A stretch of DNA of 64,000 bases. Source: Armatimonadota bacterium (lineage in GTDB: Bacteria; Armatimonadota; SYMT01). The stretch lies in assembly GCA_041690135.1 (NCBI GenBank), contig JAWLHY010000001.1, positions 1,248,001-1,312,000 on the forward strand, in the 5' to 3' direction. Positions 1-64,000 of this stretch are shown here, in pieces. The notes below the pieces were generated by a model. It ran no database searches, was not told where the DNA came from, and worked only from the letters and a program-made list of their open reading frames with translations. The translations under genes and the position numbers were made by a program. The number at the start of each line of letters is the position of its first letter. Position 1 is the stretch's first letter.

Positions 1-150
1 TCCTCCGGCCTCGGCCAGATAGAGCTCACCGCCGGTCCCGAACGAGATCGCCGAGGGAAACGTCAGCCCGGTAATCAACGGCTCGACACGATATCCCTGC
101 GGCGCCACGATGGCGTCCGGGTTCACCGGGCGCTGTGGTCCGATACGCAT
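1..150 (-). CDS. N-terminus of a probable glucose/sorbosone dehydrogenase-like beta-propeller protein (runs off the window edge)
   Basis: Manual translation from ATG at 150 gives MRIGPQRPVNPDAIVAPQGYRVEPLITGLTFPSAISFGTGGELYLAEAGG; GAAAGAGG RBS upstream. Not in the ORF track. Confidence 0.65.
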   Translation of the reverse strand, partial: MRIGPQRPVNPDAIVAPQGYRVEPLITGLTFPSAISFGTGGELYLAEAGG

Positions 151-456
151 GTGCAACCTCTTTCGTGGATGCCGGGAGCGCAAATTACGTCCTGGAAGGT
201 CATCTTTCGGCCTTCCACACGCGCGCTTCCCGTCGGGATCGACCGGGTGCCGCCGCTTGTTCAGCAGCCGGGCAGGGCCGTGACCCCACCGCACACCGGC
301 TATCGATCCCTTCGACTATACGGCAAGCCGGTTTTACTCTCCTCCGGCCGTTTATCGGGTTTGCCGGCCCCGCCTCCTGCAAAGGGGGAATCGGGAGAGA
401 AGCGGCCGCGCGGTTGGGAGTTCCGCCTCCCCTCGGCGCAGCCTCTCCCAGGCGAC

Positions 457-1374
457 TCACAGCCACCCGTTGCGACGGTAGACCAGGTATCCCACTTCCT
501 CCCAAAGCCACACGGTGAAAGCCCGGTAACGCTCTCCGGCTCCCATCAGCAGGTAGGGGTGGAAGTCCGGCTGCACACAAGGCGAGCAGATGACCTCCAG
601 CCCCTGCTTGCGGAACGTGGCCTGCGCGCGCCGCATGTGCGTGGGATCGCTGACGAGAATGATCTTCTTCCATCCCATTTTCTGGGCTAGCTTGCGGACT
701 TCCACCGCCTCGTCATGGGTGTTCTGCACGGTACCGGTCTCACGAATCCGGTGGTTCAGCCCTAGATTATCCATCAGCTTTCGCACCGCCGGGACGTAGG
801 ATGGGCGCGGATGCGGCAGGCGCGTGAGGATCAGTTCCCGCGCATAGCCTTTCCCCAGCACCTCGAACCCATGCAGCAGCCGGGCTCGAGAGGCCCCATC
901 CAGGTCTCCGTTCTTCCGGATGTCGGAAGAGAGCACTACCACGGCTTCTACCCGTTCCAGGGGGTCCTCACGCACGAGGCCTTTCACCCCCAGGGTGGGA
1001 TAGCGGGTGTAGCCTATCACCAACAGGGCGGCCATAACCAGTGCGGCCAGGGACCAGCCCACGCGTTTGGCCGGACGCGGCCAGATGAACGCCAGCAGGG
1101 CGGCCACGGCGGTTCCGGCAAGCACCGTGTGGTTGTTGCGAAAGATCGGTACGATCTGCGCACCCACTGAAAAGGCCGCGTGCCAGGCGAGCACGCCCAG
1201 GATCAGACCGCCCGCGGCCGTACCGGCCCGTTCGCGGAAGTCCGGGCGTGGGGCAGAGTCGCGACGGGCGGCCGGTTTGCCGCTCTTCCCCCCGCTCGCC
1301 GCCGACCCGCGCTGCTTCCGCTGCGCGCCGAGCAGGAGTTCCCGACCCTTTTGGTTCGTCTCTATCTGTCCCAC
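457..1374 (-). CDS. YdcF/DUF218 family membrane protein
   Basis: N-terminal TM helices, then AVVVLSS...RARL, NTHDEA and ILVSDPTHMRRA motifs. Confidence 0.85.
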   Translation of the reverse strand: MGQIETNQKGRELLLGAQRKQRGSAASGGKSGKPAARRDSAPRPDFRERAGTAAGGLILGVLAWHAAFSVGAQIVPIFRNNHTVLAGTAVAALLAFIWPRPAKRVGWSLAALVMAALLVIGYTRYPTLGVKGLVREDPLERVEAVVVLSSDIRKNGDLDGASRARLLHGFEVLGKGYARELILTRLPHPRPSYVPAVRKLMDNLGLNHRIRETGTVQNTHDEAVEVRKLAQKMGWKKIILVSDPTHMRRAQATFRKQGLEVICSPCVQPDFHPYLLMGAGERYRAFTVWLWEEVGYLVYRRNGWL

Positions 1375-1414
1375 GCTCGTTCACTCACCTCATCCGAACT
1401 GCTCCCGTTGGGGA

Positions 1415-2581
1415 TTAGCGCACCCCCAACAGAACCTCGGTGGTCAATTGATCCAGCTTTTCGTAGCCGCGGCCGGTCGCGCCCACCGCAACCCGGTCGA
1501 TGTTCAGCGCGCGAATGGCGTCGGCATTCGCCTTGCTGTAACCGCTCATCAGTCCCTGCAATCGCTCGTCCTTCGCGCGGATCTCCGCCAGCAGCCCCTG
1601 GATCTCCGTGTCGGCGTTGAAGCGCGCCACCTTTTCCTGAAGGATCTTGTAGGTGCGCATGCAGCCGGCGCAGAAGTCCCACACGCCCGCCGCATCTTCC
1701 GTCCGCATGGCATGCGCGTCGAAATGCCGCATGCCGCCCCACTGGTAGTCTTCCAGTAGCTTGACGAGGAAGAAGGCGCCCTTGATGTCCTCCTGCCCGA
1801 AGCGGAAGTCCTGGTCGTAACGCCCCGGCCGTTGCGCGTTGAGATCGATGTGGAACAGCTTGTTCTGTTCCAGGGCCTGCGCCACCCCGTGATAGAAATT
1901 CAGGCCCGCCATCGTCTCGTGGGCCACTTCCGGGTTCACTCCCACCATTGTCGGGTCGTCCAGGGTTTCGATGAACGCCAGCATGTGGCCGGTTGTGGGC
2001 AGGTAGATATCGCCGCGCGGCTCGTTCGGTTTTGCTTCCAGGGCGAACTTGAGGTTGTAACCGTTGTCCTTCACGTAGCCGATGAGGAAGTTCATGCACT
2101 CCCGCATCCACTTCACCGCCTCGACCGCGTCCTTGGAGGCATCGACTTCGGTCCCCTCGCGGCCGCCCCAGAAGACATAGGTGGTGGCGCCGAGCTCTAC
2201 CCCCAGGTCCATCGCCTGCATGGTCTTCTGCAGGGCGTAGGCGCGGACTTTCGGGTCGTTGGAAGTGAAAGCGCCGTCCTTGAAGATCGGGTCTCCAAAG
2301 AGGTTCGTGGTGGCCATCGGCACCTTCATGTCGTGGTCGGCGAGGGCCTGCTTGAACTCCGAGACGATGCGGTCCCGCTCGGCCGGGGTGGCGTCGATCG
2401 GCACCAGGTCGTTGTCGTGCAGGTTCACCCCGTACGCGCCGAGCTGGGAGAGCCGAACGACGCCTTCCACGGGGGAGATGCGCTCGCGAACCGGCTCGCC
2501 GAATGGGTCGCGCCCTGGATTGCCGAAGGTCCAGAGCCCGAACGTGAAACGATCCTCCGCGGTGGGTTGGTAGCGATCCAT
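1415..2581 (-). CDS. xylA: Xylose isomerase (short, Streptomyces/Thermus type)
   Basis: [47 protein letters not shown] and HFD motifs; 388 aa. Confidence 0.97.
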
Positions 2582-2797
2582 GATACTTGCCTTTCTGAAT
2601 CCGCCGAGCCGGGGAATCGACGGTGATCACCGGTGGCGAAAGCCGGAATTTGCTGTCGGCGGCTGCGACACGGGTAATTCTACAGCCGTCCGATCGAACC
2701 CTGCTCAACTCTCCTCACCCGACACCGGGATAAGGTAAGGATAAGAGGGAAACAGCAGGGTGCTGCTCCAGAAGAGGCCTGTTAAGGAACCACTCCC

Positions 2798-3055
2798 ATG
2801 CCCGTTCGACGCGCGAAACAGCCGGAGGCGGCGGAACCGGAGAGCCCGGTCGTCCTGCATAAGAATCTCACCGTCCTGACCACCACGGACCCCCTACTCC
2901 TCCGGGAGATCAAGGCGGATAAGAAGATCGGCCCCCACCTGATCGCGGAGCTTTCCGAGACCACCGTCATTCTCGCTCCCGGCTCGGAAGAGGCGGTGAC
3001 CCGCCAGTTGCTGAAGGCCGGTCACCTGCCGCAGATTCGGAAGGGGACGCCATGA
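2798..3055 (+). CDS. Small protein with a p8/Tfb5-like pattern, coupled to the next gene
   Basis: AAGGA RBS; ATGA overlap with 3052; resembles the C-terminal domain of the downstream protein. Confidence 0.75.
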   Translation: MPVRRAKQPEAAEPESPVVLHKNLTVLTTTDPLLLREIKADKKIGPHLIAELSETTVILAPGSEEAVTRQLLKAGHLPQIRKGTP

Positions 3056-5496
3056 GCCGGGACGACTTCTTCGATGAGGAGGATTTCCTGTTGGACGACG
3101 ACCTGGCGCCGGAGGAGATTCTGGATCTCCGGGCGGTGGCCGGAACGTCTGCCAACGAGCCGATGAGCGCGGAAGAGCGGGCGGAGTTGGCGGCGTTCTT
3201 CCACGGCTACAATGCCGAAGTCTTGAAGCGGATGGCGAACCTGTGGGCCGGGCCGCGCGCCGGCACTCGGAAAGAGCAGTGCGTCCAGGCGATGGTCGGG
3301 GTGCTGGCCGACCCGGCGAAACTTCGGGAGATGATCGGGCGGCTCACGCCATTCCAACGGGCCGGCCTGGGGCTCCTGATGTACCGTGGGGGCGTGGCGC
3401 CCTCCGTGGAATTCGCCGCCGAGTTGTTGGGCCTGGGACTTCCCTTTGAACGTGTGGGTCTCTACTACAACTATGGCTATGGCTATAACCGCGGTGGCTC
3501 CGGCATTGGGGCGTTAAGCGCGCTCATGGCCACGGGGCTGGTGCTGGACACCGGCATCGACGATCTTACCGGCACTTCCCGGCAAACGTGCTACTTCCGC
3601 CACACTTATGTAGCCGCGGTGACCACCTTCGGCCGGGTCGCCCCGCTCCTGACCGTGCAGGCGCCGGAGCCGCTGAAGGTGGAGCCCGTGGAGTTCACCG
3701 GCCACGGTCGCTTCCGGCGCCCGGCGGAGGCGGCGCTGCCGATGATCAGTCTGATCGATGCCCTTCGGAAGGAGAAGGAGATCCTCCTGACCAACCGCGG
3801 CCGGTTCTCGAAGTCGCTGATCAACCGGCTCGTCAAGCGCGTGGGATTGGACGCCCCAGCCGCCGCGGAAACCCAAACACCCCTGGAGGAGGCTACTTTC
3901 TTCTACCTCCAGCTTCTGATGTCCGGCCGCTTTTTCACCCCTCCAGGTGCGGGCGGCGAGATTCGGCTCTCCACCGTGGTGGATGATGCCATCGCTTCCC
4001 CTTACGAGATCCAGGTGTTGAACTGGGTGCGGGGCTACCGGTCGCTGAAGGGCTGGCATGAGTCCCTTCCCCCTACCGTGGCGCTGTATTCCGACAACGC
4101 GTTTTCGGCGAATTCGATCCACGCCTTCCGCGCCCTGGTGCTCTTGACGCTGGGCGCCCTGCCGGACCCGGAGCGGTGGTACGCTGTGCAGGCGTTTTCC
4201 GATGCACTCTACGCACGCGTCGGCGACCAGTTTTCCATCGCCTACGTCTATCCGTTCTACACCACGCAGCGCGATCCCACTAAGGCCGAACGGGAGCGCC
4301 AGGCTTACCTGCAGAAGCAGCATGCCAACTGGCAGCAGCGGGAAGAGGTTCTGCTTCGGAATATGCTGATCGGGCCCCTCTTCCATCTCGGTCTCGTCGA
4401 GCTTTCCTTCGCGGAAACCGACGACACGCGGCAGCGGCTGCGGTTCCGGCTGACGGACCTGGGGCGCACCGCACTTTACGATACGCTCCGGCCCGGTAGC
4501 CGCCCGATGACACCTGCGGCCGAGAGCCTCCCCTCGGAGCCTTGCTGGGTGGTACAGCCGAATTTCGAGGTGATCGCCTACCTCGATCGAGCCAGTCCGG
4601 CGCAGTTGGGTTTCCTGGGCCGGATCGCCGAGCGGAAATCACTCACCGGCGCGGTCGGAGTATATTCCATCACGCGCGAGTCGGTGTACCACTCGCTGGA
4701 AGCCGGCATGGCGGTAGAAGCTATTCTTGAGACGCTGCAGGCCGGCGCAAAGCACGATCTGCCGGAGGTGGTGGCGCGCAGCATCCGGGACTGGGCTGGC
4801 CGGCGCGAGCGGATCGCCGTATACGTGGACGCCTCCCTGCTGGAGTTTCCCGACCGCGAGAGTCGGGATGCGGAGTTGAGTCGGAAGTCGGGCCTGGGTC
4901 GGCCGGTCGGAGACCGGTTCGTGCTCGTGGAGAAGCAGGGCAGTGCGGCGAAGCCCGGCGTTGCGGTGGGGCGGACCGTGGACTATCATGCCGTCGCCAG
5001 CCGGTGCGTCCGCGTCTCCGAGGAGGGGCTGCTGGAGTTGATCCCGGAGAAGGCCGACCTCCTGGTGTCGCACGAATTGGATGCCATCGCGCGCCGGGTG
5101 GTGGGAAATTCCCACCAGTGGGTCCTGGACGCGAAATCCGTGGGGGAGGCGTCGCAGGCGGGGTTCACCGGGGAGGCCATTCTCTCTCTGCTCGGGCAGC
5201 GCAGCCAGGGGGGGATTCCGGCCATCTTGCGCGTCGCCATCTCCCGGTGGGCGCTGAAGCGGCGGTCCTCGAAGGTGCCGGCGCTGGGAAAGGTGACCCT
5301 CCTCCAGCTTCCGACGCTGGAAATTGCGGACGCTCTGGCCGGAAGCCGGCGCGCCGCTCCGTACCTCCAGGCACGCCTGGGCCCGCAGACCTTTCTGGTG
5401 CCTTCAGAGGCCGCGAGGCCGCTGGGTAAGCTGCTCGTCGAACTGGGGCTCGAGGCGACGGGCGCCTTCGAAAGCCTGGAGTGGTCTCCCGATTGA
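3052..5496 (+). CDS. Helicase-associated domain protein (Helicase_C_3, p52/Tfb2-like), no ATPase motifs seen
   Basis: VVQPNFEVIAY...YSITRESVYHSLEAG...LPEVVARSIRDW motif, with a second copy near the C-terminus. Confidence 0.85.
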   Translation: MSRDDFFDEEDFLLDDDLAPEEILDLRAVAGTSANEPMSAEERAELAAFFHGYNAEVLKRMANLWAGPRAGTRKEQCVQAMVGVLADPAKLREMIGRLTPFQRAGLGLLMYRGGVAPSVEFAAELLGLGLPFERVGLYYNYGYGYNRGGSGIGALSALMATGLVLDTGIDDLTGTSRQTCYFRHTYVAAVTTFGRVAPLLTVQAPEPLKVEPVEFTGHGRFRRPAEAALPMISLIDALRKEKEILLTNRGRFSKSLINRLVKRVGLDAPAAAETQTPLEEATFFYLQLLMSGRFFTPPGAGGEIRLSTVVDDAIASPYEIQVLNWVRGYRSLKGWHESLPPTVALYSDNAFSANSIHAFRALVLLTLGALPDPERWYAVQAFSDALYARVGDQFSIAYVYPFYTTQRDPTKAERERQAYLQKQHANWQQREEVLLRNMLIGPLFHLGLVELSFAETDDTRQRLRFRLTDLGRTALYDTLRPGSRPMTPAAESLPSEPCWVVQPNFEVIAYLDRASPAQLGFLGRIAERKSLTGAVGVYSITRESVYHSLEAGMAVEAILETLQAGAKHDLPEVVARSIRDWAGRRERIAVYVDASLLEFPDRESRDAELSRKSGLGRPVGDRFVLVEKQGSAAKPGVAVGRTVDYHAVASRCVRVSEEGLLELIPEKADLLVSHELDAIARRVVGNSHQWVLDAKSVGEASQAGFTGEAILSLLGQRSQGGIPAILRVAISRWALKRRSSKVPALGKVTLLQLPTLEIADALAGSRRAAPYLQARLGPQTFLVPSEAARPLGKLLVELGLEATGAFESLEWSPD

Positions 5497-5508
5497 TCGA
5501 AACCGTCC

Positions 5509-6471
5509 CTAACCCGGCTGGTCGTCAATCGCGGGCTCGATGAGGACCAGCACCTCTCGCCCATCCTGTTCCCGACGGCTGACAACGAGGCGATAGGTCC
5601 GGTTGGCGGCCAGCGCCAGGGTTGAACGGATGGAAGAGGCGCCCCGTCCGTTTGCCCGGAGTTGATACGACCCGGCGCCGAGCGTGAGCGGGAGCGAGGT
5701 GCCGGGGGCGATCATCGCGGTACGCGTGCCCTGACCCTCGATCACCACGTCCACCGGGGCGGCGTCGTCATTGCGGATCATCACCACCGCGCGGGTGCCG
5801 TCGGGGCGCGCGAGCCCGCCCAGTGACGCATCGTTGCTCGGCACCGTGGTCTCCAGGGGGGCGGGAGCGGGAGCCCGCATCACCGTGACCGACTGCCGTG
5901 CGGGCCCGGACTGGCTGTAGACCACCGTGGGAGGGCTCGACCGCGGGTAGACCGGCTGGATAGGCACGGCGGTTGTCCGCGGTGGCGGGATAGGCCGGGG
6001 GCGCACGGTGACGACCGGAGTCTCGACGCGGGGCGTCGTCGAGCCACGTGTGTCGGTTGAGTCAGGCGTCCCGGGCCTGGGCACCTGAGCGTAGTGCTGG
6101 GGCATCGCTGCCGCCTGCGGAGAAACCAGTTGGGGATCGGTGGCCGGAGGCACGGGGAGTTGGACCGGTTGAGTAGCTGCGCTCTCAATGGTAGGCGTAC
6201 GGGCCGGTGGTGCGCTTGCCCGGCCAATCCAGAAACCCACGAGGCACGCGCAAATCGCCCCAGCCGCCCCGGCTCCCACGTAGAGCGCGGCGGGCCACTT
6301 TCGTTCCAGCGACCAGGAAAGAGTCGGCTGCCGGTCCAGGTCCCAGGATTGGGTACGGTCGTCCGGGTTCGGGGCACCCATCGGCATGAATTGGTGCTCC
6401 CCGCACGACCAGCAGCGGCTTTCGCCTTGATCGTTCAGACTCCCGCACCCGGCGCACGCTTTGCGAACCAC
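5509..6471 (-). CDS. Hypothetical membrane protein: zinc ribbon, TM helix, Pro-rich linker, beta-rich C-terminal domain
   Basis: CAGC...CWSC, one hydrophobic helix and a Pro/Thr-rich stretch; GTG start after GGAGG. Confidence 0.7.
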   Translation of the reverse strand: MVRKACAGCGSLNDQGESRCWSCGEHQFMPMGAPNPDDRTQSWDLDRQPTLSWSLERKWPAALYVGAGAAGAICACLVGFWIGRASAPPARTPTIESAATQPVQLPVPPATDPQLVSPQAAAMPQHYAQVPRPGTPDSTDTRGSTTPRVETPVVTVRPRPIPPPRTTAVPIQPVYPRSSPPTVVYSQSGPARQSVTVMRAPAPAPLETTVPSNDASLGGLARPDGTRAVVMIRNDDAAPVDVVIEGQGTRTAMIAPGTSLPLTLGAGSYQLRANGRGASSIRSTLALAANRTYRLVVSRREQDGREVLVLIEPAIDDQPG

Positions 6472-6712
6472 ACCAGCCCTCCGCTTCTGGGAGACCGATC
6501 GAGAGGCAACCCCTACCAACCCGGCCCGGCACCAGCCGGACCGGAGACCGAACCCGCGGCTACTGTCTCAGCTTACCGACGCTTGCGATGGTTCAAACTC
6601 TCCGTCTCACCTGTTGGAAGAACGGCATCGGCCACGAGTTCCATGCGCGAAAGGTTAAGCGCCGCGCTGCGTTGAAGTGATTGTAGCACGGACGGTAAAT
6701 CAGGAGACACGA

Positions 6713-7510
6713 ATGAAACTAGGAGCGAATTCGGTCCTGTTTGGCGGACACGATCTGGAAACAGCCTTCAAATACTTTTCGATGGCGGGATATGACGGCA
6801 TTGAGCTCTCCGCCATCCCCAACATGAGCGAGCACCTGGTCCTCGAGCGGTGGCAGGAATTGGTGCCGGAGATTAAGCGGTACGCCCGCGATTACCAGCT
6901 CGAGTTGCTGGCCATCGAACAGCCGTCCCAGGACGCCGGCCGCATGGAGCAGGCGTTCCAGGCCGCTTCCGAACTGGGTGTGCCTGTGGTGAACTGCGGA
7001 CCCGGCGGCAAAACCGGCGACGAGGAAAGCCTGCAGCAATCCATCGATACCATTGGGCGCCTCGTGGGGATGGCCGAGAAATACGGGGTCACCCTTTGCG
7101 TCAAGGCGCACGTCGGCAATGCCATCTACAACACCCCGACCACCCTGCGTCTGATGGAAGCGATCACCTCCCCGCTCTTTGGGGTGGACATGGACCCTTC
7201 GCACATCTACCGGGCCAATGAAGACCCGGTAGAGGCGATTACGGCCGTGGTCTCCCGGGTGAAGCATGTGCATATCCGCGACTGTAAGGGTCGCCAGCAG
7301 GGCCCCGGTAAGCCGGAACTCCAGGCCAACGGCCGGGGCGACATCAACCTGGTCGGCTACATCCGCGCGCTGCACGACGCCGGGTACACGGGCCCCGTCA
7401 ACCTGGAGATCATCGGGGCGAAGGAGTACACCGTGGAGCAATGCTGCACCATCGCCGCCGAGTCCCGGGGTCACATGCAGGCCTGCCTACAGGCCTGTGG
7501 TGCAAGGTAA
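6713..7510 (+). CDS. Sugar phosphate isomerase/epimerase (TIM barrel)
   Basis: GYDGIEL, DMDPSH, HVHIRD and GYTGPVNLE motifs; AGGAG RBS. Confidence 0.9.
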   Translation: MKLGANSVLFGGHDLETAFKYFSMAGYDGIELSAIPNMSEHLVLERWQELVPEIKRYARDYQLELLAIEQPSQDAGRMEQAFQAASELGVPVVNCGPGGKTGDEESLQQSIDTIGRLVGMAEKYGVTLCVKAHVGNAIYNTPTTLRLMEAITSPLFGVDMDPSHIYRANEDPVEAITAVVSRVKHVHIRDCKGRQQGPGKPELQANGRGDINLVGYIRALHDAGYTGPVNLEIIGAKEYTVEQCCTIAAESRGHMQACLQACGAR

Positions 7511-7574
7511 TCTCCGGGAAATCCTGGTAAGATCGGTTGGGACTTTTGTAGTCGGTCGCGAGGAGGTTGGTTCG

Positions 7575-8156
7575 ATGTCCGTAGCTGTTCGCGAGGTAAC
7601 CCCTCCCCTTCTCACGTATGAAGACTATCTTGCGGAAGGAGAGGTCAATCAGAGGTACGACATCATCGATGGAGTGCGCATCGTGACGAACCCGCTTCGC
7701 CGTCACCAGCGGATTACTCAGAAGCTGCTGCGTGCGCTGGAAGACTACGAAACTGCGACAGGCCGCGGAATGGCCGTTGTTGCGCCATCGGATGTCCTGA
7801 TTACCCAGGTACCGCTGCGAACTCGCCAGCCGGACGTGCTCTTCATCAGTCATGAGCGGCTGGCGGAATGCGCGGGCGATACGGATCCCGCGCTGTTGTT
7901 CCGCGCTCCAGAATTCGTGGTAGAGGTGCTCTCTCCGAACGAGTCCCGTGGGAGCATCCTGTCCAAGCTGAATGATTATGCGCGGGTCGAGGTTCTTGAA
8001 GCCTGGCTGGTAAGCCCCCAGGCAGAAACGATCGAGGTGATCCGTCTTGCGACGGATCACCTCGAAACCGTGGCGGTCTACGGGGCAGGGCAATCGGCGC
8101 GGTCCGTGGTGCTGGACGGCTTCGAGATCCCCCTGTCCGTTGTCTTCGCCCGGTGA
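7575..8156 (+). CDS. Uma2 family PD-(D/E)XK endonuclease-like protein
   Basis: TYEDYL, YDIIDG, HQ, QPDVLF, APEFVVEVLSP and K..DY...V.EAWLVSP motifs; AGGAGG RBS. Confidence 0.92.
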   Translation: MSVAVREVTPPLLTYEDYLAEGEVNQRYDIIDGVRIVTNPLRRHQRITQKLLRALEDYETATGRGMAVVAPSDVLITQVPLRTRQPDVLFISHERLAECAGDTDPALLFRAPEFVVEVLSPNESRGSILSKLNDYARVEVLEAWLVSPQAETIEVIRLATDHLETVAVYGAGQSARSVVLDGFEIPLSVVFAR

Positions 8157-8157
8157 A

Positions 8158-9060
8158 CTAACCGAAACCGGCGACCTTCTTCACGACCTGCATCGCGTGC
8201 TCGGGCGTGGAGGAAGTCCCGTGCTCCATCCCTACGTAATCGGCGTAGCCTTCCTGGCGCAGCACCTTGAAGATGTTCTCGTAGTTCATCTCGCCGGTGC
8301 CGGGCTCCTTGCGGCCGGGCACGTCACCGATCTCCACGAACTTGATCCACTTCTTCCGCAGCCCCTCGCGCAGGTTGTTGATGATGTTCCCCTCGCTGAG
8401 CTGCAGGTGGTACATGTCGAAGTCCAGCTTCACGTGCGGGTGGTTCACCTCTTCAACGATCTTGAACCCGTGCCGGGCGGAGAGGACGCTCATCTGCGGG
8501 CTCTCGACGATGTTGAGCGGCTCCAGGCAGAAGTAGACGTTGTTCTTCGCCGCGATATCGCCGGCTTTCTTCAGCCCTTCGATGAACTGGCGGTGCTGCA
8601 CTTCGAGCGGGATATCCTTCTCGGTGGCGCCGAGGAAGCAAATCAGGTTCTCCACGCCGAACCGCTTGGCCACTTCGATGTGATCCTTGAAGTCCTGCAG
8701 GAAGGCCTCTTCGTAACCGGTCTTCGTCAGCCCGGTTTTCCAGCCGGTCTTACCGTTTCCGGTGATGCTGCCGCACTTCAAGCCTGTCTTCTTCTGCGCG
8801 GCTTCCATCGCGGCGGCCTGGTCCTGCTTCAGGCCCCAGAAGCTGAACGCCTTGTACCCCGCATCCGCCACCCGCTGGATGCGCTCGGCGTAGGGCATGC
8901 TGCGGGGGAACATGATCTCGACGTTGGCCGAGAGGGTGTAGCGAGGCGGCGGCACTCCGTCCTGCGCGGCGGCGGGGGCGGCCGTCTGCGCCAGTCCCGC
9001 CGTGGCGAGGGGGGCAAAGGCGGCGGCCGAAAGAAGCTGTCGGCGGTTGATTTCACTCAT
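8158..9060 (-). CDS. Tat-exported hydroxypyruvate isomerase-family TIM barrel protein
   Basis: NRRQLL Tat motif; LEPLN, FDMYHLQLSEGN, DVPGRKEPGTGEMNY and GMEH motifs. Confidence 0.9.
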   Translation of the reverse strand: MSEINRRQLLSAAAFAPLATAGLAQTAAPAAAQDGVPPPRYTLSANVEIMFPRSMPYAERIQRVADAGYKAFSFWGLKQDQAAAMEAAQKKTGLKCGSITGNGKTGWKTGLTKTGYEEAFLQDFKDHIEVAKRFGVENLICFLGATEKDIPLEVQHRQFIEGLKKAGDIAAKNNVYFCLEPLNIVESPQMSVLSARHGFKIVEEVNHPHVKLDFDMYHLQLSEGNIINNLREGLRKKWIKFVEIGDVPGRKEPGTGEMNYENIFKVLRQEGYADYVGMEHGTSSTPEHAMQVVKKVAGFG

Positions 9061-9293
9061 AGCGGGCTCCGCGATCGATGACGTACGACGGGTGTCGGAA
9101 AAGAACAGCCCGGCATCCGGCCTCTCTTCACGGAAACTCACCGGTGAGGGAGCCACGGGTACAGTAAGGCCGGAGGGGCGAGCTAATATAGCTTCGGTGT
9201 GAAGGGCCCCGCAGACCTCCTCGGCCTGCGCTCCTCACCCCCTCCGGCTGTCTGGCGTATTTCTTGTTTCAGGGAGTAACCGGCGACGGGAGG

Positions 9294-9482
9294 TCAGTCG
9301 TCGCCGGGGCCGTGGTGGGCATACGGCATACCGCTGGGCCGGGTAGGCCCTACCTCTTCAATGTTGACCCACCGGCCATCCAGCCGGATGCCGGTGAAGG
9401 TGGGCTCGCTATCGCAGCTGGATTCGCGGCAGAGGGTGCGGGGTTGCAGGCACCAGCGGCATACTTCTTCGGTCTTTACCAC
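9294..9482 (-). CDS. Small Cys-rich hypothetical protein (about 62 aa)
   Basis: Strong AGGAGGAG RBS before GTG; CRWC...C....C pattern. Confidence 0.55.
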   Translation of the reverse strand: MVKTEEVCRWCLQPRTLCRESSCDSEPTFTGIRLDGRWVNIEEVGPTRPSGMPYAHHGPGDD

Positions 9483-9615
9483 GTCTCTCCTCCTGGGACT
9501 GGACCAAATCGACGGACGGTAGGACACGGCCTTCCACCAGAAGTTGCTGTTGCTTCAAGAAGGGTTTCTGGACGTAGGAGGAGAACGTCTAGACATCTTC
9601 TAGAAAGCAGTCGGA

Positions 9616-10479
9616 ATGCAACCGAGAACGGCGAAGAAACCGGTAAAGTGGGGTACGGTCCTCGATCCGGACCTGAAGGATGAAGTTGCCCTGAACTGCG
9701 AGCAGCGGGGAATGACGGTGGCCCGTTTCACGGAAGGGGCCCTCCGGCAGGCGCTGGGCGGAACGCTGCTGGATGAGTTCTCCAGCGACACCCCCATCGT
9801 GGTTTCCCAAACCCGCGACTCGCCGCGCCCGGGGGAGCTTTTCAGCATCGCGCTCCTTTCGGAACACTGGGGCACCTCGCGCCTGCGGGTCCTCCCGGGC
9901 AGCCAGCAGCTCTTCGAAACTGAAGGGGAGCCGATATCCGAGCTCCGCAGTTCGTTCATTTCGGTCGGCTCCCCCAAACTGAACCTGGTCACCCGCTGGT
10001 TGGACCACGTGGGTTTCGACTCCCGCCATTGGGCGGCCCGTTACCGTCTGGAGCACTGCGATTGCGAGGAGCGGGCCGAGGGAATGGACCAGGGCCAGGA
10101 AGCGAGCTGGCACCTGCGGACACGCGTTGACGAGGCACTCCACCGCCGGCCGTACACCGGGGAAAGTATCGCGGAGGCGTTCTGGGACGACTGGGGCATT
10201 ATCCGCCTTCAGGAGAACCCCCGCTCCCGCGATGCACGGGGTCGCGTGCTGGTCCTGGCGGGCCTCAGCTACATGGCCACCTCCACCTGTGTGATGATGG
10301 CCACCTCGCGCCGTTTCTCCGCGGAAATCCGTCGCCAGTTGGGAGTGAGCACCACGGAGCCCTTGCCGGAGTTCGAGGCGATCGTGCACTTCATCTACGT
10401 GCAAGGCGTTCCGCAACTCGTCGATCCGCTGCGAGGTTCCGTCCGTCGGATCACGCCCGAGGGGCCCGTGACGGATTAG
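9616..10479 (+). CDS. Putative regulator: ribbon-helix-helix-like N-terminus plus an alpha/beta C-terminal domain
   Basis: KWGTVLDPDLKDEVALNCEQRGMTVARFTEGALRQAL; C-terminal ISVGSPKLNLVT...ENP...VLVLAG. Confidence 0.65.
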   Translation: MQPRTAKKPVKWGTVLDPDLKDEVALNCEQRGMTVARFTEGALRQALGGTLLDEFSSDTPIVVSQTRDSPRPGELFSIALLSEHWGTSRLRVLPGSQQLFETEGEPISELRSSFISVGSPKLNLVTRWLDHVGFDSRHWAARYRLEHCDCEERAEGMDQGQEASWHLRTRVDEALHRRPYTGESIAEAFWDDWGIIRLQENPRSRDARGRVLVLAGLSYMATSTCVMMATSRRFSAEIRRQLGVSTTEPLPEFEAIVHFIYVQGVPQLVDPLRGSVRRITPEGPVTD

Positions 10480-10552
10480 GACGGGCCTTCGGCCGATGAG
10501 GATGAGGATAATGATTAGGATTGGGAGCGGACTGAACGCGCGGATGAGGATG
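10474..10552. repeat. GGCCTTCGGCC palindrome plus (GGATNA)n hexamer tract
   Basis: ggccttcggccgatgaggatgaggataatgattaggatt; related to 21591-21688. Confidence 0.6.
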
Positions 10553-10620
10553 CCGTGTGTTTTGGAGAACCGTTGAAGGTGATGGCGCCGAGCGGATTGG
10601 GAGCGCTGAAGAGGGGTTTC

Positions 10621-11757
10621 ATGAAACGACTTTGCCAGAGGGTAATTCTTACGAGCGTTCTGGTCCTGGCGGCCATCCCCGCGGGTTACGCGGCGCGGGA
10701 CAAGAAGGCCGCACCGCCGGCTACACTTGCCCCCTACTTCACGGCGCCGGCGGAATTCGCGCAGGATCTGGGTAACTATCGCTCCCCTCTCCGCTTCGAT
10801 GACGGGGCGCCGGTGCGCAATAAGCAGGACTGGGCTCGCCGGCGGGAGGAGATCCTGCGTTACTGGCACGGGCGGATGGGGCCCTGGCCGCCCGAGATCG
10901 TAAAGCCCAAAGTGGAAGTTCTGCAGGAGGAACGGCGCGAGAACTTCCTGCAGCAGCGGGTGCGGGTGCAGGTCGCCCCCGATCGCCACAACGAGGGCTA
11001 CCTGATGGTCCCGGAAGCGACCGGCAAGCGGAGAAGCCGGTTGCCGGCCGTGCTGGTGGTGTACTACGATCCGGAAGCCGGTGCGGGCCAGGGCAAGGAA
11101 CTGCGCGACTTCGGCTATCAACTGGCGAAGCGGGGCTTCGTGGCGCTCTCCATCGGCAGTCCCTACACCTCCAACTACCCGGCTAAGGATGGAGCGGTCC
11201 TCCAGCCGCTCTCCTATCTCGCTTATGTGGCGGCAAATTGCCGCAACGCCCTGGCGAACGACCCACGGGTCGATCCGCAGCGGATCGGCATCGTCGGCCA
11301 CTCCTACGGCGGCAAGTGGGCGATGTTCGCCTCCTGCCTGAATGAGAAGTTCGCCTGTGCCGCCTGGTCGGACGGCGGCATCGTCTTCGATGAAAGCCGC
11401 TCGAACGTGAACTACTGGGAGCCGTGGTACCTGGGCTTCGACCGGGCCGTCACCCGGAAGCCCGGCGTCATTACGCCGAAGAGCCCCCGCACCGGCCCCT
11501 ATAAGCAGATGATGGAGGACGGCCGGGATCTCCACGAACTGCACGCCCTCATGGCGCCTCGACCGTTCCTGGTCTCCGGCGGCTCGGAAGACCCGCCGAT
11601 GCGGTGGAAGGCGCTCAACCACACGGTGGCCGTCAACCGCTTACTGGGTTACGAGAACCGGGTTGCGATGACCAATCGGCCCGCCCACAGCCCGACTCCC
11701 GAATCGAACGAGCAGATCTACCAGTTCTTCCATTGGGCGCTGAAACACCCGCGTTGA
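10621..11757 (+). CDS. Secreted alpha/beta hydrolase (dienelactone hydrolase/esterase-like)
   Basis: Signal peptide; IGIVGHSYGGK nucleophile elbow; DLHELHALMAPRPFL. Confidence 0.88.
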   Translation: MKRLCQRVILTSVLVLAAIPAGYAARDKKAAPPATLAPYFTAPAEFAQDLGNYRSPLRFDDGAPVRNKQDWARRREEILRYWHGRMGPWPPEIVKPKVEVLQEERRENFLQQRVRVQVAPDRHNEGYLMVPEATGKRRSRLPAVLVVYYDPEAGAGQGKELRDFGYQLAKRGFVALSIGSPYTSNYPAKDGAVLQPLSYLAYVAANCRNALANDPRVDPQRIGIVGHSYGGKWAMFASCLNEKFACAAWSDGGIVFDESRSNVNYWEPWYLGFDRAVTRKPGVITPKSPRTGPYKQMMEDGRDLHELHALMAPRPFLVSGGSEDPPMRWKALNHTVAVNRLLGYENRVAMTNRPAHSPTPESNEQIYQFFHWALKHPR

Positions 11758-12009
11758 GCCCGTGTTCCGCGGCGACCGCCTGATTGGTACGGAGAAGTTA
11801 AGGTCAGGATAACGGAAGGGGTGAATCAGTGTTGCCGGTCGCCCACTCGTTAGGCTACGCTTAAGATGTCGGTGCGGCCTGAATGTGGATCCATTCGGAA
11901 CGCACCGCCTCCGGAAGCTGGCTTTATCCCCTGCGGCAGCCTTCCCGGACCGATGATGCTATCGGGTCGGCTGCCCGTTCGTTATTATCGCCCGCGGAAA
12001 GGAACACCC

Positions 12010-12792
12010 ATGTCGCACCTTCGACGGAGAGGGTTCACCCTGATTGAGCTTCTCGTGGTAATAGCTATTATCGCGATTCTGGCTGCTATCCTGTTCCCCG
12101 TGTTCGCCCAGGCCCGCGCCGCCGCCCGGCAGGCGGCGTGTCTCTCGAACCAGAAGCAGATCGGCAATGCCGTGATGCTCTACACCCAGGATTACGACGA
12201 GGTATTGCCCGGCAACACGCCCGGCCAGGCGGCATGCGGAAGCGGCGGAGGGGACGCCGCTACGAGCCTGGGCTTCATGCAGCCCCCGAACGGATCGGCG
12301 CAGCTCCGCAATATCGTTCCTAGAGACCTCCAGCCCTACTTGAAGAACGTTAAGGTCTTCCGCTGCCCGCAATCACGGCCGCGCACCGGATCTCCCACCT
12401 ACGCGGATACCGTTACCAGCCCTAACGGCGGCTCTTCTTCCTACCTGTTCAACGGAGTGGTGGGAATGCGCTCGCTCGCCGTCATTCCCGAACCGGCTAA
12501 CCTCATCTATTCTCGCGAAGAGGATTTCGCGAATCGCTATGCTTCTCAACGCCCCTATCTCCAGACGGCGAGTGGTCTCTACGTTGGCGCTAACTGGAGT
12601 ACCTACGACAAGGTTCACCAGGATGGGGCGAACCTGCTCTTCTGTGACGGCCACGCCAAGTGGATGAAGAAGAGTGCCATTCGTTTCTCACAGTTGGGTC
12701 TCAACCACCCGAATGGGCCGGAGCAACGGCTTTCTACCGACACGACCACGGCGGTCAACGAGGGGAATACTCCGTTGCCGGCCCTGTTTTGA
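12010..12792 (+). CDS. DUF1559 prepilin-type protein with H-X9-DG motif
   Basis: [31 protein letters not shown]; [15 protein letters not shown]. Confidence 0.95.
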
Positions 12793-12908
12793 TCCCCATG
12801 TGTGGTAGAGGCGGGAGGTAGCTGCGCAGATTGAACCGGATGCGATGGTTTCCGGCTGGATGCGTCGAACGGAGAAGTATGCGGTTCGACGTCCACCGGA
12901 GCCACTCT

Positions 12909-14894
12909 ATGAGACAGTACCGTCGTCTCGGTTTTGCCTTCGCTTCCGTCATCCTTCTGATCAGCAGTACTGCCGATGGCCTGGCCGGTAGTGCTGGAGA
13001 GGAGAGGGCCGCGCTCGAACGGGAGTTGACCGCTCTCGGCGCGGCCCTCGGGCACCTGCGCGAGAAAGCAGACCTTCCAGGGCGCGACCAGCTTCCCGAC
13101 GCGGAACTGTTCCACAAGGGTGCCGCGTGGGCTCTCACCTATGAACCGCGCCTCGCGGGGAAGGATCTCGACCTGGTCCGTCGTGCACTCTCCCGGGGAC
13201 GGGAGCGGGTGACGGCCCTGGAGGCGGGGAAGTTACCCTGGGCCTCGCGGAAAGGAAAGCTCGTCCGGGGATACCGTTCTGCAGTTGATGGCTCCGTGCA
13301 GCCGTACGCCCTGGTGGTTCCACGGAGCTACGATCCCCGCCGCCCCATCCGCCTGGACGTGGTGCTGCACGGAAGCACGCGCCCGGTCGGCCTCAGCGAG
13401 CTGCGGTTCCTGAACCCCTACGATGAAGGCGACGGTGCGGAGACTTCCGCTCCCGACGCGGAGTTCATCGAGCTGCGGCCGCTGGGGCGGGTCGAAAACT
13501 GCTACCGCTGGGCGGGCGAGACGGACGTGTTCGAGGCCATTGAGGACGTTTGCCGCGACTACAACATCGATCGGGACCGGATCGTACTGCGGGGAATGTC
13601 GATGGGGGCCTCGGGCACCTGGCACCTCGGCCTGAAGCATCCGGATCGCTTCGTCGCGCTCGGTCCTTACTGCGGCTACGTGGACACTTACCAGTTTTCC
13701 CGCACTCCCCTCCCCAACTTCGTCCCGGTCGAACCGCTTCCGGAGCCCCAGGAACGGATGCTCCATATGCTCGACTCGGTCGACTACGCCGCAAACGCCG
13801 GGCTCGTCCCGGCCATCGCGGCGATGGGTGAGAAGGATGTCTTCTTCCAGGCGCACGTGATCATGGAGGCGGCGATGCGGAAGGAGGGCCTTCGCATGGT
13901 CAACCTGATCTCTCCCGGTACCGGTCACGTGCAGGACCCGGTCACCTTCAGCGAGCAGATGCGGCAGATCGGTCGGTACGCTGGGCGCGGGGTGGACCGT
14001 AAGCCGGACCAGGTCCGTTTCGTCACCTGGACCCTGAAGTACCCGCGCGCCCACTGGGTGGAGTTGCTGGGCCTGGAAGCGCATTACCGCCGCGCCGAGA
14101 TCCGCGCGCGGAGGATGGACAACGGCGATGTCGTGGTCGAAGAGCTGAAGAACATCACCCGCTTCGCCCTCCACCGTCCGGCGGTAGGTGCCGAGGTGCG
14201 GATTGGCGAGCGCAAGGTCCGCATCCCGCCGGAAGCACGGCAGGCCGATGCCGTCGTTTTCGAGCGTTCCGGCCGTGGGTGGCGCTGCGCGGGAGACCGC
14301 CGAGCGGCCGAGATCCGTCGCAAGCGCCCTGGTTTACAGGGCCCGATCGACGATGCCTTCACCCGGCCCTTCCTATGCGTCCGCGGTACGGGCCAGCCGT
14401 GGAACCCGGCGGTGACGAAGTGGGCCGACGCCAACCTGGAGCGTTTCCGTTACGAATGGCACCGCTATTTCCGGGGAGAGCTGCCGGTGAAGGCCGACAC
14501 CGAAGTGACTCCGGCCGATCTGCGCGGCACCAACCTGGTTCTCTTCGGCGATCCCGGCAGCAATCGGTGGATCCGGCGGGCTCTTCCCCACCTTCCCCTG
14601 CGCTGGTCCCGAAAGGAGCTGCGGTTCGACGGAGCGACCTATCGCTCCGCGGATCACGCGCCGGTGCTCATCCAGCCGAATCCGCTTCCCGGCGGTCAGG
14701 GGAATTATCTGGTGCTGAATAGTGGACATACCTTCCACGAAACGGAGCTCGCTTCGTTAAACTATCTCCTGTTCCCGCGGCTGGGTGACTGGGCCGTTCT
14801 GCGGGTGGGAGGTAAGACCCCGGCTTCGCCTTCCGACCCGCTGGACGAGGAAGTCCTCCGCTCGGGCTTCTTCAACGAACGGTGGGGTTTATGA
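12909..14894 (+). CDS. Secreted serine hydrolase (prolyl oligopeptidase/esterase-like) with C-terminal alpha/beta domain
   Basis: Signal peptide; DGSVQPY, VVLHG, GMSMGA nucleophile and GTGH motifs. Confidence 0.8.
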   Translation: MRQYRRLGFAFASVILLISSTADGLAGSAGEERAALERELTALGAALGHLREKADLPGRDQLPDAELFHKGAAWALTYEPRLAGKDLDLVRRALSRGRERVTALEAGKLPWASRKGKLVRGYRSAVDGSVQPYALVVPRSYDPRRPIRLDVVLHGSTRPVGLSELRFLNPYDEGDGAETSAPDAEFIELRPLGRVENCYRWAGETDVFEAIEDVCRDYNIDRDRIVLRGMSMGASGTWHLGLKHPDRFVALGPYCGYVDTYQFSRTPLPNFVPVEPLPEPQERMLHMLDSVDYAANAGLVPAIAAMGEKDVFFQAHVIMEAAMRKEGLRMVNLISPGTGHVQDPVTFSEQMRQIGRYAGRGVDRKPDQVRFVTWTLKYPRAHWVELLGLEAHYRRAEIRARRMDNGDVVVEELKNITRFALHRPAVGAEVRIGERKVRIPPEARQADAVVFERSGRGWRCAGDRRAAEIRRKRPGLQGPIDDAFTRPFLCVRGTGQPWNPAVTKWADANLERFRYEWHRYFRGELPVKADTEVTPADLRGTNLVLFGDPGSNRWIRRALPHLPLRWSRKELRFDGATYRSADHAPVLIQPNPLPGGQGNYLVLNSGHTFHETELASLNYLLFPRLGDWAVLRVGGKTPASPSDPLDEEVLRSGFFNERWGL

Positions 14895-16717
14895 GTATCC
14901 TATTGAGCTGCCAGGAGTTGACGCATTCCTACAGCGATCGTCCGCTTTTCCGTGGCATCAGCTTCGGGATCTTCGAAGGGGAAAAGGCCGGCCTGCTAGG
15001 CCCCAACGGCTCCGGAAAATCGACCCTCCTCAAGCTGCTGGCCGGCGTGGATCGGCCGGACTCCGGCACGGTCGCGGTCCGGCGCGGGGTGCGTCTGGGC
15101 TATGTGCCGCAGAAAGAGGCGTTTCCGGCCGGGCAGAGTGTGGCCCAGGTGCTCGACGCCGCTCTGGTCCGGGAGCACCTGGACGAGCACGAACGGTTGG
15201 AGCGGGTCGAGACGATCCTGGCGGAGGTGGGCTTTCCGGAAGCGGACCAGGTGGCCGAGACCCTCTCCGGGGGCTGGCGGAAGCGGCTCGCGATCGCGCG
15301 CGAGCTGATCCGGCGACCCGACCTCCTGCTCCTGGATGAGCCCACGAACCACCTGGACCTGGAAGGGATCCTCTGGCTCGAGGAGTGTCTCAAGCAGGCG
15401 CCGTTCGCCTACCTGGTGGTGAGCCACGACCGCTACCTCCTGCAGAACGCGATGAACCGCGTTATCGAGCTGAGCCGCGCCTATGCGGAAGGGTTTCTGA
15501 GCGTCAACGGGCCGTACAACGTGTTCCTGGAGCGGCGGGAGGAGTATCTCCGCGCCCAGGCCGCCGAACAGGATGCCATCGCCACCCGTCTGCGCCGGGA
15601 GGTCGAGTGGCTGGGCCACACCGCCGCGGCGCGCAGCACCAAGGCCAGCTACCGCATCAAAGAAGCCGGCCGCATGATGGACGATCTCGCCGAGCTGCGC
15701 TTCCGGAACTCCCAGAACCGCGCGGCGGAAATCGACTTCACCGCGTCCAAACGCCAGACCCGCGACCTTCTCGTGGCGCAGCAAATCGAGAAGCGGATCG
15801 ACGGCCGGCCGTTGTTCCGTCGCCTGGACCTCATCCTCTCTCCCGGTGTGCGGCTGGGGCTGGTGGGCCCGAACGGCAGCGGAAAGACGACGCTGCTCAA
15901 GATCCTAGCCGGGGAGCAGGAACCCGATTCGGGGCGCCTCAAGCGGGCCGACGATCTTCGTATCGTCTACTTCGATCAGGAACGGGCGAAGCTCGACCGG
16001 AGCCTTTCGCTGCGGGAGGTGCTGGCCCCGGCCGGCGGTGATACGGTGAGCTACCGGGGCCACTCGATGCACATCGTCGCGTGGGCCAAGCGGTTCCTGT
16101 TTACGGCGGACGATCTCAACAAGTCCGTGAGTGTCCTCTCCGGCGGTGAGCAGGCCCGCGTCCTGATCGCGCGCCTGATGCTGGAACCGGCGGACCTGCT
16201 GATCCTGGACGAGCCGACCAACGACCTCGATATCCCGACCCTGGAGGTCCTGGAAGAGAGCCTCATCGACTTCCCCGGCGCGATGGTCCTGGTAACCCAC
16301 GACCGGGAGATGCTCGACCGCGTTTCCACGGAGATCCTGGGACTGGACGGGCAAGGTGGCGCCCTCTTCTTCTCGGACTTCTCCCAGTGGGAACGCACTC
16401 GCAACCAGTCCGCCCTGCGCGAACTCGCGCCGGAGAAGACCTCCCCTCCCCCACCCGCGACACCGGCCGCGCCGCGCCTCTCCATGGCGGAGCAGAAGGA
16501 GCTGAGCCGCATGGAGGAGAAGATCGAGGCTGCCGAAACCCGCGTGGCACAGTTGGAAGAGCGGATGCAGCTTCCGGAGGTCGCTTCCGATCACGTGAAG
16601 CTTCAGGAGTGTTGGGCGGAAGTTCAGGCCGCCCGCGAAAAAGTCACCGAACTCTACGCCCGCTGGGAAGATCTGGAAACCCGCCGCGCCGCCAGCCAGG
16701 CCGCCCGCTCGAGTTAG
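14891..16717 (+). CDS. ABC-F family ATPase (Uup-like)
   Basis: Two NBDs (GPNGSGKS/T, LSGG, DEPTN), C-terminal coiled coil, no TM segments. Confidence 0.93.
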   Translation: MSILLSCQELTHSYSDRPLFRGISFGIFEGEKAGLLGPNGSGKSTLLKLLAGVDRPDSGTVAVRRGVRLGYVPQKEAFPAGQSVAQVLDAALVREHLDEHERLERVETILAEVGFPEADQVAETLSGGWRKRLAIARELIRRPDLLLLDEPTNHLDLEGILWLEECLKQAPFAYLVVSHDRYLLQNAMNRVIELSRAYAEGFLSVNGPYNVFLERREEYLRAQAAEQDAIATRLRREVEWLGHTAAARSTKASYRIKEAGRMMDDLAELRFRNSQNRAAEIDFTASKRQTRDLLVAQQIEKRIDGRPLFRRLDLILSPGVRLGLVGPNGSGKTTLLKILAGEQEPDSGRLKRADDLRIVYFDQERAKLDRSLSLREVLAPAGGDTVSYRGHSMHIVAWAKRFLFTADDLNKSVSVLSGGEQARVLIARLMLEPADLLILDEPTNDLDIPTLEVLEESLIDFPGAMVLVTHDREMLDRVSTEILGLDGQGGALFFSDFSQWERTRNQSALRELAPEKTSPPPPATPAAPRLSMAEQKELSRMEEKIEAAETRVAQLEERMQLPEVASDHVKLQECWAEVQAAREKVTELYARWEDLETRRAASQAARSS

Positions 16718-17180
16718 AAGGGTCCAAGGAAAGCCCGAAGGCCCTGCCTCCTTTTTGACGCTCGACAACCAACCAGAGACGCGCGGCCATTCCGGTGAGC
16801 ATGACGGAGTCCCGCTGCCGGGTGCCCCTTGGGCGTGGGCCTTCGCGAGTATGGATCGGGAACCTGGGTGGGCGAACTCGTACGGGTCCAGGAGCGGCGA
16901 CCAGGAATGGAACCATGGGGTGCGTGGGAGAAACTGAGCAGTTTCAGGAACCAGGACCAGTGCGGTTGCCCGCCGCCCGCCACGGAATGGAATTCCCCAA
17001 CACCCACTCTGTGGGTACCCGGCACATGTGCGCGGCTACTGCAGAGTGAAACCCCTTTGGGGTTAACGCGGCACAAGACCGGTTCAAATCTGCGCAGTTA
17101 CTCCTGCACATCCACTAGACACCCGCAAACAGAGGGCAGCGCGGTTGTAAGCCTTCGGTCTCGCCCGCCTCAAACAGAAA

Positions 17181-17210
17181 GGGGAGCCGCCCAAACTTCG
17201 GCGGCTCCCC
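17181..17210 (-). terminator. Rho-independent terminator of the oxidoreductase gene
   Basis: ggggagccgcc/ggcggctcccc stem followed by TTTCTGTTT on the minus strand. Confidence 0.8.
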
Positions 17211-17255
17211 TGCTATCTCTTTCACTTGCCTTGTTACCGGAACTCCGGTTAAGGG

Positions 17256-18422
17256 CTAATCCACCTGCACCACGTCGGTCCAGGCGCCGTTGTCCTGGCT
17301 GCTGGCGACGGCGGACTCGATGAACGCCATGCCAGCGGCGCCGTCGACCACGTCGGGGTGCGGGAACGGGTCGGGCACCGTTTCGCCGTTGGCGCGCCGG
17401 ATCTGGAACTGCAGCGTCTTGTGCAGGTTGGCCAGCGCCTCGTGGAAGCCTTCCGGATGGCCGCTGGGCAGCCGCAGGTACGGCTTGATGCTGGCCGGGA
17501 AGTAGCCGTACTCGGCTCCCAGGCGGTAGGTCGCCACCGGTTCGCCCGGCTTGTAGAGACGGAGCGACATGTGGTCGGTCATCGACCACTCCAGGGTCCC
17601 CTTCTCGCCGATGACGCGGAAGCCGTTGTCGTTCTGCGAACCGATGGTGACCTGCGAGGCCGTAATCGTGGCGATGCCGCCGTTGTTCAGGCGGGCCAGC
17701 ACCGTGAAATCATCATCCAGGGCTCGGCCCTGAACAAAGGTCTTCAAGCGGGCGCTTACCTGCACGGCGCTGAGGCCAGCCACGAACCGCACGAACTCGT
17801 AGGCGTGCGTGCCGATGTCGCCGCCGCAGCCGGAAGCGCCGGACTTCTTCGGATCGACGCGCCACTGGGCCTGCTGGACGCCCGCGTCTTCCGTGCGGCT
17901 GGCGAGCCAGCCCTGGGGATACCACGCCTCCACCTTGCGTACTTCGCCGATTTCGCCGGCGCGGACCATTTCCTTCGCCAGCATCACCATGGGGAGCCCG
18001 GTGTAGGTGTAGGCCACGATGAACGGGAGACCCTTCTCCTTCGCCAGGCGGACAAGGTCTTGCGACTCTTCGAGGGTGATGGTGAGCGGTTTCTCACAGA
18101 GCACCGGGAAGCCGGCCTCCAGCGAAGCCTTCGCCACCGGATAGTGCGAGTCGTTCGGCGTAACGATCGTAACGTAGTCCATCCGCTGGTCCGCGGGAAG
18201 CGCGGCCTCTTCGCGGATCATGCTCTGGAAATCCGGGTAGCCCCGGGTGAAGAAAAGTTCGCGGGCCGAATCGAGAGAGCCCTGGGCACTGGAGCGAAGG
18301 GCGCCGGCGGTGAGTTCGGCCGAGTTATCCATCAGGATAGCGGTGCGATGCGGTCCGCCGAAGAAGTTGGCCGGACCACCGCCACCCACCATTCCCACAC
18401 GAAGCTTGCGACTTGCAGACAT
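17256..18422 (-). CDS. Gfo/Idh/MocA family oxidoreductase
   Basis: RVGMVGGG, VTPNDSH, LCEKPL and GDIGTH motifs. Confidence 0.93.
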   Translation of the reverse strand: MSASRKLRVGMVGGGGPANFFGGPHRTAILMDNSAELTAGALRSSAQGSLDSARELFFTRGYPDFQSMIREEAALPADQRMDYVTIVTPNDSHYPVAKASLEAGFPVLCEKPLTITLEESQDLVRLAKEKGLPFIVAYTYTGLPMVMLAKEMVRAGEIGEVRKVEAWYPQGWLASRTEDAGVQQAQWRVDPKKSGASGCGGDIGTHAYEFVRFVAGLSAVQVSARLKTFVQGRALDDDFTVLARLNNGGIATITASQVTIGSQNDNGFRVIGEKGTLEWSMTDHMSLRLYKPGEPVATYRLGAEYGYFPASIKPYLRLPSGHPEGFHEALANLHKTLQFQIRRANGETVPDPFPHPDVVDGAAGMAFIESAVASSQDNGAWTDVVQVD

Positions 18423-18710
18423 AGCTCTGTCTGATCCTCTGTGATCGAAGTTGCGGAGTGCGAGGGGTTCTTGCGGAGTGCGCGAGGCAACTCGCCGGGC
18501 GGACTCGGATGAACGAGCGCCGCCGAGCCGCGCGCTGCGCGCGGGGATGCCGCACTACCGGGCAGAGTGTTCAGCGCTCAAGCCCGCGCGTCCTCCTGAA
18601 AGGGCGTTGGCCCCCCCTGTGGGGGGTAAACGTTGGGCATTGGGCGTTCAGTCGGGTGGAAACCTGAACGCCCAACGCCTGAACGATGCTGTTGGCAAAG
18701 TCTCCAGGAT

Positions 18711-18904
18711 CGGCTGCAGTTGCACTGCAGCCGGCGGGTGCCGGGCACCCCCTGGGTGTGGGCGATCGTGCGCAGTTGCACTGCGCCGCTCCCGACCTCG
18801 TGCCCGCATTGGCGATTCGGGTGAGTTGCGACGACTGCGAGACCACGGGCTTCCGCAGTGCAACTGCGGGGCGAAGGGTTCCGCGGGCAGTGCAACTGCC
18901 CGCG
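18711..18904. repeat. Four hairpins sharing the core GCAGT-TGC-ACTGC (two forward, two inverted)
   Basis: Copies at 18711-18733, 18770-18786, 18853-18869 and 18882-18904. Confidence 0.85.
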
Positions 18905-18934
18905 ATAGAATTTCCCAACAGCATTCCGAAGGCC

Positions 18935-19777
18935 CTACGGTTCCCAGTCCAGACTGATGTCCAGCGCGGTCACCGAATGCGTCAGGGCGCCGACGCTGAT
19001 GAGGTCGACACCGGCTTCGGCGATGGCGCGGACGGTGCTCTCGTTTACCCCTCCGGAGGCTTCGGTGAGGGCACGGCCGCGGCAGAGGGTCACGGCCTGG
19101 CGGAGGGTGTTGAGATCCATATTGTCGAGCAGCAGCACCTCGGCGCCGGCTTCCAGCGCCTCCCGGACTTGCTCCAGGGTCTCGACCTCGACCTCGACCT
19201 TCAGCAGATGCTGCGCGCTGCGTCGGGCTCCTTCCACGGCGGCGCGGATGTTGCCGGCGGCCTGGATGTGATTGTCCTTGATCAGCACGCCGTCGTAGAG
19301 GCCGATGCGGTGGTTGTGACCGCCGCCGACCCGGACCGCATACTTGCAAAAGCTGCGGTAGCCGGGGAGCGTCTTGCGGGTATCCACGATGCGCGCTCCG
19401 GTCCCTTCCACCAGCGCGACGAAGCGCGCCGTGCGGGTAGCGATGCCGGATAGGAATTGAACCAGATTCAGCGCCACGCGCTCGCCGGTCAACAGCGCTT
19501 GCGATGGGCCTTCCACCCGCGCGACGTACATTCCGGGGCGCAGCAGGTCGCCATCGGCGGCGAGAAGCTCCACCTTCACCGCCGGGTTCAGTTGGGCGTA
19601 AACGGCCGTTACGAAGTCAATGCCGGCGAGGCGCCCCTCGGCTTTGGCCTGGAAACGGGCGCTGCCGGTGGCCGACGCCGGGACCGTCGAAAGCGTGGTG
19701 ATATCGCCCGGCCCCACGTCTTCGGCGAGGGCGAGGGCGACAAGACGGTCGATTTCAGTTGGGTTCAGGGTGTGCAC
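18935..19777 (-). CDS. nadC: Nicotinate-nucleotide diphosphorylase (quinolinate phosphoribosyltransferase)
   Basis: EDVGPGDITT, ERVALN, DTRKT, LIKDNH, LLDNM and EASGG motifs. Confidence 0.97.
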   Translation of the reverse strand: MHTLNPTEIDRLVALALAEDVGPGDITTLSTVPASATGSARFQAKAEGRLAGIDFVTAVYAQLNPAVKVELLAADGDLLRPGMYVARVEGPSQALLTGERVALNLVQFLSGIATRTARFVALVEGTGARIVDTRKTLPGYRSFCKYAVRVGGGHNHRIGLYDGVLIKDNHIQAAGNIRAAVEGARRSAQHLLKVEVEVETLEQVREALEAGAEVLLLDNMDLNTLRQAVTLCRGRALTEASGGVNESTVRAIAEAGVDLISVGALTHSVTALDISLDWEP

Positions 19778-19787
19778 AACAAACGGT

Positions 19788-20633
19788 TTACGGCACCAGC
19801 ACGGTATTGTCAATGAGCCGTGTCGAACCGACGTAGATCGCTCCGGCCAGTAGGGCGGGCCGCTCCACGCGATCCACCGGCGTCAGCTCCGTCGCCTCCA
19901 CCAGTTCCAGGTAATCGAGGCGGACCCCGGATTCCGCTTCGACTTCCGCGCGCGCGGCTTGTAGCAGCGCTTCCGCCGCCCGTTCTCCGTCCGCAAAGCG
20001 GGCGCGCGCCGCCGAGAGCGCCCGGTGCAGGGCGAGCCCGCTAACCCGCTGTTCGGGCGAGAGATACCGGTTCCGGCTGCTCATGGCCAGGCCGTCGGCC
20101 TCCCGCACGATTGGGCAGGGTACGATCTCGATCGGAAAGTCCAGGTCCCGCGTCATCTGCCGGATCACCTGGAGCTGCTGGTAGTCCTTCTCTCCAAAGT
20201 AGGCACGGTCCGGCTGGACCATGTTGAACAGCTTGGCGACGACCGTGGTGACCCCGCGGAAGTGGGTGGGCCGGGAGGCGCCGCAGAGGCCCTGTGTGAG
20301 GTCTTCGACCGTTACCCAGGTGCGTGAACCGGGTGGGTAGACTTCTTCCACGGGAGGGGCGAACAGGAGATCGGCGCCGGTGGATGCCGCCATCCGGCGG
20401 TCGCCTTCGAGGTCGCGGGGGTAGCGGCTAAGGTCTTCGCTGGGACCGAACTGGGTGGGGTTGACGAAGAGGGTCACCACCACGAATCCGCATTCCGCCT
20501 TCGCCCGGCGCATCAGTTCCAGGTGCCCCTCGTGGAACGCGCCCATGGTCGGCACGACGCCAATAACGCTCCCCCCCGCTCGCGCCGCCCGAACCCGTTC
20601 GCGCAGTTCGACCACGCGATTGACTACGTCCAC
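19788..20633 (-). CDS. panC: Pantoate-beta-alanine ligase
   Basis: VPTMGAFHEGH, FVNPTQF, FGEKDYQQ, GLAMSSRN and RLIDN motifs. Confidence 0.97.
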   Translation of the reverse strand: MDVVNRVVELRERVRAARAGGSVIGVVPTMGAFHEGHLELMRRAKAECGFVVVTLFVNPTQFGPSEDLSRYPRDLEGDRRMAASTGADLLFAPPVEEVYPPGSRTWVTVEDLTQGLCGASRPTHFRGVTTVVAKLFNMVQPDRAYFGEKDYQQLQVIRQMTRDLDFPIEIVPCPIVREADGLAMSSRNRYLSPEQRVSGLALHRALSAARARFADGERAAEALLQAARAEVEAESGVRLDYLELVEATELTPVDRVERPALLAGAIYVGSTRLIDNTVLVP

Positions 20634-21466
20634 GAGGTGGGGTCCTCCAGGTCCTTCTGGTGAATGGTGTTCTCCTCGGCCGGGAACGTTCCCGCGCGCA
20701 CCTCGGCGGCGTAGCGGGAGAGCGCCTCGCGGATGGTGGACCCTACTTCCGCGTAGCGCTTCGCATGTCGGGGACGGAACTGCTCGTAGAGGCCGAGAAG
20801 ATCGTGAAAGATCTGCACCTCGCCGTCGCATCCTGGGCCCGCGCCGATCCCGATGGTGGGGATCCGCAATTCCTGGGATACGGCGGCGGAGACTTCCGCG
20901 GGGATCAATTCGAGCACGATTCCGAAGGCGCCGGCCGCTTCGAGTGCGCGGGCATCTTCCAGGAGCTTTCGGGCGTGTTCCTTTTGCCGCGCCTGGATTT
21001 TCCAGCCGCCGAAGCCGTGCACCCCCTGGGGTGTAAGGCCGAGGTGCCCCATCACGGGGATACCGGCGGCGGTGAGACGCTCCACGATGGGGAGAACGGG
21101 ACCGGCTCCCTCGACCTTGACCGCGGCCGCTCCCCCTTCCTGGATGAGGCGGCCGGCGTTTCGCATCGCCTCGTCCGCCCCCACCTGATAAGTGAGAAAC
21201 GGCATATCGGCGATAACCAACGCCCGCGGCCGCGCGCGACAGACCGCGCGGGTGTGATGCAGGATATCTTCCAGCGTCACGGGGACCGTCGTGTCATAGC
21301 CCAGCACCACCATGCCGAGCGAATCTCCCACCAGGATCGCGTCGACGCCCGCCTGGTCGACATAGGTGGCAGAAGGAAAATCGTAGGCGGTCAGGACGAC
21401 GATCTTCTCGCCGCGGGCCTTCTTCGCAATCAGGTCCGGCGCCCTCACCGGTTGCCGCTGTTCCAT
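20624..21466 (-). CDS. panB: 3-methyl-2-oxobutanoate hydroxymethyltransferase
   Basis: LTAYD, LVGDSLGM, DMPF, GHLGLTPQ and IGIGAG motifs. Confidence 0.97.
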   Translation of the reverse strand: MEQRQPVRAPDLIAKKARGEKIVVLTAYDFPSATYVDQAGVDAILVGDSLGMVVLGYDTTVPVTLEDILHHTRAVCRARPRALVIADMPFLTYQVGADEAMRNAGRLIQEGGAAAVKVEGAGPVLPIVERLTAAGIPVMGHLGLTPQGVHGFGGWKIQARQKEHARKLLEDARALEAAGAFGIVLELIPAEVSAAVSQELRIPTIGIGAGPGCDGEVQIFHDLLGLYEQFRPRHAKRYAEVGSTIREALSRYAAEVRAGTFPAEENTIHQKDLEDPTSWT

Positions 21467-21590
21467 TACTCAGTACCTTCGAACCCCATCAAGACCACTG
21501 CTGGCGCTGCCCCTCGCCCAAACCCTTAAACCGTTGCAAAGCCTAGGATGCCCGGTAGTCCCTTACAAGGTCAGAACCGCCCTCGTCCGG

Positions 21591-21688
21591 TTCCTCATCT
21601 TTATCCTTATCCTAATCCGCCGCAGGCCTGGTCCTCATCCTCATCTTAATCGGCCGCAGGCATTCCTAATCCGGCCGCAGGCCTATCC
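21591..21688. repeat. Three (G)GCCGCAGGC units interleaved with (TCCTNA)n hexamers
   Basis: taatccgccgcaggc, taatcggccgcaggc and taatccggccgcaggc plus cctcat/ccttat tracts. Confidence 0.65.
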
Positions 21689-22912
21689 TGCCCATCCCGG
21701 TCGGAACCAGTCGCCGACCAGCCAGCCCACGAGGGTGGTGATGAAGATCACGTTGCCACCCAGCACCAGGGTCTGCCCCTGCGCTCCCTCCGGGGCTGCG
21801 AGGAAGAAGCCCAGGGTGAGCATCACGACCGCCGCGAGCACCCCACTGATGGAGGGAGAACGTCCGCCCTTGAAATGGGTGATCGCCAGGTATCCCAGCA
21901 GGGCCAGTGGGAAGAAGAACATCCCCAGGAAACCCAGCACCAGCCCGATTGGGAGGCTGAAGCGATCCGCTCCGACCGTGGCCTCCACCAGTTGCCGCTG
22001 GAACGTGTCCAGCAGCGTGGATGAGGCCAGCACGGCGCCGGAGAGGAAGCCCACGATCACCATGGAAGCGAAGTGCGCGACCGTCCACTGATCGACGAAG
22101 GGAAGGTCGAGCCTCTGGGATTGGAGACTGGGACCCCAGAACATCAGGAAGAGGATCACGGCGCACCCAAAGCAGGCGAGCCCCAGTTGGTAGCTAGCCC
22201 GCCCAGTGCCGGATACGCCACCCCCCCGCAGTCCCGCGCCGGCTCGCCCCGTCCCGCCCACTTGCGCGGCCGCTTCTTCGAACTTGCGGCGGAGGCGGGG
22301 TTCGTTGGGCAGGAGTTGCAGGGCCAGAGTGTAGTTGTCCAGGGCCGCGTTCCAGCGCCCCTGGCGGGAGGCGATGTCGCCCAGCATCTGGTACGCCTCT
22401 CCTACGCGGGAAATCTCCAGCACCTCCTGACACAGGCGCTTCGCCTCCGCCAGGTGTCCCCTCTGGAAGGCGACACGGGCATCGTCCATCAGGCGGGTAA
22501 CCTTCTGCCGCTTCTTCTCCTTTTCCTCACGCGCGCGGTCCGCCGTGGGGCGCGCGGCGCCTGGGGCCGTAAAGCCGCTGCCGGAGGTGTCGGCCCGACC
22601 CGCCGAACCATTGGCTGAAGGGCGCTGGGTGAACGGCGCCGAACCGAACGACCCCGCGCGGAATTCCGTCTCTTTTCGCGCCTGCAGGCGGCGATCCAGG
22701 TCGTAGGTGGCGCGCCGGTTCGCGTCGCTGAGGACCTCGTACGCCTGGCTGATCCGCACGAAGACTTCATGCATTTCGGGGCGGTCCCGGTGCAGGTCGG
22801 GATGGTACTCCCTCGCCAGTTGCCGGAAGCGTTTCTTGATCTGCTCTGGAGTGGCATCATCCGGCAGGCCCATCACCTCATAGTGGGACTTGCCGTTATT
22901 CACCCCCGCCAC
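21683..22912 (-). CDS. J-domain (DnaJ class C) + TPR + multi-TM membrane protein
   Basis: HYEVMG...YHPD...ISQAYEVLSD; TPR helices; several C-terminal TM helices. Confidence 0.88.
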   Translation of the reverse strand: MAGVNNGKSHYEVMGLPDDATPEQIKKRFRQLAREYHPDLHRDRPEMHEVFVRISQAYEVLSDANRRATYDLDRRLQARKETEFRAGSFGSAPFTQRPSANGSAGRADTSGSGFTAPGAARPTADRAREEKEKKRQKVTRLMDDARVAFQRGHLAEAKRLCQEVLEISRVGEAYQMLGDIASRQGRWNAALDNYTLALQLLPNEPRLRRKFEEAAAQVGGTGRAGAGLRGGGVSGTGRASYQLGLACFGCAVILFLMFWGPSLQSQRLDLPFVDQWTVAHFASMVIVGFLSGAVLASSTLLDTFQRQLVEATVGADRFSLPIGLVLGFLGMFFFPLALLGYLAITHFKGGRSPSISGVLAAVVMLTLGFFLAAPEGAQGQTLVLGGNVIFITTLVGWLVGDWFRPGWAG

Positions 22913-24131
22913 CCCCTACGTTGTTCATAATTCCGCCCAGGTAGCCGCCGTAGAAGGTGATGACCTTATAGGCGACCAGGATGGCGACGATCACCAGCAC
23001 GACGACCCCCAGCACGACGACGAGTTGCGTGGTGGAGTGCCGCGACTCTTGCTCGTAAAAGTCGGCCGCCTTATCCAGCATCGTATCCAGGTTGCCGCTG
23101 GTCTCCCCGGTGTGGACCATCCCGGTAAACATCGGCGGGAAAAACCCAGATCCCGCCATCACCTGAGCCACGGGCACGCCGCGCTCGATGGCCGGCACCA
23201 TTCGGCCGGAGTGTTGTTCCAGGGCGTAATTCCCGCACGATTCCCCCGCTAAGCCGACTGCGGAAGCGATCGGGACGCCGGCCCCATACAGGGAGGCCAA
23301 CGTGCGCGCGAACCGCCCGGCCGCCAGCTTGCGCACGAGAGGGCCGACTACCGGCAGGCTTAGCTTGAGCTGGTCGTAGAACTCACGCCCGCTGGTGGAC
23401 GTGAAGAAGACGCGACTCGCCAGCCAGAGCGGAATGCAGATCATGCCGATCGTCAACAAAAGGCTTCCCAGGGATGAGAGATAGCCCATGAGCGTTAGGG
23501 GAATGTTGATCGGCAACACCAGTACGAGTAGCCCCAACACCAGCTTGGGATAAAGCGTCTTCCGGCGGATGTCCTGGCGGACCTCCCATTCCCGTTCCAG
23601 GTATTCGGCCAGGCGACGGAAGATCTCAACGAGCATTCCGCCCGATTCCCCCGCCTCCACCATCCGCACCTGCATCTTATCGAACAGCCAGGGGTACCGG
23701 GTCATCGCCTCGGAAAAGCGTCCGCCCTGCAGGATGTGCTGCCCGATGGCCTGGACGACCCGCCGAAGCTGGGAGTTGGTCGTTTGGGAAGGGTTGGAAA
23801 GCATCTCCATCGCCTGGAAGATGCCGACGCCCGAATTCAACAGGGTGTAGAGCTGTCGGTAGAACAGGGAGAGGTCTTTAGCGGGGACCGGGGCGATGAC
23901 CCGCTTGGTTACGCTGGTTTCGCGGGTGGACCCGTAGGCGGCCGTCACCGCACCGGTAATGCCGGCGGTGGAAGGTACCTCTTTACGACTGGATCCGCGT
24001 TCCTTGAGGTCGGTCACCCACAACCCCTGATCCCGAAGTGTGGAAACTGCCCGGGAGTTGGACTCCGCCTCCACCGTGCCGGTAGTCTGGTTCCCGGTCT
24101 GGTCCCGGGCGGTGTAGACGAAGACAGGCAT
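22896..24131 (-). CDS. Type II secretion F family / PilC-like platform protein
   Basis: MPVFVYTARD, RQLYTLLNSG, AGESGG, YP, GETSGNLDTMLDKAADFYE. Confidence 0.92.
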   Translation of the reverse strand: MPVFVYTARDQTGNQTTGTVEAESNSRAVSTLRDQGLWVTDLKERGSSRKEVPSTAGITGAVTAAYGSTRETSVTKRVIAPVPAKDLSLFYRQLYTLLNSGVGIFQAMEMLSNPSQTTNSQLRRVVQAIGQHILQGGRFSEAMTRYPWLFDKMQVRMVEAGESGGMLVEIFRRLAEYLEREWEVRQDIRRKTLYPKLVLGLLVLVLPINIPLTLMGYLSSLGSLLLTIGMICIPLWLASRVFFTSTSGREFYDQLKLSLPVVGPLVRKLAAGRFARTLASLYGAGVPIASAVGLAGESCGNYALEQHSGRMVPAIERGVPVAQVMAGSGFFPPMFTGMVHTGETSGNLDTMLDKAADFYEQESRHSTTQLVVVLGVVVLVIVAILVAYKVITFYGGYLGGIMNNVGGGGGE

Positions 24132-24143
24132 TGTTCAGGCTCT

Positions 24144-25412
24144 TCACTCGAAACTGATCTGCAGGATAGCCGAACCGTAGCACCAGTACAGGAAGCACAC
24201 GACGATCGGGGTCAGCATCAGCGCCCAGGCGACGAAAGAGATGGAAGCGCGCGTCACGCCCGCGGTTATCGCGCTACGCACCTCTTCTTCATACCGGTCT
24301 GCCAGATACCGAAGTGCCTCCGGGATCTCGCCTGTGCTCTCCCCCGTTGCAACCATGCCCACATCGGCCAGGTCCAACAGACCGGTTTGCTGCATCCCCA
24401 CGCTCATTCTAGCACTGCTCTCCACCGCTGGTTTACTCTGCAGGAAACGCTCGGCCAGGTAGAGGTTCGGAACGGCGCGGGAGGCGGCTTCCCAGGCGTT
24501 GGCCGGGAGCTGCCCCGCGTGATAAAGCCACTGCAGCGTCCGCGTGAACACAGCCGTCGACCGGAGCCGATTGATCTTACCCAGGATCGGAAGCCGCAGC
24601 AGGAATTGATGCCACGCGTAAGCCCGGTCCGGGCTGCGGCGGAGACGGGAGAGCCCGAAGAGGATGCCCCCGTACACCAGGGAACATGGGAGCGTGAAAA
24701 AGAGCAGCGCTTGCCCGATGGCCGGAAGGCTGGAGCCCAGGAAGTCCGCCCCCGTGGTGGCGTTTCCGGTGAGGGCCAGGATCATCGACCGCAAGCCCCA
24801 GATCAGTGCGATGATCAGGAAGAAGGCAAAGAGGCTGACGTGGAAGAACCCGGCAAAGACCCCTAGGCGGCGGCGAGCGTTATCTTCTTGTTCGTAGCGC
24901 TGGGCGAGCGCCTCAAAGGCCTCGGGCAGGCAGCCGGCTACTTCTCCGGCACGTACAATCCCGACGTCGCCGGCCCGGAAAATAAGCGGGTAGCGTTCCA
25001 TCTGGGCGGAGAGCGACGAGCCGTCCCGGATGGCCAGCGCCATCTCGTAGAGCATCTGCCGTAGCTGCGCGTCCGCTACCTGGCCCGACACCGTGTGGAG
25101 CACCTGGAACGCCGGCATCCCCGCCCGGAATGAGATGAACAACTGATGATACATCCGCGCGATGCCGCGCTCCGAGGCGGAAAGGGGTGACACGCCGCCA
25201 GGGGCAGTCGCAGCACCGGGCTTCGGGGGGGCCGTCGAGACTCGGGCAGTGCTCCCCGTGGCCGGGGCTCCATTGGGCGCCATTTGCACCAGGGTCGGTC
25301 GATAGCCCATTGCCAGCAGACGGCTGTTCAGGGCGGCCTCGTCGCTGACCTGCATCGCCCCGACGACCCGATTCCCGGTGCGGTCCAGCGCCTCATAACG
25401 GTAGAGCGGCAT
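24144..25412 (-). CDS. Divergent second T2SS F family / PilC-like protein
   Basis: MPLYRYEALD, AGEVAG, TGESTGEIPEALRYLADRYE. Confidence 0.85.
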   Translation of the reverse strand: MPLYRYEALDRTGNRVVGAMQVSDEAALNSRLLAMGYRPTLVQMAPNGAPATGSTARVSTAPPKPGAATAPGGVSPLSASERGIARMYHQLFISFRAGMPAFQVLHTVSGQVADAQLRQMLYEMALAIRDGSSLSAQMERYPLIFRAGDVGIVRAGEVAGCLPEAFEALAQRYEQEDNARRRLGVFAGFFHVSLFAFFLIIALIWGLRSMILALTGNATTGADFLGSSLPAIGQALLFFTLPCSLVYGGILFGLSRLRRSPDRAYAWHQFLLRLPILGKINRLRSTAVFTRTLQWLYHAGQLPANAWEAASRAVPNLYLAERFLQSKPAVESSARMSVGMQQTGLLDLADVGMVATGESTGEIPEALRYLADRYEEEVRSAITAGVTRASISFVAWALMLTPIVVCFLYWCYGSAILQISFE

Positions 25413-25866
25413 GGCGCAGTTCCTCCACGACCTCGGGAGCGATTTCCTGGAGCGGCTCCCAGACGAATGGGCGGTTGAGAATCTCCGGATGCGGTACCTG
25501 GAGCTGGGGCGTATCGACCCGACGCCGACCGTAGAGCAACAGGTCGATGTCGATCAGGCGCGGCCCCCAGCGGAAGGTAGGGGTCCGTCCCAACTCGCGC
25601 TCTATCTGCTTCACGGAGTCCAGCAACTCTTCCGGCGCCAGCACCGACCGGACCTCCGTTACCGCGTTGAGGAATGCCGGTTGGTCTTCCACCCCCCACG
25701 GCTCCGTTTCCCAAAAGCCGGAGGACCGGACAACCCGGGTTCCCGGTAGATGCTCGATGTGCTCCAGTGCAGCCCGGAGGTTCGCCTCCCGGTCACCCAG
25801 GTTGCTCCCCAGCCCCAGGAAAATGCGCTCCGCACTATCTCTCTCCTGCACCTGCGCTGCTGACAT
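25393..25866 (-). CDS. folK: 6-hydroxymethyl-7,8-dihydropterin pyrophosphokinase
   Basis: LGLGSNLGD, QPAFLN, RWGPRLIDIDLL and PHP motifs. Confidence 0.96.
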   Translation of the reverse strand: MSAAQVQERDSAERIFLGLGSNLGDREANLRAALEHIEHLPGTRVVRSSGFWETEPWGVEDQPAFLNAVTEVRSVLAPEELLDSVKQIERELGRTPTFRWGPRLIDIDLLLYGRRRVDTPQLQVPHPEILNRPFVWEPLQEIAPEVVEELRHAALPL

Positions 25867-26163
25867 CGGAAAGCCTTTCAGGATCGGCCGGCAATCTATA
25901 CTACCAACCCCCGGCACTCCCCACAATCGCTCTCCCGGAAAAGCGACTCTCCTGGTCTAAACGCTCCCACGCGCTCAGAAGATACGCGAACCGTAGAACG
26001 GTCATCGAACGCAGTCAGCTGCGCACTCGGGACCATCTGTCTACTCTGTGATGAGGCGAGAATGTGGTTTGAAGCAGATTTCGCAATCGCGACTTTGACG
26101 CCCGAAGCCTGTTGCGGAAGTAGGCATTTGGATCGATTGCCGCTACCCTGTCGTCGCCCGCCT

Positions 26164-28197
26164 TCAGCGCTTCTCCGTCTCGCATCCGCCACAGGACTGG
26201 GGCGCGGGGTGCTCCCGGGCCAGGAGGTCCAGGCTGAAGGCGGGGGGCCCGGTCAGGCGCACCCGCGCCGGGCCGGCCAACTCCTTCAGTTGTGGAATGT
26301 CGAACGCTTCGTAGAGACCGAAACAGAACACCTCCGGGGCCTGTACAAACGGCACGCCCCGGTCGAGGACCTCGCGGAAACTGCCGAGGGCCCCTTCCAA
26401 CTCCAGGCGCGCGATGGCTTCCCGCTCCAGGCCGCCCGCCACGAGGGCGGTGGTGGTGGTGCGCGGACCGGATGCGGCCAGGGTCACGCGTTGGCCACCG
26501 AACTCATTGCGTGCCCAGCGCGCGGTCGCCGTCACCTGCGCGGCCTGCAGTCCGAGCGGGCGCTCGCCCACGGTGCCGACCATCAATCCCCAGAGGTAGG
26601 AGCGGCGCGGGTCACCGGGAACCGCCTCACCCAGGTGGAGCGGGTCCAACGCCAGGACCCGGTTGCCCGCCGCCAATTGCCGACTTACCAGTTTCTCCGC
26701 CGATTTCCTCCCACCGTCTGCAAACACCATCGCGGTGCCCTTCGGCTGTCCCTGCGACAACTCCACGGCGGGAACGGTCCAGTCCTCCCCCATCCGGAGC
26801 TTCCAGTACACGGCGCGGATACCGTTCTTCGCCTCCTCCCCCACCTTCGTTGCCGTCACGGGGTAATCCCGGTAACGCACGATTCTCTCCAGCTTCGCCT
26901 GCGCCTTCGGGCGCTCCAGGTAGAGGGCGGGATAGCGGGGGAACTTCGCGCTGATCTCCAGGGACAGGGTGCGAAAGTCTTTGTTCCCCTCCGGAAGCGG
27001 AACGTTCAGTTGCTCGGGCGTCTTGATCTCCGGGTCGCTCGGAATCTCTTCCGCGCGATAGTCGCTCCGGCCGGTGTAGAAATGGTCACCCAACATCCGG
27101 TAGAGGGCCTGGCGGTTGTCCTGCAGGTAGTTGTGATCCCCGGGATTTTCGTTGACGTGGGAGCGGAGGTGCCCTTCCTTCCCATAGAGCTTGAAGATCG
27201 GGCCGGCGGCCTGCAGTAACGGCGGCAGCGCGTGCCCGGAAGCGAAGCAGCAGTTGTCCTTCAAGTTGTAGGTCAACAGGGTCGGCCGCGGCGCCATCAT
27301 CGCGGTCAGGTGGGCGTAGTCGGCCGTCTTGCCCAGGTCGCACGGCGTTTGCTCCGAGTCTCCCAGATCGGAGGCATGGCGCGTGCGGGTGAAGTAGCTG
27401 GAGTAGCCCGCTACCGGATCGGTCAGGGTAACACGCGGGTCCAGAGAGCTGATGAAGATGGTCTGCCATCCGCCTCCGGAGAGGCCGGTCACCGCCACCC
27501 GCTTCGGATCGGCGTGCTCCAGGGAGAGCAGCAGGTCCAGCCCGCGCTGCATTGCCAGGTAATGGGTGGCGATCCCGCCGGTCCCGCACAGGTCGAGACC
27601 GTTGATCAGCCCGTGGTTGTAGCCTTCCGTGCGAAGTTGGCCCATTCCGAACCACTCCACGTTCAGCGCGAGCATGCCGCGCTTCGCCTGGTTGATACAG
27701 CGGATCTGCTTGTAGCCGGCCGCCTTGCCCTGGCCGTCGTGGCCGTTCACGTTCAGGACCACCGGCACCTTACCCGAGAGGTTCTCGGGTTCGTAGAGCA
27801 GCGCCGGGATCCATACGCCCGGAAGCGCCTCATAGCGGACCTTGCGGATGCGGTAGCCCGGTCCCCCCTCCATCGTGTCGAGCCACTCCACGCGCGATCG
27901 CGCCTTTCGCCACCGTCGCGCCTCACCCCGGAAGATGACCTCGTTCAGCACTGCCTGGCGGATGCGCTCTCGCTCTTGCTCCCACTCCTTGCGGGTAGTC
28001 ACGGCGGGCATCTTTGCCAGCCGTGCCTCTACAAAGGTCCGGTTCTCCTGGAGGGCCTGATCCGTACCGAGGACCGGCCGGGCGAGGGCCGCCTGGAGAA
28101 AGCCCGGCTCCTGGGTATGAACGGGACGGGGAGAGATCGCGACCAGGCCGGCCAGTCCGGCGAAGAATAACCAGGGGGTGGGCTTCATCGGGGGCAT
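26164..28197 (-). CDS. Secreted two-domain acetylxylan-esterase-like alpha/beta hydrolase
   Basis: Signal peptide; VLNVNGH and VTGLSGGG motifs; degenerate second hydrolase domain. Confidence 0.82.
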   Translation of the reverse strand: MPPMKPTPWLFFAGLAGLVAISPRPVHTQEPGFLQAALARPVLGTDQALQENRTFVEARLAKMPAVTTRKEWEQERERIRQAVLNEVIFRGEARRWRKARSRVEWLDTMEGGPGYRIRKVRYEALPGVWIPALLYEPENLSGKVPVVLNVNGHDGQGKAAGYKQIRCINQAKRGMLALNVEWFGMGQLRTEGYNHGLINGLDLCGTGGIATHYLAMQRGLDLLLSLEHADPKRVAVTGLSGGGWQTIFISSLDPRVTLTDPVAGYSSYFTRTRHASDLGDSEQTPCDLGKTADYAHLTAMMAPRPTLLTYNLKDNCCFASGHALPPLLQAAGPIFKLYGKEGHLRSHVNENPGDHNYLQDNRQALYRMLGDHFYTGRSDYRAEEIPSDPEIKTPEQLNVPLPEGNKDFRTLSLEISAKFPRYPALYLERPKAQAKLERIVRYRDYPVTATKVGEEAKNGIRAVYWKLRMGEDWTVPAVELSQGQPKGTAMVFADGGRKSAEKLVSRQLAAGNRVLALDPLHLGEAVPGDPRRSYLWGLMVGTVGERPLGLQAAQVTATARWARNEFGGQRVTLAASGPRTTTTALVAGGLEREAIARLELEGALGSFREVLDRGVPFVQAPEVFCFGLYEAFDIPQLKELAGPARVRLTGPPAFSLDLLAREHPAPQSCGGCETEKR

Positions 28198-28396
28198 TCA
28201 CTTTCTACCGCAGCGGGACGCACTCCCTTGGGAGTTACACGGGCGTCGCACTCTCCCCTCTATCGACGCGAAGTTAGAAATGCTACAGTCGTTTCAGAAA
28301 CTCGACGGACAGGAAACAGGGAATAACGCGCCAGCCCGCGCTTCGCGGGCTGCATGCTAACGAACCCAGGCCTCCGGGTCTGGCAAGGAGGGAGAA

Positions 28397-28930
28397 ATGC
28401 CGGAAATCGATATTCAACGCCAGCCGCAGCGGTCCGTGCCGATCTGGCTGTGGATCGCCGGGGCGATCCTGGCGGCGCTTCTGATTTGGGGCCTCATCGA
28501 GGCGTTTGACAACGATCAGGCGACTGCACCACAGCAGCCCACCGAGCGGGTGGCCGGTGAGCGCGGCGAGATCGGGGCGCCGGAAGCCCTGCCTCTGGCC
28601 ACCATCGTGGGCACACCGAACGACTACTTCGGTAAGGATGTACGCGGAACCGCGACAGTTGCTGAAGTCACTTCCGATCGAGGGTTCTGGGTGGAGAACC
28701 AGGGCCAGCGGGCCTTCGTCGTCCTGGGTGAAGGGATGACGGAAAGGGATGTGAATATCACTCAAGGACAGCAGGTGCTGATCGAAGGCACCTACATGGA
28801 GAGCGCCAACATGGGCCAGGTGCCACAACTGGAGCAGGACGCGCAGAACGTCATCCAGGGAGAAACCGGGTTCATTCGGGCCAACAGTGTCGACATTCTG
28901 GAACAAAGGGGCCAGCAGCAGGCACAGTAG
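28397..28930 (+). CDS. Hypothetical single-TM protein, possibly OB-fold-like
   Basis: AGGAGG RBS; N-terminal TM helix; VAEVTSDRGFWVE motif; followed by a terminator. Confidence 0.75.
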   Translation: MPEIDIQRQPQRSVPIWLWIAGAILAALLIWGLIEAFDNDQATAPQQPTERVAGERGEIGAPEALPLATIVGTPNDYFGKDVRGTATVAEVTSDRGFWVENQGQRAFVVLGEGMTERDVNITQGQQVLIEGTYMESANMGQVPQLEQDAQNVIQGETGFIRANSVDILEQRGQQQAQ

Positions 28931-28966
28931 CCCGGAGCGTATCGGAAACGGCCTAGCAACGCCGTG

Positions 28967-29004
28967 CAAGAAGAAGGGCGGCCGGACGGCCGCCCTTCTT
29001 CTTG
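28967..29004. terminator. Bidirectional terminator
   Basis: caagaagaagggcggcc/ggccgcccttcttcttg perfect inverted repeat between convergent genes. Confidence 0.85.
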
Positions 29005-29026
29005 TTCACCGCGATCCGGTTCCACG

Positions 29027-29224
29027 TTAGTCACCGAATTCGCCGAACTCCCGCTCTCCGTAGAACGGCCGGTATCCAGGTGCCCGGTAATAGGGACGCC
29101 GTTCGTATTCCTGCTCCATCCCGTACTCCGGGGCTTCTCTCGGCTCCATGTAGGCCGCTCGTTCGCAACCCATACTGAGACCGATGGTCAGCACCGCCAT
29201 GCTGAGTAATGCAACGTGTCGCAT
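29027..29224 (-). CDS. Small putative lipoprotein
   Basis: Lipobox LSMGC; GGAGG RBS. Confidence 0.6.
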   Translation of the reverse strand: MRHVALLSMAVLTIGLSMGCERAAYMEPREAPEYGMEQEYERRPYYRAPGYRPFYGEREFGEFGD

Positions 29225-29478
29225 ACTTTCTTTCCTCCCTGTTGCGGGTGCAATGGTTTCCGCTGCGCACCCTTTGCTGTTTGGCCGCCTTTACCCGGGC
29301 GGTGGTGCCGCCAAACGAACCACCCAGGCGGCGCACCTGGAGACACGGCGGAGCGGCTTGGTTGTGCGACCGCAACTCGCCTGGCCGTTTCGTTTGAGGC
29401 CCCTATGACGTCGGGTAAGCCCGGGAAAGTGCCCCCGACCGAATCGAGCCGGCGGCTGGAAGCAAGGAGGATTTGGAA

Positions 29479-29859
29479 ATGAGTTGGAAGCGATGGATGA
29501 CCGGTACTGCGAGCACGATGATGGCCGCGTTCCTGTTGGTGGGCTGCGCCGAGCGCGCGGAGCTCGAGTCCGAGCCGACGCCGTTGGAGCCGGGGCGTGA
29601 AGTCGAGGTGGAACAGCCGGTCGGTGAGAACGTCGAGGACGTAGCCATCACCTCCAAGGTCAAGAGCGCGCTGATCGCCAGCCCGCAGGTGGGGGCGCTC
29701 TCCATTGGGGTGGACACCAGCCGGAACATCGTCACGTTGACGGGTACGGTGGAGACACAGGCGCAGAAGCGCGAGGCAGAGCAGATCGCTAAGGACATCG
29801 AGGGCGTCCAGGCGGTGGTGAACCAGATCGTGGTGCGCCCCGGCGCCGCTACCGAGTAG
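29479..29859 (+). CDS. BON domain lipoprotein (OsmY-like)
   Basis: LVGC lipobox; DVAITSKVKSAL...VTLTGTV...GVQAVVNQI. Confidence 0.92.
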   Translation: MSWKRWMTGTASTMMAAFLLVGCAERAELESEPTPLEPGREVEVEQPVGENVEDVAITSKVKSALIASPQVGALSIGVDTSRNIVTLTGTVETQAQKREAEQIAKDIEGVQAVVNQIVVRPGAATE

Positions 29860-29900
29860 CCCCTACGCGGGTCGCTCCGCGCATTGGATGACGAACAGGT

Positions 29901-29934
29901 AGAAAGAGGGTTCCGAAGGGGAACCCTCTTTTCT
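29901..29934. terminator. Bidirectional terminator
   Basis: aagagggttcc/ggaaccctctt stem flanked by A- and T-rich tracts. Confidence 0.8.
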
Positions 29935-30102
29935 GTCACTATAAGGGGTGCCGTGCAAGTGTGGGCAAGTCTCCCGCAAGCATCGCCGCAGCCGCCGCGG
30001 GTGTGTTCCTGGCTCAACGCGCTCTGGGAGACGTTCCCTACAGGTACCGCTTTCGCAGGCTCGCTGGACGGGGCCCGGCCTACACCTTCAGATTTGCTCT
30101 CC

Positions 30103-31857
30103 TTACAGGCGCGGGGCGGCCGGCTTGTTGGGGGCATCCCAGGCGTTCGCGCCCTTCACGGCCAGCTTCCGGCTGTAGACCCGGTCCCCCGAAGTCACGA
30201 AGAGCGTATCGAAGCTCGGACCGCCGATCCGTACGCTCCCGGCGACTTCACCGGGGGTAGGGAAAATGCAGTTCACCCGGCCGGCCTGGTCACACACCTG
30301 AACCCCCAGGCTGGTCGCTACGTAAAGTCGTCCGTCGCGGTCCACGCACATCGCACCGGCGCCGCTGGCATCGGCGGTATCCGGCACGTGCAGCCAGTAG
30401 TACTCCTGCTTGTGACGGAGCGTACCATCCGGCTGGATCTGGTAGCTATAGACCCAATGGCTGTCGGCGTCGGCCACGTAAAGAAGCGTCTGGTCGGGGG
30501 AAAGGGTCACTCCCTGGGCTCGCTGCAGCCCCTTGTCCACCATTTTCTTCTCCCCGTCCGGGCGGACCAGCCACACGCGACTGTCCCCGGCTCCGCTCGG
30601 ACCAGCTTCGGTGACGTAGAGGTTGCCGTTGCTCGCCACCACCAGGTCGGTGCCGCGGATCCCGAAGGCGAGGGGCTTGACCTTTCCGGCTGTGTCCGTA
30701 ACGAGCACCTTGCCGTCGCCGGAGAGGGAATAGAGCCGTCCATCCGCGGCGTAGGCCTGTCCGGCGCCGACCCGCGCGCCGCCTGCCGCCGTGGCCGGTT
30801 TACCGTCCGGGCCGATCCGGTAACCATTGCCTTCGGCATCCGCAAAGAGCACTTCGCCCCTAGGGCTGACCGCCAGGGCACGCGCGGACCGGACCTTCTC
30901 CGCGACCGGCTGCCAGGCAGCGCCCTCGCCGAGGATGTCGTTCATCATCGTGTTCTTGGACTTGCCGGCTTTCACCGGTTCCGGCCAGCCCTTCCACAGC
31001 CAGCGCATCGCGTCCGGGAAAACGGCCGTGCCGTGCTGACCGTTGTGACCGCCTTCGCCCCAGACGTGGGTCACCTCATAGCCGCCCCAGGTGAGGGCGC
31101 GCTCCATCATCTGGTTCGCCATCCACCAGTCGCCGGCGTAGATGTTCAGGTCGTTGCTGCCGTCCTGGAGATAGACCCGCAGCGGCTTCGGCTCATACTT
31201 GCGGATCAGCGTGGGATAGCGGTCGGCGCCGCGCAGGCCTACGTAAGTGCCGATGGCGCTGAACACCCGGCTGAACTGATCGGGGCGCTCCCAGGCCGCG
31301 GTGAAGGCGCATACCGCTCCGCTGCTGGAGCCGCCGATGGCGCGATCGTTCGGGTTCTTGGAGATCCGGATCGCGCGACCGTCGGAGGTTTTCTTGGTCT
31401 CCACTTCCGGCAGGAGCTCCTCGACAAGGAACCGGGCGTACTTGTCGCCCAGCCCGTCGTACTCGTAGCTGCGGTTGAAGCGGTCCAGCGCCTTCTGCCC
31501 GTCCGCCGCCCGCACCCGCCCGTGCTGGACAAAGACGCCGATGGTGACCGGCATCTCCTTCTTGTGGATCAGGTTGTCGAAGACGACCGGAGCCTGCCAC
31601 TGGACCGCGTCCTGGTTGACGTAGAGGCAGGCCGGCTTGTCCGGACTATACTGGGCGGGAACGTAGACCCAGTAGTCGCGGTAGGTGCCGGGGAAGATCT
31701 TCGAGCGTTCGAACGAGAACTTGAGGACCTCCCCCTTGGGCACGCCGGGTTGCGGCTTGGAGTCGGCGGACAGGTCGTTCTGCGCCGTCGCTCGCGATAC
31801 GCCCAGTGTGAGTGCCAGGGGCAGGGCCAGGAAAGAAACCAACTGAAGTCGTGTCAT
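30103..31857 (-). CDS. Secreted esterase + SMP-30/gluconolactonase fusion
   Basis: Signal peptide; RDYWVYVP, RSYEYD and GSSSGA esterase motifs, then beta-propeller (LSPDQTLLYVAD, CVDRDGRLYVAT). Confidence 0.88.
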   Translation of the reverse strand: MTRLQLVSFLALPLALTLGVSRATAQNDLSADSKPQPGVPKGEVLKFSFERSKIFPGTYRDYWVYVPAQYSPDKPACLYVNQDAVQWQAPVVFDNLIHKKEMPVTIGVFVQHGRVRAADGQKALDRFNRSYEYDGLGDKYARFLVEELLPEVETKKTSDGRAIRISKNPNDRAIGGSSSGAVCAFTAAWERPDQFSRVFSAIGTYVGLRGADRYPTLIRKYEPKPLRVYLQDGSNDLNIYAGDWWMANQMMERALTWGGYEVTHVWGEGGHNGQHGTAVFPDAMRWLWKGWPEPVKAGKSKNTMMNDILGEGAAWQPVAEKVRSARALAVSPRGEVLFADAEGNGYRIGPDGKPATAAGGARVGAGQAYAADGRLYSLSGDGKVLVTDTAGKVKPLAFGIRGTDLVVASNGNLYVTEAGPSGAGDSRVWLVRPDGEKKMVDKGLQRAQGVTLSPDQTLLYVADADSHWVYSYQIQPDGTLRHKQEYYWLHVPDTADASGAGAMCVDRDGRLYVATSLGVQVCDQAGRVNCIFPTPGEVAGSVRIGGPSFDTLFVTSGDRVYSRKLAVKGANAWDAPNKPAAPRL

Positions 31858-32151
31858 GGGTATGAACCGGGTCAAGGGACAGGGGAAAGGAGGAGTGGCG
31901 GAGAGCCATTCCACGTCGGGCTCGGGCGTGCCGATCCAACTCCGGATAGAAACCTTCTCCATCAGGGGCGCGAAGTCCTTACCACCGGAGGGGCGCGAGA
32001 AGTCCAGTTCTTGCCCCACAGCGGCAAGGAGCGGGTCCACCAGATTCAATTGTCGGCCACTGCAGCGGGGACCCCTCGCGTGTCAACGGCCTCGCCTACG
32101 GGTAAGGGGATGCCGGGCGCGAAGTCCTGAAATCAGCAAAGGGAGAGGGCG

Positions 32152-33198
32152 ATGCGGAGAGATCAGGGGGGGAACCGGCAAGCAGAGGACGGGCAGTCGC
32201 CGCAAGAGTGGAACGTTGTCGAATTGGTGGTCCAGTCCGGTAAGGACATGTTCACGGACAATGCGCTTCAATGGGCCGCGGCAGTTGCCTACTACACGCT
32301 GCTTTCCGTTTTCCCGCTGCTGCTCGCGGCGGTCTCCATCGCCGGCTTCTTCGTGGATCCGGACTGGGCGGTAGCGCGGACGACACAATTCCTGGGGGAG
32401 TTCGTTCCCCAGGGTGAGCGCTGGATCGAGGATATGGTCCGCGGTTTGCTGGCGGCCCGCGGACCGGCCACTCTACTGTCGCTCGGAGCCCTGCTTTGGA
32501 CGGGCAGCCGGGTGTTCGGGAGCCTGACGCGGGCGCTGAACATCGCCTTCGATGTGGACGAGACGTACAGCTTCGGCAAGCGGCTTCTGGTGGAGCTGGG
32601 ATTCCTGCTGACCCTGGGACTTCTTTTCCCGCTGGCCCTTTCGTCCGGATTTCTGCTCAACCTGGCGCACCAGGCGTTGGGTATCCTCCCCGCCGGAAGA
32701 GAGCAGTTGATGCAGGTACTGAGCGCGGCGGTGCCGGCCCTCCTGCTGCTGCTCACCTTCTTCTTCGTCTACCGGTTTGTCCCGCGCACCCGGCCGGACT
32801 GGAAGGCGGCTCTGGGCGGTTCCGCCGTCGCCACCCTGTTGTTCCTGGTGGCCCGTCCCCTCTTCGCCTACTACGTCCAGGAGTTCGCCAGCTACAATCT
32901 CATCTACGGGTCGCTCTCGATTGTTATTATCCTGTTGGTCTGGACCTGGCTCTCCGCGGTGATCGTGCTGTTTGGCGGCGAGATCGCCTCGCACATCCAG
33001 ATGATGTGGATCGAGGGTAAAGAACCCCGAGAAGTCGAGCGACGCCACGAGGCCCGCTCCCCGGAGCGCCGGGTCAGCGACCGGGCACGGTCGGCGGAAA
33101 CCGGCCTAGGCGAAGCTCCCCCGCCGTCCGCGCGCCGCCACACGCGACAGCGCCCCCGGATCTCCATCGCCCCGCGTCGCCGCCGTCGCGCCGGCTAG
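32152..33198 (+). CDS. YihY/BrkB family membrane protein
   Basis: AAVAYYTLLSVFP, ALN.AF, YRFVP and YNLIYGSL...LLVW motifs. Confidence 0.93.
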   Translation: MRRDQGGNRQAEDGQSPQEWNVVELVVQSGKDMFTDNALQWAAAVAYYTLLSVFPLLLAAVSIAGFFVDPDWAVARTTQFLGEFVPQGERWIEDMVRGLLAARGPATLLSLGALLWTGSRVFGSLTRALNIAFDVDETYSFGKRLLVELGFLLTLGLLFPLALSSGFLLNLAHQALGILPAGREQLMQVLSAAVPALLLLLTFFFVYRFVPRTRPDWKAALGGSAVATLLFLVARPLFAYYVQEFASYNLIYGSLSIVIILLVWTWLSAVIVLFGGEIASHIQMMWIEGKEPREVERRHEARSPERRVSDRARSAETGLGEAPPPSARRHTRQRPRISIAPRRRRRAG

Positions 33199-33210
33199 AA
33201 GCTAACTGAC

Positions 33211-33777
33211 CTAGCCGGTCAGCCGGTCTTCATCCTCGACCTCATCCTCATCCTCGCCGGTCTCCGGATCGAACTCTCCCAGCACGGCATCGGCCAGGTC
33301 ATCTTCGTTCAGCGTGGCGTCATGCAGGTCCGCTCCTATCAGAGCCGCGCTCTCCAGATCGGCGCCGCGCAGGTCGGCGTGGCGCAGGTCGGCATGATGG
33401 AGATCCGCCCCCACCAGGTCGGCTCCCTGAAGGTCTGCGCCCTCCAGGTTGGCATCGTGAAGATCCGCCTCCGCCAGGATCGCCTCGTGGAGGTTGGCGT
33501 GTTCCAGGTCCGCTCCGGCCAGCGTGCTCTCTTCCAGGTCCGCCCCCTCCAGGTTTGCGTCCCGCAGGATGGCGTTGTCCAGGACGGCCCCCGTGAGATC
33601 CGCCTCCGCCAGGTCTGCTCCGGTCAGGTCGGCGTCTTCGAGGTTGGCGCTCGCGAGGTGCGCGCCGTGAAGATCCGCGCCGCACAGGTCGGCGTGGCGC
33701 AGGTTAATCCCTTCTAGCGTCTCCGCCGTCACGGCACGCAACAGCAATCCGGTGTCCTTCTGCCTGATCTCGATCAT
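33211..33777 (-). CDS. Acidic pentapeptide repeat protein
   Basis: Continuous A(D/N)Lxx repeats; GGAG RBS; acidic tail. Confidence 0.92.
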   Translation of the reverse strand: MIEIRQKDTGLLLRAVTAETLEGINLRHADLCGADLHGAHLASANLEDADLTGADLAEADLTGAVLDNAILRDANLEGADLEESTLAGADLEHANLHEAILAEADLHDANLEGADLQGADLVGADLHHADLRHADLRGADLESAALIGADLHDATLNEDDLADAVLGEFDPETGEDEDEVEDEDRLTG

Positions 33778-33922
33778 CTTCGTATCTCCCGGCGCCCCCG
33801 GGCCTACCGCGCGTGGGAGCCGACACGTGGATGGTTTCAACCCCGTGAAACCGAACTCTGAATTCACTACTACCGTCAGGATGCCCGTCCCCCGAGGGGT
33901 TGACGCGAAGAGGATGATTTGG

Positions 33923-34195
33923 ATGTAGCAGGGTTTGGAGACGGTCGACTGACCGGACTGAACCACGCTTACGGACCGGCTACCGGCGTTCCGGTGTTGC
34001 TGCGCGCTTGCCTCCGGAACGGATGGCGAACTGGAGGAGGCACTCCGGCAGGCATGGGGCATCCTCTGGCACCAGGGGACTGTTTTCGAGGCGAGCGCCG
34101 CCGCGGTGCCTTACCTTCTCGAGATGCTCACCCACCCGGAGGCGCCCGAGAAGGCGGAACTCGTGCTGCTCCTCCAGGTCCTGGCGACCGGTTGA
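33923..34195 (+). pseudogene. Decayed gene of the W..L.HAYG / HQGT family (HEAT-like)
   Basis: Reconstructs to M*QGLETVD(W)TGLNHAYGPATGVPVLLRA/LASG...ILWHQGTVFEASAAAVPYLLEML with one stop codon and two frameshifts. Confidence 0.7.
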
Positions 34196-34385
34196 CCTCG
34201 GACCGAACACCGAACGCCGGAGGGGAACCCGACCCGCGAAGCGGTGCAAATGGAAGCGGCGAGAGGGCTCCGGCAATTCTCGGGCAACACGGGACCGGGT
34301 TGACACCGTATAAATTCTCTGCACGGATCGCTCATCCGCCCACTAAGCCCCACCGGCAATAAGCTCGTTCGCACAAAGAATCTTG

Positions 34386-36329
34386 ATGTCCGAAACTCCC
34401 AAACGGCAGCGACCCCTCTGGCTTGGATTCGTTGGGGCTGTCACCGCAGGTGCTCTTGGGGTCGGCGGTTTTCTGCTCCTCTCAAAACAGCGGCCCGCAA
34501 ACCCGGTGCCCCGGCGCACGACCGCTCACGAAGATGCATCCGCGCGCGAGCAATCGCTGCGTTCCGCCGCCCAGGCCGCGCCGTCGGACCCGGAGGCGCA
34601 GCTTAGCCTCGTTCGGTTCCTGCTTCAGAGCCGGCGCGCCTATGAGGCTCTCGACGTCACGCGGGCCGCGCAGCGCTTATTCACAGAAAGCCTGCCCTTG
34701 CGCCTGGCCCACGCGGATCTCCTCGCCGCTACGGGGCGTCTGCCGGAAGCGGCAGCGGAGCTCGGGAAAGTTCGCGACGAGCCCGAGGCGGCCGTAGCTG
34801 CTGCGGGATACCTCCTTCGGGACGGCCAGCGCGAGGCGGCACTCCAGCGCCTTCGCACCCTCAAGGATCCGCGCCCGGAAACGGCTCTACTGGCGGCCCA
34901 AACAGCCCTGGATGCGGCGGCTCCGGAACTGGCGCTCGAGATCGTTGAGCCTGCGCTGGCCGTGCGACGTGACGATCTGGAACTTCGCACCACCGCGGGG
35001 CTGGCGCAGTTAGCTTTGGGCCGTTATCCCGAAGCGGTGAATACCCTCGAGCCTGCGGTGGAGAGGGCGCCCCAGGTTCCCGTCCTGCGATACTACCTGG
35101 GAAGCGCCCTGCGTCTTTCCGGGAACTTGAAACGCTTGAGTGAAGCAGAAGAGCATTTGCGGCGCGCCGTTGAGCTGGCTCCGCGAGAAGGGCTGTTCTT
35201 CTACGAACTGGCACTCGCTCGCGTCCAACTGCGTGCATGGCGGGAGGCTCGGGTCGCCATGGAGCGGTGCGTGGAGCTGATGCCGGAGCTTCCGGAGGCG
35301 CAGCGGGATCTCGCGCGGATCTACGAGCGTGTGAGCCCGCCGGACACGGTTGGTGCCGGACTGGCGCGAGCCCGGCATCGCCTCCTGCTTCAGGACCCCC
35401 GCGGCGCGGTAGCGGAATTGGAACCTCACCATCGCAAATCTCCGGGAGAGGCAAAGGTGGTGTTGCTCCTCGCCCTAGCGAGCCACCAGGCGGGAAATAC
35501 GGACCGCTCCGTCGTCCTGCTGACCCGCTTTCGGGAGCGCGACCCGGCAAACGCGGAAGTGGTCCGGGAGCTTCTTCGCGCGCAGCGCGCGGCGAAGAGT
35601 TACGAGGCGGCACTCCACACACTGGAAAAAGCCGCGCCGGATACGGGGGACACGGAGATCCTCAAGGAGAAGTCCGAGCTGCTACAGACGGTGCAGCGAT
35701 ACCCGGAAGCCGAGGCCGTGCTTGTCCGGCTCCGAGACAACGAGCCGGAGAACGCCACCCGGCACTTTGAGCTGGGTCTGTTTCTTACACTCTGGTCGCG
35801 CCGGACCGACCGTATGCAGGCGGCGGAAGCAGCGTTCCGCGAGGCCCTCCGCCTTCAGCCGGACTACGTCGGTCCCCACTACCGCCTGGGTCTCCTCTGT
35901 GAAAGCAGCGGGCGGCCCCAGGAAGCGGTGCGTCACCTGAGACGCGCCCACGAACTGGCACCCGAACTTTGGGAGGCGCTGCGCCCCCTGGGCCGGGCTT
36001 ATTCCCGCCTCGGGGATACCGAGCGCGCCAACGATTGCTTCGCTGTCTTTCGCCGGAACCAGACCCGCGATGAAGAGCGAAACCGCTTGGAGTTGCTGAA
36101 CACCCGGGGGAGAGCCACCCCCGCATCACGGCGGGAACTGATCCGGTTCTATCTCGCCACGGGAGCCGTGGGGCCGGCACTGCGGGAATTGGAGGCGTTG
36201 GTGCATTTCGATCCCACCGGGCGCCAATCTCGCGCGGAACTGGTGCGCTACTTCGGGCGCGCACGACGGTTCCAGCGACAGTTCGAAGAACGACTGGCGA
36301 GCCGATCGGCTGGGGAGCGCAAGCCATGA
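34386..36329 (+). CDS. Membrane-anchored TPR protein
   Basis: N-terminal TM helix, then many TPR motifs; ATGA overlap with the next gene. Confidence 0.88.
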   Translation: MSETPKRQRPLWLGFVGAVTAGALGVGGFLLLSKQRPANPVPRRTTAHEDASAREQSLRSAAQAAPSDPEAQLSLVRFLLQSRRAYEALDVTRAAQRLFTESLPLRLAHADLLAATGRLPEAAAELGKVRDEPEAAVAAAGYLLRDGQREAALQRLRTLKDPRPETALLAAQTALDAAAPELALEIVEPALAVRRDDLELRTTAGLAQLALGRYPEAVNTLEPAVERAPQVPVLRYYLGSALRLSGNLKRLSEAEEHLRRAVELAPREGLFFYELALARVQLRAWREARVAMERCVELMPELPEAQRDLARIYERVSPPDTVGAGLARARHRLLLQDPRGAVAELEPHHRKSPGEAKVVLLLALASHQAGNTDRSVVLLTRFRERDPANAEVVRELLRAQRAAKSYEAALHTLEKAAPDTGDTEILKEKSELLQTVQRYPEAEAVLVRLRDNEPENATRHFELGLFLTLWSRRTDRMQAAEAAFREALRLQPDYVGPHYRLGLLCESSGRPQEAVRHLRRAHELAPELWEALRPLGRAYSRLGDTERANDCFAVFRRNQTRDEERNRLELLNTRGRATPASRRELIRFYLATGAVGPALRELEALVHFDPTGRQSRAELVRYFGRARRFQRQFEERLASRSAGERKP

Positions 36330-38032
36330 CGCGGAAGTGTGTGCGTTTGCTCCTCCTGCTCCCTCTGACTGCAGCCTGGTCCGGTTGCAGGACCGCGCCC
36401 CGGAAGGTCGCTCCGACCTCGGGCGCCGCGGCAGTGTCTCCAACCGCTCCGATCCGGTTCGAAGACGTGACCGCCGCGGCGGGGATCCGTTTCACCCATT
36501 TCACCGGGGCCGACGGCCGGTATCTGCTGCCCGAGTCGATCGGGGGCGGTGGAGCTTTCCTCGATTATGACGCGGATGGTCACCTCGACCTGTTCCTGGT
36601 CAATGGAGCGAGTTGGCCGGACGGTCCAAAGCGACACACGCCTCCCGCCCTATATCGGAACCGCGGGGACGGGACTTTTGAAGAAGTTACGAAACAGGCC
36701 GGGTTGAACCACTCCCTTCCGGGCATGGGATGCGCGGTCGGCGATTTTGACAACGATGGTCACGACGACCTGCTCGTCACCTGCCTGGGCCCGAACCGCC
36801 TCTACCGGAACCTGGGAAACGGTCGCTTTCAAGATGTTACCGCGGGCAGCGGACTCGGGACGGTGCCGCGCTGGAGTTGGCACACCAGCGCGGCATGGAC
36901 GGATTACGACCGGGATGGGTTGCTGGACCTGTTTCTCTGCCGATACGTGTCCTGGTCGCCGGAAAAGGACGTGCCCTGCCGGAGCAAGACCGGGAAGCGG
37001 ACTTATTGCGGACCGGAGTTCTATCCTGGGGATCGGCCGGTTCTTTACCGGAACCTGGGTCGGGGACGGTTCGAAGACGTGAGTGCCCGCACGGGCATTG
37101 CCTCCGCCGTTGGGAAAGGCCTTGGAATCGTTCCCGTGGATGAAAATGAGGATGGCTGGGTCGACCTGGCGGTGGCCAACGACATGACGCCCAATTTCCT
37201 GTTTCGCAATGAGGCGGGAAAGCGATTCGTGGAGGTAGGGCAGGAATCGGGTCTCGCCGTGGGGGAGAGCGGCCGGCCGCGTGCCGGCATGGGGATCGAC
37301 ATCGCCGATACCCGGAACGACGGCCGTCTATCCGTAGCCATCGGCAACTTCGCCAACGAGGGGCTGGCGCTCTTTTCCCAGGAAGGTGGCCTCTATTCGG
37401 ACCAGGCGGGACCGGCGGGTCTGCTGCCGGAGAGCCTTTCTCGTCTGACCTTCGGTCTCATGTTCTTGGACGCGGACCGGGACGGTTGGCAGGACCTGTT
37501 TGCCTTCAACGGACACGTCAATCCGCTGGTGGCCGAAGAGGGTGAAGAAGGCGAAGGCGCCACCTATCGCCAGTCGCCCCTGCTCTTCCGGAACTCTCGG
37601 GGGCAGTATACGAACGTCAGTGCGACGGCCGGTCCGGCGATCCAACAGCCACAGGTGGGCCGGGGATGCGCGTGGGGGGACTTCGACAATAACGGTCACC
37701 CGGATCTGCTCCTCTGTGAGAACGGGGGGCCGGCGCGTCTGCTGCGCAACACTACGGACGATGCGCACCACTGGCTGGGTATCCAGTTACAGGGTCGAAG
37801 CAGCAATCGGAACGGCTACGGAGCGGAGGTCCGGCTGACCGCCGGAGGCGTCACACAGCGCCGTTGGGTGCGCAGTGGCGCCAGCTACCTTTCGCACAGC
37901 GATTCGCGTGCCCTGTTCGGCCTGGGACCCCAAGCCTCGGTGGATCGCCTGGAGGTCCGCTGGCCCTCGGGAAAGACGACCGTCCAGGAGGGCATAGCCG
38001 CCGACCGCTACCTTCAGGTTCGCGAGCCGTAA
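36326..38032 (+). CDS. CRTAC1 / ASPIC-UnbV FG-GAP lipoprotein
   Basis: WSGC lipobox; repeated DxDxDGxxDL; C-terminal SYLS...FGLG...VRWPSG. Confidence 0.93.
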   Translation: MTRKCVRLLLLLPLTAAWSGCRTAPRKVAPTSGAAAVSPTAPIRFEDVTAAAGIRFTHFTGADGRYLLPESIGGGGAFLDYDADGHLDLFLVNGASWPDGPKRHTPPALYRNRGDGTFEEVTKQAGLNHSLPGMGCAVGDFDNDGHDDLLVTCLGPNRLYRNLGNGRFQDVTAGSGLGTVPRWSWHTSAAWTDYDRDGLLDLFLCRYVSWSPEKDVPCRSKTGKRTYCGPEFYPGDRPVLYRNLGRGRFEDVSARTGIASAVGKGLGIVPVDENEDGWVDLAVANDMTPNFLFRNEAGKRFVEVGQESGLAVGESGRPRAGMGIDIADTRNDGRLSVAIGNFANEGLALFSQEGGLYSDQAGPAGLLPESLSRLTFGLMFLDADRDGWQDLFAFNGHVNPLVAEEGEEGEGATYRQSPLLFRNSRGQYTNVSATAGPAIQQPQVGRGCAWGDFDNNGHPDLLLCENGGPARLLRNTTDDAHHWLGIQLQGRSSNRNGYGAEVRLTAGGVTQRRWVRSGASYLSHSDSRALFGLGPQASVDRLEVRWPSGKTTVQEGIAADRYLQVREP

Positions 38033-38068
38033 CTCACTTCATGTGGACCATTTCCGGATCATGAATTA

Positions 38069-38107
38069 AGGGAGCCGCAACCCATCCCGGTTGCGGCTCC
38101 CTTCTTC
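38069..38107. terminator. Terminator between convergent genes
   Basis: agggagccgcaacc/ggttgcggctccct stem followed by TCTTC. Confidence 0.8.
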
Positions 38108-38127
38108 GTGACTACCCGACCTGGAAA

Positions 38128-38832
38128 TTAATTCAGGTCCCACATGTCCGTGGGGCCACCGATCTGCGGCGAGCCGGCGCGGATCCATACCGAGGACGGC
38201 TTCATTGCCTTGACGTGGCCGTCCAGGAAGGCAATGTTCGCCTGCCCGCTGTGGCGGGCTACCACCGTCTGCGGTCCGCAGCAAGTACCACCCGCCCCGG
38301 GGCTCTGGGCATAGTAGCGCAGTACATTTCCTCCGCCGATGTTCGCCGGGAAGTCCGCATCCGGGTTAGCTTCGTACTGGGCCCACGAAACTCCGGCGTT
38401 GTCGCCGCCGCGGTCCGCGAAGAGGATGGTTTCCGCCGGCTTCTGCACCTGCGCCATCGACTTGATGCCGCCGCTCGCCCAGCCGAACACCGAGTGGTGA
38501 TGGCCGTAGCCGGTGTTGATGCCGGACGACACATCATACCCGACGCTGCTGGGGCACTTCAGCACCTGGTAGTTCTTGATGTAGGGCTGAATGTGTTGGC
38601 CCCAGTACCCTCCGACGCAACTGGCTCCCATACACGACGAAATAATCATTTCGTCGTAGTCCTGGGAATACATGGTCGCTCCGGTGATGATCTGTTTCAG
38701 GTTACTCTTGCACGAGGTCGCGCGAGCAGCCTCGCGGGCGCGAGCAAAGACCGGGAAAAGGATGGCAGCCAGGATGGCGATAATGGCTATGACCACCAAG
38801 AGCTCAATCAGGGTAAACGCACGCTTCTTCAC
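38128..38832 (-). CDS. DUF1559 prepilin-type protein with H-X9-DG motif
   Basis: [28 protein letters not shown]; [16 protein letters not shown]. Confidence 0.95.
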
Positions 38833-39122
38833 GTACTACTCCTCGAAATGGGATTGCGAACGCCACTGTACCTTGCACTTCACTGATACTCCAGGGAGTG
38901 ACGTTCGTGAATGAACGACAGATACTGCAACCCAGAATTGGGCTCACTTGCGCCAGCATCCTCCCTCAAAATGCCGAAACCAGCTCGCCATCTGCAACTC
39001 CTCAAAATCGTCTCTATAAGAGAATATTTCCGCAAGGATCCACGCGGGTTGGATGGCACACTTCAAACAGTGTATGTGATTGGTAACTCACCAGTCTGCT
39101 GGGCGCAAGGTTAAAAAGAGCC

Positions 39123-39589
39123 GTGGAGGAACTGATCGAAGCCGGCGCCGACGTGAACACAGCGGTGGTCTACGACGATACGGTCGAGCCAAACCGGCCC
39201 CGGACTCTGGAAGAGCGGATGCGAGCCCGGCCGCAGGTACCTCTGTGGCTGGCCGCGGGGCAACTCGACACGCTGCAGGACGCCCCTCCCCTGTTCGCGG
39301 CGGCCCGCCTCGGGCACGCGGAAGTGTCCGGGTGCTTGCCCGCGCTGGTGCGGACCTTGAAGCGCGGAAGAGCCCGCGGTCGCTCACGCCGTTGATGTTG
39401 GCCGTGCGCTATGGCCATGTCGCAGCGGCAGAGGCGCTGATCCGGGCTGGAGCGGACGTCAACGCCACCCTCGACGTCAGCACTTACCGCCAGCCCGACC
39501 GGACCGCCCTCTCCATCGCGCGGGTGCGCAACGACCCGGATCTGATCCGGCTGTTGGAAGAGGTCGGCGCGGTGGATCCCGCACCCTGA
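39123..39589 (+). pseudogene. Frameshifted ankyrin repeat gene
   Basis: One frame reads ...PPLFAAARLGHAEV and the repeat continues in another frame as VRVLARAGADLEA...TPLMLAVRYGH; one base missing near 39326. Confidence 0.75.
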
Positions 39590-39604
39590 CGTGGTTTTTT
39601 GACT

Positions 39605-40816
39605 ATGCGTAAGAGAACGATCAAAGCACCACCGGATCTCCGTGCCCCCGACGCACTGGAGAGGGTCCGGCAGTTCCTCCAGGGCGAGCCTGACCGGGAA
39701 GCCCTCGGTGAGGCGCTCCAGGCCGCCGCCGAAGCGGGACACCTGGAGACGGTGCGCCTCCTGCTCCGGGCGGGTGCTACGCCGCGGGGCGTGACGGAGC
39801 TCTCTCCGCTGGGCGCCGCTGCGGCCGGCGGTCACACGGAAGTTGCCGCGGCCTTGCTGGAGGCGGGGGCCCCGGTCGATATCGGTTTCGGGGAACAGGC
39901 ACTGACCCCGCTGATGCTTGCGGCCGGGCATGGGCACCTGCTCCTCGTGCGGCTCCTCATTGCCGCCGGAGCGGTCGTCGATGCCGTGGACGTCCGGGGC
40001 CGAACCGCATTGGCACATGCCAGCAACGGCCACTACGCGGAAATCGTGGAGTACCTCCAGCCTCTCACCGCCCCGGAGAACCGTCGCCTGCCGCGCCCCA
40101 AAGTGGACGATGCCCGCACCCGCCAGTTCCTCCTGGCTGCGGAAGCGGGGCGGCTGGGCGAGATACGGAAGCTCCTGGCGACCGGGATCGCCGTGGACGT
40201 GATGATGGACACTCCCCTCGCGGGCGCTACCGCGCTGATCCGGGCCGCCCGAGCCGGCCGGGAGCGGGTAGTGCAGGTCCTGCTGGAAGGCGGAGCTACC
40301 GTCGATGTGGCGCACGAGGAGAACGAATGGACCCCGCTGATCGCGGCCACCCAGGCGAAGGGCAACCTGCCGGTCCTGCGTCTCTTGCTTGCGTCCGGAG
40401 CGCAGGTGGATGCGCGAGACGCGGAAGGACACACTCCCCTGATCCACGCCGCCGCGCACAAGCATTTGGAGCAGGTCGAGGCGCTCCTGACGGCCGGGGC
40501 CGACGTGAACGCCCGGAGTAGCGGCGGAATGACGGCCCTCATGCACGCCGCCCGCACCGACCGTTGGGCCGGCACCCCGGCCGCCCTGGCGACCACCCTT
40601 CGAGTACTCCTGGCGGCTGGGGCCGAGGTGGAGGCTCAGGATGCCCGGGGCCGGACCGCCCTGATGCACTCTGTAGAAACCGGAGACCGTCCCGACGTGG
40701 TGGTGCTCTTGCTGGAAGCCGGCGCCGAGCGCAGCATGCAGGAAGAGCAGGGACTGACGGCCGCGGATCTGGCCCGGAAGTACCACCGCCCGAAAGCGCT
40801 GGCGCTTTTAGTGTAG
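39605..40816 (+). CDS. Ankyrin repeat protein
   Basis: Many G.TPL..AA..G....V..LL..GA.V motifs. Confidence 0.95.
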   Translation: MRKRTIKAPPDLRAPDALERVRQFLQGEPDREALGEALQAAAEAGHLETVRLLLRAGATPRGVTELSPLGAAAAGGHTEVAAALLEAGAPVDIGFGEQALTPLMLAAGHGHLLLVRLLIAAGAVVDAVDVRGRTALAHASNGHYAEIVEYLQPLTAPENRRLPRPKVDDARTRQFLLAAEAGRLGEIRKLLATGIAVDVMMDTPLAGATALIRAARAGRERVVQVLLEGGATVDVAHEENEWTPLIAATQAKGNLPVLRLLLASGAQVDARDAEGHTPLIHAAAHKHLEQVEALLTAGADVNARSSGGMTALMHAARTDRWAGTPAALATTLRVLLAAGAEVEAQDARGRTALMHSVETGDRPDVVVLLLEAGAERSMQEEQGLTAADLARKYHRPKALALLV

Positions 40817-40839
40817 AGCCGGCGAGGGACTGACAAACC

Positions 40840-41205
40840 ATGGAGTTGATCGAAGCAGTGCAAGCGGGTGATACCACCCGCGCTGGCGAACTCCTGGAAC
40901 TCGGGGTCGACACGGATGACGCAAGCCGAGCGCTCCCGCTCGCAGTGAGCCGGGGACATTTGCCGATCGTAGGTGAGTTGCTCCAGGCCGGCGCCGACCC
41001 CGAGCTGCCCTCGAATGAGGGGATACTCGCCATCGCGGCGGCAGGAACTCTTCAGGCTCAACTGGTGCTGGACTATAGCACCCCCGGCGAGCCGCGGGTA
41101 CTGCGCGCGACGCACGAAGAAGAGGGAGAATTGGTGGCAATCGACGGGGTCGAGTCGTTCGATGACCTGCTGCAGGTGATGCGGAAGCCACTCCGCCGGA
41201 GATGA
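40840..41205 (+). CDS. Short ankyrin repeat protein
   Basis: LIEAVQAGD...ALPLAVSRGHLPIVGELLQAGADP. Confidence 0.8.
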   Translation: MELIEAVQAGDTTRAGELLELGVDTDDASRALPLAVSRGHLPIVGELLQAGADPELPSNEGILAIAAAGTLQAQLVLDYSTPGEPRVLRATHEEEGELVAIDGVESFDDLLQVMRKPLRRR

Positions 41206-41244
41206 ACTCCGCATGTTCGTCTGGTATCATCCTCCTGCAAGCCG

Positions 41245-42066
41245 ATGAATCGACGAAACCTCACGCAAGCGCTGATCGCCGCCGGTGCGTTGTGGCTTTC
41301 GTGCTGCAGTCACGGCCCGAAGGAGGAACGAATGGCGGTTGGAGACAAACCCGCGCCCAGACCGGTTCCGGAGGCCGAAGTGAACGGATGCGTCCTTGAC
41401 CCGGCCCGTTTGGGTCCGCTGAAAGACTGCATGCAAAGCTGTGGCCCCGATGAACCGCGAGACGAATGGAACCATAGCTGCCTCCATCCCCGTACGGTCG
41501 CCTACTCCTGCGGCCGGGTCGTCGTTCCCGGCGCCCCCAACCCGCACGACCACCCCGAGGGGGAGCAGGAACTGTGCCGGCGCCTCGCGGAGGCCGCGGC
41601 TCCACTGACCGACGGTTTCTGGGCGCTCGGATCGGAGTCGACGACTCCCTTTGTGCCGTTCTTCCTCACCGCCAACTCCAGAGAGATGGCCCAGGAGGCA
41701 CCGACTGCTGAAGATATCCGGCGACTGTTCGGCGGGAGCATCTACCCCGCGGCCAAGATTACCCTGGAGCCACTGGCGGAGGAGGGAAGTTGGTGGCAAT
41801 TCGTGCTCGATATGAAAGCCGGCGGCCCCCCGGGCTCCTACCAGCCCGGCAAGGATCCCACGGTCGACGCCGATATCGACCGGTGGCGGAACATGGTCCG
41901 ATGGTTCCGCTCCCGCCAGGAGTTTCGCGGCGCCTACTACATTGAGATCGGCGGTTATCCCCTGGACGAGGAGCTCAATCAGGCCAGCCTCTTCCCCTGC
42001 CTCATCGTCGGGGTCACGGAGCGGGGCAGTCTCGCCGGCGTCTGTTCCTACGCAGTTCAGACTTGA
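41245..42066 (+). CDS. Exported (Tat/lipoprotein-type) protein with a NuiA-like domain
   Basis: MNRRNL...LWLSCC leader; GSESTTPFVPF and C-terminal LIVGVTERGSLAGVCSYAVQT. Confidence 0.6.
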   Translation: MNRRNLTQALIAAGALWLSCCSHGPKEERMAVGDKPAPRPVPEAEVNGCVLDPARLGPLKDCMQSCGPDEPRDEWNHSCLHPRTVAYSCGRVVVPGAPNPHDHPEGEQELCRRLAEAAAPLTDGFWALGSESTTPFVPFFLTANSREMAQEAPTAEDIRRLFGGSIYPAAKITLEPLAEEGSWWQFVLDMKAGGPPGSYQPGKDPTVDADIDRWRNMVRWFRSRQEFRGAYYIEIGGYPLDEELNQASLFPCLIVGVTERGSLAGVCSYAVQT

Positions 42067-42153
42067 GAAGTCGGGCGAGCCGGGAGTGAGTCGTGATGAC
42101 TGCGAAGCGCCCCGCCAGTCCAAAGGAAAGCCGGTGTAAACCTCGACCTGCCG

Positions 42154-42250
42154 TTGCGAGAGATCCCGCGTTCGCTGCTTGTGCTGACCGCATTCAGGGA
42201 CCTCCACGGTGTCGTACGGCTGCTTCTCCAGACGGGAGCGGACGAGAACT
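42154..42250 (+). pseudogene. Ankyrin repeat remnant
   Basis: SLLVLTAFRDLHGVVRLLLQTGADEN, with no convincing gene around it. Confidence 0.4.
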
Positions 42251-42350
42251 CGCAGCACGGTGATGGTGTGAGTTCTCGAATGCTGCCGTGTGAGGGCATG
42301 CCGAAGTTATGCGTGACTTGCATCGGGGGGAACCGGAGCCATCTTGCGTA

Positions 42351-42920
42351 TCATGCGCCGAAGTGTGGGCGATTGAGGTACGGTCGTGAAACCTCGCAAA
42401 TCGCACCATCTCCGCAATAAACAATATCGAACTGGACGTAGAGACCATCACGGTGACACGCCACCACTCGGCCCGGATTATGGGGTCCTCCGCGGATGTC
42501 GAATCGGTCCCAGACTGTCTGGATCGAAGTCTCCTGCCGAATGGAAGCACAGTCTTCGATGAGTGACAGAAGCCAATTCTGATGGTTGGTTTGGGGATCG
42601 CAGCCCACGCCGAACAGGGTTAGCGTAGGCCGGCCCAACCGCCACACCCTGTCCCGTCCATCTGGGACGTTAAGCAATCGGTCGTGTCCGTCATAGCGGG
42701 GGCCGTCGAATGGCACCAGTTCCACGGCCAACTCCACGAGGTCGCATTCGCGATGAACGTAGCGGCCGTGGCGGAAGGCGTCGCCGCTCTGGAAGAACCG
42801 CTGCTCCAATTGACCCCGCGACATGCCTTCGGAGAGCGCTGCCCAGTCCTCAAAAATGCCCGCAAGCCACTGCTTTTCATCTCGGAACGGATCGTCCGCG
42901 GCGAGCCCGTGCCAACTCAT
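42351..42920 (-). CDS. Hypothetical protein with a tandem duplicated domain
   Basis: GAAGGA RBS; two copies of WL...(F/I)ED...RF...G...HR...RP.L. Confidence 0.7.
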   Translation of the reverse strand: MSWHGLAADDPFRDEKQWLAGIFEDWAALSEGMSRGQLEQRFFQSGDAFRHGRYVHRECDLVELAVELVPFDGPRYDGHDRLLNVPDGRDRVWRLGRPTLTLFGVGCDPQTNHQNWLLSLIEDCASIRQETSIQTVWDRFDIRGGPHNPGRVVACHRDGLYVQFDIVYCGDGAICEVSRPYLNRPHFGA

Positions 42921-42959
42921 GGGTTCTTCCTTCACAGCTCCGTTACACACGGAAAATGA

Positions 42960-42996
42960 AAGGCAGCGGCTCTCTCTTGGAGGGAACCGCTGCCTT
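42960..42996 (-). terminator. Terminator of the Bax inhibitor gene
   Basis: aaggcagcgg/ccgctgcctt stem with a T-rich tail on the minus strand. Confidence 0.7.
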
Positions 42997-43063
42997 AACC
43001 TTCACCTAGGGTCACTGGTATCGGCTTACGCCGCCGCCAGTTCCCCCGTTCTGCCGAAATTGC

Positions 43064-43774
43064 TTAACGACGCTGGAGGGCCATCAACAACCGCAGCACG
43101 TACCAGAACAGCAGGGCCACCGCGGCGAACAGTTCCAGGGCCGCCGCCACGTACTGGTCGGTCTCGTACTCATGGAGGACCTTGGAGGTGCTGTAGAGGA
43201 TCGTGCCGCAAGCGAACAGGATCATCGCGGCGCTGAACCAGATGCCCAGGTTGAAGCCGAAGATGGCGCCGCAGATGATCGCTCCCAGCGCCACGATGCC
43301 GCCGACCATCAGCGCTGTACGCAGGAAGGAGAAGTCCTTCTTGGTCATCAGCGTGTAGAACGACAGCCCGCCGAAGGTCAGAATAGTGATACCGGCGGCC
43401 GAAGGCAGTGCTCCGGGAGCCATCACCGCGGCGAGGAAGATCATCGGGGAGAAGATGATCGCCTCGGCCAGAGTGTAGACCGCGAGCCCGCCGTACTGCA
43501 TGGGAAGGCTGCGCGCGGACTGCGCCATCGAGGAGCCCATCCAGCCGGCCAGGGCGAATCCGCCCAGGATCAGCAGCCAGCCGAAGCGGTTGCCGGCGAC
43601 CAGGCTCAGGATCAGGGCGCCGAGACCCACCTGGTAGAACAGGAACGAAAGGGCGACGAAGCCGATGACCGCACCCGTCAGGTGCAGGTAGGTTTTGCGG
43701 ATGAACGCCAGGCGCTCATCCAGGGGAGCGGATATGACCCCGGAATACCCGGGGAACCGATCGGTCATGCTCAT
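43064..43774 (-). CDS. Bax inhibitor-1/YccA family membrane protein
   Basis: RLAFIRKTYLHL, about 7 TM helices, KKDFSFL, YVAAALELF. Confidence 0.92.
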   Translation of the reverse strand: MSMTDRFPGYSGVISAPLDERLAFIRKTYLHLTGAVIGFVALSFLFYQVGLGALILSLVAGNRFGWLLILGGFALAGWMGSSMAQSARSLPMQYGGLAVYTLAEAIIFSPMIFLAAVMAPGALPSAAGITILTFGGLSFYTLMTKKDFSFLRTALMVGGIVALGAIICGAIFGFNLGIWFSAAMILFACGTILYSTSKVLHEYETDQYVAAALELFAAVALLFWYVLRLLMALQRR

Positions 43775-44187
43775 GGAAGCAGTTCTCCTGATGCCGGCAG
43801 AATTGGATCCGGCACTGGCACCAATTCGAATCTAACAAACTCTTGGGAATCCGCCAACCAGACCACCCTCTTGTGCCCTTCCAACGCAACACCTTGCGAC
43901 CGCCGTCCGGCACTCAATGGGATGGCGGCAGGTACCTGTAGAGGAGCGGTCGGCCCTGCACATCGTGCAGGAAGCCAGCTCTGAAGGATAGTTCACCCTC
44001 TGCGGGCCGGAATCCTTCGCCACTGGAGGAAAGGGTTGGAAGTTGGGGATACCGGCAACCGGAAGGGTTTCGTCGCCGCATCGGGCGGGTACTCCCGCTG
44101 TGCGATGCCCGTGTGAAGCTGCACGGCTTCCGGATGCCGCGCGCGACGATGTCGCCGCACGCACAGTACCTCAAAGGAGAAAAGACG

Positions 44188-44379
44188 ATGGCCGATCAAA
44201 CGAGCAACCGGAAAGACCACAAAGAGTCGATCGAAGAGGCGCAGCGCTCCACCTTGCAGCCGGAGTCCGGCAAAAAGGGCGGCGAGATCCCCAGCCAGGG
44301 TCACGGTCCGGCGACCCAGAAGAACCCAGAACACCGTGGGCACGGCGGGAAGGACAAGGACAAGCAGAAGTCGGACTGA
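44188..44379 (+). CDS. Small hydrophilic protein (KGG stress-motif-like)
   Basis: AAAGGAG RBS; GKKGGE motif; highly charged. Confidence 0.6.
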   Translation: MADQTSNRKDHKESIEEAQRSTLQPESGKKGGEIPSQGHGPATQKNPEHRGHGGKDKDKQKSD

Positions 44380-44389
44380 GAGGGCATCT

Positions 44390-44773
44390 GTGGGTGTGTC
44401 ACTGTTCGATCGGCAGACGGACGAAATCGTCTTCGACATCAACTTTTGGCATTGGCGCGCCATCGTCGAGGCAGTTCGGTCCCTCGAAGTTCTGCCGGAT
44501 GAGCGAGTGGATGCCCTTCACGAACTGTGGCAAGACACAGGCCTGACGGCGGAAGAGGCGCGCCGGGTCGCATTTGCGATCCGGGAGCGCCTCCTGCCGA
44601 CCTTGCATCCGGAAGAACGCCTGCTGCTCGACGGTACACGGACCACTGCACCGGACGACGGCATCTTTTACACGGTGCCCGCCGAGCGGCATCGCAACTA
44701 CAGCACCACTCCGGACGTCCTCGAACGGTTCGCCATGTGCTGTGAGACCTGCGGTGGTTTCCGCGTCTGTTGA
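44390..44773 (+). CDS. Hypothetical protein
   Basis: GAGAGG RBS; INFWHWRAIVE...NYS...FAMCCETCGGF looks protein-like. Confidence 0.65.
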   Translation: MGVSLFDRQTDEIVFDINFWHWRAIVEAVRSLEVLPDERVDALHELWQDTGLTAEEARRVAFAIRERLLPTLHPEERLLLDGTRTTAPDDGIFYTVPAERHRNYSTTPDVLERFAMCCETCGGFRVC

Positions 44774-44796
44774 GCGGTCCTTTCCCTGCAAGTCCC

Positions 44797-47289
44797 TCAC
44801 ATGGCGCGGACCCGCCGCGGTGACGGATTGACCCGCCAGCGGACGTGGCTCAAGAGCTCCGCGGCGCCCCAGGTCGCCAGCACGGATACCGCCACTGCAA
44901 TCGTCCCCGTGAGCCCCATGGGCGTGAGCCCCAACATCTGCCGGAGTGGGGGAAGCAGCACGGTAAGCACCTGCAACCCGATGCTCAGGATGATGATTCC
45001 ATTCAGCACCCCATTCCGTTCGGGCGGGACGTTGACCCGGCGCGCCGGGTAGACGAACACGAGTTGCGCGATCGACTCGTAGAGGAAGACTACGGTGATC
45101 GTTGTTGCGATGCTCAACCCGAACTGTGGCATCAGGGCGAGGAGCGCCAGGCCGACTGCCGCTTTCACGACGCCGGTGGACACCACGAACCGCAGGGAAG
45201 GCGTGTCGAGGAGCGGGGCCGCGGGATCGCGGGGCGGCTGGCGCATCACTTCGCGGTTATGGTCCAGGGCCAGCGCGAGGGCCGGCGGTCCGTCCGCCAC
45301 GATGTTGATCCAGAGGAGCTGCACCGCGGTCAGCGGCAACAGCAGCGCCCCGGCATCATCGCGCGCATTCAACAGCACCGCCGTGAAGGCGGCGATCATC
45401 ACCAGCAGAACCAGCGCCAGGTTGGTCGAGAAGAGGAACCGGATGAATTTCTGGATGTTCTCATAGATGCTTCGCCCTTCTTCCACCGCGGTGACGATTG
45501 TCGCGAAGTTATCGTCCTGAAGCACCAGGTCGGCCACTTCTCGGGTCACGTCACTGCCGCGTTGCCCCATCGCCACCCCGACATCCGAGCGCTTCAGGGC
45601 GGGGGCATCGTTCACCCCGTCGCCGGTCATCGCGACGATCTCCCCATCCGCCTGGAGCGCCTCCACCAGCCGCAGCTTGTCTTCCGGCGCGACGCGGGCG
45701 AAGACGTTGATCTCCCGGGCAACCTGCCGGAGCGCCTCCGGGGTGAGCGACTGGAGTTCGTGGCCGGTGATGGCCCGAGCTGACTGGATACCGATCTCGC
45801 GCGCCACCACCAGGGCGGTTGCCGGGTGGTCGCCCGTGATCATCAGCACGCGGATCCCGGCTTCCTGCGCCCGGCGGATCGCATCCGGTACCTCGGGGCG
45901 CGGCGGGTCCCACAGGGAAACCAGCCCGGCAAACTCCAGGTCCTGTTCCCCCTCCCCTTCTCGCCAGGCCAGCGCCAACATGCGGTAGCCCTCGCCGGCG
46001 TGCTCGGCCACCTTCCGCTCCCAGTCCTTCCGTTCGGCCGGCGTGAGGCGGCACCGGTTCAGGATGACCTCCGGCGCGCCTTTCACGTAACTCACCGGGC
46101 GGCCAGCTTCCTCCACCGTGACGCGCATGAATTTCCGGGCGCTATCGAACGGAACACTCGAGCGGCGGGGATACTCCTGTTGAAGGGTAAGCGGATCGGT
46201 CCCTTGCTCGCGGCTGTATTCCAAAAGCGACACCTCCAGCGGATCGCCTACCCCCGTACCCACTTCGGCGTCATTCGCCAGGACCATGGCGCGCAGGGCG
46301 CGTTCCGGATCGGGAGTGTCCAGGTCCCGCACTTGCATGCGGTTCTCGGTCAGGGTTCCCGTCTTGTCGGTGGCAATCACCGTCACCGATCCGAGGGCCT
46401 CTACGGCGACCATCCGCCGGACCAAGGCCTGGCGGCGCGACATGCGCTCGATCCCGAGCGCCAGCGTCAGGGTCAACACGGCCGGCAGGCCTTCCGGCAC
46501 GGCCGCGACGGCCAGAGCGACGGCGAAGAAGAGAACTCGATTGAACTGGTCCAGGCCTTCGAACAGCAGTCCGAGCGCCACCAGCACCACGGCCAGCGCC
46601 AGCACCCAGCGAGCGATCTGGTGACCGAAGGTCGTCAGGCGGCGCTCCAACGGTGTCTCGCCCGCCTCGATGCCGCCCAGCATCTGCGCCATGCGCCCCA
46701 GGGTGCTCTCCAGGCCGGTGCGCCGGATCTCGGCGATGCCCTTACCCCGCACCAGCAGGGTGCCGCTCAGAACTTCCTCGCCGGCCGGTTTCTCGACCGG
46801 CAGCGACTCTCCGGTAACCACGGCCTCATCCACCAGAACGCCGTCAGCTTCGTGAAGGAGCCCGTCTGCGGGGATGCGGTCGCCGGCCTCCAGCCGCACC
46901 AAGTCCCCCGGCACGAGTTCGCTGCTTGGAATGCGTGCCAGCGTGCCGTCGCGGTAGGTCCACACCTGCGGCGCGGAGAGATCCTGCAAACGGCTGAGAG
47001 CCGCCTCGGCCCGATACTCCTGGAATACTCCGAGCCCCGCGTTCAACAGAAGGATGAAGGCGATGGCAATCGACTCCACCGGTAACCCGTGAGCGCCTTC
47101 CTGGATCCAGGCGAACAGGTCGAACGCGAGGGCAAACAACAGGATATAGATGAGCGGGCTCTGGAACTGGCGCAGAAACCGCCGCCACATCGGTTCCGAC
47201 TGCTCCTCGGGAAGCGCGTTCGGTCCGTATCGCTCGCGCCTCGCCCGGGCTTCCTCGCTGCTCAACCCCTGCCGCATGATCCTCTCCAC
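44797..47289 (-). CDS. Cation-transporting P-type ATPase (type II, Ca2+-like)
   Basis: TGES, VPEGLP, DKTGT, KGAPE, TGD, GDGVNDAPALK and LLWINIVADG motifs. Confidence 0.96.
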   Translation of the reverse strand: MERIMRQGLSSEEARARRERYGPNALPEEQSEPMWRRFLRQFQSPLIYILLFALAFDLFAWIQEGAHGLPVESIAIAFILLLNAGLGVFQEYRAEAALSRLQDLSAPQVWTYRDGTLARIPSSELVPGDLVRLEAGDRIPADGLLHEADGVLVDEAVVTGESLPVEKPAGEEVLSGTLLVRGKGIAEIRRTGLESTLGRMAQMLGGIEAGETPLERRLTTFGHQIARWVLALAVVLVALGLLFEGLDQFNRVLFFAVALAVAAVPEGLPAVLTLTLALGIERMSRRQALVRRMVAVEALGSVTVIATDKTGTLTENRMQVRDLDTPDPERALRAMVLANDAEVGTGVGDPLEVSLLEYSREQGTDPLTLQQEYPRRSSVPFDSARKFMRVTVEEAGRPVSYVKGAPEVILNRCRLTPAERKDWERKVAEHAGEGYRMLALAWREGEGEQDLEFAGLVSLWDPPRPEVPDAIRRAQEAGIRVLMITGDHPATALVVAREIGIQSARAITGHELQSLTPEALRQVAREINVFARVAPEDKLRLVEALQADGEIVAMTGDGVNDAPALKRSDVGVAMGQRGSDVTREVADLVLQDDNFATIVTAVEEGRSIYENIQKFIRFLFSTNLALVLLVMIAAFTAVLLNARDDAGALLLPLTAVQLLWINIVADGPPALALALDHNREVMRQPPRDPAAPLLDTPSLRFVVSTGVVKAAVGLALLALMPQFGLSIATTITVVFLYESIAQLVFVYPARRVNVPPERNGVLNGIIILSIGLQVLTVLLPPLRQMLGLTPMGLTGTIAVAVSVLATWGAAELLSHVRWRVNPSPRRVRAM

Positions 47290-47637
47290 CCTTCCGGTCC
47301 ATCCCTCTCGGTGGTGACCCTCGCCGCCGGCGAGGCGGTACCCCGCAGTCTTTACCCACTCCCACCAGCGTGAAGCACTGAGAATGGGTCATGCGGAATG
47401 CCTGACCGACTACGGCCTCCAGCCACTAACAGAATGCCCGGTCTGTGCACCGGTGACGCGTCGCCATTGGCAGCGATGCAAATCGGATCTTGTGATCGGC
47501 TACAAAGCGGGGTTTGGGATGCCTTCCGAGGCAGATTTGGCGGATCTGGGTAAACGCCATACAGGAGCACTGGTGGGCGGCCGCCCTCTTCCTACACTGG
47601 GCGGTCCGGAAGTCCCCCGGTACCGGCGATTCAAGAT

Positions 47638-49302
47638 ATGACAGGATCCGTTTTCCATGACCTGGCGCTGCTGCTGTTATTGGCGGTCGGGGTGGGCGCC
47701 GCGGGCGTTCTCCTCCGACAACCGCTGATCATCTCCTTCATCGTGGTGGGGATCGCCGTCGGCCCCGCGGGGCTGGGCTGGACCAGCGCACAGCAAGAGA
47801 TCGAGCTCCTCGCCACCTTTGGGATCGCCCTGCTGCTCTTCGTGGTCGGCCTCAAGCTGGACCTGCACCTGATCCGCACCACGGGTCCTGTCGCCCTGGC
47901 CACCGGATTAGGACAGGTCGCGTTCACCAGCATCCTCGGCTATTTCCTGGCGCGGGCACTGAGCATGGCGCCCATCACCGCGCTTTACGTCGCTGTGGCC
48001 CTCACCTTCTCCAGTACGATCATCATCGTGAAGCTCCTCTCGGACAAGCGCGAGATCGACTCGCTCCACGGCCGTATCGCGATGGGGTTTCTCATCGTGC
48101 AGGACGTTCTGGTGGTGCTGGTGATGATCCTGCTCTCGGCCGTCGGCGCCGGAAGCGAAGCTACAAGCACGGGACGCGCCATTCTGCTGATGGCGGTGAA
48201 GGGTGGCGTATTCCTGGCAGCTATCGCCTTGCTGATGCGGTTTGTGCTTCCGCGACTGTTGCACCGGCTGGCTTATTCGCAGGAGTTGCTCATTCTGTCG
48301 GCCGTCGCCTGGGCTATAGCTCTGGCGGCGGCTGGGGATTTGCTCGGCTTCAGCAAGGAAGTCGGCGCCTTTCTCGCGGGGGTGTCCCTCGCTTCGACCG
48401 GTTACCGGGAGATCATCGGGGCCCGGCTCCAGGGTCTGCGGGACTTTCTGCTCCTCTTCTTTTTTGTCCACCTGGGGGCGCAGATGGAGTTGCGCCACCT
48501 GGGCGCGCAGTGGGTCCCCGCTCTCGTCCTCTCCGCTTTCGTGCTGATCGGCAACCCACTGATCGTGCTGGCGATCATGGGGTACATGGGCTACCGCCGG
48601 CGCACGAGCTTCCTGGCGGGCCTAACGGTGGCCCAGATCAGCGAGTTCTCCTTGATCCTGGTAGCCCTCGGGATGAACCTGGGCCATGTGGGGATGGAGA
48701 CCACGGGGCTGGTGACGGTGGTGGGTCTGATCACCATCGGCTTGTCTACCTACATGATCCTCTACTCGCATCTCCTCTACGACTGGCTAGCCCCGTGGCT
48801 GCGAGTCTTCGAGCGGCATGTTCCCCATCGGGAAGAGGACGCGGGAGCGGTGGCGGTGGAGGAGCCGGTGGAGGTGATTCTCTTCGGATTGGGCCGGTAC
48901 GGATGCCGGATCGGAATGGGACTGGTGCGCAACGGACTGAAAGTCCTGGGTGTCGACTTCGATCCGGAGGCGGTGCGCAATTGGCAGGAACTCGAACTCC
49001 TGGCGCAGTATGGGGACGCGGAAGACCCGGAGTTTGCGGCCCATCTACCGCTGGCTCATGCCCGGATGGTGGTGTGTGCCGCGCCGCGCCTGGATACGAA
49101 CCTCACGCTGCTCCGGGGTCTGCAGCATCATGGCTACCGGGGACTGGTAGTGCTCACCGCCCATACCTCCGCGGATGCGGAAGTGCTGAAGGGAGCCGGT
49201 GCCGACCTGGTGCTCCTTCCGTTCGCGGACGCGGCGGATCAGGCGGTGGATATCCTGGCCGCCCCCGCGGACCTCGCCCGCCAGTGGCAACGCGCGGCGT
49301 GA
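47638..49302 (+). CDS. CPA2 cation:proton antiporter with TrkA-N domain (KefB/C-like)
   Basis: LLLFVVGL, SSTIIIVK, QD and QISEF motifs; GLGRYG...YGDA. Confidence 0.93.
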   Translation: MTGSVFHDLALLLLLAVGVGAAGVLLRQPLIISFIVVGIAVGPAGLGWTSAQQEIELLATFGIALLLFVVGLKLDLHLIRTTGPVALATGLGQVAFTSILGYFLARALSMAPITALYVAVALTFSSTIIIVKLLSDKREIDSLHGRIAMGFLIVQDVLVVLVMILLSAVGAGSEATSTGRAILLMAVKGGVFLAAIALLMRFVLPRLLHRLAYSQELLILSAVAWAIALAAAGDLLGFSKEVGAFLAGVSLASTGYREIIGARLQGLRDFLLLFFFVHLGAQMELRHLGAQWVPALVLSAFVLIGNPLIVLAIMGYMGYRRRTSFLAGLTVAQISEFSLILVALGMNLGHVGMETTGLVTVVGLITIGLSTYMILYSHLLYDWLAPWLRVFERHVPHREEDAGAVAVEEPVEVILFGLGRYGCRIGMGLVRNGLKVLGVDFDPEAVRNWQELELLAQYGDAEDPEFAAHLPLAHARMVVCAAPRLDTNLTLLRGLQHHGYRGLVVLTAHTSADAEVLKGAGADLVLLPFADAADQAVDILAAPADLARQWQRAA

Positions 49303-49331
49303 TTATAGAGACAGTGGGTGCCGCAATCGGG

Positions 49332-49703
49332 TCAGCGGCACTCCACGCACAGTCCCGTTAACTCGGTGTGGTAACCGGTCACCTGGAAGCCGCTTGTTTC
49401 CACCGCCGCCTGCACCACCTCCTGCGGCAGCGACACCAGTACGTCCACCAGTTTTCCGCACCGGTGGCACACTGCATGGTCGTGCCGGTCGGTGCGCCGA
49501 TCGTACTGCGTGACTTCCCCGACTCGGATCTCCTGCAGGTGACCGTCCTCCGCCAGGGCGCTGAGGTTGCGGTAGACCGTCGCATACCCGATCCCAGGAA
49601 GCACCTGGCGTACGCGCTCATAGACCTGCGCCGCCGTCGGGTGATCGCCGGATCGTTCCACGATCTCGAGGATCGCCTGACGCTGTTTCGTCTGTCGCAT
49701 CAT
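49332..49703 (-). CDS. Fur family regulator (PerR-like)
   Basis: TKQRQAIL, HPTA, ATVYRNL, HDHAVCHRCG and CVEC motifs. Confidence 0.93.
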   Translation of the reverse strand: MMRQTKQRQAILEIVERSGDHPTAAQVYERVRQVLPGIGYATVYRNLSALAEDGHLQEIRVGEVTQYDRRTDRHDHAVCHRCGKLVDVLVSLPQEVVQAAVETSGFQVTGYHTELTGLCVECR

Positions 49704-50203
49704 CGGACAGACTCTAGGAAATAGACTTGCATCATCCTGGAGAGCGTTCTACCCAACTGGAGTGGTATGCCGCGCACGTTCCCGGCGGCCCGCTTCTTGG
49801 GGGTCCCATTCACCAGAACATTATACGCTTTCTGGGCTCCGATCTTTTTGCCGCTAAATGTGAAGTCGGTGCTGGTAGTCCATGAGCAGTGGGCGCCCGT
49901 CTTCTGCAGGGTGGTTCCGGCACAGGGCGGCTGGTCCCATGATGTCACTACGGAGTCCCAACGCTATCGTGGGGACCTTCCACACATCATGGGAGTTCTC
50001 CGGTACTTGGCGGTCGAGCCCGCATCACAGCATGGGTGACCGCCGGAGTTGCCGTCCCTTTCTGTTCCGTCTCCACCCTTGGCTCCCTCAGGGTCTTCTA
50101 TGCTCCGGGAGACTTTCATCGACTTTTTCTATTCGACACACGTATCTGGTGGATCTAGACTTAGCATGGCCCCCGCGCAAACAGACGCCCGGGGTGGAAA
50201 CGG

Positions 50204-51349
50204 GTGGAAGCCATGCGTTCAGCGGTCGAGACGGCGGAGAGAGTGGCGCGCGAGGCACTCGCGCCCTGGGCGGAGCATGTGGACCGGGAGGGTCGCTGGC
50301 CGGCGGAGTCTCGGGCGGCGCTCGGTGGAGCCGGGTTGCTTGGGCTCGCTGTCCCCGAAGCCTATGGAGGCCTCGGTGCTTCTCCGACCGTGGTGTCGGC
50401 GGTCGTGCGCACGCTGGCGGAGAGTTGTGCCTCCACGGCGATGATCTTCATGATGCACGTGTGCGCGCAGCAGGTGATCGCACAGGCGGAGGCGTTCCCC
50501 TTTCGTGAGGAGATTCTCCGGGCGATGGCCCGCGGGGAGCACCTCAGCACCCTGGCCTTCAGCGAGAAGGGCTCGCGGAGCCACTTCTGGGCGCCGGTGA
50601 GCCAGGCCGTGGCCGACGGAGACATCCATCGGCTCAGTGCGGAGAAGTCCTGGGTCACCAGCGCGGGACAGGCGGACAGTTACGTCGTGTCCACCCGCAG
50701 CACCGCGGCAGCGGAGATGACCGCTTCCACGCTTTACTATGTCCCGAACGGCGCCGCCGGGCTCAGCGTGGCGGGCTCTTGGTCTGGCCTCGGCCTTCGC
50801 GGGAATGCCAGCGCGCCGATGCGGCTCAAAAACGTGTCGGTGCCCGCTTCGCACCGCTTGAGCGGCGAGGGCGAAGGGTTCGGTGCGATGCTCAGCGTGG
50901 TCCTCCCCTGGTTTCAGCTCTGCAGCGCGTCCGTTTCCGTGGGGATCGCCGCGGCGGCGACGGAGGCCACCCGGCGCCACCTGATGGCCTCCAAACTGGA
51001 GCACCTGGACCAATCCCTGGCCTCCCTGATGAACCTGCGCGCGCGGTTGGCCCAGATGCAGATCGCCGTCGACACCCAGCGCGTGTTCCTGAACCACGTG
51101 GCGGGCCGGATGGAGAATCCCGGCCCCGACACGATGCTGGCAGTGCTGGAGAGCAAAGCCGCCGCCGCCGAGGTGGCGCTCGAGGTGACCGATCTGGCGA
51201 TGCGGACCTGCGGAGGCGCCGCGTTTAGCCGGCACCTGGGTGTGGAGCGGAATTTCCGTGATGCCCGCGCCGGGGCGGTGATGGCCCCCACGACCGACGT
51301 ACTGCATGATTTCATCGGCAAGGCACTCCTTGAGATGCCGCTGTTCTGA
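50204..51349 (+). CDS. Acyl-CoA dehydrogenase-fold flavoprotein
   Basis: VPEAYGGLG, LAFSE.GS, KSWVTS, GLRGNAS, CGG and ERNFRDAR motifs. Confidence 0.92.
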   Translation: MEAMRSAVETAERVAREALAPWAEHVDREGRWPAESRAALGGAGLLGLAVPEAYGGLGASPTVVSAVVRTLAESCASTAMIFMMHVCAQQVIAQAEAFPFREEILRAMARGEHLSTLAFSEKGSRSHFWAPVSQAVADGDIHRLSAEKSWVTSAGQADSYVVSTRSTAAAEMTASTLYYVPNGAAGLSVAGSWSGLGLRGNASAPMRLKNVSVPASHRLSGEGEGFGAMLSVVLPWFQLCSASVSVGIAAAATEATRRHLMASKLEHLDQSLASLMNLRARLAQMQIAVDTQRVFLNHVAGRMENPGPDTMLAVLESKAAAAEVALEVTDLAMRTCGGAAFSRHLGVERNFRDARAGAVMAPTTDVLHDFIGKALLEMPLF

Positions 51350-51387
51350 TGCCGCTCTTTTGAAGCCGCTTACTTGAGGGTACCCCT

Positions 51388-52221
51388 ATGGACCGTCCGA
51401 TCTTGATTGGCGCCGTCGCCTACGACCAGCGTGTGGTCCCGATCTGGGAAGGCATGCGCGACTACTTCCGCGAGGCCGGCATGCCGATCGACTACGTCCT
51501 CTACTCGAACTACGACCGGCAGGTAGAGGCCCTCCTGGACCGGCAAATCGATATCGCCTGGAACACCAACCTGGCCTGGCTGAAGGTCTGTCGCCGCACC
51601 GACAACCGCTGCCGGGCGCTCGCGATGCGGGATGTGGACGCCGATTTCAAGACCGTTTTCGTGGCGCGGACGGACAGCGGCATCCAGTCGCTCGCCGATA
51701 TTCATGGCAAGCGTCTGGCCCTCGGCTCCGCCGACTCCGGTCAGGCCGCCATCCTTCCCATTGAGTTTCTCCGCGAAGCCGGCGTGGATGCCGAGCGAGA
51801 GTGCCGGGTGTCCCGGTTCAACCTGGACGTGGGCAAACACGGCGACACGGGCACCAGCGAGCTGGAAGTTCTGCGCGCCCTCCGTGACGGGGAGGCGGAT
51901 GCGGGCGCCATGGCGGACTCTACCTGGATCCGGCAGGTCACCGAAGGACGGGTGGACCCGACGCAGGTGCGCGCGATCTGGACCTCTCCCGGCTACTGCC
52001 ACTGCAACTTCACGGTCCTGGAAGATTTCCCCGAAGAAGTCGGGCGCAACTGGACCGGCACTCTCCTGACGATGACCTACGACAATCCTCGCTGGCGGGA
52101 GTTGATGGACCTGGAGGGCCTCAAGCGCTGGCTGGAGGCCACGCCGGAGGTGATGAAGGGCTACGATAGCCTCTGGGAAGCGGTGGAGCGCCAGGGCCTG
52201 ACCCGCAACTGGCCGTCGTGA
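51388..52221 (+). CDS. PhnD/SsuA-type binding-protein-fold protein without a signal peptide
   Basis: Y..Y...VEAL....IDIAW, GIQSLADIHGKRLALG..DS and GEADAG motifs. Confidence 0.85.
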   Translation: MDRPILIGAVAYDQRVVPIWEGMRDYFREAGMPIDYVLYSNYDRQVEALLDRQIDIAWNTNLAWLKVCRRTDNRCRALAMRDVDADFKTVFVARTDSGIQSLADIHGKRLALGSADSGQAAILPIEFLREAGVDAERECRVSRFNLDVGKHGDTGTSELEVLRALRDGEADAGAMADSTWIRQVTEGRVDPTQVRAIWTSPGYCHCNFTVLEDFPEEVGRNWTGTLLTMTYDNPRWRELMDLEGLKRWLEATPEVMKGYDSLWEAVERQGLTRNWPS

Positions 52222-53495
52222 GTTCCCGAATGGAAGAGTTTCCGCAGCCGGCAGCGCTGGTCGAGGGCGGCGCACTGGAAGTGGGCAACGGCCTGCTGAT
52301 GCTTCTTCGCGAAGCCATGGAGCCGCTCCCGCCGGACGCCGTGGTGGCCGTACGCGCCTCCCACCCCACGGTGGCTCACGACCTGCCCGCCTGGTGCCGG
52401 GTGATGGCGCATACGTACATGGGTGCGGCGTCCGGCCCGGATGGAACGGTCTACTACTTCCGGAAGAGCCCCTTCCTCCCCATCGCCACCGAAGAGCGGC
52501 CGGACTGGGGGGTGCGGATGCCCCGTCGCGACAACGGGGAACTCCACACACGGGATTGGATGGTCGGCCGGGTGGAGGCGGTGCCGGACCGGGCGACCAC
52601 CACCACCGGATTCGCGCCGCGTGGAGCCGTAGTAGAGCAGGGCGCGCCGGCTTTCGACTTCACCATCAACGAGCGCTCCGCGGTGTGGGCGGCGGAGGTC
52701 GCGGATCTCTACGAGCAGGCGACGGCCAACCAGTGGGACGCCTCTCGCGATATTCCGTGGGACCGCCTGGAGCCGCTGCCGGAACCGCTGGAGCGGGCTG
52801 TCTGCCAGTTGATGACGTTTCTGACGGAGAACGAGTACTCTGCTCTCTACGTCCCCGCGAAGTTCGTCCCGCGCATCAACCCGCAGTTCAATGAAGTCGT
52901 GATGTTCCTCTGCACGCAGATGATGGATGAATCACGGCACATCGAGGCTTTCACCAAGCGTGCCCTGGCCAACGGCGGCGGGCTCCAGTACTCGGCCGCG
53001 TCAACCCAGCTCAGCCTGAAGACGCTGTTCGATCAACACGACTTCACCTCCGCCTCCTTCCTCCTCTCCGTGCTTGGCGAGGGGACCTTCCTGGATCTCC
53101 TGCGGTTCATCGAGACGCACGCGCCGGACCCGGTAACCGCCGAGATCTGTCGCCGCGCGCGCGTGGACGAGACGCGCCACGTGCATTTCGGGATGGCCCA
53201 CATGCGCTACTACCTCGCGCAGGACCCGGCCAACTATGAGCACCTCGAACGGGCGGTGCGGGAGCGGGCCGCGTTCATGCAGTCGGTGACGGAGGTGAGC
53301 CCGCGGGTCCAGGAAGCGCTGGCGATCCTCGCGGCGGGTGGCTTGAACGCGGACCGCCTGCCGGAAGGGCTGGCGAAAGTGCGGGCTCTCGTGAGTGAGA
53401 TGCACGAGCACCGCATGCGCCGTCTCTTGGCCGCCGGCTTCTCCGCGGAGCAGGCAGTCGAGATCTCCCGCCTCCACACCCCGAACTTCATGTAA
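52218..53495 (+). CDS. TusA/SirA-like domain fused to a diiron ferritin-like domain
   Basis: HDLPAWCR in the N-terminal domain; ENE, DESRH, EGTF and DETRH metal-ligand motifs. Confidence 0.85.
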   Translation: MSSRMEEFPQPAALVEGGALEVGNGLLMLLREAMEPLPPDAVVAVRASHPTVAHDLPAWCRVMAHTYMGAASGPDGTVYYFRKSPFLPIATEERPDWGVRMPRRDNGELHTRDWMVGRVEAVPDRATTTTGFAPRGAVVEQGAPAFDFTINERSAVWAAEVADLYEQATANQWDASRDIPWDRLEPLPEPLERAVCQLMTFLTENEYSALYVPAKFVPRINPQFNEVVMFLCTQMMDESRHIEAFTKRALANGGGLQYSAASTQLSLKTLFDQHDFTSASFLLSVLGEGTFLDLLRFIETHAPDPVTAEICRRARVDETRHVHFGMAHMRYYLAQDPANYEHLERAVRERAAFMQSVTEVSPRVQEALAILAAGGLNADRLPEGLAKVRALVSEMHEHRMRRLLAAGFSAEQAVEISRLHTPNFM

Positions 53496-53561
53496 GCGGT
53501 CTTCGCCACTCCGGCCCCGAAGGAGCCTCAATCCCCGGCCCCCTCGGGGGCTGCAGCCTTC

Positions 53562-53588
53562 CAACCTTCAACCTTCAACCTTCAACCT
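53562..53588. repeat. Heptamer tandem repeat (CAACCTT), about 4 copies
   Basis: caacctt caacctt caacctt caacct, directly upstream of the tRNA promoter. Confidence 0.8.
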
Positions 53589-53599
53589 CTCCAAAGGTA

Positions 53600-53629
53600 T
53601 TGACATCCCCCCGCGCGAGCCGCTACTAT
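53600..53629 (+). promoter_or_regulatory. Sigma70-type promoter of tRNA-Gln
   Basis: TTGACA, 18-bp spacer, TACTAT, ending 10 bp before the tRNA. Confidence 0.8.
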
Positions 53630-53639
53630 ACAACCACGT

Positions 53640-53712
53640 TGCCGGATAGCTCAGTTGGCAGAGCGACTGACTCTGGATCAGTAGGTCCTAGGTTCGAGCC
53701 CTAGTCCGGCAG
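53640..53712 (+). tRNA. tRNA-Gln (anticodon CTG), CCA not encoded
   Basis: TGCCGGA/TCCGGCA acceptor stem, AGCTCAGTTGGCAGAGC D-arm, CT-CTG-GA anticodon loop, GGTTCGAGCCC T-arm. Confidence 0.96.
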
Positions 53713-53861
53713 TGTTTCCCACCCCATTGGATTGACCAGGAGCGCCCCTTCCCGCTGCGCCCCGACGTCGATCGCAAAAGAGGCCGGGCAGGTCGCGACC
53801 CTCGCGTCTGTCCGGTTTTTTCACGTCTAGTGGACCGAGGAATTGGAGCAGGGAGACGAGA

Positions 53862-55589
53862 GTGAGCCAGGGACAAGAAGTGGAGAAGACGGTAACTTCG
53901 GCGGACTCCGCGGGTCGTCGCGAAGTGCCGACCGACTACATCCGGGAAGCGATCAAGGAAGACCTCCGCAACGGACGGTTCGACCGCGTGCACACGCGCT
54001 TTCCTCCGGAGCCGAACGCCTACCTGCACATCGGGCACGCGAAGGCCGTCTGGATCGACTACGGCATCGCGCTGGACTTCGGCGGGTTGTTCAACCTGCG
54101 CTTCGATGATACGAACCCGGTGCGCGAAGATCAGGAGTTTGTGGACGGCATTATCGAGGACGTGCGCTGGCTCGGTGCCGACTGGGGTGACCGGCTCTGC
54201 TTCGCATCCGACTACTTCGAGCAGATGTACGCGTGGGCTCTTGACCTGATCCGCAAGGGTAAGGCCTACGTGTGCGATCTTACGGCGGAGGAGCTGAGCG
54301 CCACCCGCGGCACCCTCACCACTCCGGGCCAGGAAAGTCCCTTCCGGAACCGCAGCGTGGAGGAGAACCTGGACCTGTTCGCGCGCATGCGGGCCGGCGA
54401 ATTTCCCGACGGCGCCCGGACGCTCCGCGCGAAGATCGACATGGCCTCGCCGAACATGGTCATGCGCGATCCCGTGATGTACCGCATCCTTCATACCAAG
54501 CACCATCGCCAGGGCGATAAGTGGTGCATCTACCCGACCTACGACTGGGCCCACGGCCTCGAGGATTCCATCGAGGGGGTCACCCACTCCCTCTGCTCGC
54601 AGGAGTACGAGATCCACCGGCCGCTCTATGACTGGTTCCTGGATGAACTGGACATCTATCATCCGCGCCAGATCGAGTTCGCGCGCCTGAACCTGACCCA
54701 CACCGTGATGAGCAAGCGCCGCTTCATCGAGCTGGTGAACGGAGGGCACGTCCAGGGCTACGACGATCCCCGGCTGCCGACGCTCGCCGGGCTGCGCCGC
54801 CGCGGCTACACGCCCGAAGCGATTCGGGAGTTCTGCCGTCGGATCGGCGTCTCTAAGACGGATAGCTGCGTGGAAGTGGCGTACCTGGAAGACTGCGTCC
54901 GCGAGGACCTGAACCGGTGGTCGCCCCGCGTGATGTCTGTGCTGGACCCGCTGAAGGTGGTGCTGGTGAACTACCCCGAGGGCCAGACGGAAGAGCTCGA
55001 CGTCATCAACAACCCCGAGGATCCCGCCGCCGGAACCCGCAAGGTGACCTTCGCCCGCGAGCTGTACATCGAGCGCGACGACTTCCGCGAGGAGCCGCCG
55101 CCCAAGTTCTTCCGGCTGGCTCCCGGTCGTGAGGTCCGGCTGCGGAACGCCTACCTGGTCCGGTGCGTGGACGTGATCAAGGACGCGGAAGGCAACGTCA
55201 CCGAGGTCCACTGCACCTACGATCCGGAGACCCGCGGTGGGGATGCGCCGGACGGACGCAAGGTAAAGGCTACCCTGCACTGGCTCGCGGCCCCGGCAGC
55301 CGTTCCGGCCGAGGTCCGGCTCTACGACCACCTGTTCGTGAAACCGGATCCGGACGACGTGGAGCCCGGCCAGACCTACTTCGACAATCTCAACCCGAAC
55401 TCGCTGAAGGTGGTCTCGGGATTTGTGGAACCGGCCGTAGCCGAAGCGGCCCCCGGCACGCGCTACCAGTTCGAGCGCCTGGGTTACTTCTGCGTGGACA
55501 AGGAATCCACGCCGGAGAGACCCGTCTTCAACCGGACAGTTACCCTCCGCGATACCTGGGCCAAAATCGAAAAGCGCACGGGCAAGTAA
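53862..55589 (+). CDS. glnS: Glutamine--tRNA ligase
   Basis: [34 protein letters not shown] and QFERLGYF motifs. Confidence 0.97.
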
Positions 55590-55716
55590 CCGCCTGATCG
55601 TATTCGTGACGGCCGACCACCGCCCCAACGGAGGAGGCGCAGGTCCGGAGCACAAAACCTATGGGCGTGAAGCGCAAGACGGACTTGCGCTTCACGCCCT
55701 TTGCATTTGGCACAGC

Positions 55717-57687
55717 ATGAAACCTCTCCCTCTCGCTTATCGCCAGGTCCACCTCGACTTCCACACTTCGGAACTGATCACCGGGATCGGCCGCGACTTC
55801 GATGCCGGCCGCTTCGCGCGCACGCTCAAAGAAGCGCACGTTAATTCCGTGACCTGCTTCTCCCGCTGCCACCACGGGATGATCTACCACGACACCCGGT
55901 TCCCCGCGCGGCATCCGCACCTGGAAGTCAACCTGCTCCAGGAGCAGATCGAGGCCTGTCACGCGGAGGGCATCCGGGTGCCGATCTACATCAGCGTGGG
56001 CTTCGACGAGTTCATGGCCCGGCGCCATCCGGAATGGGTGGAACTGGGCGGGGACGGAAAGGTCCGGGGCGCGGCGCCGCTGGAGGCGGGCTGGCGCAAA
56101 CTCTGTCTCAATACCCCCTACATCGATTACGTCTCCGAGCAGACGCAGGAAGTGCTGTCCCTCTTCCCCACGGATGGGCTGTTTTTCGACATCATCCACC
56201 AGGGGCCGTGCTGTTGTCGCTGGTGCATGGAGGGCATGCAGGCGGAGGGCGTCGACCCGGAAGACGAAGGTCAGCGGAAGGCCTACGCGCGAGAAGTGCT
56301 GAACCGCCTCCGGACACGCATCACCCGGGAGGTGCGCGAGGTCAACCCGGACTGCCTGATCTTCTGGAACAGCGGCCACGTGGACCCCACCTTCCGGCCG
56401 GTGCTCCACACCTTCTCCCACCTGGAGATCGAGAGCCTCCCCAGTGGCGGGTGGGGCTATGATCATTTCCCCACTTCGGTCCGCTACGCCCGCAACCTGG
56501 GCCTCGACCACCTGGGGATGACCGGCAAGTTCCACAAGACCTGGGCCGGTTTCGGGGAGTTCAAGAACCCTCCGGCCCTGGAGTACGACTGCTTCACCGC
56601 CCTGGCCGAAGGCAGCAAATGCTCCATCGGCGACCAGCTCCATCCCAACGGGGAGCTGGACCCCGCCACGTACGAGCTCATCGGGGGCGTCTATGCGCAA
56701 GTGGCAGCCCGCGAGCCGTGGTGCGCCGGGGCGAAGGCGGTGACGGAGATCGCCATCTTCAATCCGGAGGCCATTGGGGTCCACGATGGCCGGGTCGATA
56801 CCTCCGCGGGTGGCGCGCACCGGATGCTGGTGGAGGCCCACTACCAGCACGACATGGTGGACGAGGAGATGGACTGGTCTCGCTACCGGGTCCTGATCTT
56901 ACCGGACAAAATCCGCCTCCACGACGCGCTCGCCGCGAAGTTCCGGGCTTATCTCGCCCAGGGAGGCAGCCTCATCGCCTCCCATCTCTCGGGGTTGGCC
57001 GCGGACCGCGACGAGTTTGTTCTGCCGGAACTCGGCGTGACCTACCGCGGTGTAGCGCCCTTTTCACCGGACTACGTGGCGCCGGGACCGGAGATCGCCG
57101 CGGGCATCCCGGCGAGCCAGCACGTGATGTACGAGCGCGGCCTGGAGGTGGAGACGAAAGGCGCGGAGGAGTTGGCACGCGTTTGGCACCCCTATTTCAA
57201 CCGCACCTACGCGCACTTCTGCAGCCACCGTCATACCCCTGCGGAGAAAGAGAGCCCCTTCCCGGCTGTAACCCGGAACGGGCGGGTGATCTACTTCGCC
57301 CATCCCCTCTTCGCCGCGTTCAAACAGCACGGCCTTCGGGTCTATAAGCAGCTCTTCCTGAACGCCCTTCGCCTGCTGCTTCCCGAGCCCCTGATCGCGA
57401 CCGACGCCCCCTCCACGGCCCGGATCTCGCTCGCCCGCCAGGACAATCCGGTCCGTACGATCGTCCATCTCCTCCACTACATCCCGGAACAGCGCTACCG
57501 CGAGACGCCCATGGTCGAGGAAGCGCTGCCGCTCTTCAACGTGAGCCTGGCCGTCCGCCTGGACCACGAACCCGCCCGCGTTTACCTCGCCCCGGATGGC
57601 GCTTCCCTCCCTTTCACCTGGTCCAACGGCAGGGTTCACCTCACCGTCCCTGAAGCTCGCGGCCACGTGATGGTGGTGTTCGAATGA
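55717..57687 (+). CDS. Glycoside hydrolase (GH29/GH42-like, with beta-galactosidase trimerisation domain)
   Basis: RQVHLDFHTS, CHHG, DGLFFD, EIESLPSGGWGY and MTGKFH motifs. Confidence 0.85.
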   Translation: MKPLPLAYRQVHLDFHTSELITGIGRDFDAGRFARTLKEAHVNSVTCFSRCHHGMIYHDTRFPARHPHLEVNLLQEQIEACHAEGIRVPIYISVGFDEFMARRHPEWVELGGDGKVRGAAPLEAGWRKLCLNTPYIDYVSEQTQEVLSLFPTDGLFFDIIHQGPCCCRWCMEGMQAEGVDPEDEGQRKAYAREVLNRLRTRITREVREVNPDCLIFWNSGHVDPTFRPVLHTFSHLEIESLPSGGWGYDHFPTSVRYARNLGLDHLGMTGKFHKTWAGFGEFKNPPALEYDCFTALAEGSKCSIGDQLHPNGELDPATYELIGGVYAQVAAREPWCAGAKAVTEIAIFNPEAIGVHDGRVDTSAGGAHRMLVEAHYQHDMVDEEMDWSRYRVLILPDKIRLHDALAAKFRAYLAQGGSLIASHLSGLAADRDEFVLPELGVTYRGVAPFSPDYVAPGPEIAAGIPASQHVMYERGLEVETKGAEELARVWHPYFNRTYAHFCSHRHTPAEKESPFPAVTRNGRVIYFAHPLFAAFKQHGLRVYKQLFLNALRLLLPEPLIATDAPSTARISLARQDNPVRTIVHLLHYIPEQRYRETPMVEEALPLFNVSLAVRLDHEPARVYLAPDGASLPFTWSNGRVHLTVPEARGHVMVVFE

Positions 57688-57749
57688 GGGTGATCGCAGT
57701 TGGCAATAATTGCCATCAAGAGGTAGACTCTGATCCAGGAGGAAGATCC

Positions 57750-58034
57750 ATGGCGGTCGAAACAATCAACTTCTCCTTACCGGAGCCACTCAAGCGTTTC
57801 GTTGATGAGCGAGTAGCCGGAGGCGGTTACAGCAGTGCGAGCGAGTACTTGCGCGAACTGATTCGAAAGGATCAGGAACGGCAAGACCGGCAGCACTTGC
57901 TGGTCGAAAAACTGGAAGCATTGCTGCTCGAAGGGTTGAATAGCGGCGAAGCAATCGAATGGACGCCGGAATACCGGGCTCAACGTCGGGAACGTCTGAT
58001 TGCGAGAGCTAAAGCGGAAGGTTGCCGGCCGTAG
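57750..58034 (+). CDS. parD: Type II TA antitoxin, ParD family
   Basis: INFSLPEPLKRFVDERVAGGGYSSASEYLRELIR...LLEGLNSG. Confidence 0.9.
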   Translation: MAVETINFSLPEPLKRFVDERVAGGGYSSASEYLRELIRKDQERQDRQHLLVEKLEALLLEGLNSGEAIEWTPEYRAQRRERLIARAKAEGCRP

Positions 58035-58038
58035 GAAC

Positions 58039-58362
58039 ATGAACCCCCTCGCGATTAACGTACATCCACGCGCCGAAGAGGACTTGGAAGATGCGTTCAT
58101 GTACTTCTCGCGTCGGGCGGGCATCAGTGTGGCCGAGAAGTTTGATGACGCCGTCGGCCGGACTTTGAGCTTGCTGGCGGAACAGCCCGAACTGGGGGCG
58201 ACCGCAACCTTCCGCTCCCGCGGGCTTGCGGACGTCCGAAGATGGGCCGTTCCGGAGTTCAGAAGCTACCTCATTTTCTACCGTTTGACGGAAAGGTCTA
58301 TCGAAGTTCTCCGGGTTCTTCACGGAGCACGCGACCTGGAGCCGCTCCTTCTCGAGGAGTAA
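58039..58362 (+). CDS. parE: Type II TA toxin, RelE/ParE family
   Basis: AEEDLE, L...PELG, YLIFYR and IEVLRVLHGARD motifs. Confidence 0.92.
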   Translation: MNPLAINVHPRAEEDLEDAFMYFSRRAGISVAEKFDDAVGRTLSLLAEQPELGATATFRSRGLADVRRWAVPEFRSYLIFYRLTERSIEVLRVLHGARDLEPLLLEE

Positions 58363-58518
58363 ACCGAGGGACTTTCGAGCCCCCCGCCGTCCGCAAAGCT
58401 AGACAATGAATACTTCAGGTGGGCGACCGCTCCGACGTCAACGATTACTCATGCAACAGGGGGCGGGTCGCGGACGTCCTTCTGTCTGGAACACCAACGC
58501 GTAGAGGAGCCAGCCGTC

Positions 58519-59961
58519 GTGCACTGTAAGCGATTCATCCCCCGACCCCTTACCCGCCGCGAGATGCTGGCGACGGGCGCCAACGGTTTCGGCCTGGTGG
58601 CGCTGATGAGCCTCCTGGCGGAGGAGGCGGAAGCGGCCGCACCCAAAACGGTTCCCACGCGCGACCGGAAACTCAACCCGCTCGCTCCCGCGCCCACCCA
58701 CTACGCGGCTAAAGCGAAGAGCGTGATTTTCCTCTTCATGGACGGCGGACCCTCCCAGGTGGACACCTTCGATCCGAAGCCGCGCCTGATCAAGGAGCAT
58801 GGCCAGCCGATCAAGATGAAGGTGCCGGCTACCCAGTTCGACAACGTGGGGAACGTGCTCAAGTCACCCTGGGAGTTCCGCCAGTACGGGGAGAGCGGAC
58901 TGCCGATCAGCGACCTCTTTCCGCACGTGGCCACGTGCGCCGACGACCTGGCGATCGTCCGCTCGATGACCTCCAACTTCTCGGAGCACACCAACGCCAA
59001 CTATTTCATCCACTCCGGCAGCGGTGTCCAGGGGCGACCCAGCATGGGCGCCTGGGCAACCTATGGCCTCGGCTCGGAATGCCAAAATCTGCCGGGGTTC
59101 CTGGTTCTCAATAGTGGGATGATTCCGCCGGGCGGGTTGGACTGTTTCAACAGCGGATTTCTGCCGGCTACTTATCAGGGCTCGATGTTCCGGAACGGGT
59201 TCGAGCCGGTGGCGGATCTACGCCCCAGCGAGGCGAACCCGGAACTCCAGGAGAACAAGCTGGCCCTGCTGCGGCAGCTCGACCAGGGCGCCGCGCAGCG
59301 GGCCGGGCACGATGACCGCGTGGAGGCGGCCATCCGCAATTACGAGCTCGCCTTCCGAATGCAGACCGCCGTCCCCGACCTGATGGACCTGAAGGGCGAG
59401 TCCGAAGTGACGAAGAAGCTCTACGGTTTGGACGACAAATCCACTCAGACCTTCGGTCAGCAGTGCCTGGTGGCACGGCGTCTGGTGGAGCGCGGCGTGC
59501 GCTTCATCGAGTTGCTTTGCCCGCACGTGGGCCACGACCGCTGGGACCAGCACGGCAACCTGCGCGAGGGGCACGCGACCAACGCCCAGGCCGTTGACAA
59601 GCCGATCGCCGGCCTACTCAAGGATCTGAAAAGTCGTGGGATGCTCGAGAGCACTCTCGTGGTGTGGGCGGGCGAGTTCGGCCGCACCCCCATGGCCCAG
59701 GGCGCCAACGGAAGGGATCACAATCCCTTTGGCTTTTCCATCTGGCTCGCCGGTGGTGGCATTAAGGGCGGAACGGCGTATGGGGAGACGGACGAATACG
59801 GCTACTTCGCCATCCGGGACAAGGTCTCCATCCACGACCTGCACGCGACCATGCTCCACCTGATGGGCATGGACCACAAGCGCCTCACCTATCGCTTCAG
59901 CGGCCGCGACATGCGCCTCACTGACGTACATGGTGAGGTCATCCAGGATATCCTTGCTTGA
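58519..59961 (+). CDS. DUF1501 family protein (Tat-like N-terminus)
   Basis: TRREML, VIFLFMDGGPSQVDTFDPKP, ARRLVERGVRF, WDQH, GEFGRTP and GRDH motifs. Confidence 0.95.
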   Translation: MHCKRFIPRPLTRREMLATGANGFGLVALMSLLAEEAEAAAPKTVPTRDRKLNPLAPAPTHYAAKAKSVIFLFMDGGPSQVDTFDPKPRLIKEHGQPIKMKVPATQFDNVGNVLKSPWEFRQYGESGLPISDLFPHVATCADDLAIVRSMTSNFSEHTNANYFIHSGSGVQGRPSMGAWATYGLGSECQNLPGFLVLNSGMIPPGGLDCFNSGFLPATYQGSMFRNGFEPVADLRPSEANPELQENKLALLRQLDQGAAQRAGHDDRVEAAIRNYELAFRMQTAVPDLMDLKGESEVTKKLYGLDDKSTQTFGQQCLVARRLVERGVRFIELLCPHVGHDRWDQHGNLREGHATNAQAVDKPIAGLLKDLKSRGMLESTLVVWAGEFGRTPMAQGANGRDHNPFGFSIWLAGGGIKGGTAYGETDEYGYFAIRDKVSIHDLHATMLHLMGMDHKRLTYRFSGRDMRLTDVHGEVIQDILA

Positions 59962-60297
59962 TCAGTCGCTTTCGGCGCTGACGTGCTCGAACAGCTTGCG
60001 GAACTTCTCGGCCTCGATATCGGTGACGCTGGAAGCCACGAGCTCCAGGCAGTAGAGCCAGAGGATGACCACCGCTTTCTCGGCGGGCAGTTCGAGCGTA
60101 CGGCAGAGAAAGTCGCGGACGATCGCTTCGTAGGAGCCTTCCGGCTCGTTGAGAGTGATCCGGCCCACCGGGTTGTGGCTGCCCTCGACCCGAGGCTGGA
60201 CCGTATCCAGGAACTCGCGCACGTTGGCCGGTGTCATCCGGCTGAGATCGCCGCCGAACTGGTATTTGACTAGCTTCCGGAATTCCTTGAGCGTCAC
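59962..60297 (-). CDS. Hypothetical helical protein
   Basis: GGGAG RBS before GTG; high GC3; fills the gap after pfkB. Confidence 0.65.
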   Translation of the reverse strand: MTLKEFRKLVKYQFGGDLSRMTPANVREFLDTVQPRVEGSHNPVGRITLNEPEGSYEAIVRDFLCRTLELPAEKAVVILWLYCLELVASSVTDIEAEKFRKLFEHVSAESD

Positions 60298-60437
60298 CGC
60301 GGCATCTCCCCGGGCTGTACGAGATCGCCGCCCCCCGCGACCTCTACGTATTAGACGCAATGAACGGGCCATTGGTTCCGAAGGAACCGGGCCCTTTCCC
60401 GGCGCCCAGGCGACAATTCACCTCATTCACCTCCGGT

Positions 60438-61403
60438 TTACCCGGATTGCGAGGCGAGAAACGCTTGGACGCGCTCGCGGGTAGGTAGGGCCGGGATGGC
60501 GCCTTTCTGCTGGCAGGTGATCGCTCCGATAGCGTTGGCAAAACGACCGATCTGCGCGAGTGCTTCGGCAGTCAGTGCTGTGGGATCGGAACTCTCCAGC
60601 AATCCGGTCAGCAATCCGGCCACGAAGCCGTCTCCCGCCCCGGTCGTGTCCACCGCCTGCACCGCATATCCGGGGACAGAGGCCCGGCTCCCAGCAGTGG
60701 CGAGCAGGCAGCCATGCGATCCCTGCGTCAGCGCCACTAAACGGGGACCTGCTTCGAGGAGCCGATCGAGGTAAGTATCGACCGGCGCGGGACCGAAAAG
60801 GAACTCCGCTTCCTCTTCACTCACTTTGACGAGATCCGACAGGGGGAGCGCCTCCCGGATTTCGCGCCGGGCATGCTCGAGATCAGCCCAAAGCGGTGGG
60901 CGGAGGTTGGGGTCGAAGCTGATGAGGCTGCCGTTTCGGCGGGAACGGTGAAGCGCATCCAGGGTGGCGGCGCGGCTGGGGTCCTGGATCAGCGAGATGG
61001 AGCCGAAGTGGTAGATCCGGCATCCTTCCAGGGCGGCATCCGGAATATCCTTCGGGCGGTGACGCATGTCGGCACTGGGGTTCCGGTAGAACACGAAGTC
61101 CCGCTCCCCATTGGCCTGTAGAGACACGAAAGCGAGGCCCGTACGGGCCTCGCCGTCGAAGGTCACGAACCGCGTGTCAACGCCCGCACCGGAGAGGGTC
61201 TGCTCCAGGAAGTGACCGAAGGGATCATCCCCCACCCTTCCGAGGAACGCCGTGTCTACGCCCAGGCGAGCCAGGCCCACCGCCACGTTCGCAGGCGCTC
61301 CGCCGGGCGCCTTGCGGAAGCCGGGGCACTCAATAAGAGTGACCCCGGCCGTATCCGCCACGAAGTCGACCAGTGCCTCCCCGAGGGTGACGACGGTGGG
61401 CAT
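60438..61403 (-). CDS. PfkB family carbohydrate kinase (fructokinase-like)
   Basis: GEALVD, PGGAPANVA, FDPNLR and DTTGAGD motifs. Confidence 0.95.
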   Translation of the reverse strand: MPTVVTLGEALVDFVADTAGVTLIECPGFRKAPGGAPANVAVGLARLGVDTAFLGRVGDDPFGHFLEQTLSGAGVDTRFVTFDGEARTGLAFVSLQANGERDFVFYRNPSADMRHRPKDIPDAALEGCRIYHFGSISLIQDPSRAATLDALHRSRRNGSLISFDPNLRPPLWADLEHARREIREALPLSDLVKVSEEEAEFLFGPAPVDTYLDRLLEAGPRLVALTQGSHGCLLATAGSRASVPGYAVQAVDTTGAGDGFVAGLLTGLLESSDPTALTAEALAQIGRFANAIGAITCQQKGAIPALPTRERVQAFLASQSG

Positions 61404-61409
61404 TGCGGC

Positions 61410-62447
61410 TTACTTGTTGATGAGGGAAACGACTTCTTCCCAGTTCTCGATCGGAACGGTCTTCAGTCTCTCCAGGGCAGCCTGCAGCGGCTTGGCCACC
61501 ACCTGGGTGCCCTCCAGCGCGGCCATGTGGCCCCACTGGCCGTCGCGGACCATATCGGCGGCCTTGATGCCGACCCGCGAGCCGAGCACGCGGTCGAACA
61601 GCGTGGGCGAGCCGCCTCGCTGCACGTGCCCGAGGGTCACCGAACGGGTTTCGATACCCAGGCCCTTCTCGATCTCACTGGCCAGGTACTCACCCACTTC
61701 CCGGTGGGACAGGATGGCGTGGCCAAAGTCGTCCAGCTTCATGTCGCCCGTGTCGGCGGCCGGAAGCTCGGTGCCCTCAGACGCGACGATGAGACCGTAG
61801 GTCTTACCGCGAGCCCGCTTGCGCTTGAGGGCGGCCAGCATGGCCTCCATGTCCAGTTCCACCTCGGGCAGAGTGATCCAGTCCGCGCCGGCGGCGATGC
61901 CCACGTGCAGCGCCACCCAGCCCGCGTGCCGGCCCATCACTTCCAGCACCAGGATGCGGCGGTGGCTCTTGGCGGTGTCCATGAGCCGGTCGGCCGCGTC
62001 GAGCGCCACACCCGCGGCGCTGTCGAAGCCGAAGGTGTAGTCGGTGGCGTTCAGGTCGTTGTCCATCGTCTTCGGGACCCCGACCACGTGGAGGCCGTAG
62101 TGCGTGTGGAACTTGTGCGCCACGCCCAGCGTGTCTTCCCCGCCCAGGGCAATCAGGGCGTCCAGCTCCAGCCGCTTCCAGGTCTCCAGGCACTGCTGGA
62201 GGGAATCCTCGGCTCCTTTGCGGAACGGGTTGGTCCGCGAGGAGCCGAGCATCGTGCCGCCTTCGCGGATGATCGTCTCGACCCGCTCCAGCGTCAGTTC
62301 GGTGGTGATTCCCTCCACGAGGCCCTTCCACCCCAGTTCCAGTCCGACGAATTCGAAGCCGTGGTCGAGCCCTCGCATGAAGGCTCCGCGGATCGCCGGG
62401 TTCAATCCGGGGCAGTCGCCCCCGCCGGTCAGGATCCCAACGCGCAT
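61410..62447 (-). CDS. pfp: 6-phosphofructokinase, probably PPi-dependent
   Basis: TGGGDCPGLN, GGEDT, PKTMDND and MGR motifs. Confidence 0.88.
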   Translation of the reverse strand: MRVGILTGGGDCPGLNPAIRGAFMRGLDHGFEFVGLELGWKGLVEGITTELTLERVETIIREGGTMLGSSRTNPFRKGAEDSLQQCLETWKRLELDALIALGGEDTLGVAHKFHTHYGLHVVGVPKTMDNDLNATDYTFGFDSAAGVALDAADRLMDTAKSHRRILVLEVMGRHAGWVALHVGIAAGADWITLPEVELDMEAMLAALKRKRARGKTYGLIVASEGTELPAADTGDMKLDDFGHAILSHREVGEYLASEIEKGLGIETRSVTLGHVQRGGSPTLFDRVLGSRVGIKAADMVRDGQWGHMAALEGTQVVAKPLQAALERLKTVPIENWEEVVSLINK

Positions 62448-62515
62448 GTGTGTCTCCTGTACTCCTAAAACTCCACAAGGATCCCGCAGCGCGTGAGGGC
62501 CGGCGGGGTCACTTG

Positions 62516-63070
62516 CTACACATCCAGTTCGAGCAGGCCGTATCCTTCGTTACGTCGATGATAAAGGATACTGACCCGGTCCGTCTCGGCGTTGATGAAC
62601 GCAAAGAAGTCGTGGTTCAAAAGCTCCATCTGCAGCGAAGCTTCCTCCACGGACATGGGTTTTATCGCAAAGCGCTTCCGCCTGACCACGCCGGGACCCG
62701 TCTCGGCGGCTCCGGCTTCTTCTTCCGGTAGCTCCGCCAGCTGCGCCATGGCGGCGGCCACGGTCGGCGCGTCCGCCCGGCCCTTGTGGGACATCACCTT
62801 GCCCTTGAATCGCCGGACCTGCTGCTCCAGTTTTTCCGTCACGCCGTCGAACGCCGCCATCACGTCACTGGCGCGCTCTTCCGCCCGGAGCAAAACGCCG
62901 TCCAGGTCCAGTTGGACTTCCACGATCTGCCAGTTGCGCTGCACGCTGTGCGTGACATGCGCTTCCCGCGCCGTCCGGAAGTAGCGAGCCAGCCGCTGCA
63001 GCTTCTTCTCGGCATACTCGCGCTCGCGGTCGGTGATGTGGACGGACTTTCCGTTAAACGTTACTCGCAT
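62516..63070 (-). CDS. hpf: Long ribosome hibernation promoting factor
   Basis: S30AE-type N-domain; KPMSVEEASLQMELLNHDFFAF...YGL C-domain. Confidence 0.95.
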   Translation of the reverse strand: MRVTFNGKSVHITDREREYAEKKLQRLARYFRTAREAHVTHSVQRNWQIVEVQLDLDGVLLRAEERASDVMAAFDGVTEKLEQQVRRFKGKVMSHKGRADAPTVAAAMAQLAELPEEEAGAAETGPGVVRRKRFAIKPMSVEEASLQMELLNHDFFAFINAETDRVSILYHRRNEGYGLLELDV

Positions 63071-63366
63071 GGGACATCCCTCTGTCTGCCTGTTGTGAAG
63101 TTGTCGCTCCGTAGAGCAGTCTCATCATACCCCGTTGCGCCAAAACCGCTGCCGGTCGCCGCGCAATTTGCTGAGAAGTCGGGCACGACCGTGCTTATCC
63201 GAACATTATACAGGCTCACCTGCTATCAGAGTCCACGGTCGCCCAGGCCTACCACAGGATCGGCCACAATCCAGCGCGAGATCACGCGGGCCGGAGGGAC
63301 CGGGTGCATTGATGCCGAACCATCCGTTACTGTCAACGCTCATCTCAGGACGTAGAGGGCTTCACA

Positions 63367-64000
63367 TTGTCTGAACAGAAGGCCAAGGCCGCCAATCCGT
63401 ACGCTCGGCCCGCCGAAGCCGTCCAAGAGCCTCCGCGTGGCTTCGCCGGCACACTCCGGTTCCTCGGCCCCAGCTTCATCCTCATCGGCAGCATCGTCGG
63501 TTCCGGGGAATTGATCCTCACCACCACGTTTGGGGCGACGGTGGGGTTCTCTGCGCTCTGGTTCATTATCCTGGCCTGTATCAGTAAAACCATCGTCCAG
63601 TCGGAGCTCGGACGCTACACCATCTCCTCCGGCGATACCTGTCTCGAAGCATTCAACCGCTTGCCGGGGCCTCGCTACCGGGTCTCCTGGTTCATCTGGA
63701 TGTATATCCTCTGGCAGGTTCCGGGTCTCATCAACGGTGGCGCGATCCTGGGGAGTACGGGGCAGGTACTGTCGGTGGCGTTCCCCATCTTCGGCCAGCA
63801 GGTCTGGGCGCTGATTATCGCAGTCTTTAACGTGAGCATCCTGCTCTGGGGGCGTTACCGCTTCCTTGAGCGCACTTCGGTGACCATGGTCATGACCTTC
63901 AGCGTCATCACCGTGGCCGGGGCGATAGCCCTCCAGTTCACCGAGAACGCCGTACCATTGCCGATGGTCCTCGATGGGCTGCGGATGCAGCTTGCACCGA
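63367..64000 (+). CDS. Nramp-like transporter (partial, runs off the window edge)
   Basis: Manual translation: MSEQKAK...LGPSFILIGSIVGSGELILTT...W...K...Q.ELGRY. Not in the ORF track. Confidence 0.85.
   Translation, partial: MSEQKAKAANPYARPAEAVQEPPRGFAGTLRFLGPSFILIGSIVGSGELILTTTFGATVGFSALWFIILACISKTIVQSELGRYTISSGDTCLEAFNRLPGPRYRVSWFIWMYILWQVPGLINGGAILGSTGQVLSVAFPIFGQQVWALIIAVFNVSILLWGRYRFLERTSVTMVMTFSVITVAGAIALQFTENAVPLPMVLDGLRMQLAP

Follow-up and report, generated by a model that had tools for sequence, protein, structure and literature searches.

A p52-like and p8-like gene pair in a bacterium, a probable docking module for an XPB encoded elsewhere in the genome

In the human repair and transcription factor TFIIH the DNA motor XPB is held and tuned by two proteins, p52 and p8. 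What, then, is the role of a p8-like gene that adjoins a p52-like gene in a member of the bacterial phylum Armatimonadota, at a locus where XPB itself is not adjacent? We address this question for a window of 64,000 nucleotides of contig JAWLHY010000001.1, which is the whole stretch of DNA analysed. Our answer is that the pair encodes a p52-like scaffold together with a small p8-like protein, and that the two likely form a joint docking and regulatory module for an XPB encoded elsewhere, a reading to which we give a probability of about two in three. No description of bacterial p52 or p8 relatives was found in the literature within our reach; subscription papers and supplements, which lay outside it, may mention them.

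Both genes lie on the forward strand. The small open reading frame (2798-3055) encodes 85 amino acids and the large one (3052-5496) encodes 814; they share an ATGA start/stop overlap (3052-3055), through which they are likely translationally coupled. The frames, coordinates, overlap and peptides reported in the initial annotation are all present in the sequence. Shine-Dalgarno-like words precede both genes on the same strand: AAGGA, presumably functioning as such, nine bases upstream of the small ATG (2784-2788), and GAAGGGGA for the large frame (3040-3047). GC content by codon position is of the coding type in the small (0.69/0.44/0.82) and in the large frame (0.69/0.47/0.82). A scan of 2560-2830 returned no sigma-70-type promoter site, and the genes flanking the pair in the window are metabolic or of unknown kind and unrelated to the module. 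The small frame is a real gene and not a chance frame, because its conserved but unannotated family counts 357 stand-alone relatives (E ≤ 0.001, among 1546 candidates) and 33 of 34 related loci have a homologue next to the large gene; these loci are a biased sample, because the alignment scan was based on one peptide pattern. No other stand-alone copy turned up in its own genome.

The large protein is related to p52 over its full length and in addition carries a second clutch and p8-fold module. It contains Helicase_C_3, as had been annotated from the start (PF13625, E 3e-19, 69.6 bits, cut-off 34.2, in two stretches). Its structure model (pLDDT 88, pTM 0.79) retrieves from the PDB by Foldseek exclusively p52/Tfb2 chains (20 of 20 matches at E ≤ 0.001, best 2e-8), and residues 107-638 run collinear with p52 18-453 (VIA; Z 15.3, rmsd 13.7, 340 aligned). 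The domain order of p52 is kept, with an N-terminal helical/winged-helix half followed by a clutch and a C-terminal p8-fold domain. The N-terminal and middle helical/winged-helix region (residues ~45-480; 3184-4491, forward strand, as for all domains of this protein) aligns to the N-terminal half of p52 (model residues 112-478 on 6tru_D 15-318: Z 10.3, rmsd 4.9, 166 aligned). Clutch 1 (residues ~497-590; 4540-4821), the most conserved segment and predicted XPB-docking domain, superimposes on the N-terminal domain of human XPB (Z 16.6, rmsd 1.9, 92 aligned). A short p8-fold-like domain (residues ~591-632; 4822-4947) takes the position of the p52 C-terminal domain and matches the small family at 78.8% by hhalign. 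Clutch 2 (residues ~652-740; 5005-5271) is a diverged copy of clutch 1 (hhalign 98.2%), forms the second PF13625 match (E 5e-6) and does not figure among the contacts given for the predicted XPB interface. The protein then has a C-terminal p8-fold domain (residues ~745-802; 5284-5457), of which model residues 743-799 align with Tfb5 (3dom_B: Z 5.7, rmsd 2.4, 56 aligned). A profile of the large family finds XPB (1e-4), p52 (7e-4) and Tfb2 (3e-3) in the PDB. Searches with the single sequence returned nothing from the PDB and none of 386 candidates among genome contigs, and the family was absent from 592 viral-contig candidates. Scores for the curated p52/Tfb2 (GTF2H4) families stay under their cut-offs (PF03849, 18.9 of 34.5 bits; TIGR00625, 17.8 of 320.7 bits); a relative of the large protein (L054) passes PF03849 at 46.4 bits.

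For the small protein, the initial assignment to Tfb5 holds at the level of profiles and fold, while the Pfam Tfb5 model does not match. The conserved core comprises residues 19-84 (2852-3049, forward strand), and the first ~18 residues are modelled with low confidence. The secondary structure of the model (E25-28 H32-40 E48-51 E56-59 H64-73 E79-82) follows the ~70-residue beta-alpha-beta-beta-alpha layout of p8 (GTF2H5). Tfb5 chains superimpose with an rmsd of 2.3-2.4 over 48-49 columns and take Foldseek ranks 2, 7, 8 and 13; this is a common alpha/beta fold, and the Z of 5.9-6.0 for p8 chains ties with unrelated proteins reaching up to 6.8. The fold is compatible with p8 by Foldseek and by profile, and the objection that the small protein might have an unrelated fold did not arise. 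When a family profile built from 142 sequences was compared with 177,635 PDB sequences, five Tfb5 entries came first (E 0.005-0.007, yeast Tfb5 best, next match 0.94); the match spans 49 residues and is suggestive, short of a strict cut-off. With 41 sequences in the profile, Tfb5 appeared at E ~0.1. Pfam Tfb5 (PF06331) and Tfb2_C have no match in the whole genome at E ≤ 10, Pfam Tfb5 matches none of 41 small-family members, and single-sequence searches of PDB, Pfam and NCBIfam gave nothing meaningful.

The small protein had also been said to resemble the C-terminus of the large one. BLASTP does not see this likeness (best E 3.2), whereas hhalign does (97.2%, E 3e-11, score 50, 55 columns). The small profile scores comparably with the second domain of bacterial XPB (97.1%, score 52) and with the domain that follows the clutch in single-clutch paralogues (96.1%, score 60), and nothing else is closer to it than these three. 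Since neither the second XPB domain nor the large C-terminus stands nearer to the small domain than the other, "p8-like" is used here for a fold family and a role, not for proven orthology. A separate origin, in which the small gene arose by fission of a bacterial protein with clutch and p8-fold domain, apart from eukaryotic p8, and may work like p8 without being its orthologue, is a real, if lesser, possibility. It is favoured by these near-equal distances, by a C-terminal G-x-x-P ending that the small family shares with the fused p8-fold domains and that falls outside the Tfb5 match, and by the silence of Pfam Tfb5. Against it, Tfb5 is retrieved from the PDB by the stand-alone family profile only, the three fused-domain profiles (35, 37 and 10 sequences) finding neither Tfb5 nor p52 at E ≤ 10; moreover, like p8, the small protein stands alone and is coupled to a p52 relative of full length. 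Such an origin is compatible with the docking mechanism and alters the evolutionary claim only.

The initial annotation placed XPB elsewhere in the genome, and it is indeed found on contig C13, as the only XPB that bears the N-terminal domain; it retains intact Walker A, DEVH, RED and motif VI words. This XPB adjoins a second p52-like gene with a single clutch, and the two p52-like proteins have clutches of one family (hhalign 98.3%). A WYL tail first read at the end of the C13 single-clutch protein was left unconfirmed (no Pfam match, hhalign 42%), and an orthology of this gene with the extra clutch gene of Chloroflexota clusters found no direct support (hhalign 12.9%), the gene set alone being alike.

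An interface between the pair and the genome's own XPB is predicted. The complex of large residues 490-803, the small protein and XPB, with the XPB interface scored, passes at 0.65 against 0.00 for the best of three controls; runs agree in at least 93% of contacts and partner pLDDT is at least 74. The pass mark is reached by 116 of 157 solved complexes and by 2 of 215 mismatched pairs, a calibration set unlike the present job with its three chains and custom alignments. Contacts are predicted between clutch 1 (residues 500-584) and both the N-terminal domain of XPB and its second (C-terminal) RecA domain, and those of the small chain with XPB vanish when the large chain is replaced. PMC7708078 and PMC6422496 describe the same arrangement in TFIIH, where the clutch binds the N-terminal domain of XPB and the second RecA domain, and p8 touches XPB. 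The predicted geometry is that of p52/p8 in TFIIH, and the pass may stem from likeness to solved TFIIH.

In the docking module that we favour, clutch 1 would pack on the N-terminal domain and second RecA domain of XPB, and the small protein would touch XPB only with the large protein present. By analogy, the small protein would be held by one of the p8-fold domains of its large partner, most probably that which follows clutch 1, and the ring of both proteins would set the ATPase and translocase rate of XPB; that the pair activates XPB is suggested by TFIIH biochemistry. Because XPB already adjoins a single-clutch p52-like gene, the pair would be an alternative or additional adaptor. The spare clutch 2 and C-terminal domain would be free for another clutch, putatively that of the single-clutch paralogue, of a second XPB or of the protein itself. 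In the cell the pair would most probably serve to open DNA during repair or a stress response. None of the three outcomes that would have counted against the original proposal of a p52-p8-like module for a distant XPB came about, namely an unrelated small fold, a pair without predicted interface, or genomes with the pair but no XPB. The proposal is supported with four corrections: the duplication of the clutch module, the neighbour that XPB has of its own, the use of "p8-like" for fold family and role, and activation as an extrapolation from TFIIH biochemistry.

Co-occurrence fits the proposed link between pair and XPB. In the phylum sample, where 30 of 301 genomes have XPB, it is present in all 11 that carry the small gene, kin not being independent, and XPB accompanies all 34 other loci: it lies within the locus in 26 and elsewhere in the remaining eight genomes (seven over the cut-off, one as a fragment). 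In 19 of the 30 XPB genomes of the phylum sample no stand-alone small gene was seen, and XPB apparently does not depend on it. Among neighbour families recurring in at least 3 of 58 loci (15 of 28 representatives scanned) there was no p34-, p44-, p62- or XPD-like gene, and beyond the module no neighbour family recurs across phyla. In quick trees of the large protein and of XPB, from which eukaryotic rows were left out, the large protein falls together with four proteins of other phyla whose genes are linked to XPB in operons (SH-aLRT 98), and the XPBs of these four lie far from that of the present genome. The pair may have come without, or lost, its own XPB and have no productive link to the resident one, which is served by its own neighbour; it would then be drifting or bind DNA in a role independent of XPB, in which the two clutches might pair with each other. 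Long end branches of the detached copies (0.75-2.15; 1.07 in the window's protein against 0.48-0.58 in its four operon-linked relatives) would agree with this, as would the failure to find the pair in two of six other genomes of the family and the predicted interface residues, whose conservation does not exceed that of the remaining residues in the same domains (permutation p 0.64, 0.58, 0.30, 0.88). We consider it unlikely, however: the two frames are undamaged and coupled, the other four of these six genomes and one more family retain the detached pair, no genome among those checked has the pair without XPB, and in the model clutch 1 docks on the resident XPB where controls score 0.00.

That the pair is a brake or decoy, binding the resident XPB at the surface used by the single-clutch partner and displacing that partner or slowing the motor, is quite improbable, even though the shared clutch family could imply competition for one XPB N-terminal domain, the separate locus could permit separate regulation and p52/p8, which control the XPB ATPase, also limit its DNA-stimulated rate (PMC7708078), since in 5 of 5 checked genomes with an XPB-small-large operon PF13625 occurs outside XPB in the double-clutch gene alone, so that the family is no mere decoy, and since in 11 loci (9 Chloroflexota, L053 and L079) both p52-like kinds cluster with XPB and the small gene, which fits co-operation.

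The docking module can be set against known systems. With XPB-p52-p8 of TFIIH (Ssl2-Tfb2-Tfb5; PDB 6NMI, 6TRS, 3DOM) it shares the collinear p52 domain order, a stand-alone p8-fold protein and, in the model, the clutch-to-XPB contacts with the small protein touching XPB. It differs in that identity in structural alignments is 11-20%, the Pfam/TIGR cut-offs for Tfb2 and Tfb5 are not reached, an extra C-terminal clutch plus p8-fold module is present, the recurring neighbours include no p34-, p44- or XPD-like gene, and two p52-like paralogues occur in this one genome. On a broader and rather doubtful view, bacteria would have a TFIIH-like modular motor of one XPB, two p52-like adaptors and one p8, predating or paralleling the eukaryotic one, with four genes that form one cluster in other phyla and are split into two loci here. 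The second clutch would provide a bridge to either the single-clutch paralogue or another XPB, giving a larger DNA-opening machine without eukaryotic equivalent; the XPB N-terminal clutch plus damage-recognition-like domain, the p52 clutch plus C-terminal domain, and p8 would all go back to a single unit of two domains in bacteria.

Should the pair work in the predicted way, assays of bacterial XPB to date have lacked its regulators, eukaryotes did not invent the XPB-p52-p8 module, and a small bacterial model becomes available for the p8/p52 interfaces damaged in trichothiodystrophy. The pair is a testable lead on the role of XPB in bacteria, and its being kept apart from an XPB that adjoins a second p52-like paralogue points to exchangeable adaptors. 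The archaeal XPB-Bax1 helicase-nuclease likewise has an XPB with a dedicated partner gene (PMC13024598); Bax1 is a nuclease, whereas the two proteins of the pair matched no nuclease family. The "helicase-associated domain" PF13625 proteins beside bacterial XPB (NF045503), such as the C13 gene, have the same clutch family, a p8-fold domain after the clutch and the link to XPB. The window's gene has two clutches and a coupled small gene, whereas the single-clutch genes that were examined carry just one clutch, with no small gene at their side; searchable papers hold no description of the function of either type. Unlike the WYL-fused double-clutch proteins (L053, L054, L093, and Deinococcus loci with a WYL-like tail), the window's large protein has no WYL match at E ≤ 1 and ends 13 residues past its C-terminal p8-fold domain, yet it shares with them the same tree clan and the same upstream small gene.

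The two genes analyzed here represent a real, apparently undescribed bacterial variant of the XPB-p52-p8 sub-module of TFIIH, in a detached, double-clutch and WYL-less form. Searches of the open literature found no description of bacterial p52 or p8 relatives. As initially annotated, a small ORF of 85 aa (2798-3055, + strand) and a large ORF of 814 aa (3052-5496, + strand) are joined by an ATGA overlap; Shine-Dalgarno-like words and a coding-type GC skew by codon position are present for both. On one side of the pair is a divergent xylose-isomerase-like gene; on the other, a convergent gene of no clear family. The divergent intergenic region upstream holds one terminator-like hairpin (2630-2646, +; shuffles expect 0.2). 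A proline-rich ORF convergent with the large gene (5509-6519, - strand) has an N-terminal CxxC...CxxC motif, a predicted-looking membrane segment and only a borderline DUF4397 match. The start of a 287-aa ORF without Pfam match (9616-10479, + strand) appears ribbon-helix-helix-like by eye.

We show here that the large protein is a full-length relative of p52 with an additional clutch and p8-fold module behind it, and without a WYL domain. Pfam finds the clutch domain Helicase_C_3 (PF13625) above cut-off and Tfb2 weakly, below cut-off, and NCBIfam gives weak matches to XPB and tfb2. A search of 1.84 billion representatives recovers 1542 relatives at E<=0.001, and a profile built on 113 near-full-length, aligned relatives retrieves XPB, p52 and Tfb2 from the PDB. 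With the AlphaFold2 model (pLDDT 88, pTM 0.79), 20 of the 20 Foldseek matches at E<=0.001 are p52/Tfb2 chains. In VIA, residues 107-638 superpose onto p52 18-453 (Z 15.3), with an rmsd of 13.7 because the domain angles differ. Clutch 1 fits the N-terminal domain of XPB (Z 16.6, rmsd 1.9), and Tfb5 is matched by residues 743-799 (Z 5.7, rmsd 2.4). Profile comparison identifies a second clutch (98.2% against clutch 1) and two p8-fold domains inside the protein, and no WYL domain was found in it. The Pfam, PDB-profile, structural and profile-comparison results thus lead to the assignment given. Conservation along the protein is highest in clutch 1 (0.57 vs 0.37-0.45).

The small protein is likely a distant p8 relative that works like p8, not a filed PF06331 member. 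Its suspected resemblance to the C-terminus of the large protein is real at the profile level, since the two family profiles align with 97.2% probability over 55 columns; BLASTP between the two proteins gives no link. A single-sequence search finds one relative. Homologues were found directly adjoining the large gene in related loci, and from 1546 candidates their profile picks out 357 stand-alone proteins. Among the 120 small-family matches listed, none carries a Pfam label. The Tfb5 identity proposed earlier stands in part: a 142-sequence family profile ranks Tfb5 first with five sequences (E 0.005-0.007, next match 0.94), but Pfam Tfb5 and Tfb2_C match nowhere in the genome, and the family is equally near to two other domains: the second domain of bacterial XPB, which is damage-recognition-like (97.1%; residues ~105-168 of this genome's XPB, locus L013), and the domain behind the clutch in single-clutch p52-like paralogues (96.1%). 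The XPB N-terminal clutch and second domain therefore look like the same two-domain unit as the p52 clutch and C-terminal domain. With a 41-sequence profile, Tfb5 appears at E ~0.1, below a designed repeat protein, and none of three fused p8-fold domain profiles retrieves Tfb5 or p52. With the single-sequence model (pLDDT 71.5), the Tfb5 chains that Foldseek ranks at 2, 7, 8 and 13 all have E above 0.001. In a wide structural search, p8 chains (Z 5.9-6.0) score level with small alpha/beta domains from unrelated proteins (top 6.8), thus the fold alone cannot decide p8 kinship. An independent origin of the small gene is a serious minority view, which concerns ancestry only.

The initial annotation placed the XPB partner elsewhere in the genome, and this proved correct: one XPB above the family cut-off, with intact motif words, lies on contig C13 (L013:6461-8218, -) and not beside the pair. 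Immediately upstream of it is a single-clutch p52-like gene of 683 aa (L013:8215-10266, -); no small gene occurs there, and the window copy is the only stand-alone one in the genome. The 683-aa protein has a post-clutch p8-fold domain and a weakly WYL-like tail (hhalign 42%, no Pfam match). A second, shorter XPB/Rad25-like helicase (L015, contig C4, 55369-56478, 461-aa frame) scores well below the cut-off of the bacterial XPB family NF045503 and has no Helicase_C_3 match.

Gene coupling and co-occurrence with XPB extend to other genomes. Among 34 loci with the large family, a sample from a genome-wide scan, the small gene adjoins the large gene in 33 (31 upstream, 2 downstream), the 34th being cut by a contig end. 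XPB lies in the same stretch in 26, including one cut XPB and one on the opposite strand, and elsewhere in all eight other genomes (seven above the family cut-off, one fragment at a contig end). In the phylum, a stand-alone small gene occurs in 11 of 301 genomes, which fall into five families and are not independent (20 candidates scored per genome). All 11 carry XPB, present in 30 of the 301, and a large-family gene beside the small gene; XPB is adjacent in five and on another contig in six, two of these on short contigs. No pair-carrying genome of either set lacks XPB, which in one is a fragment. In five of five operon genomes checked, the double-clutch gene is the sole PF13625 gene besides XPB, with the proviso that Pfam can miss divergent clutch genes. 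The main caution comes from quick trees: the large protein groups with four operon-linked proteins of other phyla (SH-aLRT 98), its family's own copies coming next (94), while the C13 XPB joins the family's XPBs (99), distant from those of the four operons. Therefore the pair has probably not shared its whole evolutionary history with the resident XPB. An uncoupled orphan pair is unlikely.

Docking of the pair on the resident XPB is predicted. Large residues 490-803, the small core and XPB 3-566, each entered as an alignment with XPB scored, reach 0.65 (runs 0.65, 0.63, 0.66) vs 0.00 for the best of three controls, large-chain replacement included; the runs share at least 93% of contacts, with partner pLDDT at least 74. 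In calibration, 116 of 157 solved complexes and 2 of 215 mismatched pairs passed, figures that apply only roughly to a three-chain job. On the XPB side the predicted contacts fall in the N-terminal domain and the C-terminal RecA region, and on the partner side in clutch 1 (500-584) and at seven residues of the small protein; neither clutch 2 nor either fused p8-fold domain is among the named XPB contacts. This predicted arrangement matches TFIIH, where, according to PMC7708078 and PMC6422496, the p52 clutch lies against two parts of XPB, the N-terminal domain and the second helicase domain, with p8 enlarging the contact. Because of this match, the score may reflect resemblance to solved structures instead of binding by the window's copy. 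Interface residues are no more conserved than their surroundings.

We give a probability of about two thirds to a p52-p8-like clamp: the pair would bind the resident XPB in trans and control how fast it hydrolyses ATP and translocates. On fungal XPB, p52 and then p8 act in this way (PMC7708078). The evidence establishes homology, gene coupling and co-occurrence, and docking is a prediction; the pairing of the small with the large protein, the direction of the effect, what clutch 2 is used for and the role in the cell are what we infer. A brake or decoy is improbable.

The pair is present in four of six other genomes of the family, and the split layout (single-clutch gene with XPB, small with double-clutch gene) is complete in two, G021 and G086. 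G086 also has a pair of double-clutch genes in tandem, separated by a single small gene (L051:6105-11184, -). Nine Chloroflexota loci (L067, L068, L070, L071, L075, L076, L080, L081, L088), L053 and L079 have both kinds of clutch gene in one cluster together with XPB and the small gene. The nine carry a further divergent clutch gene upstream of XPB (about 570-600 aa, no Pfam match, clutch hhalign 98.4%), itself preceded by a conserved gene of ~470-500 aa without Pfam or clear match to module domains, possibly making a five-gene cluster. A SWIM zinc finger and TPR gene lies near the pair in three Chloroflexota loci (L069:9545-11437, -; L073; L080). In two Gammaproteobacteria loci the small gene is downstream of the large gene (L063:7253-7552, L064:7833-8483), and in L063 the last domain of the large gene falls into another reading frame, through a split or a sequencing frameshift; split large genes also occur in L072 and L082. 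Upstream of the small-large-XPB operon in L055 (9469-13632, +) lies a DnaB helicase with two LAGLIDADG-type inteins, with a homologue in L054 and L056.

Follow-up and report, generated by a model that had tools for sequence, protein, structure and literature searches.

The closest described counterparts of the operon studied here are the mycobacterial genes Rv1679, Rv1680 and Rv1681. NCBIfam already names the families of gene 1 and gene 2 after M. tuberculosis Rv1679 (NF049984) and Rv1680 (NF049985), and these two, together with the Rv1681 family (NF049973), are catalogued families that are functionally uncharacterised. Our literature search found no functional study of the cassette and we obtained no pathway match, which agrees with an earlier note on this DNA that had not recognised the three genes as a characterised pathway; the family names, and the alternation of the third gene with a radical SAM gene, had escaped that note. 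Like the Rv1679-Rv1681 cassette, the operon has the core order ACAD-like then PhnD-like, directly followed by a third gene that appears to start with a TusA-like domain, and diiron-type and radical-SAM-type clusters share most of the invariant residues of their PhnD-like proteins (K150 nearly so). It differs in its third enzyme, which is predicted to be of the ferritin-like di-metal type and not a radical SAM enzyme, in the absence of an Rv1678-type membrane protein upstream, and in scores that fall below the curated cut-offs. NF049984 is the best NCBIfam model for gene 1 (454.6 bits over model positions 11-371 of 371; cut-off 600), a mycobacterial-type relative scoring 637.6 bits with it, and NF049985 is the best for gene 2 (358.6 bits, positions 2-268 of 268; cut-off 400). 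We consider it roughly an even bet (probability about 0.5) that the operon is the di-metal variant of a widespread cytoplasmic cassette, whose radical-SAM variant includes Rv1679-Rv1681, and that its proteins work by the joint mechanism proposed below.

In the window, by which we mean the whole 64,000-nucleotide stretch analysed, the ORFs bore out the three tightly linked genes claimed before (Table 1), with a gap of exactly 38 bp between genes 1 and 2. The GTGA overlap also claimed between genes 2 and 3 holds only if gene 3 starts at GTG 52218; the alternative start, ATG 52230, matches the start of a 421-aa public copy of gene 3 (P0004) and leaves an 8-bp gap instead. Genes 2 and 3 are tightly coupled under both candidate starts. 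A GlnRS gene lies downstream of the operon, and upstream are the Fur-family gene, a Na/H exchanger and a P-type ATPase. Promoters are presumably located in the 500 bp that separate the regulator from the operon, where two ORFs (82 and 90 aa) gave no family match.

Table 1. Features of the operon and its immediate surroundings, in window positions.
Feature	Position	Strand	Basis
Gene 1, ACAD-fold flavoprotein, Rv1679/FadE16-like	50204..51349	+	ORF, 381 aa; Pfam, NCBIfam
Gene 2, signal-less PhnD-fold protein (type II binding-protein fold), Rv1680-like	51388..52221	+	ORF, 277 aa
Gene 3, TusA-like domain, ordered linker and ferritin-like di-metal domain	52218..53495	+	ORF, 425 aa
TusA-like domain of gene 3, residues 13-82	52254..52463	+	AF2 model, profile comparison, Pfam
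Ferritin-like helical bundle of gene 3, residues 153-423	52674..53486	+	Alignment, Foldseek, profiles
Fur-family regulator, closest to PerR, divergent from the trio	49332..49703	-	PF01475, E 7.5e-24
Divergent intergenic region, regulator to operon, 500 bp	49704..50203	.	Presumed promoter location

The product of gene 1 matches the three ACAD domains of Pfam (PF02771, PF02770 and PF00441), each above its gathering threshold, and retains the motifs GG..F and ER..RD, which we take to be FAD-binding. The C-terminal Glu of classical ACADs is not there: in a profile alignment with Bcd (5ol2, E 1.7e-66) IYEGTSEV pairs with VMAPTTDV, so that the classical IYEGT motif reads VMAPT, MAP stands opposite YEG and Ala361 takes the place of the catalytic Glu. 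M360-A361-P362 is invariant in all 36 aligned relatives. An invariant His259 was also seen in the approximate region of helix G, where the alternative ACAD catalytic Glu lies. 3-Sulfinopropionyl-CoA desulfinase is an ACAD relative that likewise has no catalytic Glu; its model ranks third among the ACAD models for gene 1 (E 2.3e-39), and its structure 5af7 matches the gene 1 profile with E 4.6e-47. The SfnB (E 4.7e-34) and DszC (E 4.2e-22) models match as well, and the Dsz and desulfinase scores are all well short of their family cut-offs. These likenesses bear on a Dsz-like desulfurisation, in which the ACAD-fold protein would be a reduced-flavin monooxygenase and the binding-fold protein a cysteine desulfinase releasing sulfite; DszC/DszB and the desulfinase, like the operon, combine a cytoplasmic binding-fold enzyme with an ACAD fold that lacks the classical Glu base. 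However, gene 1 is far nearer to true dehydrogenases such as Bcd, its C-terminal domain fits PF00441 better than PF08028 (60 versus 30 bits), and the DszC model NF043015 reaches only 78.5 bits, over residues 12-260 only, against a cut-off of 850.

Gene 2 belongs to the PhnD fold (PF12974, Phosphonate-bd, E 9e-37). Its AF2 model (pLDDT 96.6) found PhnD 7s6g as best Foldseek match (E 1.2e-23), followed by PtxB, HtxB, ArrX and AioX, at TM-scores of about 0.7-0.75. Several binding-loop motifs of these periplasmic binders align with it, among them S-N-Y, W58 and the G-S-x-x-S loop. Neither an export signal nor a linked permease or ATPase accompanies the fold: a leader peptide is absent in all 43 sequences, which, as read from the alignment, begin at the first mature-fold strand. 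Two further features set gene 2 apart from the PhnD-clade binders: an insertion that forms an invariant G-K-H-G-D loop, and an H-C pair. The invariant residues in the 43 sequences include Y12, S40, Y42, W58, R81, D84, D116, S117, K150-H151-G152-D153 and H205-C206; five Asp are among all the invariant residues, which could fit a cation or metal equally well as an oxyanion. The invariant His-Cys and Arg81 in a cytoplasmic binding-fold protein would suit a DszB-type desulfinase, and the earlier note had likened gene 2 to DszB, MqnA and MqnD. This likeness was not upheld: gene 2 lies in the PhnD/PtxB/AioX clade, and none of the three appeared among the matches listed within the top 50 Foldseek ranks. 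In addition, no flavin reductase, DszA-like, DszD, CoA ligase or transferase gene was recognised among the ORF families that recur in 80 loci, and the Dsz-like scheme leaves the radical SAM alternative unexplained. A TusA-like domain in gene 3 and a paralogue in a sulfur-relay context speak for it, but overall we regard a Dsz-like pathway as unlikely.

The third gene encodes a fusion, modelled by AF2 with pLDDT 93.3 and pTM 0.87 (above 90 for the helical bundle). In Pfam it gave TusA below threshold (23.9 bits), with weak DUF455 and AurF. Its N-terminal domain shows strand and helix elements across residues 13-82 and matches the profiles of TusA (1dcj of E. coli, and 3lvj; E 3e-7) and, over positions 14-68, the TusA model of Pfam (E 3.4e-6), the latter at 23.9-27.3 bits, just under the threshold of 28.6. 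The fold is thus that of TusA, but the active-site Cys is not: Val22 occupies its position in the N-terminal Cys-Pro loop, where only 9 of 74 relatives have Cys and 65 do not. The second TusA cysteine is retained as W59-C60-R61 (C60 in 71 of 74), as in a TusA/DsrE relay; in contrast to such a relay, the domain forms one protein with a putative oxidase, and the operon contains no DsrE gene. Since the active Cys is mostly absent, and about 40% of the radical-SAM versions lack the conserved Cys60, a role of the domain as sulfur carrier is doubtful. Together with Ala361 and the leaderless gene 2, Val22 agrees with the claim that each of the three proteins departs from its family norm.

The remainder of gene 3 forms a helical bundle with the E...ExxH...E...ExxH arrangement of ferritin-like di-metal oxidases. 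The candidate ligands (E204/E206, E238-x-x-H241, E288 and E318-x-x-H321) are invariant in 74 sequences. With Foldseek, the best matches were R2-like ligand-binding oxidase (R2lox), VlmB, Chlamydia R2c and ADO, at 18-21% identity. R2lox (4hr0, and 4ac8 from M. tuberculosis) is the best match both in structure and in profile: both ExxH pairs align, and HIEAF of gene 3 pairs with HVEMF, so that both proteins have Phe four residues past the first His (Phe245 after H241). We take this position to be the radical tyrosine site of class Ia R2. R2lox likewise has, to our knowledge, no established physiological function. The resemblance is distant, with identity of only 18-21%, a Foldseek E of about 2e-5 and 31.6 bits with the NCBIfam R2lox model NF006200 against a cut-off of 194; moreover, R2lox has neither the TusA-like domain nor the ordered 70-residue linker of gene 3. 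The fold and ligand set are also shared with the azoxy synthase VlmB (6d9f/8wvr, E about 3e-5), AurF-type di-iron N-oxygenases and the cyanobacterial aldehyde-deformylating oxygenase 4rc5 (TM-score 0.79 on target), although Pfam AurF, with a cut-off of 29.6, scored only 16.1 bits. No genes for N-oxygenation or an alkane pathway were seen beside the trio. These comparisons make gene 3 a candidate O2-dependent di-metal enzyme.

We then asked how well the trio stays together in 80 loci that contain a gene 3 relative, taking phyla from the record titles. All three genes were adjacent in 53 loci of nine phyla, in the order ACAD-PhnD-ferritin in 45 and ferritin-ACAD-PhnD in 8, with a median gap of 18 bp between the ACAD and PhnD-like genes (n=53). 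In 68 loci the match reaches the TusA-like domain; six of these are cut by contig ends, and only nine with adequate flanks lack the full trio. The nine comprise three with TusA and DsrE genes instead, the loci L004 and L069, and four well-flanked ones with PhnD-like and ferritin genes and no nearby ACAD gene, which speak against the joint mechanism proposed below. The Glu-less flavoprotein of ACAD fold and the PhnD-fold protein, which has no leader and whose invariant residues are rich in His, Cys and Asp, form an invariant adjacent pair; in the window, gene 1 is encoded directly upstream of its Rv1680-like, SBP-like neighbour. Rare fused forms occur (ACAD with PhnD-like; PhnD-like with TusA-ferritin, 19 members; PhnD-like with Rv1681-type radical SAM), which may be frameshift artefacts. 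Alternatively, three ordinary genes might lie together by chance, for an ACAD of beta-oxidation, an orphan binding protein of a transporter and a ferritin-like protein that stores iron. Each protein does match a common family, and the distribution is patchy: the trio's carriers numbered 4 among 201 genomes from the phylum to which the window belongs, and in two Actinomycetota samples 14 of 301 and 8 of 151. Such a coincidence is already contradicted by the trio counts, the kept order and the tight packing, by gene 1 without a catalytic base and gene 2 without leader or transporter, and by a cross-phylum identity as high as 45-65%, and we hold it to be highly improbable. The linkage of the trio is far beyond chance, and the cassette is found in many soil bacteria.

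The same survey bears on several claims about the surroundings. That the genes form a self-contained module was borne out by their co-occurrence, as was the lack of a permease or ATPase in the operon: no such family recurs, and an ABC ATPase was present in 8 of the 80 loci, on the opposite strand in a representative locus. The three families co-occur across phyla without ABC permeases, a pattern that the earlier note had suggested looking for, and any fourth ORF family is present in 9 of the 80 at most. Control by iron or peroxide, suggested from the divergent regulator, found no support as a general feature. Relatives of the PerR-like regulator were found in none of the 80 loci, and in a genome of the same family its 76% orthologue and the trio lie on separate contigs; its best match is the Mn-dependent PerR model, at 110.4 bits, below 200. 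The regulator is a neighbour here and no conserved partner of the trio.

What varies is the third gene. In Mycobacteriales, two genomes whose Rv1679 and Rv1680 matches exceed the cut-offs have an Rv1681-family radical SAM as third gene (537.6 bits), another six have the TusA-ferritin gene there, and one plasmid record repeats the order ACAD, PhnD-like, radical SAM. NF049973, with its cut-off of 380 bits, gave 59 bits for its best match in the window's genome, which is on another contig. From this alternation we infer that the ACAD-like/PhnD-like pair is the constant core and the third enzyme interchangeable. For two Rv1681-type proteins, the N-terminal 70 residues had TusA as best Pfam match (E about 1e-3, below threshold; profile positions 13/14-62/70), and hhalign paired residues 30-89 with 6-65 of the two third-gene families (E 3e-4, probability only 40%). 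The N-terminus of the Rv1681-type radical SAM protein thus looks TusA-like, and both types of third enzyme appear to begin with a TusA-like domain, usually without the TusA active cysteine. In the operon studied here, a putative oxygen-using di-metal enzyme replaces the radical-SAM enzyme of the mycobacterial version.

Pairs of this kind are known from class I and class III ribonucleotide reductases and from oxygen-dependent and radical-SAM sulfatase maturases. By analogy, the third protein could be a subunit that installs a radical or cofactor: instead of acting on a small molecule, it would generate a radical in the PhnD-like or ACAD-like protein or modify that protein post-translationally, for example at the invariant His-Cys. 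The closest structures of the ferritin-like domain are of the R2 superfamily (R2lox and Chlamydia R2c), and like R2lox it has Phe where the tyrosyl residue would be; Rv1681-type proteins carry Fer4_12 and in some sources bear names derived from activases or peptide maturases. The common N-terminal adaptor on both third enzymes suggests protein-protein docking, and the fusions of PhnD-like protein and third enzyme point the same way. Against this, a glycyl-radical-type motif was not seen in the gene 1 and gene 2 alignments, no conserved precursor peptide lies beside the trio, and paralogues of the ferritin protein occur in contexts that have no PhnD-like or ACAD protein. We judge an installing role to be unlikely.

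Those paralogues, with other neighbours, give weak hints, by association, that the cassette is linked to sulfur chemistry. In the same genome, a paralogue 53% identical to gene 3 lies directly behind a bona fide TusA gene and a DsrE-like gene, as do gene 3 relatives in three further loci, without ACAD and PhnD-like genes. In a quick tree the TusA/DsrE-linked and trio-linked proteins fell in one well-supported clade, and on the plasmid record mentioned above the radical-SAM type has thiol-redox genes as neighbours. The desulfinase and SfnB models, which come among the next best for gene 1, are a further hint. The organosulfur theme of the earlier note thus gains some support from the context of the paralogue, whereas membership in a Dsz-like family was not sustained. 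A cassette for a selenium- or arsenic-containing small molecule, or another metalloid pathway, was weighed too. A putative selenate ABC transporter substrate-binding protein is the best non-family model for gene 2 (E 4e-33), fold relatives of gene 2 bind arsenite and arsenate, and on another plasmid the ACAD/PhnD-like pair, with DUF2064, GT2, CMD and radical SAM genes, adjoins selA and selD. The window's genome has a selD with an in-frame TGA, although some 148 kb separate it from the trio; in genome G215 selD is 5.5 kb away, and 13 of 14 carrier genomes of the Actinomycetota sample have it. Compared with 201 of 287 other genomes (214 of 301 overall), this is no clear excess, given the high background rate and the relatedness of the genomes, and no selD was found in the radical-SAM-type genome G248. 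We consider a metalloid pathway improbable.

Returning to the di-metal variant of a cytoplasmic cassette, we propose that the three proteins would act as one unit on a small polar metabolite, probably sulfur-bearing or oxyanionic. The PhnD-fold protein may hold the substrate, or catalyse on it, through H205-C206 and K150-H151-G152-D153, and the TusA-like domain would dock the third enzyme onto the ACAD/PhnD-like core. There, the di-metal domain may use O2 for a hard oxidation (of C-H or a heteroatom), the equivalent of which the radical SAM enzyme would carry out without O2 in other lineages. The flavoprotein could perform a non-classical redox or elimination step, as 3-sulfinopropionyl-CoA desulfinase does.

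A bolder version, which we find possible though not probable, is a new radical enzyme system with an interchangeable initiator, in which a core of flavoprotein and binding-fold protein would be served by an R2-like (O2) or a radical SAM (no O2) enzyme, docking via a shared cysteine-poor TusA-like adaptor. If true, this exchange of initiators would parallel the duality of class I and class III ribonucleotide reductases, and it would take in the unexplained M. tuberculosis genes Rv1679-Rv1681.

The three linked genes of the window encode an ACAD-like protein (P0001, with the acyl-CoA dehydrogenase fold), a PhnD-like protein (P0002, a leaderless binding-protein fold) and a TusA-ferritin fusion (P0003), and the earlier note had asked whether such a set co-occurs across phyla. 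A pattern scan with one genome per species matched at least 599 stretches, and tblastn confirmed at least 556 relatives of P0003. We fetched the best 80 of these with up to 6 kb of flanking sequence per side and searched the resulting loci by tblastn with P0001 and P0002. The full trio was present in 53 of the 80 loci, without a recurrent permease, 45 times in the order ACAD-PhnD-ferritin and eight times in the order ferritin-ACAD-PhnD. In 11 loci the ferritin homologue had no TusA-like domain, and none of these had a PhnD-like neighbor; four (L013, L036, L062, and L078) carried the PhnD-like and ferritin genes with the ACAD gene absent for at least 3.3 kb; in three (L008, L009, and L011) the ferritin gene lay instead behind TusA and DsrE-like genes; in one (L069) the PhnD-like gene was degraded; and in eight a contig end cut at least one side (one of these, L004, was also partnerless in the 6 kb downstream). 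According to the record titles, trios occur in Planctomycetota, Sericytochromatia, Chloroflexota, Actinomycetota, Acidobacteriota, Bacillota, Myxococcota, "Proteobacteria", and Bdellovibrionota, and conservation of the cassette across phyla is strong, at about 50% identity. By the same titles, cultured, harmless carriers of the di-metal type include Paenibacillus cymbidii, Paenibacillus chartarius, and Effusibacillus consociatus. The spacing is operon-like, with a median gap of 18 bp from ACAD stop to PhnD start (n = 53) and an estimated median of −13 bp from PhnD stop to ferritin start (n = 41). When 2917 ORFs were clustered all against all, no fourth gene recurred in more than nine of the 80 loci; the largest real extra family was an ABC ATPase (eight loci), which is on the opposite strand in the representative locus. 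ORF clusters 1 and 4–8, found in 30–67 loci, turned out to be antisense shadow ORFs of the three genes. The three proteins constitute a conserved cytoplasmic module that is self-contained. Its distribution is patchy: of the genomes sampled, carriers numbered 4 among 201 from the window's own phylum, 14 among 301 Actinomycetota (a count that includes the unpublished genome G153) and 8 among 151 Mycobacteriales. Small ORFs (25–110 aa) within 900 bp of the trios were only fragments or shadows of the three genes, and therefore we found no precursor peptide; Rfam at gathering thresholds gave no match over 11 loci (138 kb), hence no riboswitch clue. No RNA run was listed among the sequencing runs; the one entry came from soil-metagenome DNA, with a word share of 0.05.

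Within the window, the tight linkage described previously was confirmed, the first gap being exactly 38 bp, and both ABC permease and ABC ATPase genes are indeed absent around the trio. The reported 4-bp GTGA overlap of the second and third genes holds if P0003 starts at the GTG at 52218, but not if it starts at the ATG at 52230, the start used in the 421-aa public copy P0004, which leaves an 8-bp gap. Farther upstream than the Fur-family gene lie a Na/H exchanger with a TrkA_N domain and a P-type ATPase. The genome (G000) measures 9.1 Mb, and the best matches of P0003 carry Gemmataceae names. Two ORFs of 82 and 90 aa in the spacer have no family match, and directly after a GHL6/Glyco_hydro_42M glycosidase-like gene comes a small ORF whose matches are ParD-antitoxin and ribbon-helix-helix.

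Coordinates of the trio, its surroundings in the window and related loci elsewhere
Feature	Location	Strand	Remarks
P0001, ACAD-like, 381 aa	50204–51349	+	ORF
P0002, PhnD-like, 277 aa	51388–52221	+	ORF
P0003, TusA-ferritin fusion, 425 aa	52218–53495	+	ORF; start GTG 52218 or ATG 52230
Fur-family gene	49332–49703	opposite to trio	Upstream, beyond 500-bp spacer
Spacer	49704–50203		500 bp, PerR-like gene to operon
Glutaminyl-tRNA synthetase	53862–55589		Downstream of trio
Glycosidase-like gene	55606–57687
ParD-like small ORF	57684–58034
Second TusA-ferritin gene with TusA and DsrE/DsrF-like genes	G000 contig 3, 60418–62833 (L133, 5918–8334)		Outside window
selD, 369.6 bits, one in-frame TGA	G000 contig 1, 1150877–1151803 (L136)		About 97 kb upstream of window start
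ThiF/rhodanese gene right after TusA-ferritin gene	L036, 7229–8515		Myxococcota
Radical-SAM-type cassette	NZ_CP126902.1 (L134, 3336–12261)		M. vanbaalenii plasmid
ACAD/PhnD-like pair in larger cluster	NZ_CP064357.1 (L135, 1–11847)		Miltoncostaea oceani plasmid

The neighboring Fur-family protein, which had raised the possibility of iron or peroxide control, is closest to PerR models, at scores below their cut-offs. A tblastn search with this protein found nothing across the 80 loci, and in a genome of the same family its orthologue (76%) is on a different contig from the trio. Such control may operate in the bacterium at hand but is no trait of the module.

Each of the three proteins is missing something that defines its parent family, which bears out the departures from family norm that had been described for each. 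P0001 contains all three ACAD Pfam domains, its family profile matches true butyryl-CoA dehydrogenases (E 1.7e-66), and its C-terminal part scores 60 bits with PF00441 vs. 30 bits with PF08028. It retains "GG..F" and "ER..RD" motifs, which we take to be FAD-binding. The catalytic-glutamate motif, "IYEGTSEV" in 5ol2 and 2dvl, is aligned to "VMAPTTDV" in P0001, and Met-Ala-Pro at this place is invariant in 36 of 36 relatives. Next to its own family, the best ACAD models were acryloyl-CoA reductase, 3-sulfinopropanoyl-CoA desulfinase, and SfnB.

The PhnD fold of P0002 is confident (PF12974, E 9e-37; AF2 pLDDT 96.6), with PhnD 7s6g as the best Foldseek match (E 1.2e-23), followed by PtxB, HtxB, ArrX, and AioX, all binders of phosphorus or arsenic oxyanions; the best model outside its own family was a putative selenate binding protein (4e-33). 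The invariant residues, among them Y12, S40, Y42, W58, R81, D84, D116, S117, K150-H151-G152-D153, and H205-C206, would lie on the ligand-binding loops of the fold, and neither the GKHGD loop nor the His-Cys pair occurs in the PhnD sequences aligned with P0002. All 43 aligned family members lack a leader and open at the first strand, and there are no transporter genes, in agreement with the proposal that the protein stays in the cytoplasm. A passage of PMC8562490 gives the name phosphonate transporter component, from structure-based annotation, to one of the M. tuberculosis genes Rv1679-Rv1681; the absence of a leader peptide and of transporter genes disfavors this name. The PhnD-like family comprises 135 clusters at 50% identity with E ≤ 1e-30.

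For P0003, the predicted fold (pLDDT 93.3, pTM 0.87) consists of a TusA-like domain (13–82), an ordered conserved linker and a helical bundle (153–423) whose invariant residues include E204/E206, E238xxH241, E288, and E318xxH321. Its nearest structures, at 18–21% identity and E of about 1e-5 to 1e-4, are R2-like ligand-binding oxidases (R2lox), VlmB, the Chlamydia class Ic R2 and aldehyde-deformylating oxygenase. Both ExxH pairs align with those of R2lox, which also shares the Phe four residues after H241 (Phe245 in P0003). In the N-terminal domain, the conserved W59-C60-R61 aligns with the second cysteine of E. coli TusA (C56), whereas the active-site cysteine position is Val22 in P0003 and Cys in just 9 of 74 relatives. 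The ESM Atlas returned only unnamed ferritin-like, TusA, and DUF455 clusters, and a search of plasmids with P0003 gave no full-length match.

In NCBIfam, P0001 is best matched by "Rv1679 family acyl-CoA dehydrogenase" (454.6 bits against a cut-off of 600) and P0002 by "Rv1680 family SBP-like protein" (358.6 bits against 400), so curators have already set both families apart, with no function assigned. Matches above these cut-offs came from two Mycobacteriales genomes (G248 and G327), where the order is Rv1678-family membrane protein, ACAD, SBP-like protein, and "Rv1681 family radical SAM protein" (537.6 bits in G248, with 66% identity for its G327 counterpart). In the remaining six Mycobacteriales carriers, as in most carriers from the rest of the Actinomycetota, the third place is taken by the TusA-ferritin gene. 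A plasmid record of Mycolicibacterium vanbaalenii has consecutive ACAD, PhnD-like, and radical SAM genes, and in two further Actinomycetota loci the ACAD/PhnD-like pair is followed by DUF2064, epimerase, CMD, and radical SAM genes, the last encoding a protein that shares 38% identity with the Rv1681 type. The Miltoncostaea oceani plasmid record has a comparable set of genes in another order, and there the pair sits inside a larger same-strand cluster (DoxX, CMD, radical SAM, GT2, DUF2064, ACAD, PhnD-like, hypothetical, radical SAM/SPASM). In the PhnD-like protein, most invariant positions are shared by all cluster types, and a few (e.g., K150) become nearly invariant. The ACAD-like/PhnD-like pair therefore forms the constant core, and the third enzyme varies; the trio is a di-metal variant of the Rv1679-Rv1681-type cassette. 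Rare fused proteins join ACAD to PhnD-like, PhnD-like to TusA-ferritin (19 member sequences), or PhnD-like to Rv1681-type radical SAM domains, and some of them, with gaps in the domain match, may be frameshift artefacts. None of the long PhnD-like relatives in the representative library was fused to an ACAD or a ferritin; they were PhnD-like tandems or fusions of other kinds.

In line with the suggestion that this is not a characterized pathway, we found no functional study of Rv1679-Rv1681 or of the trio families in the literature searched, which excluded subscription journals. The families of the first two genes are already catalogued by NCBIfam, and the cassette itself exists as family names with no function assigned. 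A passage of PMC5017210 records Rv1679 in the hypoxia proteome of one clinical strain. The literature reachable by search contained no description of the di-metal variant, of its exchange with a radical SAM enzyme, of a putative adaptor common to both, or of the paralogues linked to TusA and DsrE.

The two types of third enzyme may have a TusA-like domain in common. In two Rv1681-type proteins, the best Pfam match of the first 70 residues is TusA, at an E of about 1e-3, which is below threshold, and it covers profile positions 13/14 to 62/70, the same part as in P0003. Profile-profile comparison by hhalign of the ferritin family (74 sequences) with a single Rv1681-type sequence was weak (E 0.006), and with a 24-sequence alignment it paired positions 30–89 with 6–65 (E 3e-4, probability 40%). 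Both families keep an invariant Trp ahead of the conserved Cys; that Cys gives way to Ala or Tyr in about 40% of the radical-SAM members. This evidence for a common domain is suggestive rather than strong.

Several contexts hint at sulfur chemistry. The genome of the window contains, on contig 3, a paralogue 53% identical to P0003, directly preceded by two genes, one with a genuine TusA domain (above threshold at 38.2 bits) and one for a DsrE/DsrF-like protein (57.7 bits), the arrangement also seen in the three ACAD-less and PhnD-less loci. In a quick, midpoint-rooted maximum-likelihood tree, in which a very long branch bears seven rows that probably represent mis-cut ORFs, these four TusA/DsrE-linked proteins fall with 9 of 10 included TusA-less ferritins and the eight ferritin-first trio proteins in one clade (SH-aLRT 100), nested among other trio proteins. 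In the Myxococcota locus L036, where the ACAD gene is absent nearby, a ThiF-family, rhodanese-domain gene directly follows the TusA-ferritin gene. As to thiol redox, the radical-SAM-type cassette of the M. vanbaalenii plasmid lies in a thiol-redox-rich neighborhood, with flanking annotations of CMD family, deiodinase-like, glutaredoxin-domain, MFS transporter, CcdA, and protein disulfide oxidoreductase. With regard to selenium, the Miltoncostaea cluster adjoins divergently oriented selA and selD. The window's own genome has a selD about 148 kb from the trio, whose in-frame TGA suggests a selenocysteine-containing SelD and selenium use by the organism. Among the sampled Actinomycetota, selD occurred in 13 of 14 carriers and 201 of 287 non-carriers (tallies that include ten unpublished genomes), a background too high for a clear excess, so we draw no conclusion from it; no selD was seen in the radical-SAM-type genome G248. 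The idea of a sulfur-related pathway gains some support from the sulfur-gene contexts of the paralogues. No hint pins down a substrate; a sulfur-related one is our best guess, at about one chance in three.

We propose that the trio proteins would act together on a small polar metabolite, with the flavoprotein carrying out a non-classical step and the TusA-like domain serving as a docking adaptor rather than as a sulfur carrier. The di-metal enzyme would use O2 for a task that the radical SAM enzyme performs O2-free. Both versions of the cassette should yield a common product, made with oxygen by one and without oxygen by the other. The main rival explanation casts the third protein as one that equips its partners with a radical or a modification. 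That one two-gene core can be followed by either a presumably O2-dependent di-metal enzyme or a radical SAM enzyme offers a concrete handle for enzyme discovery in a widespread cassette, and the trio gives a comparative context to three M. tuberculosis genes, Rv1679-Rv1681, without assigned function.
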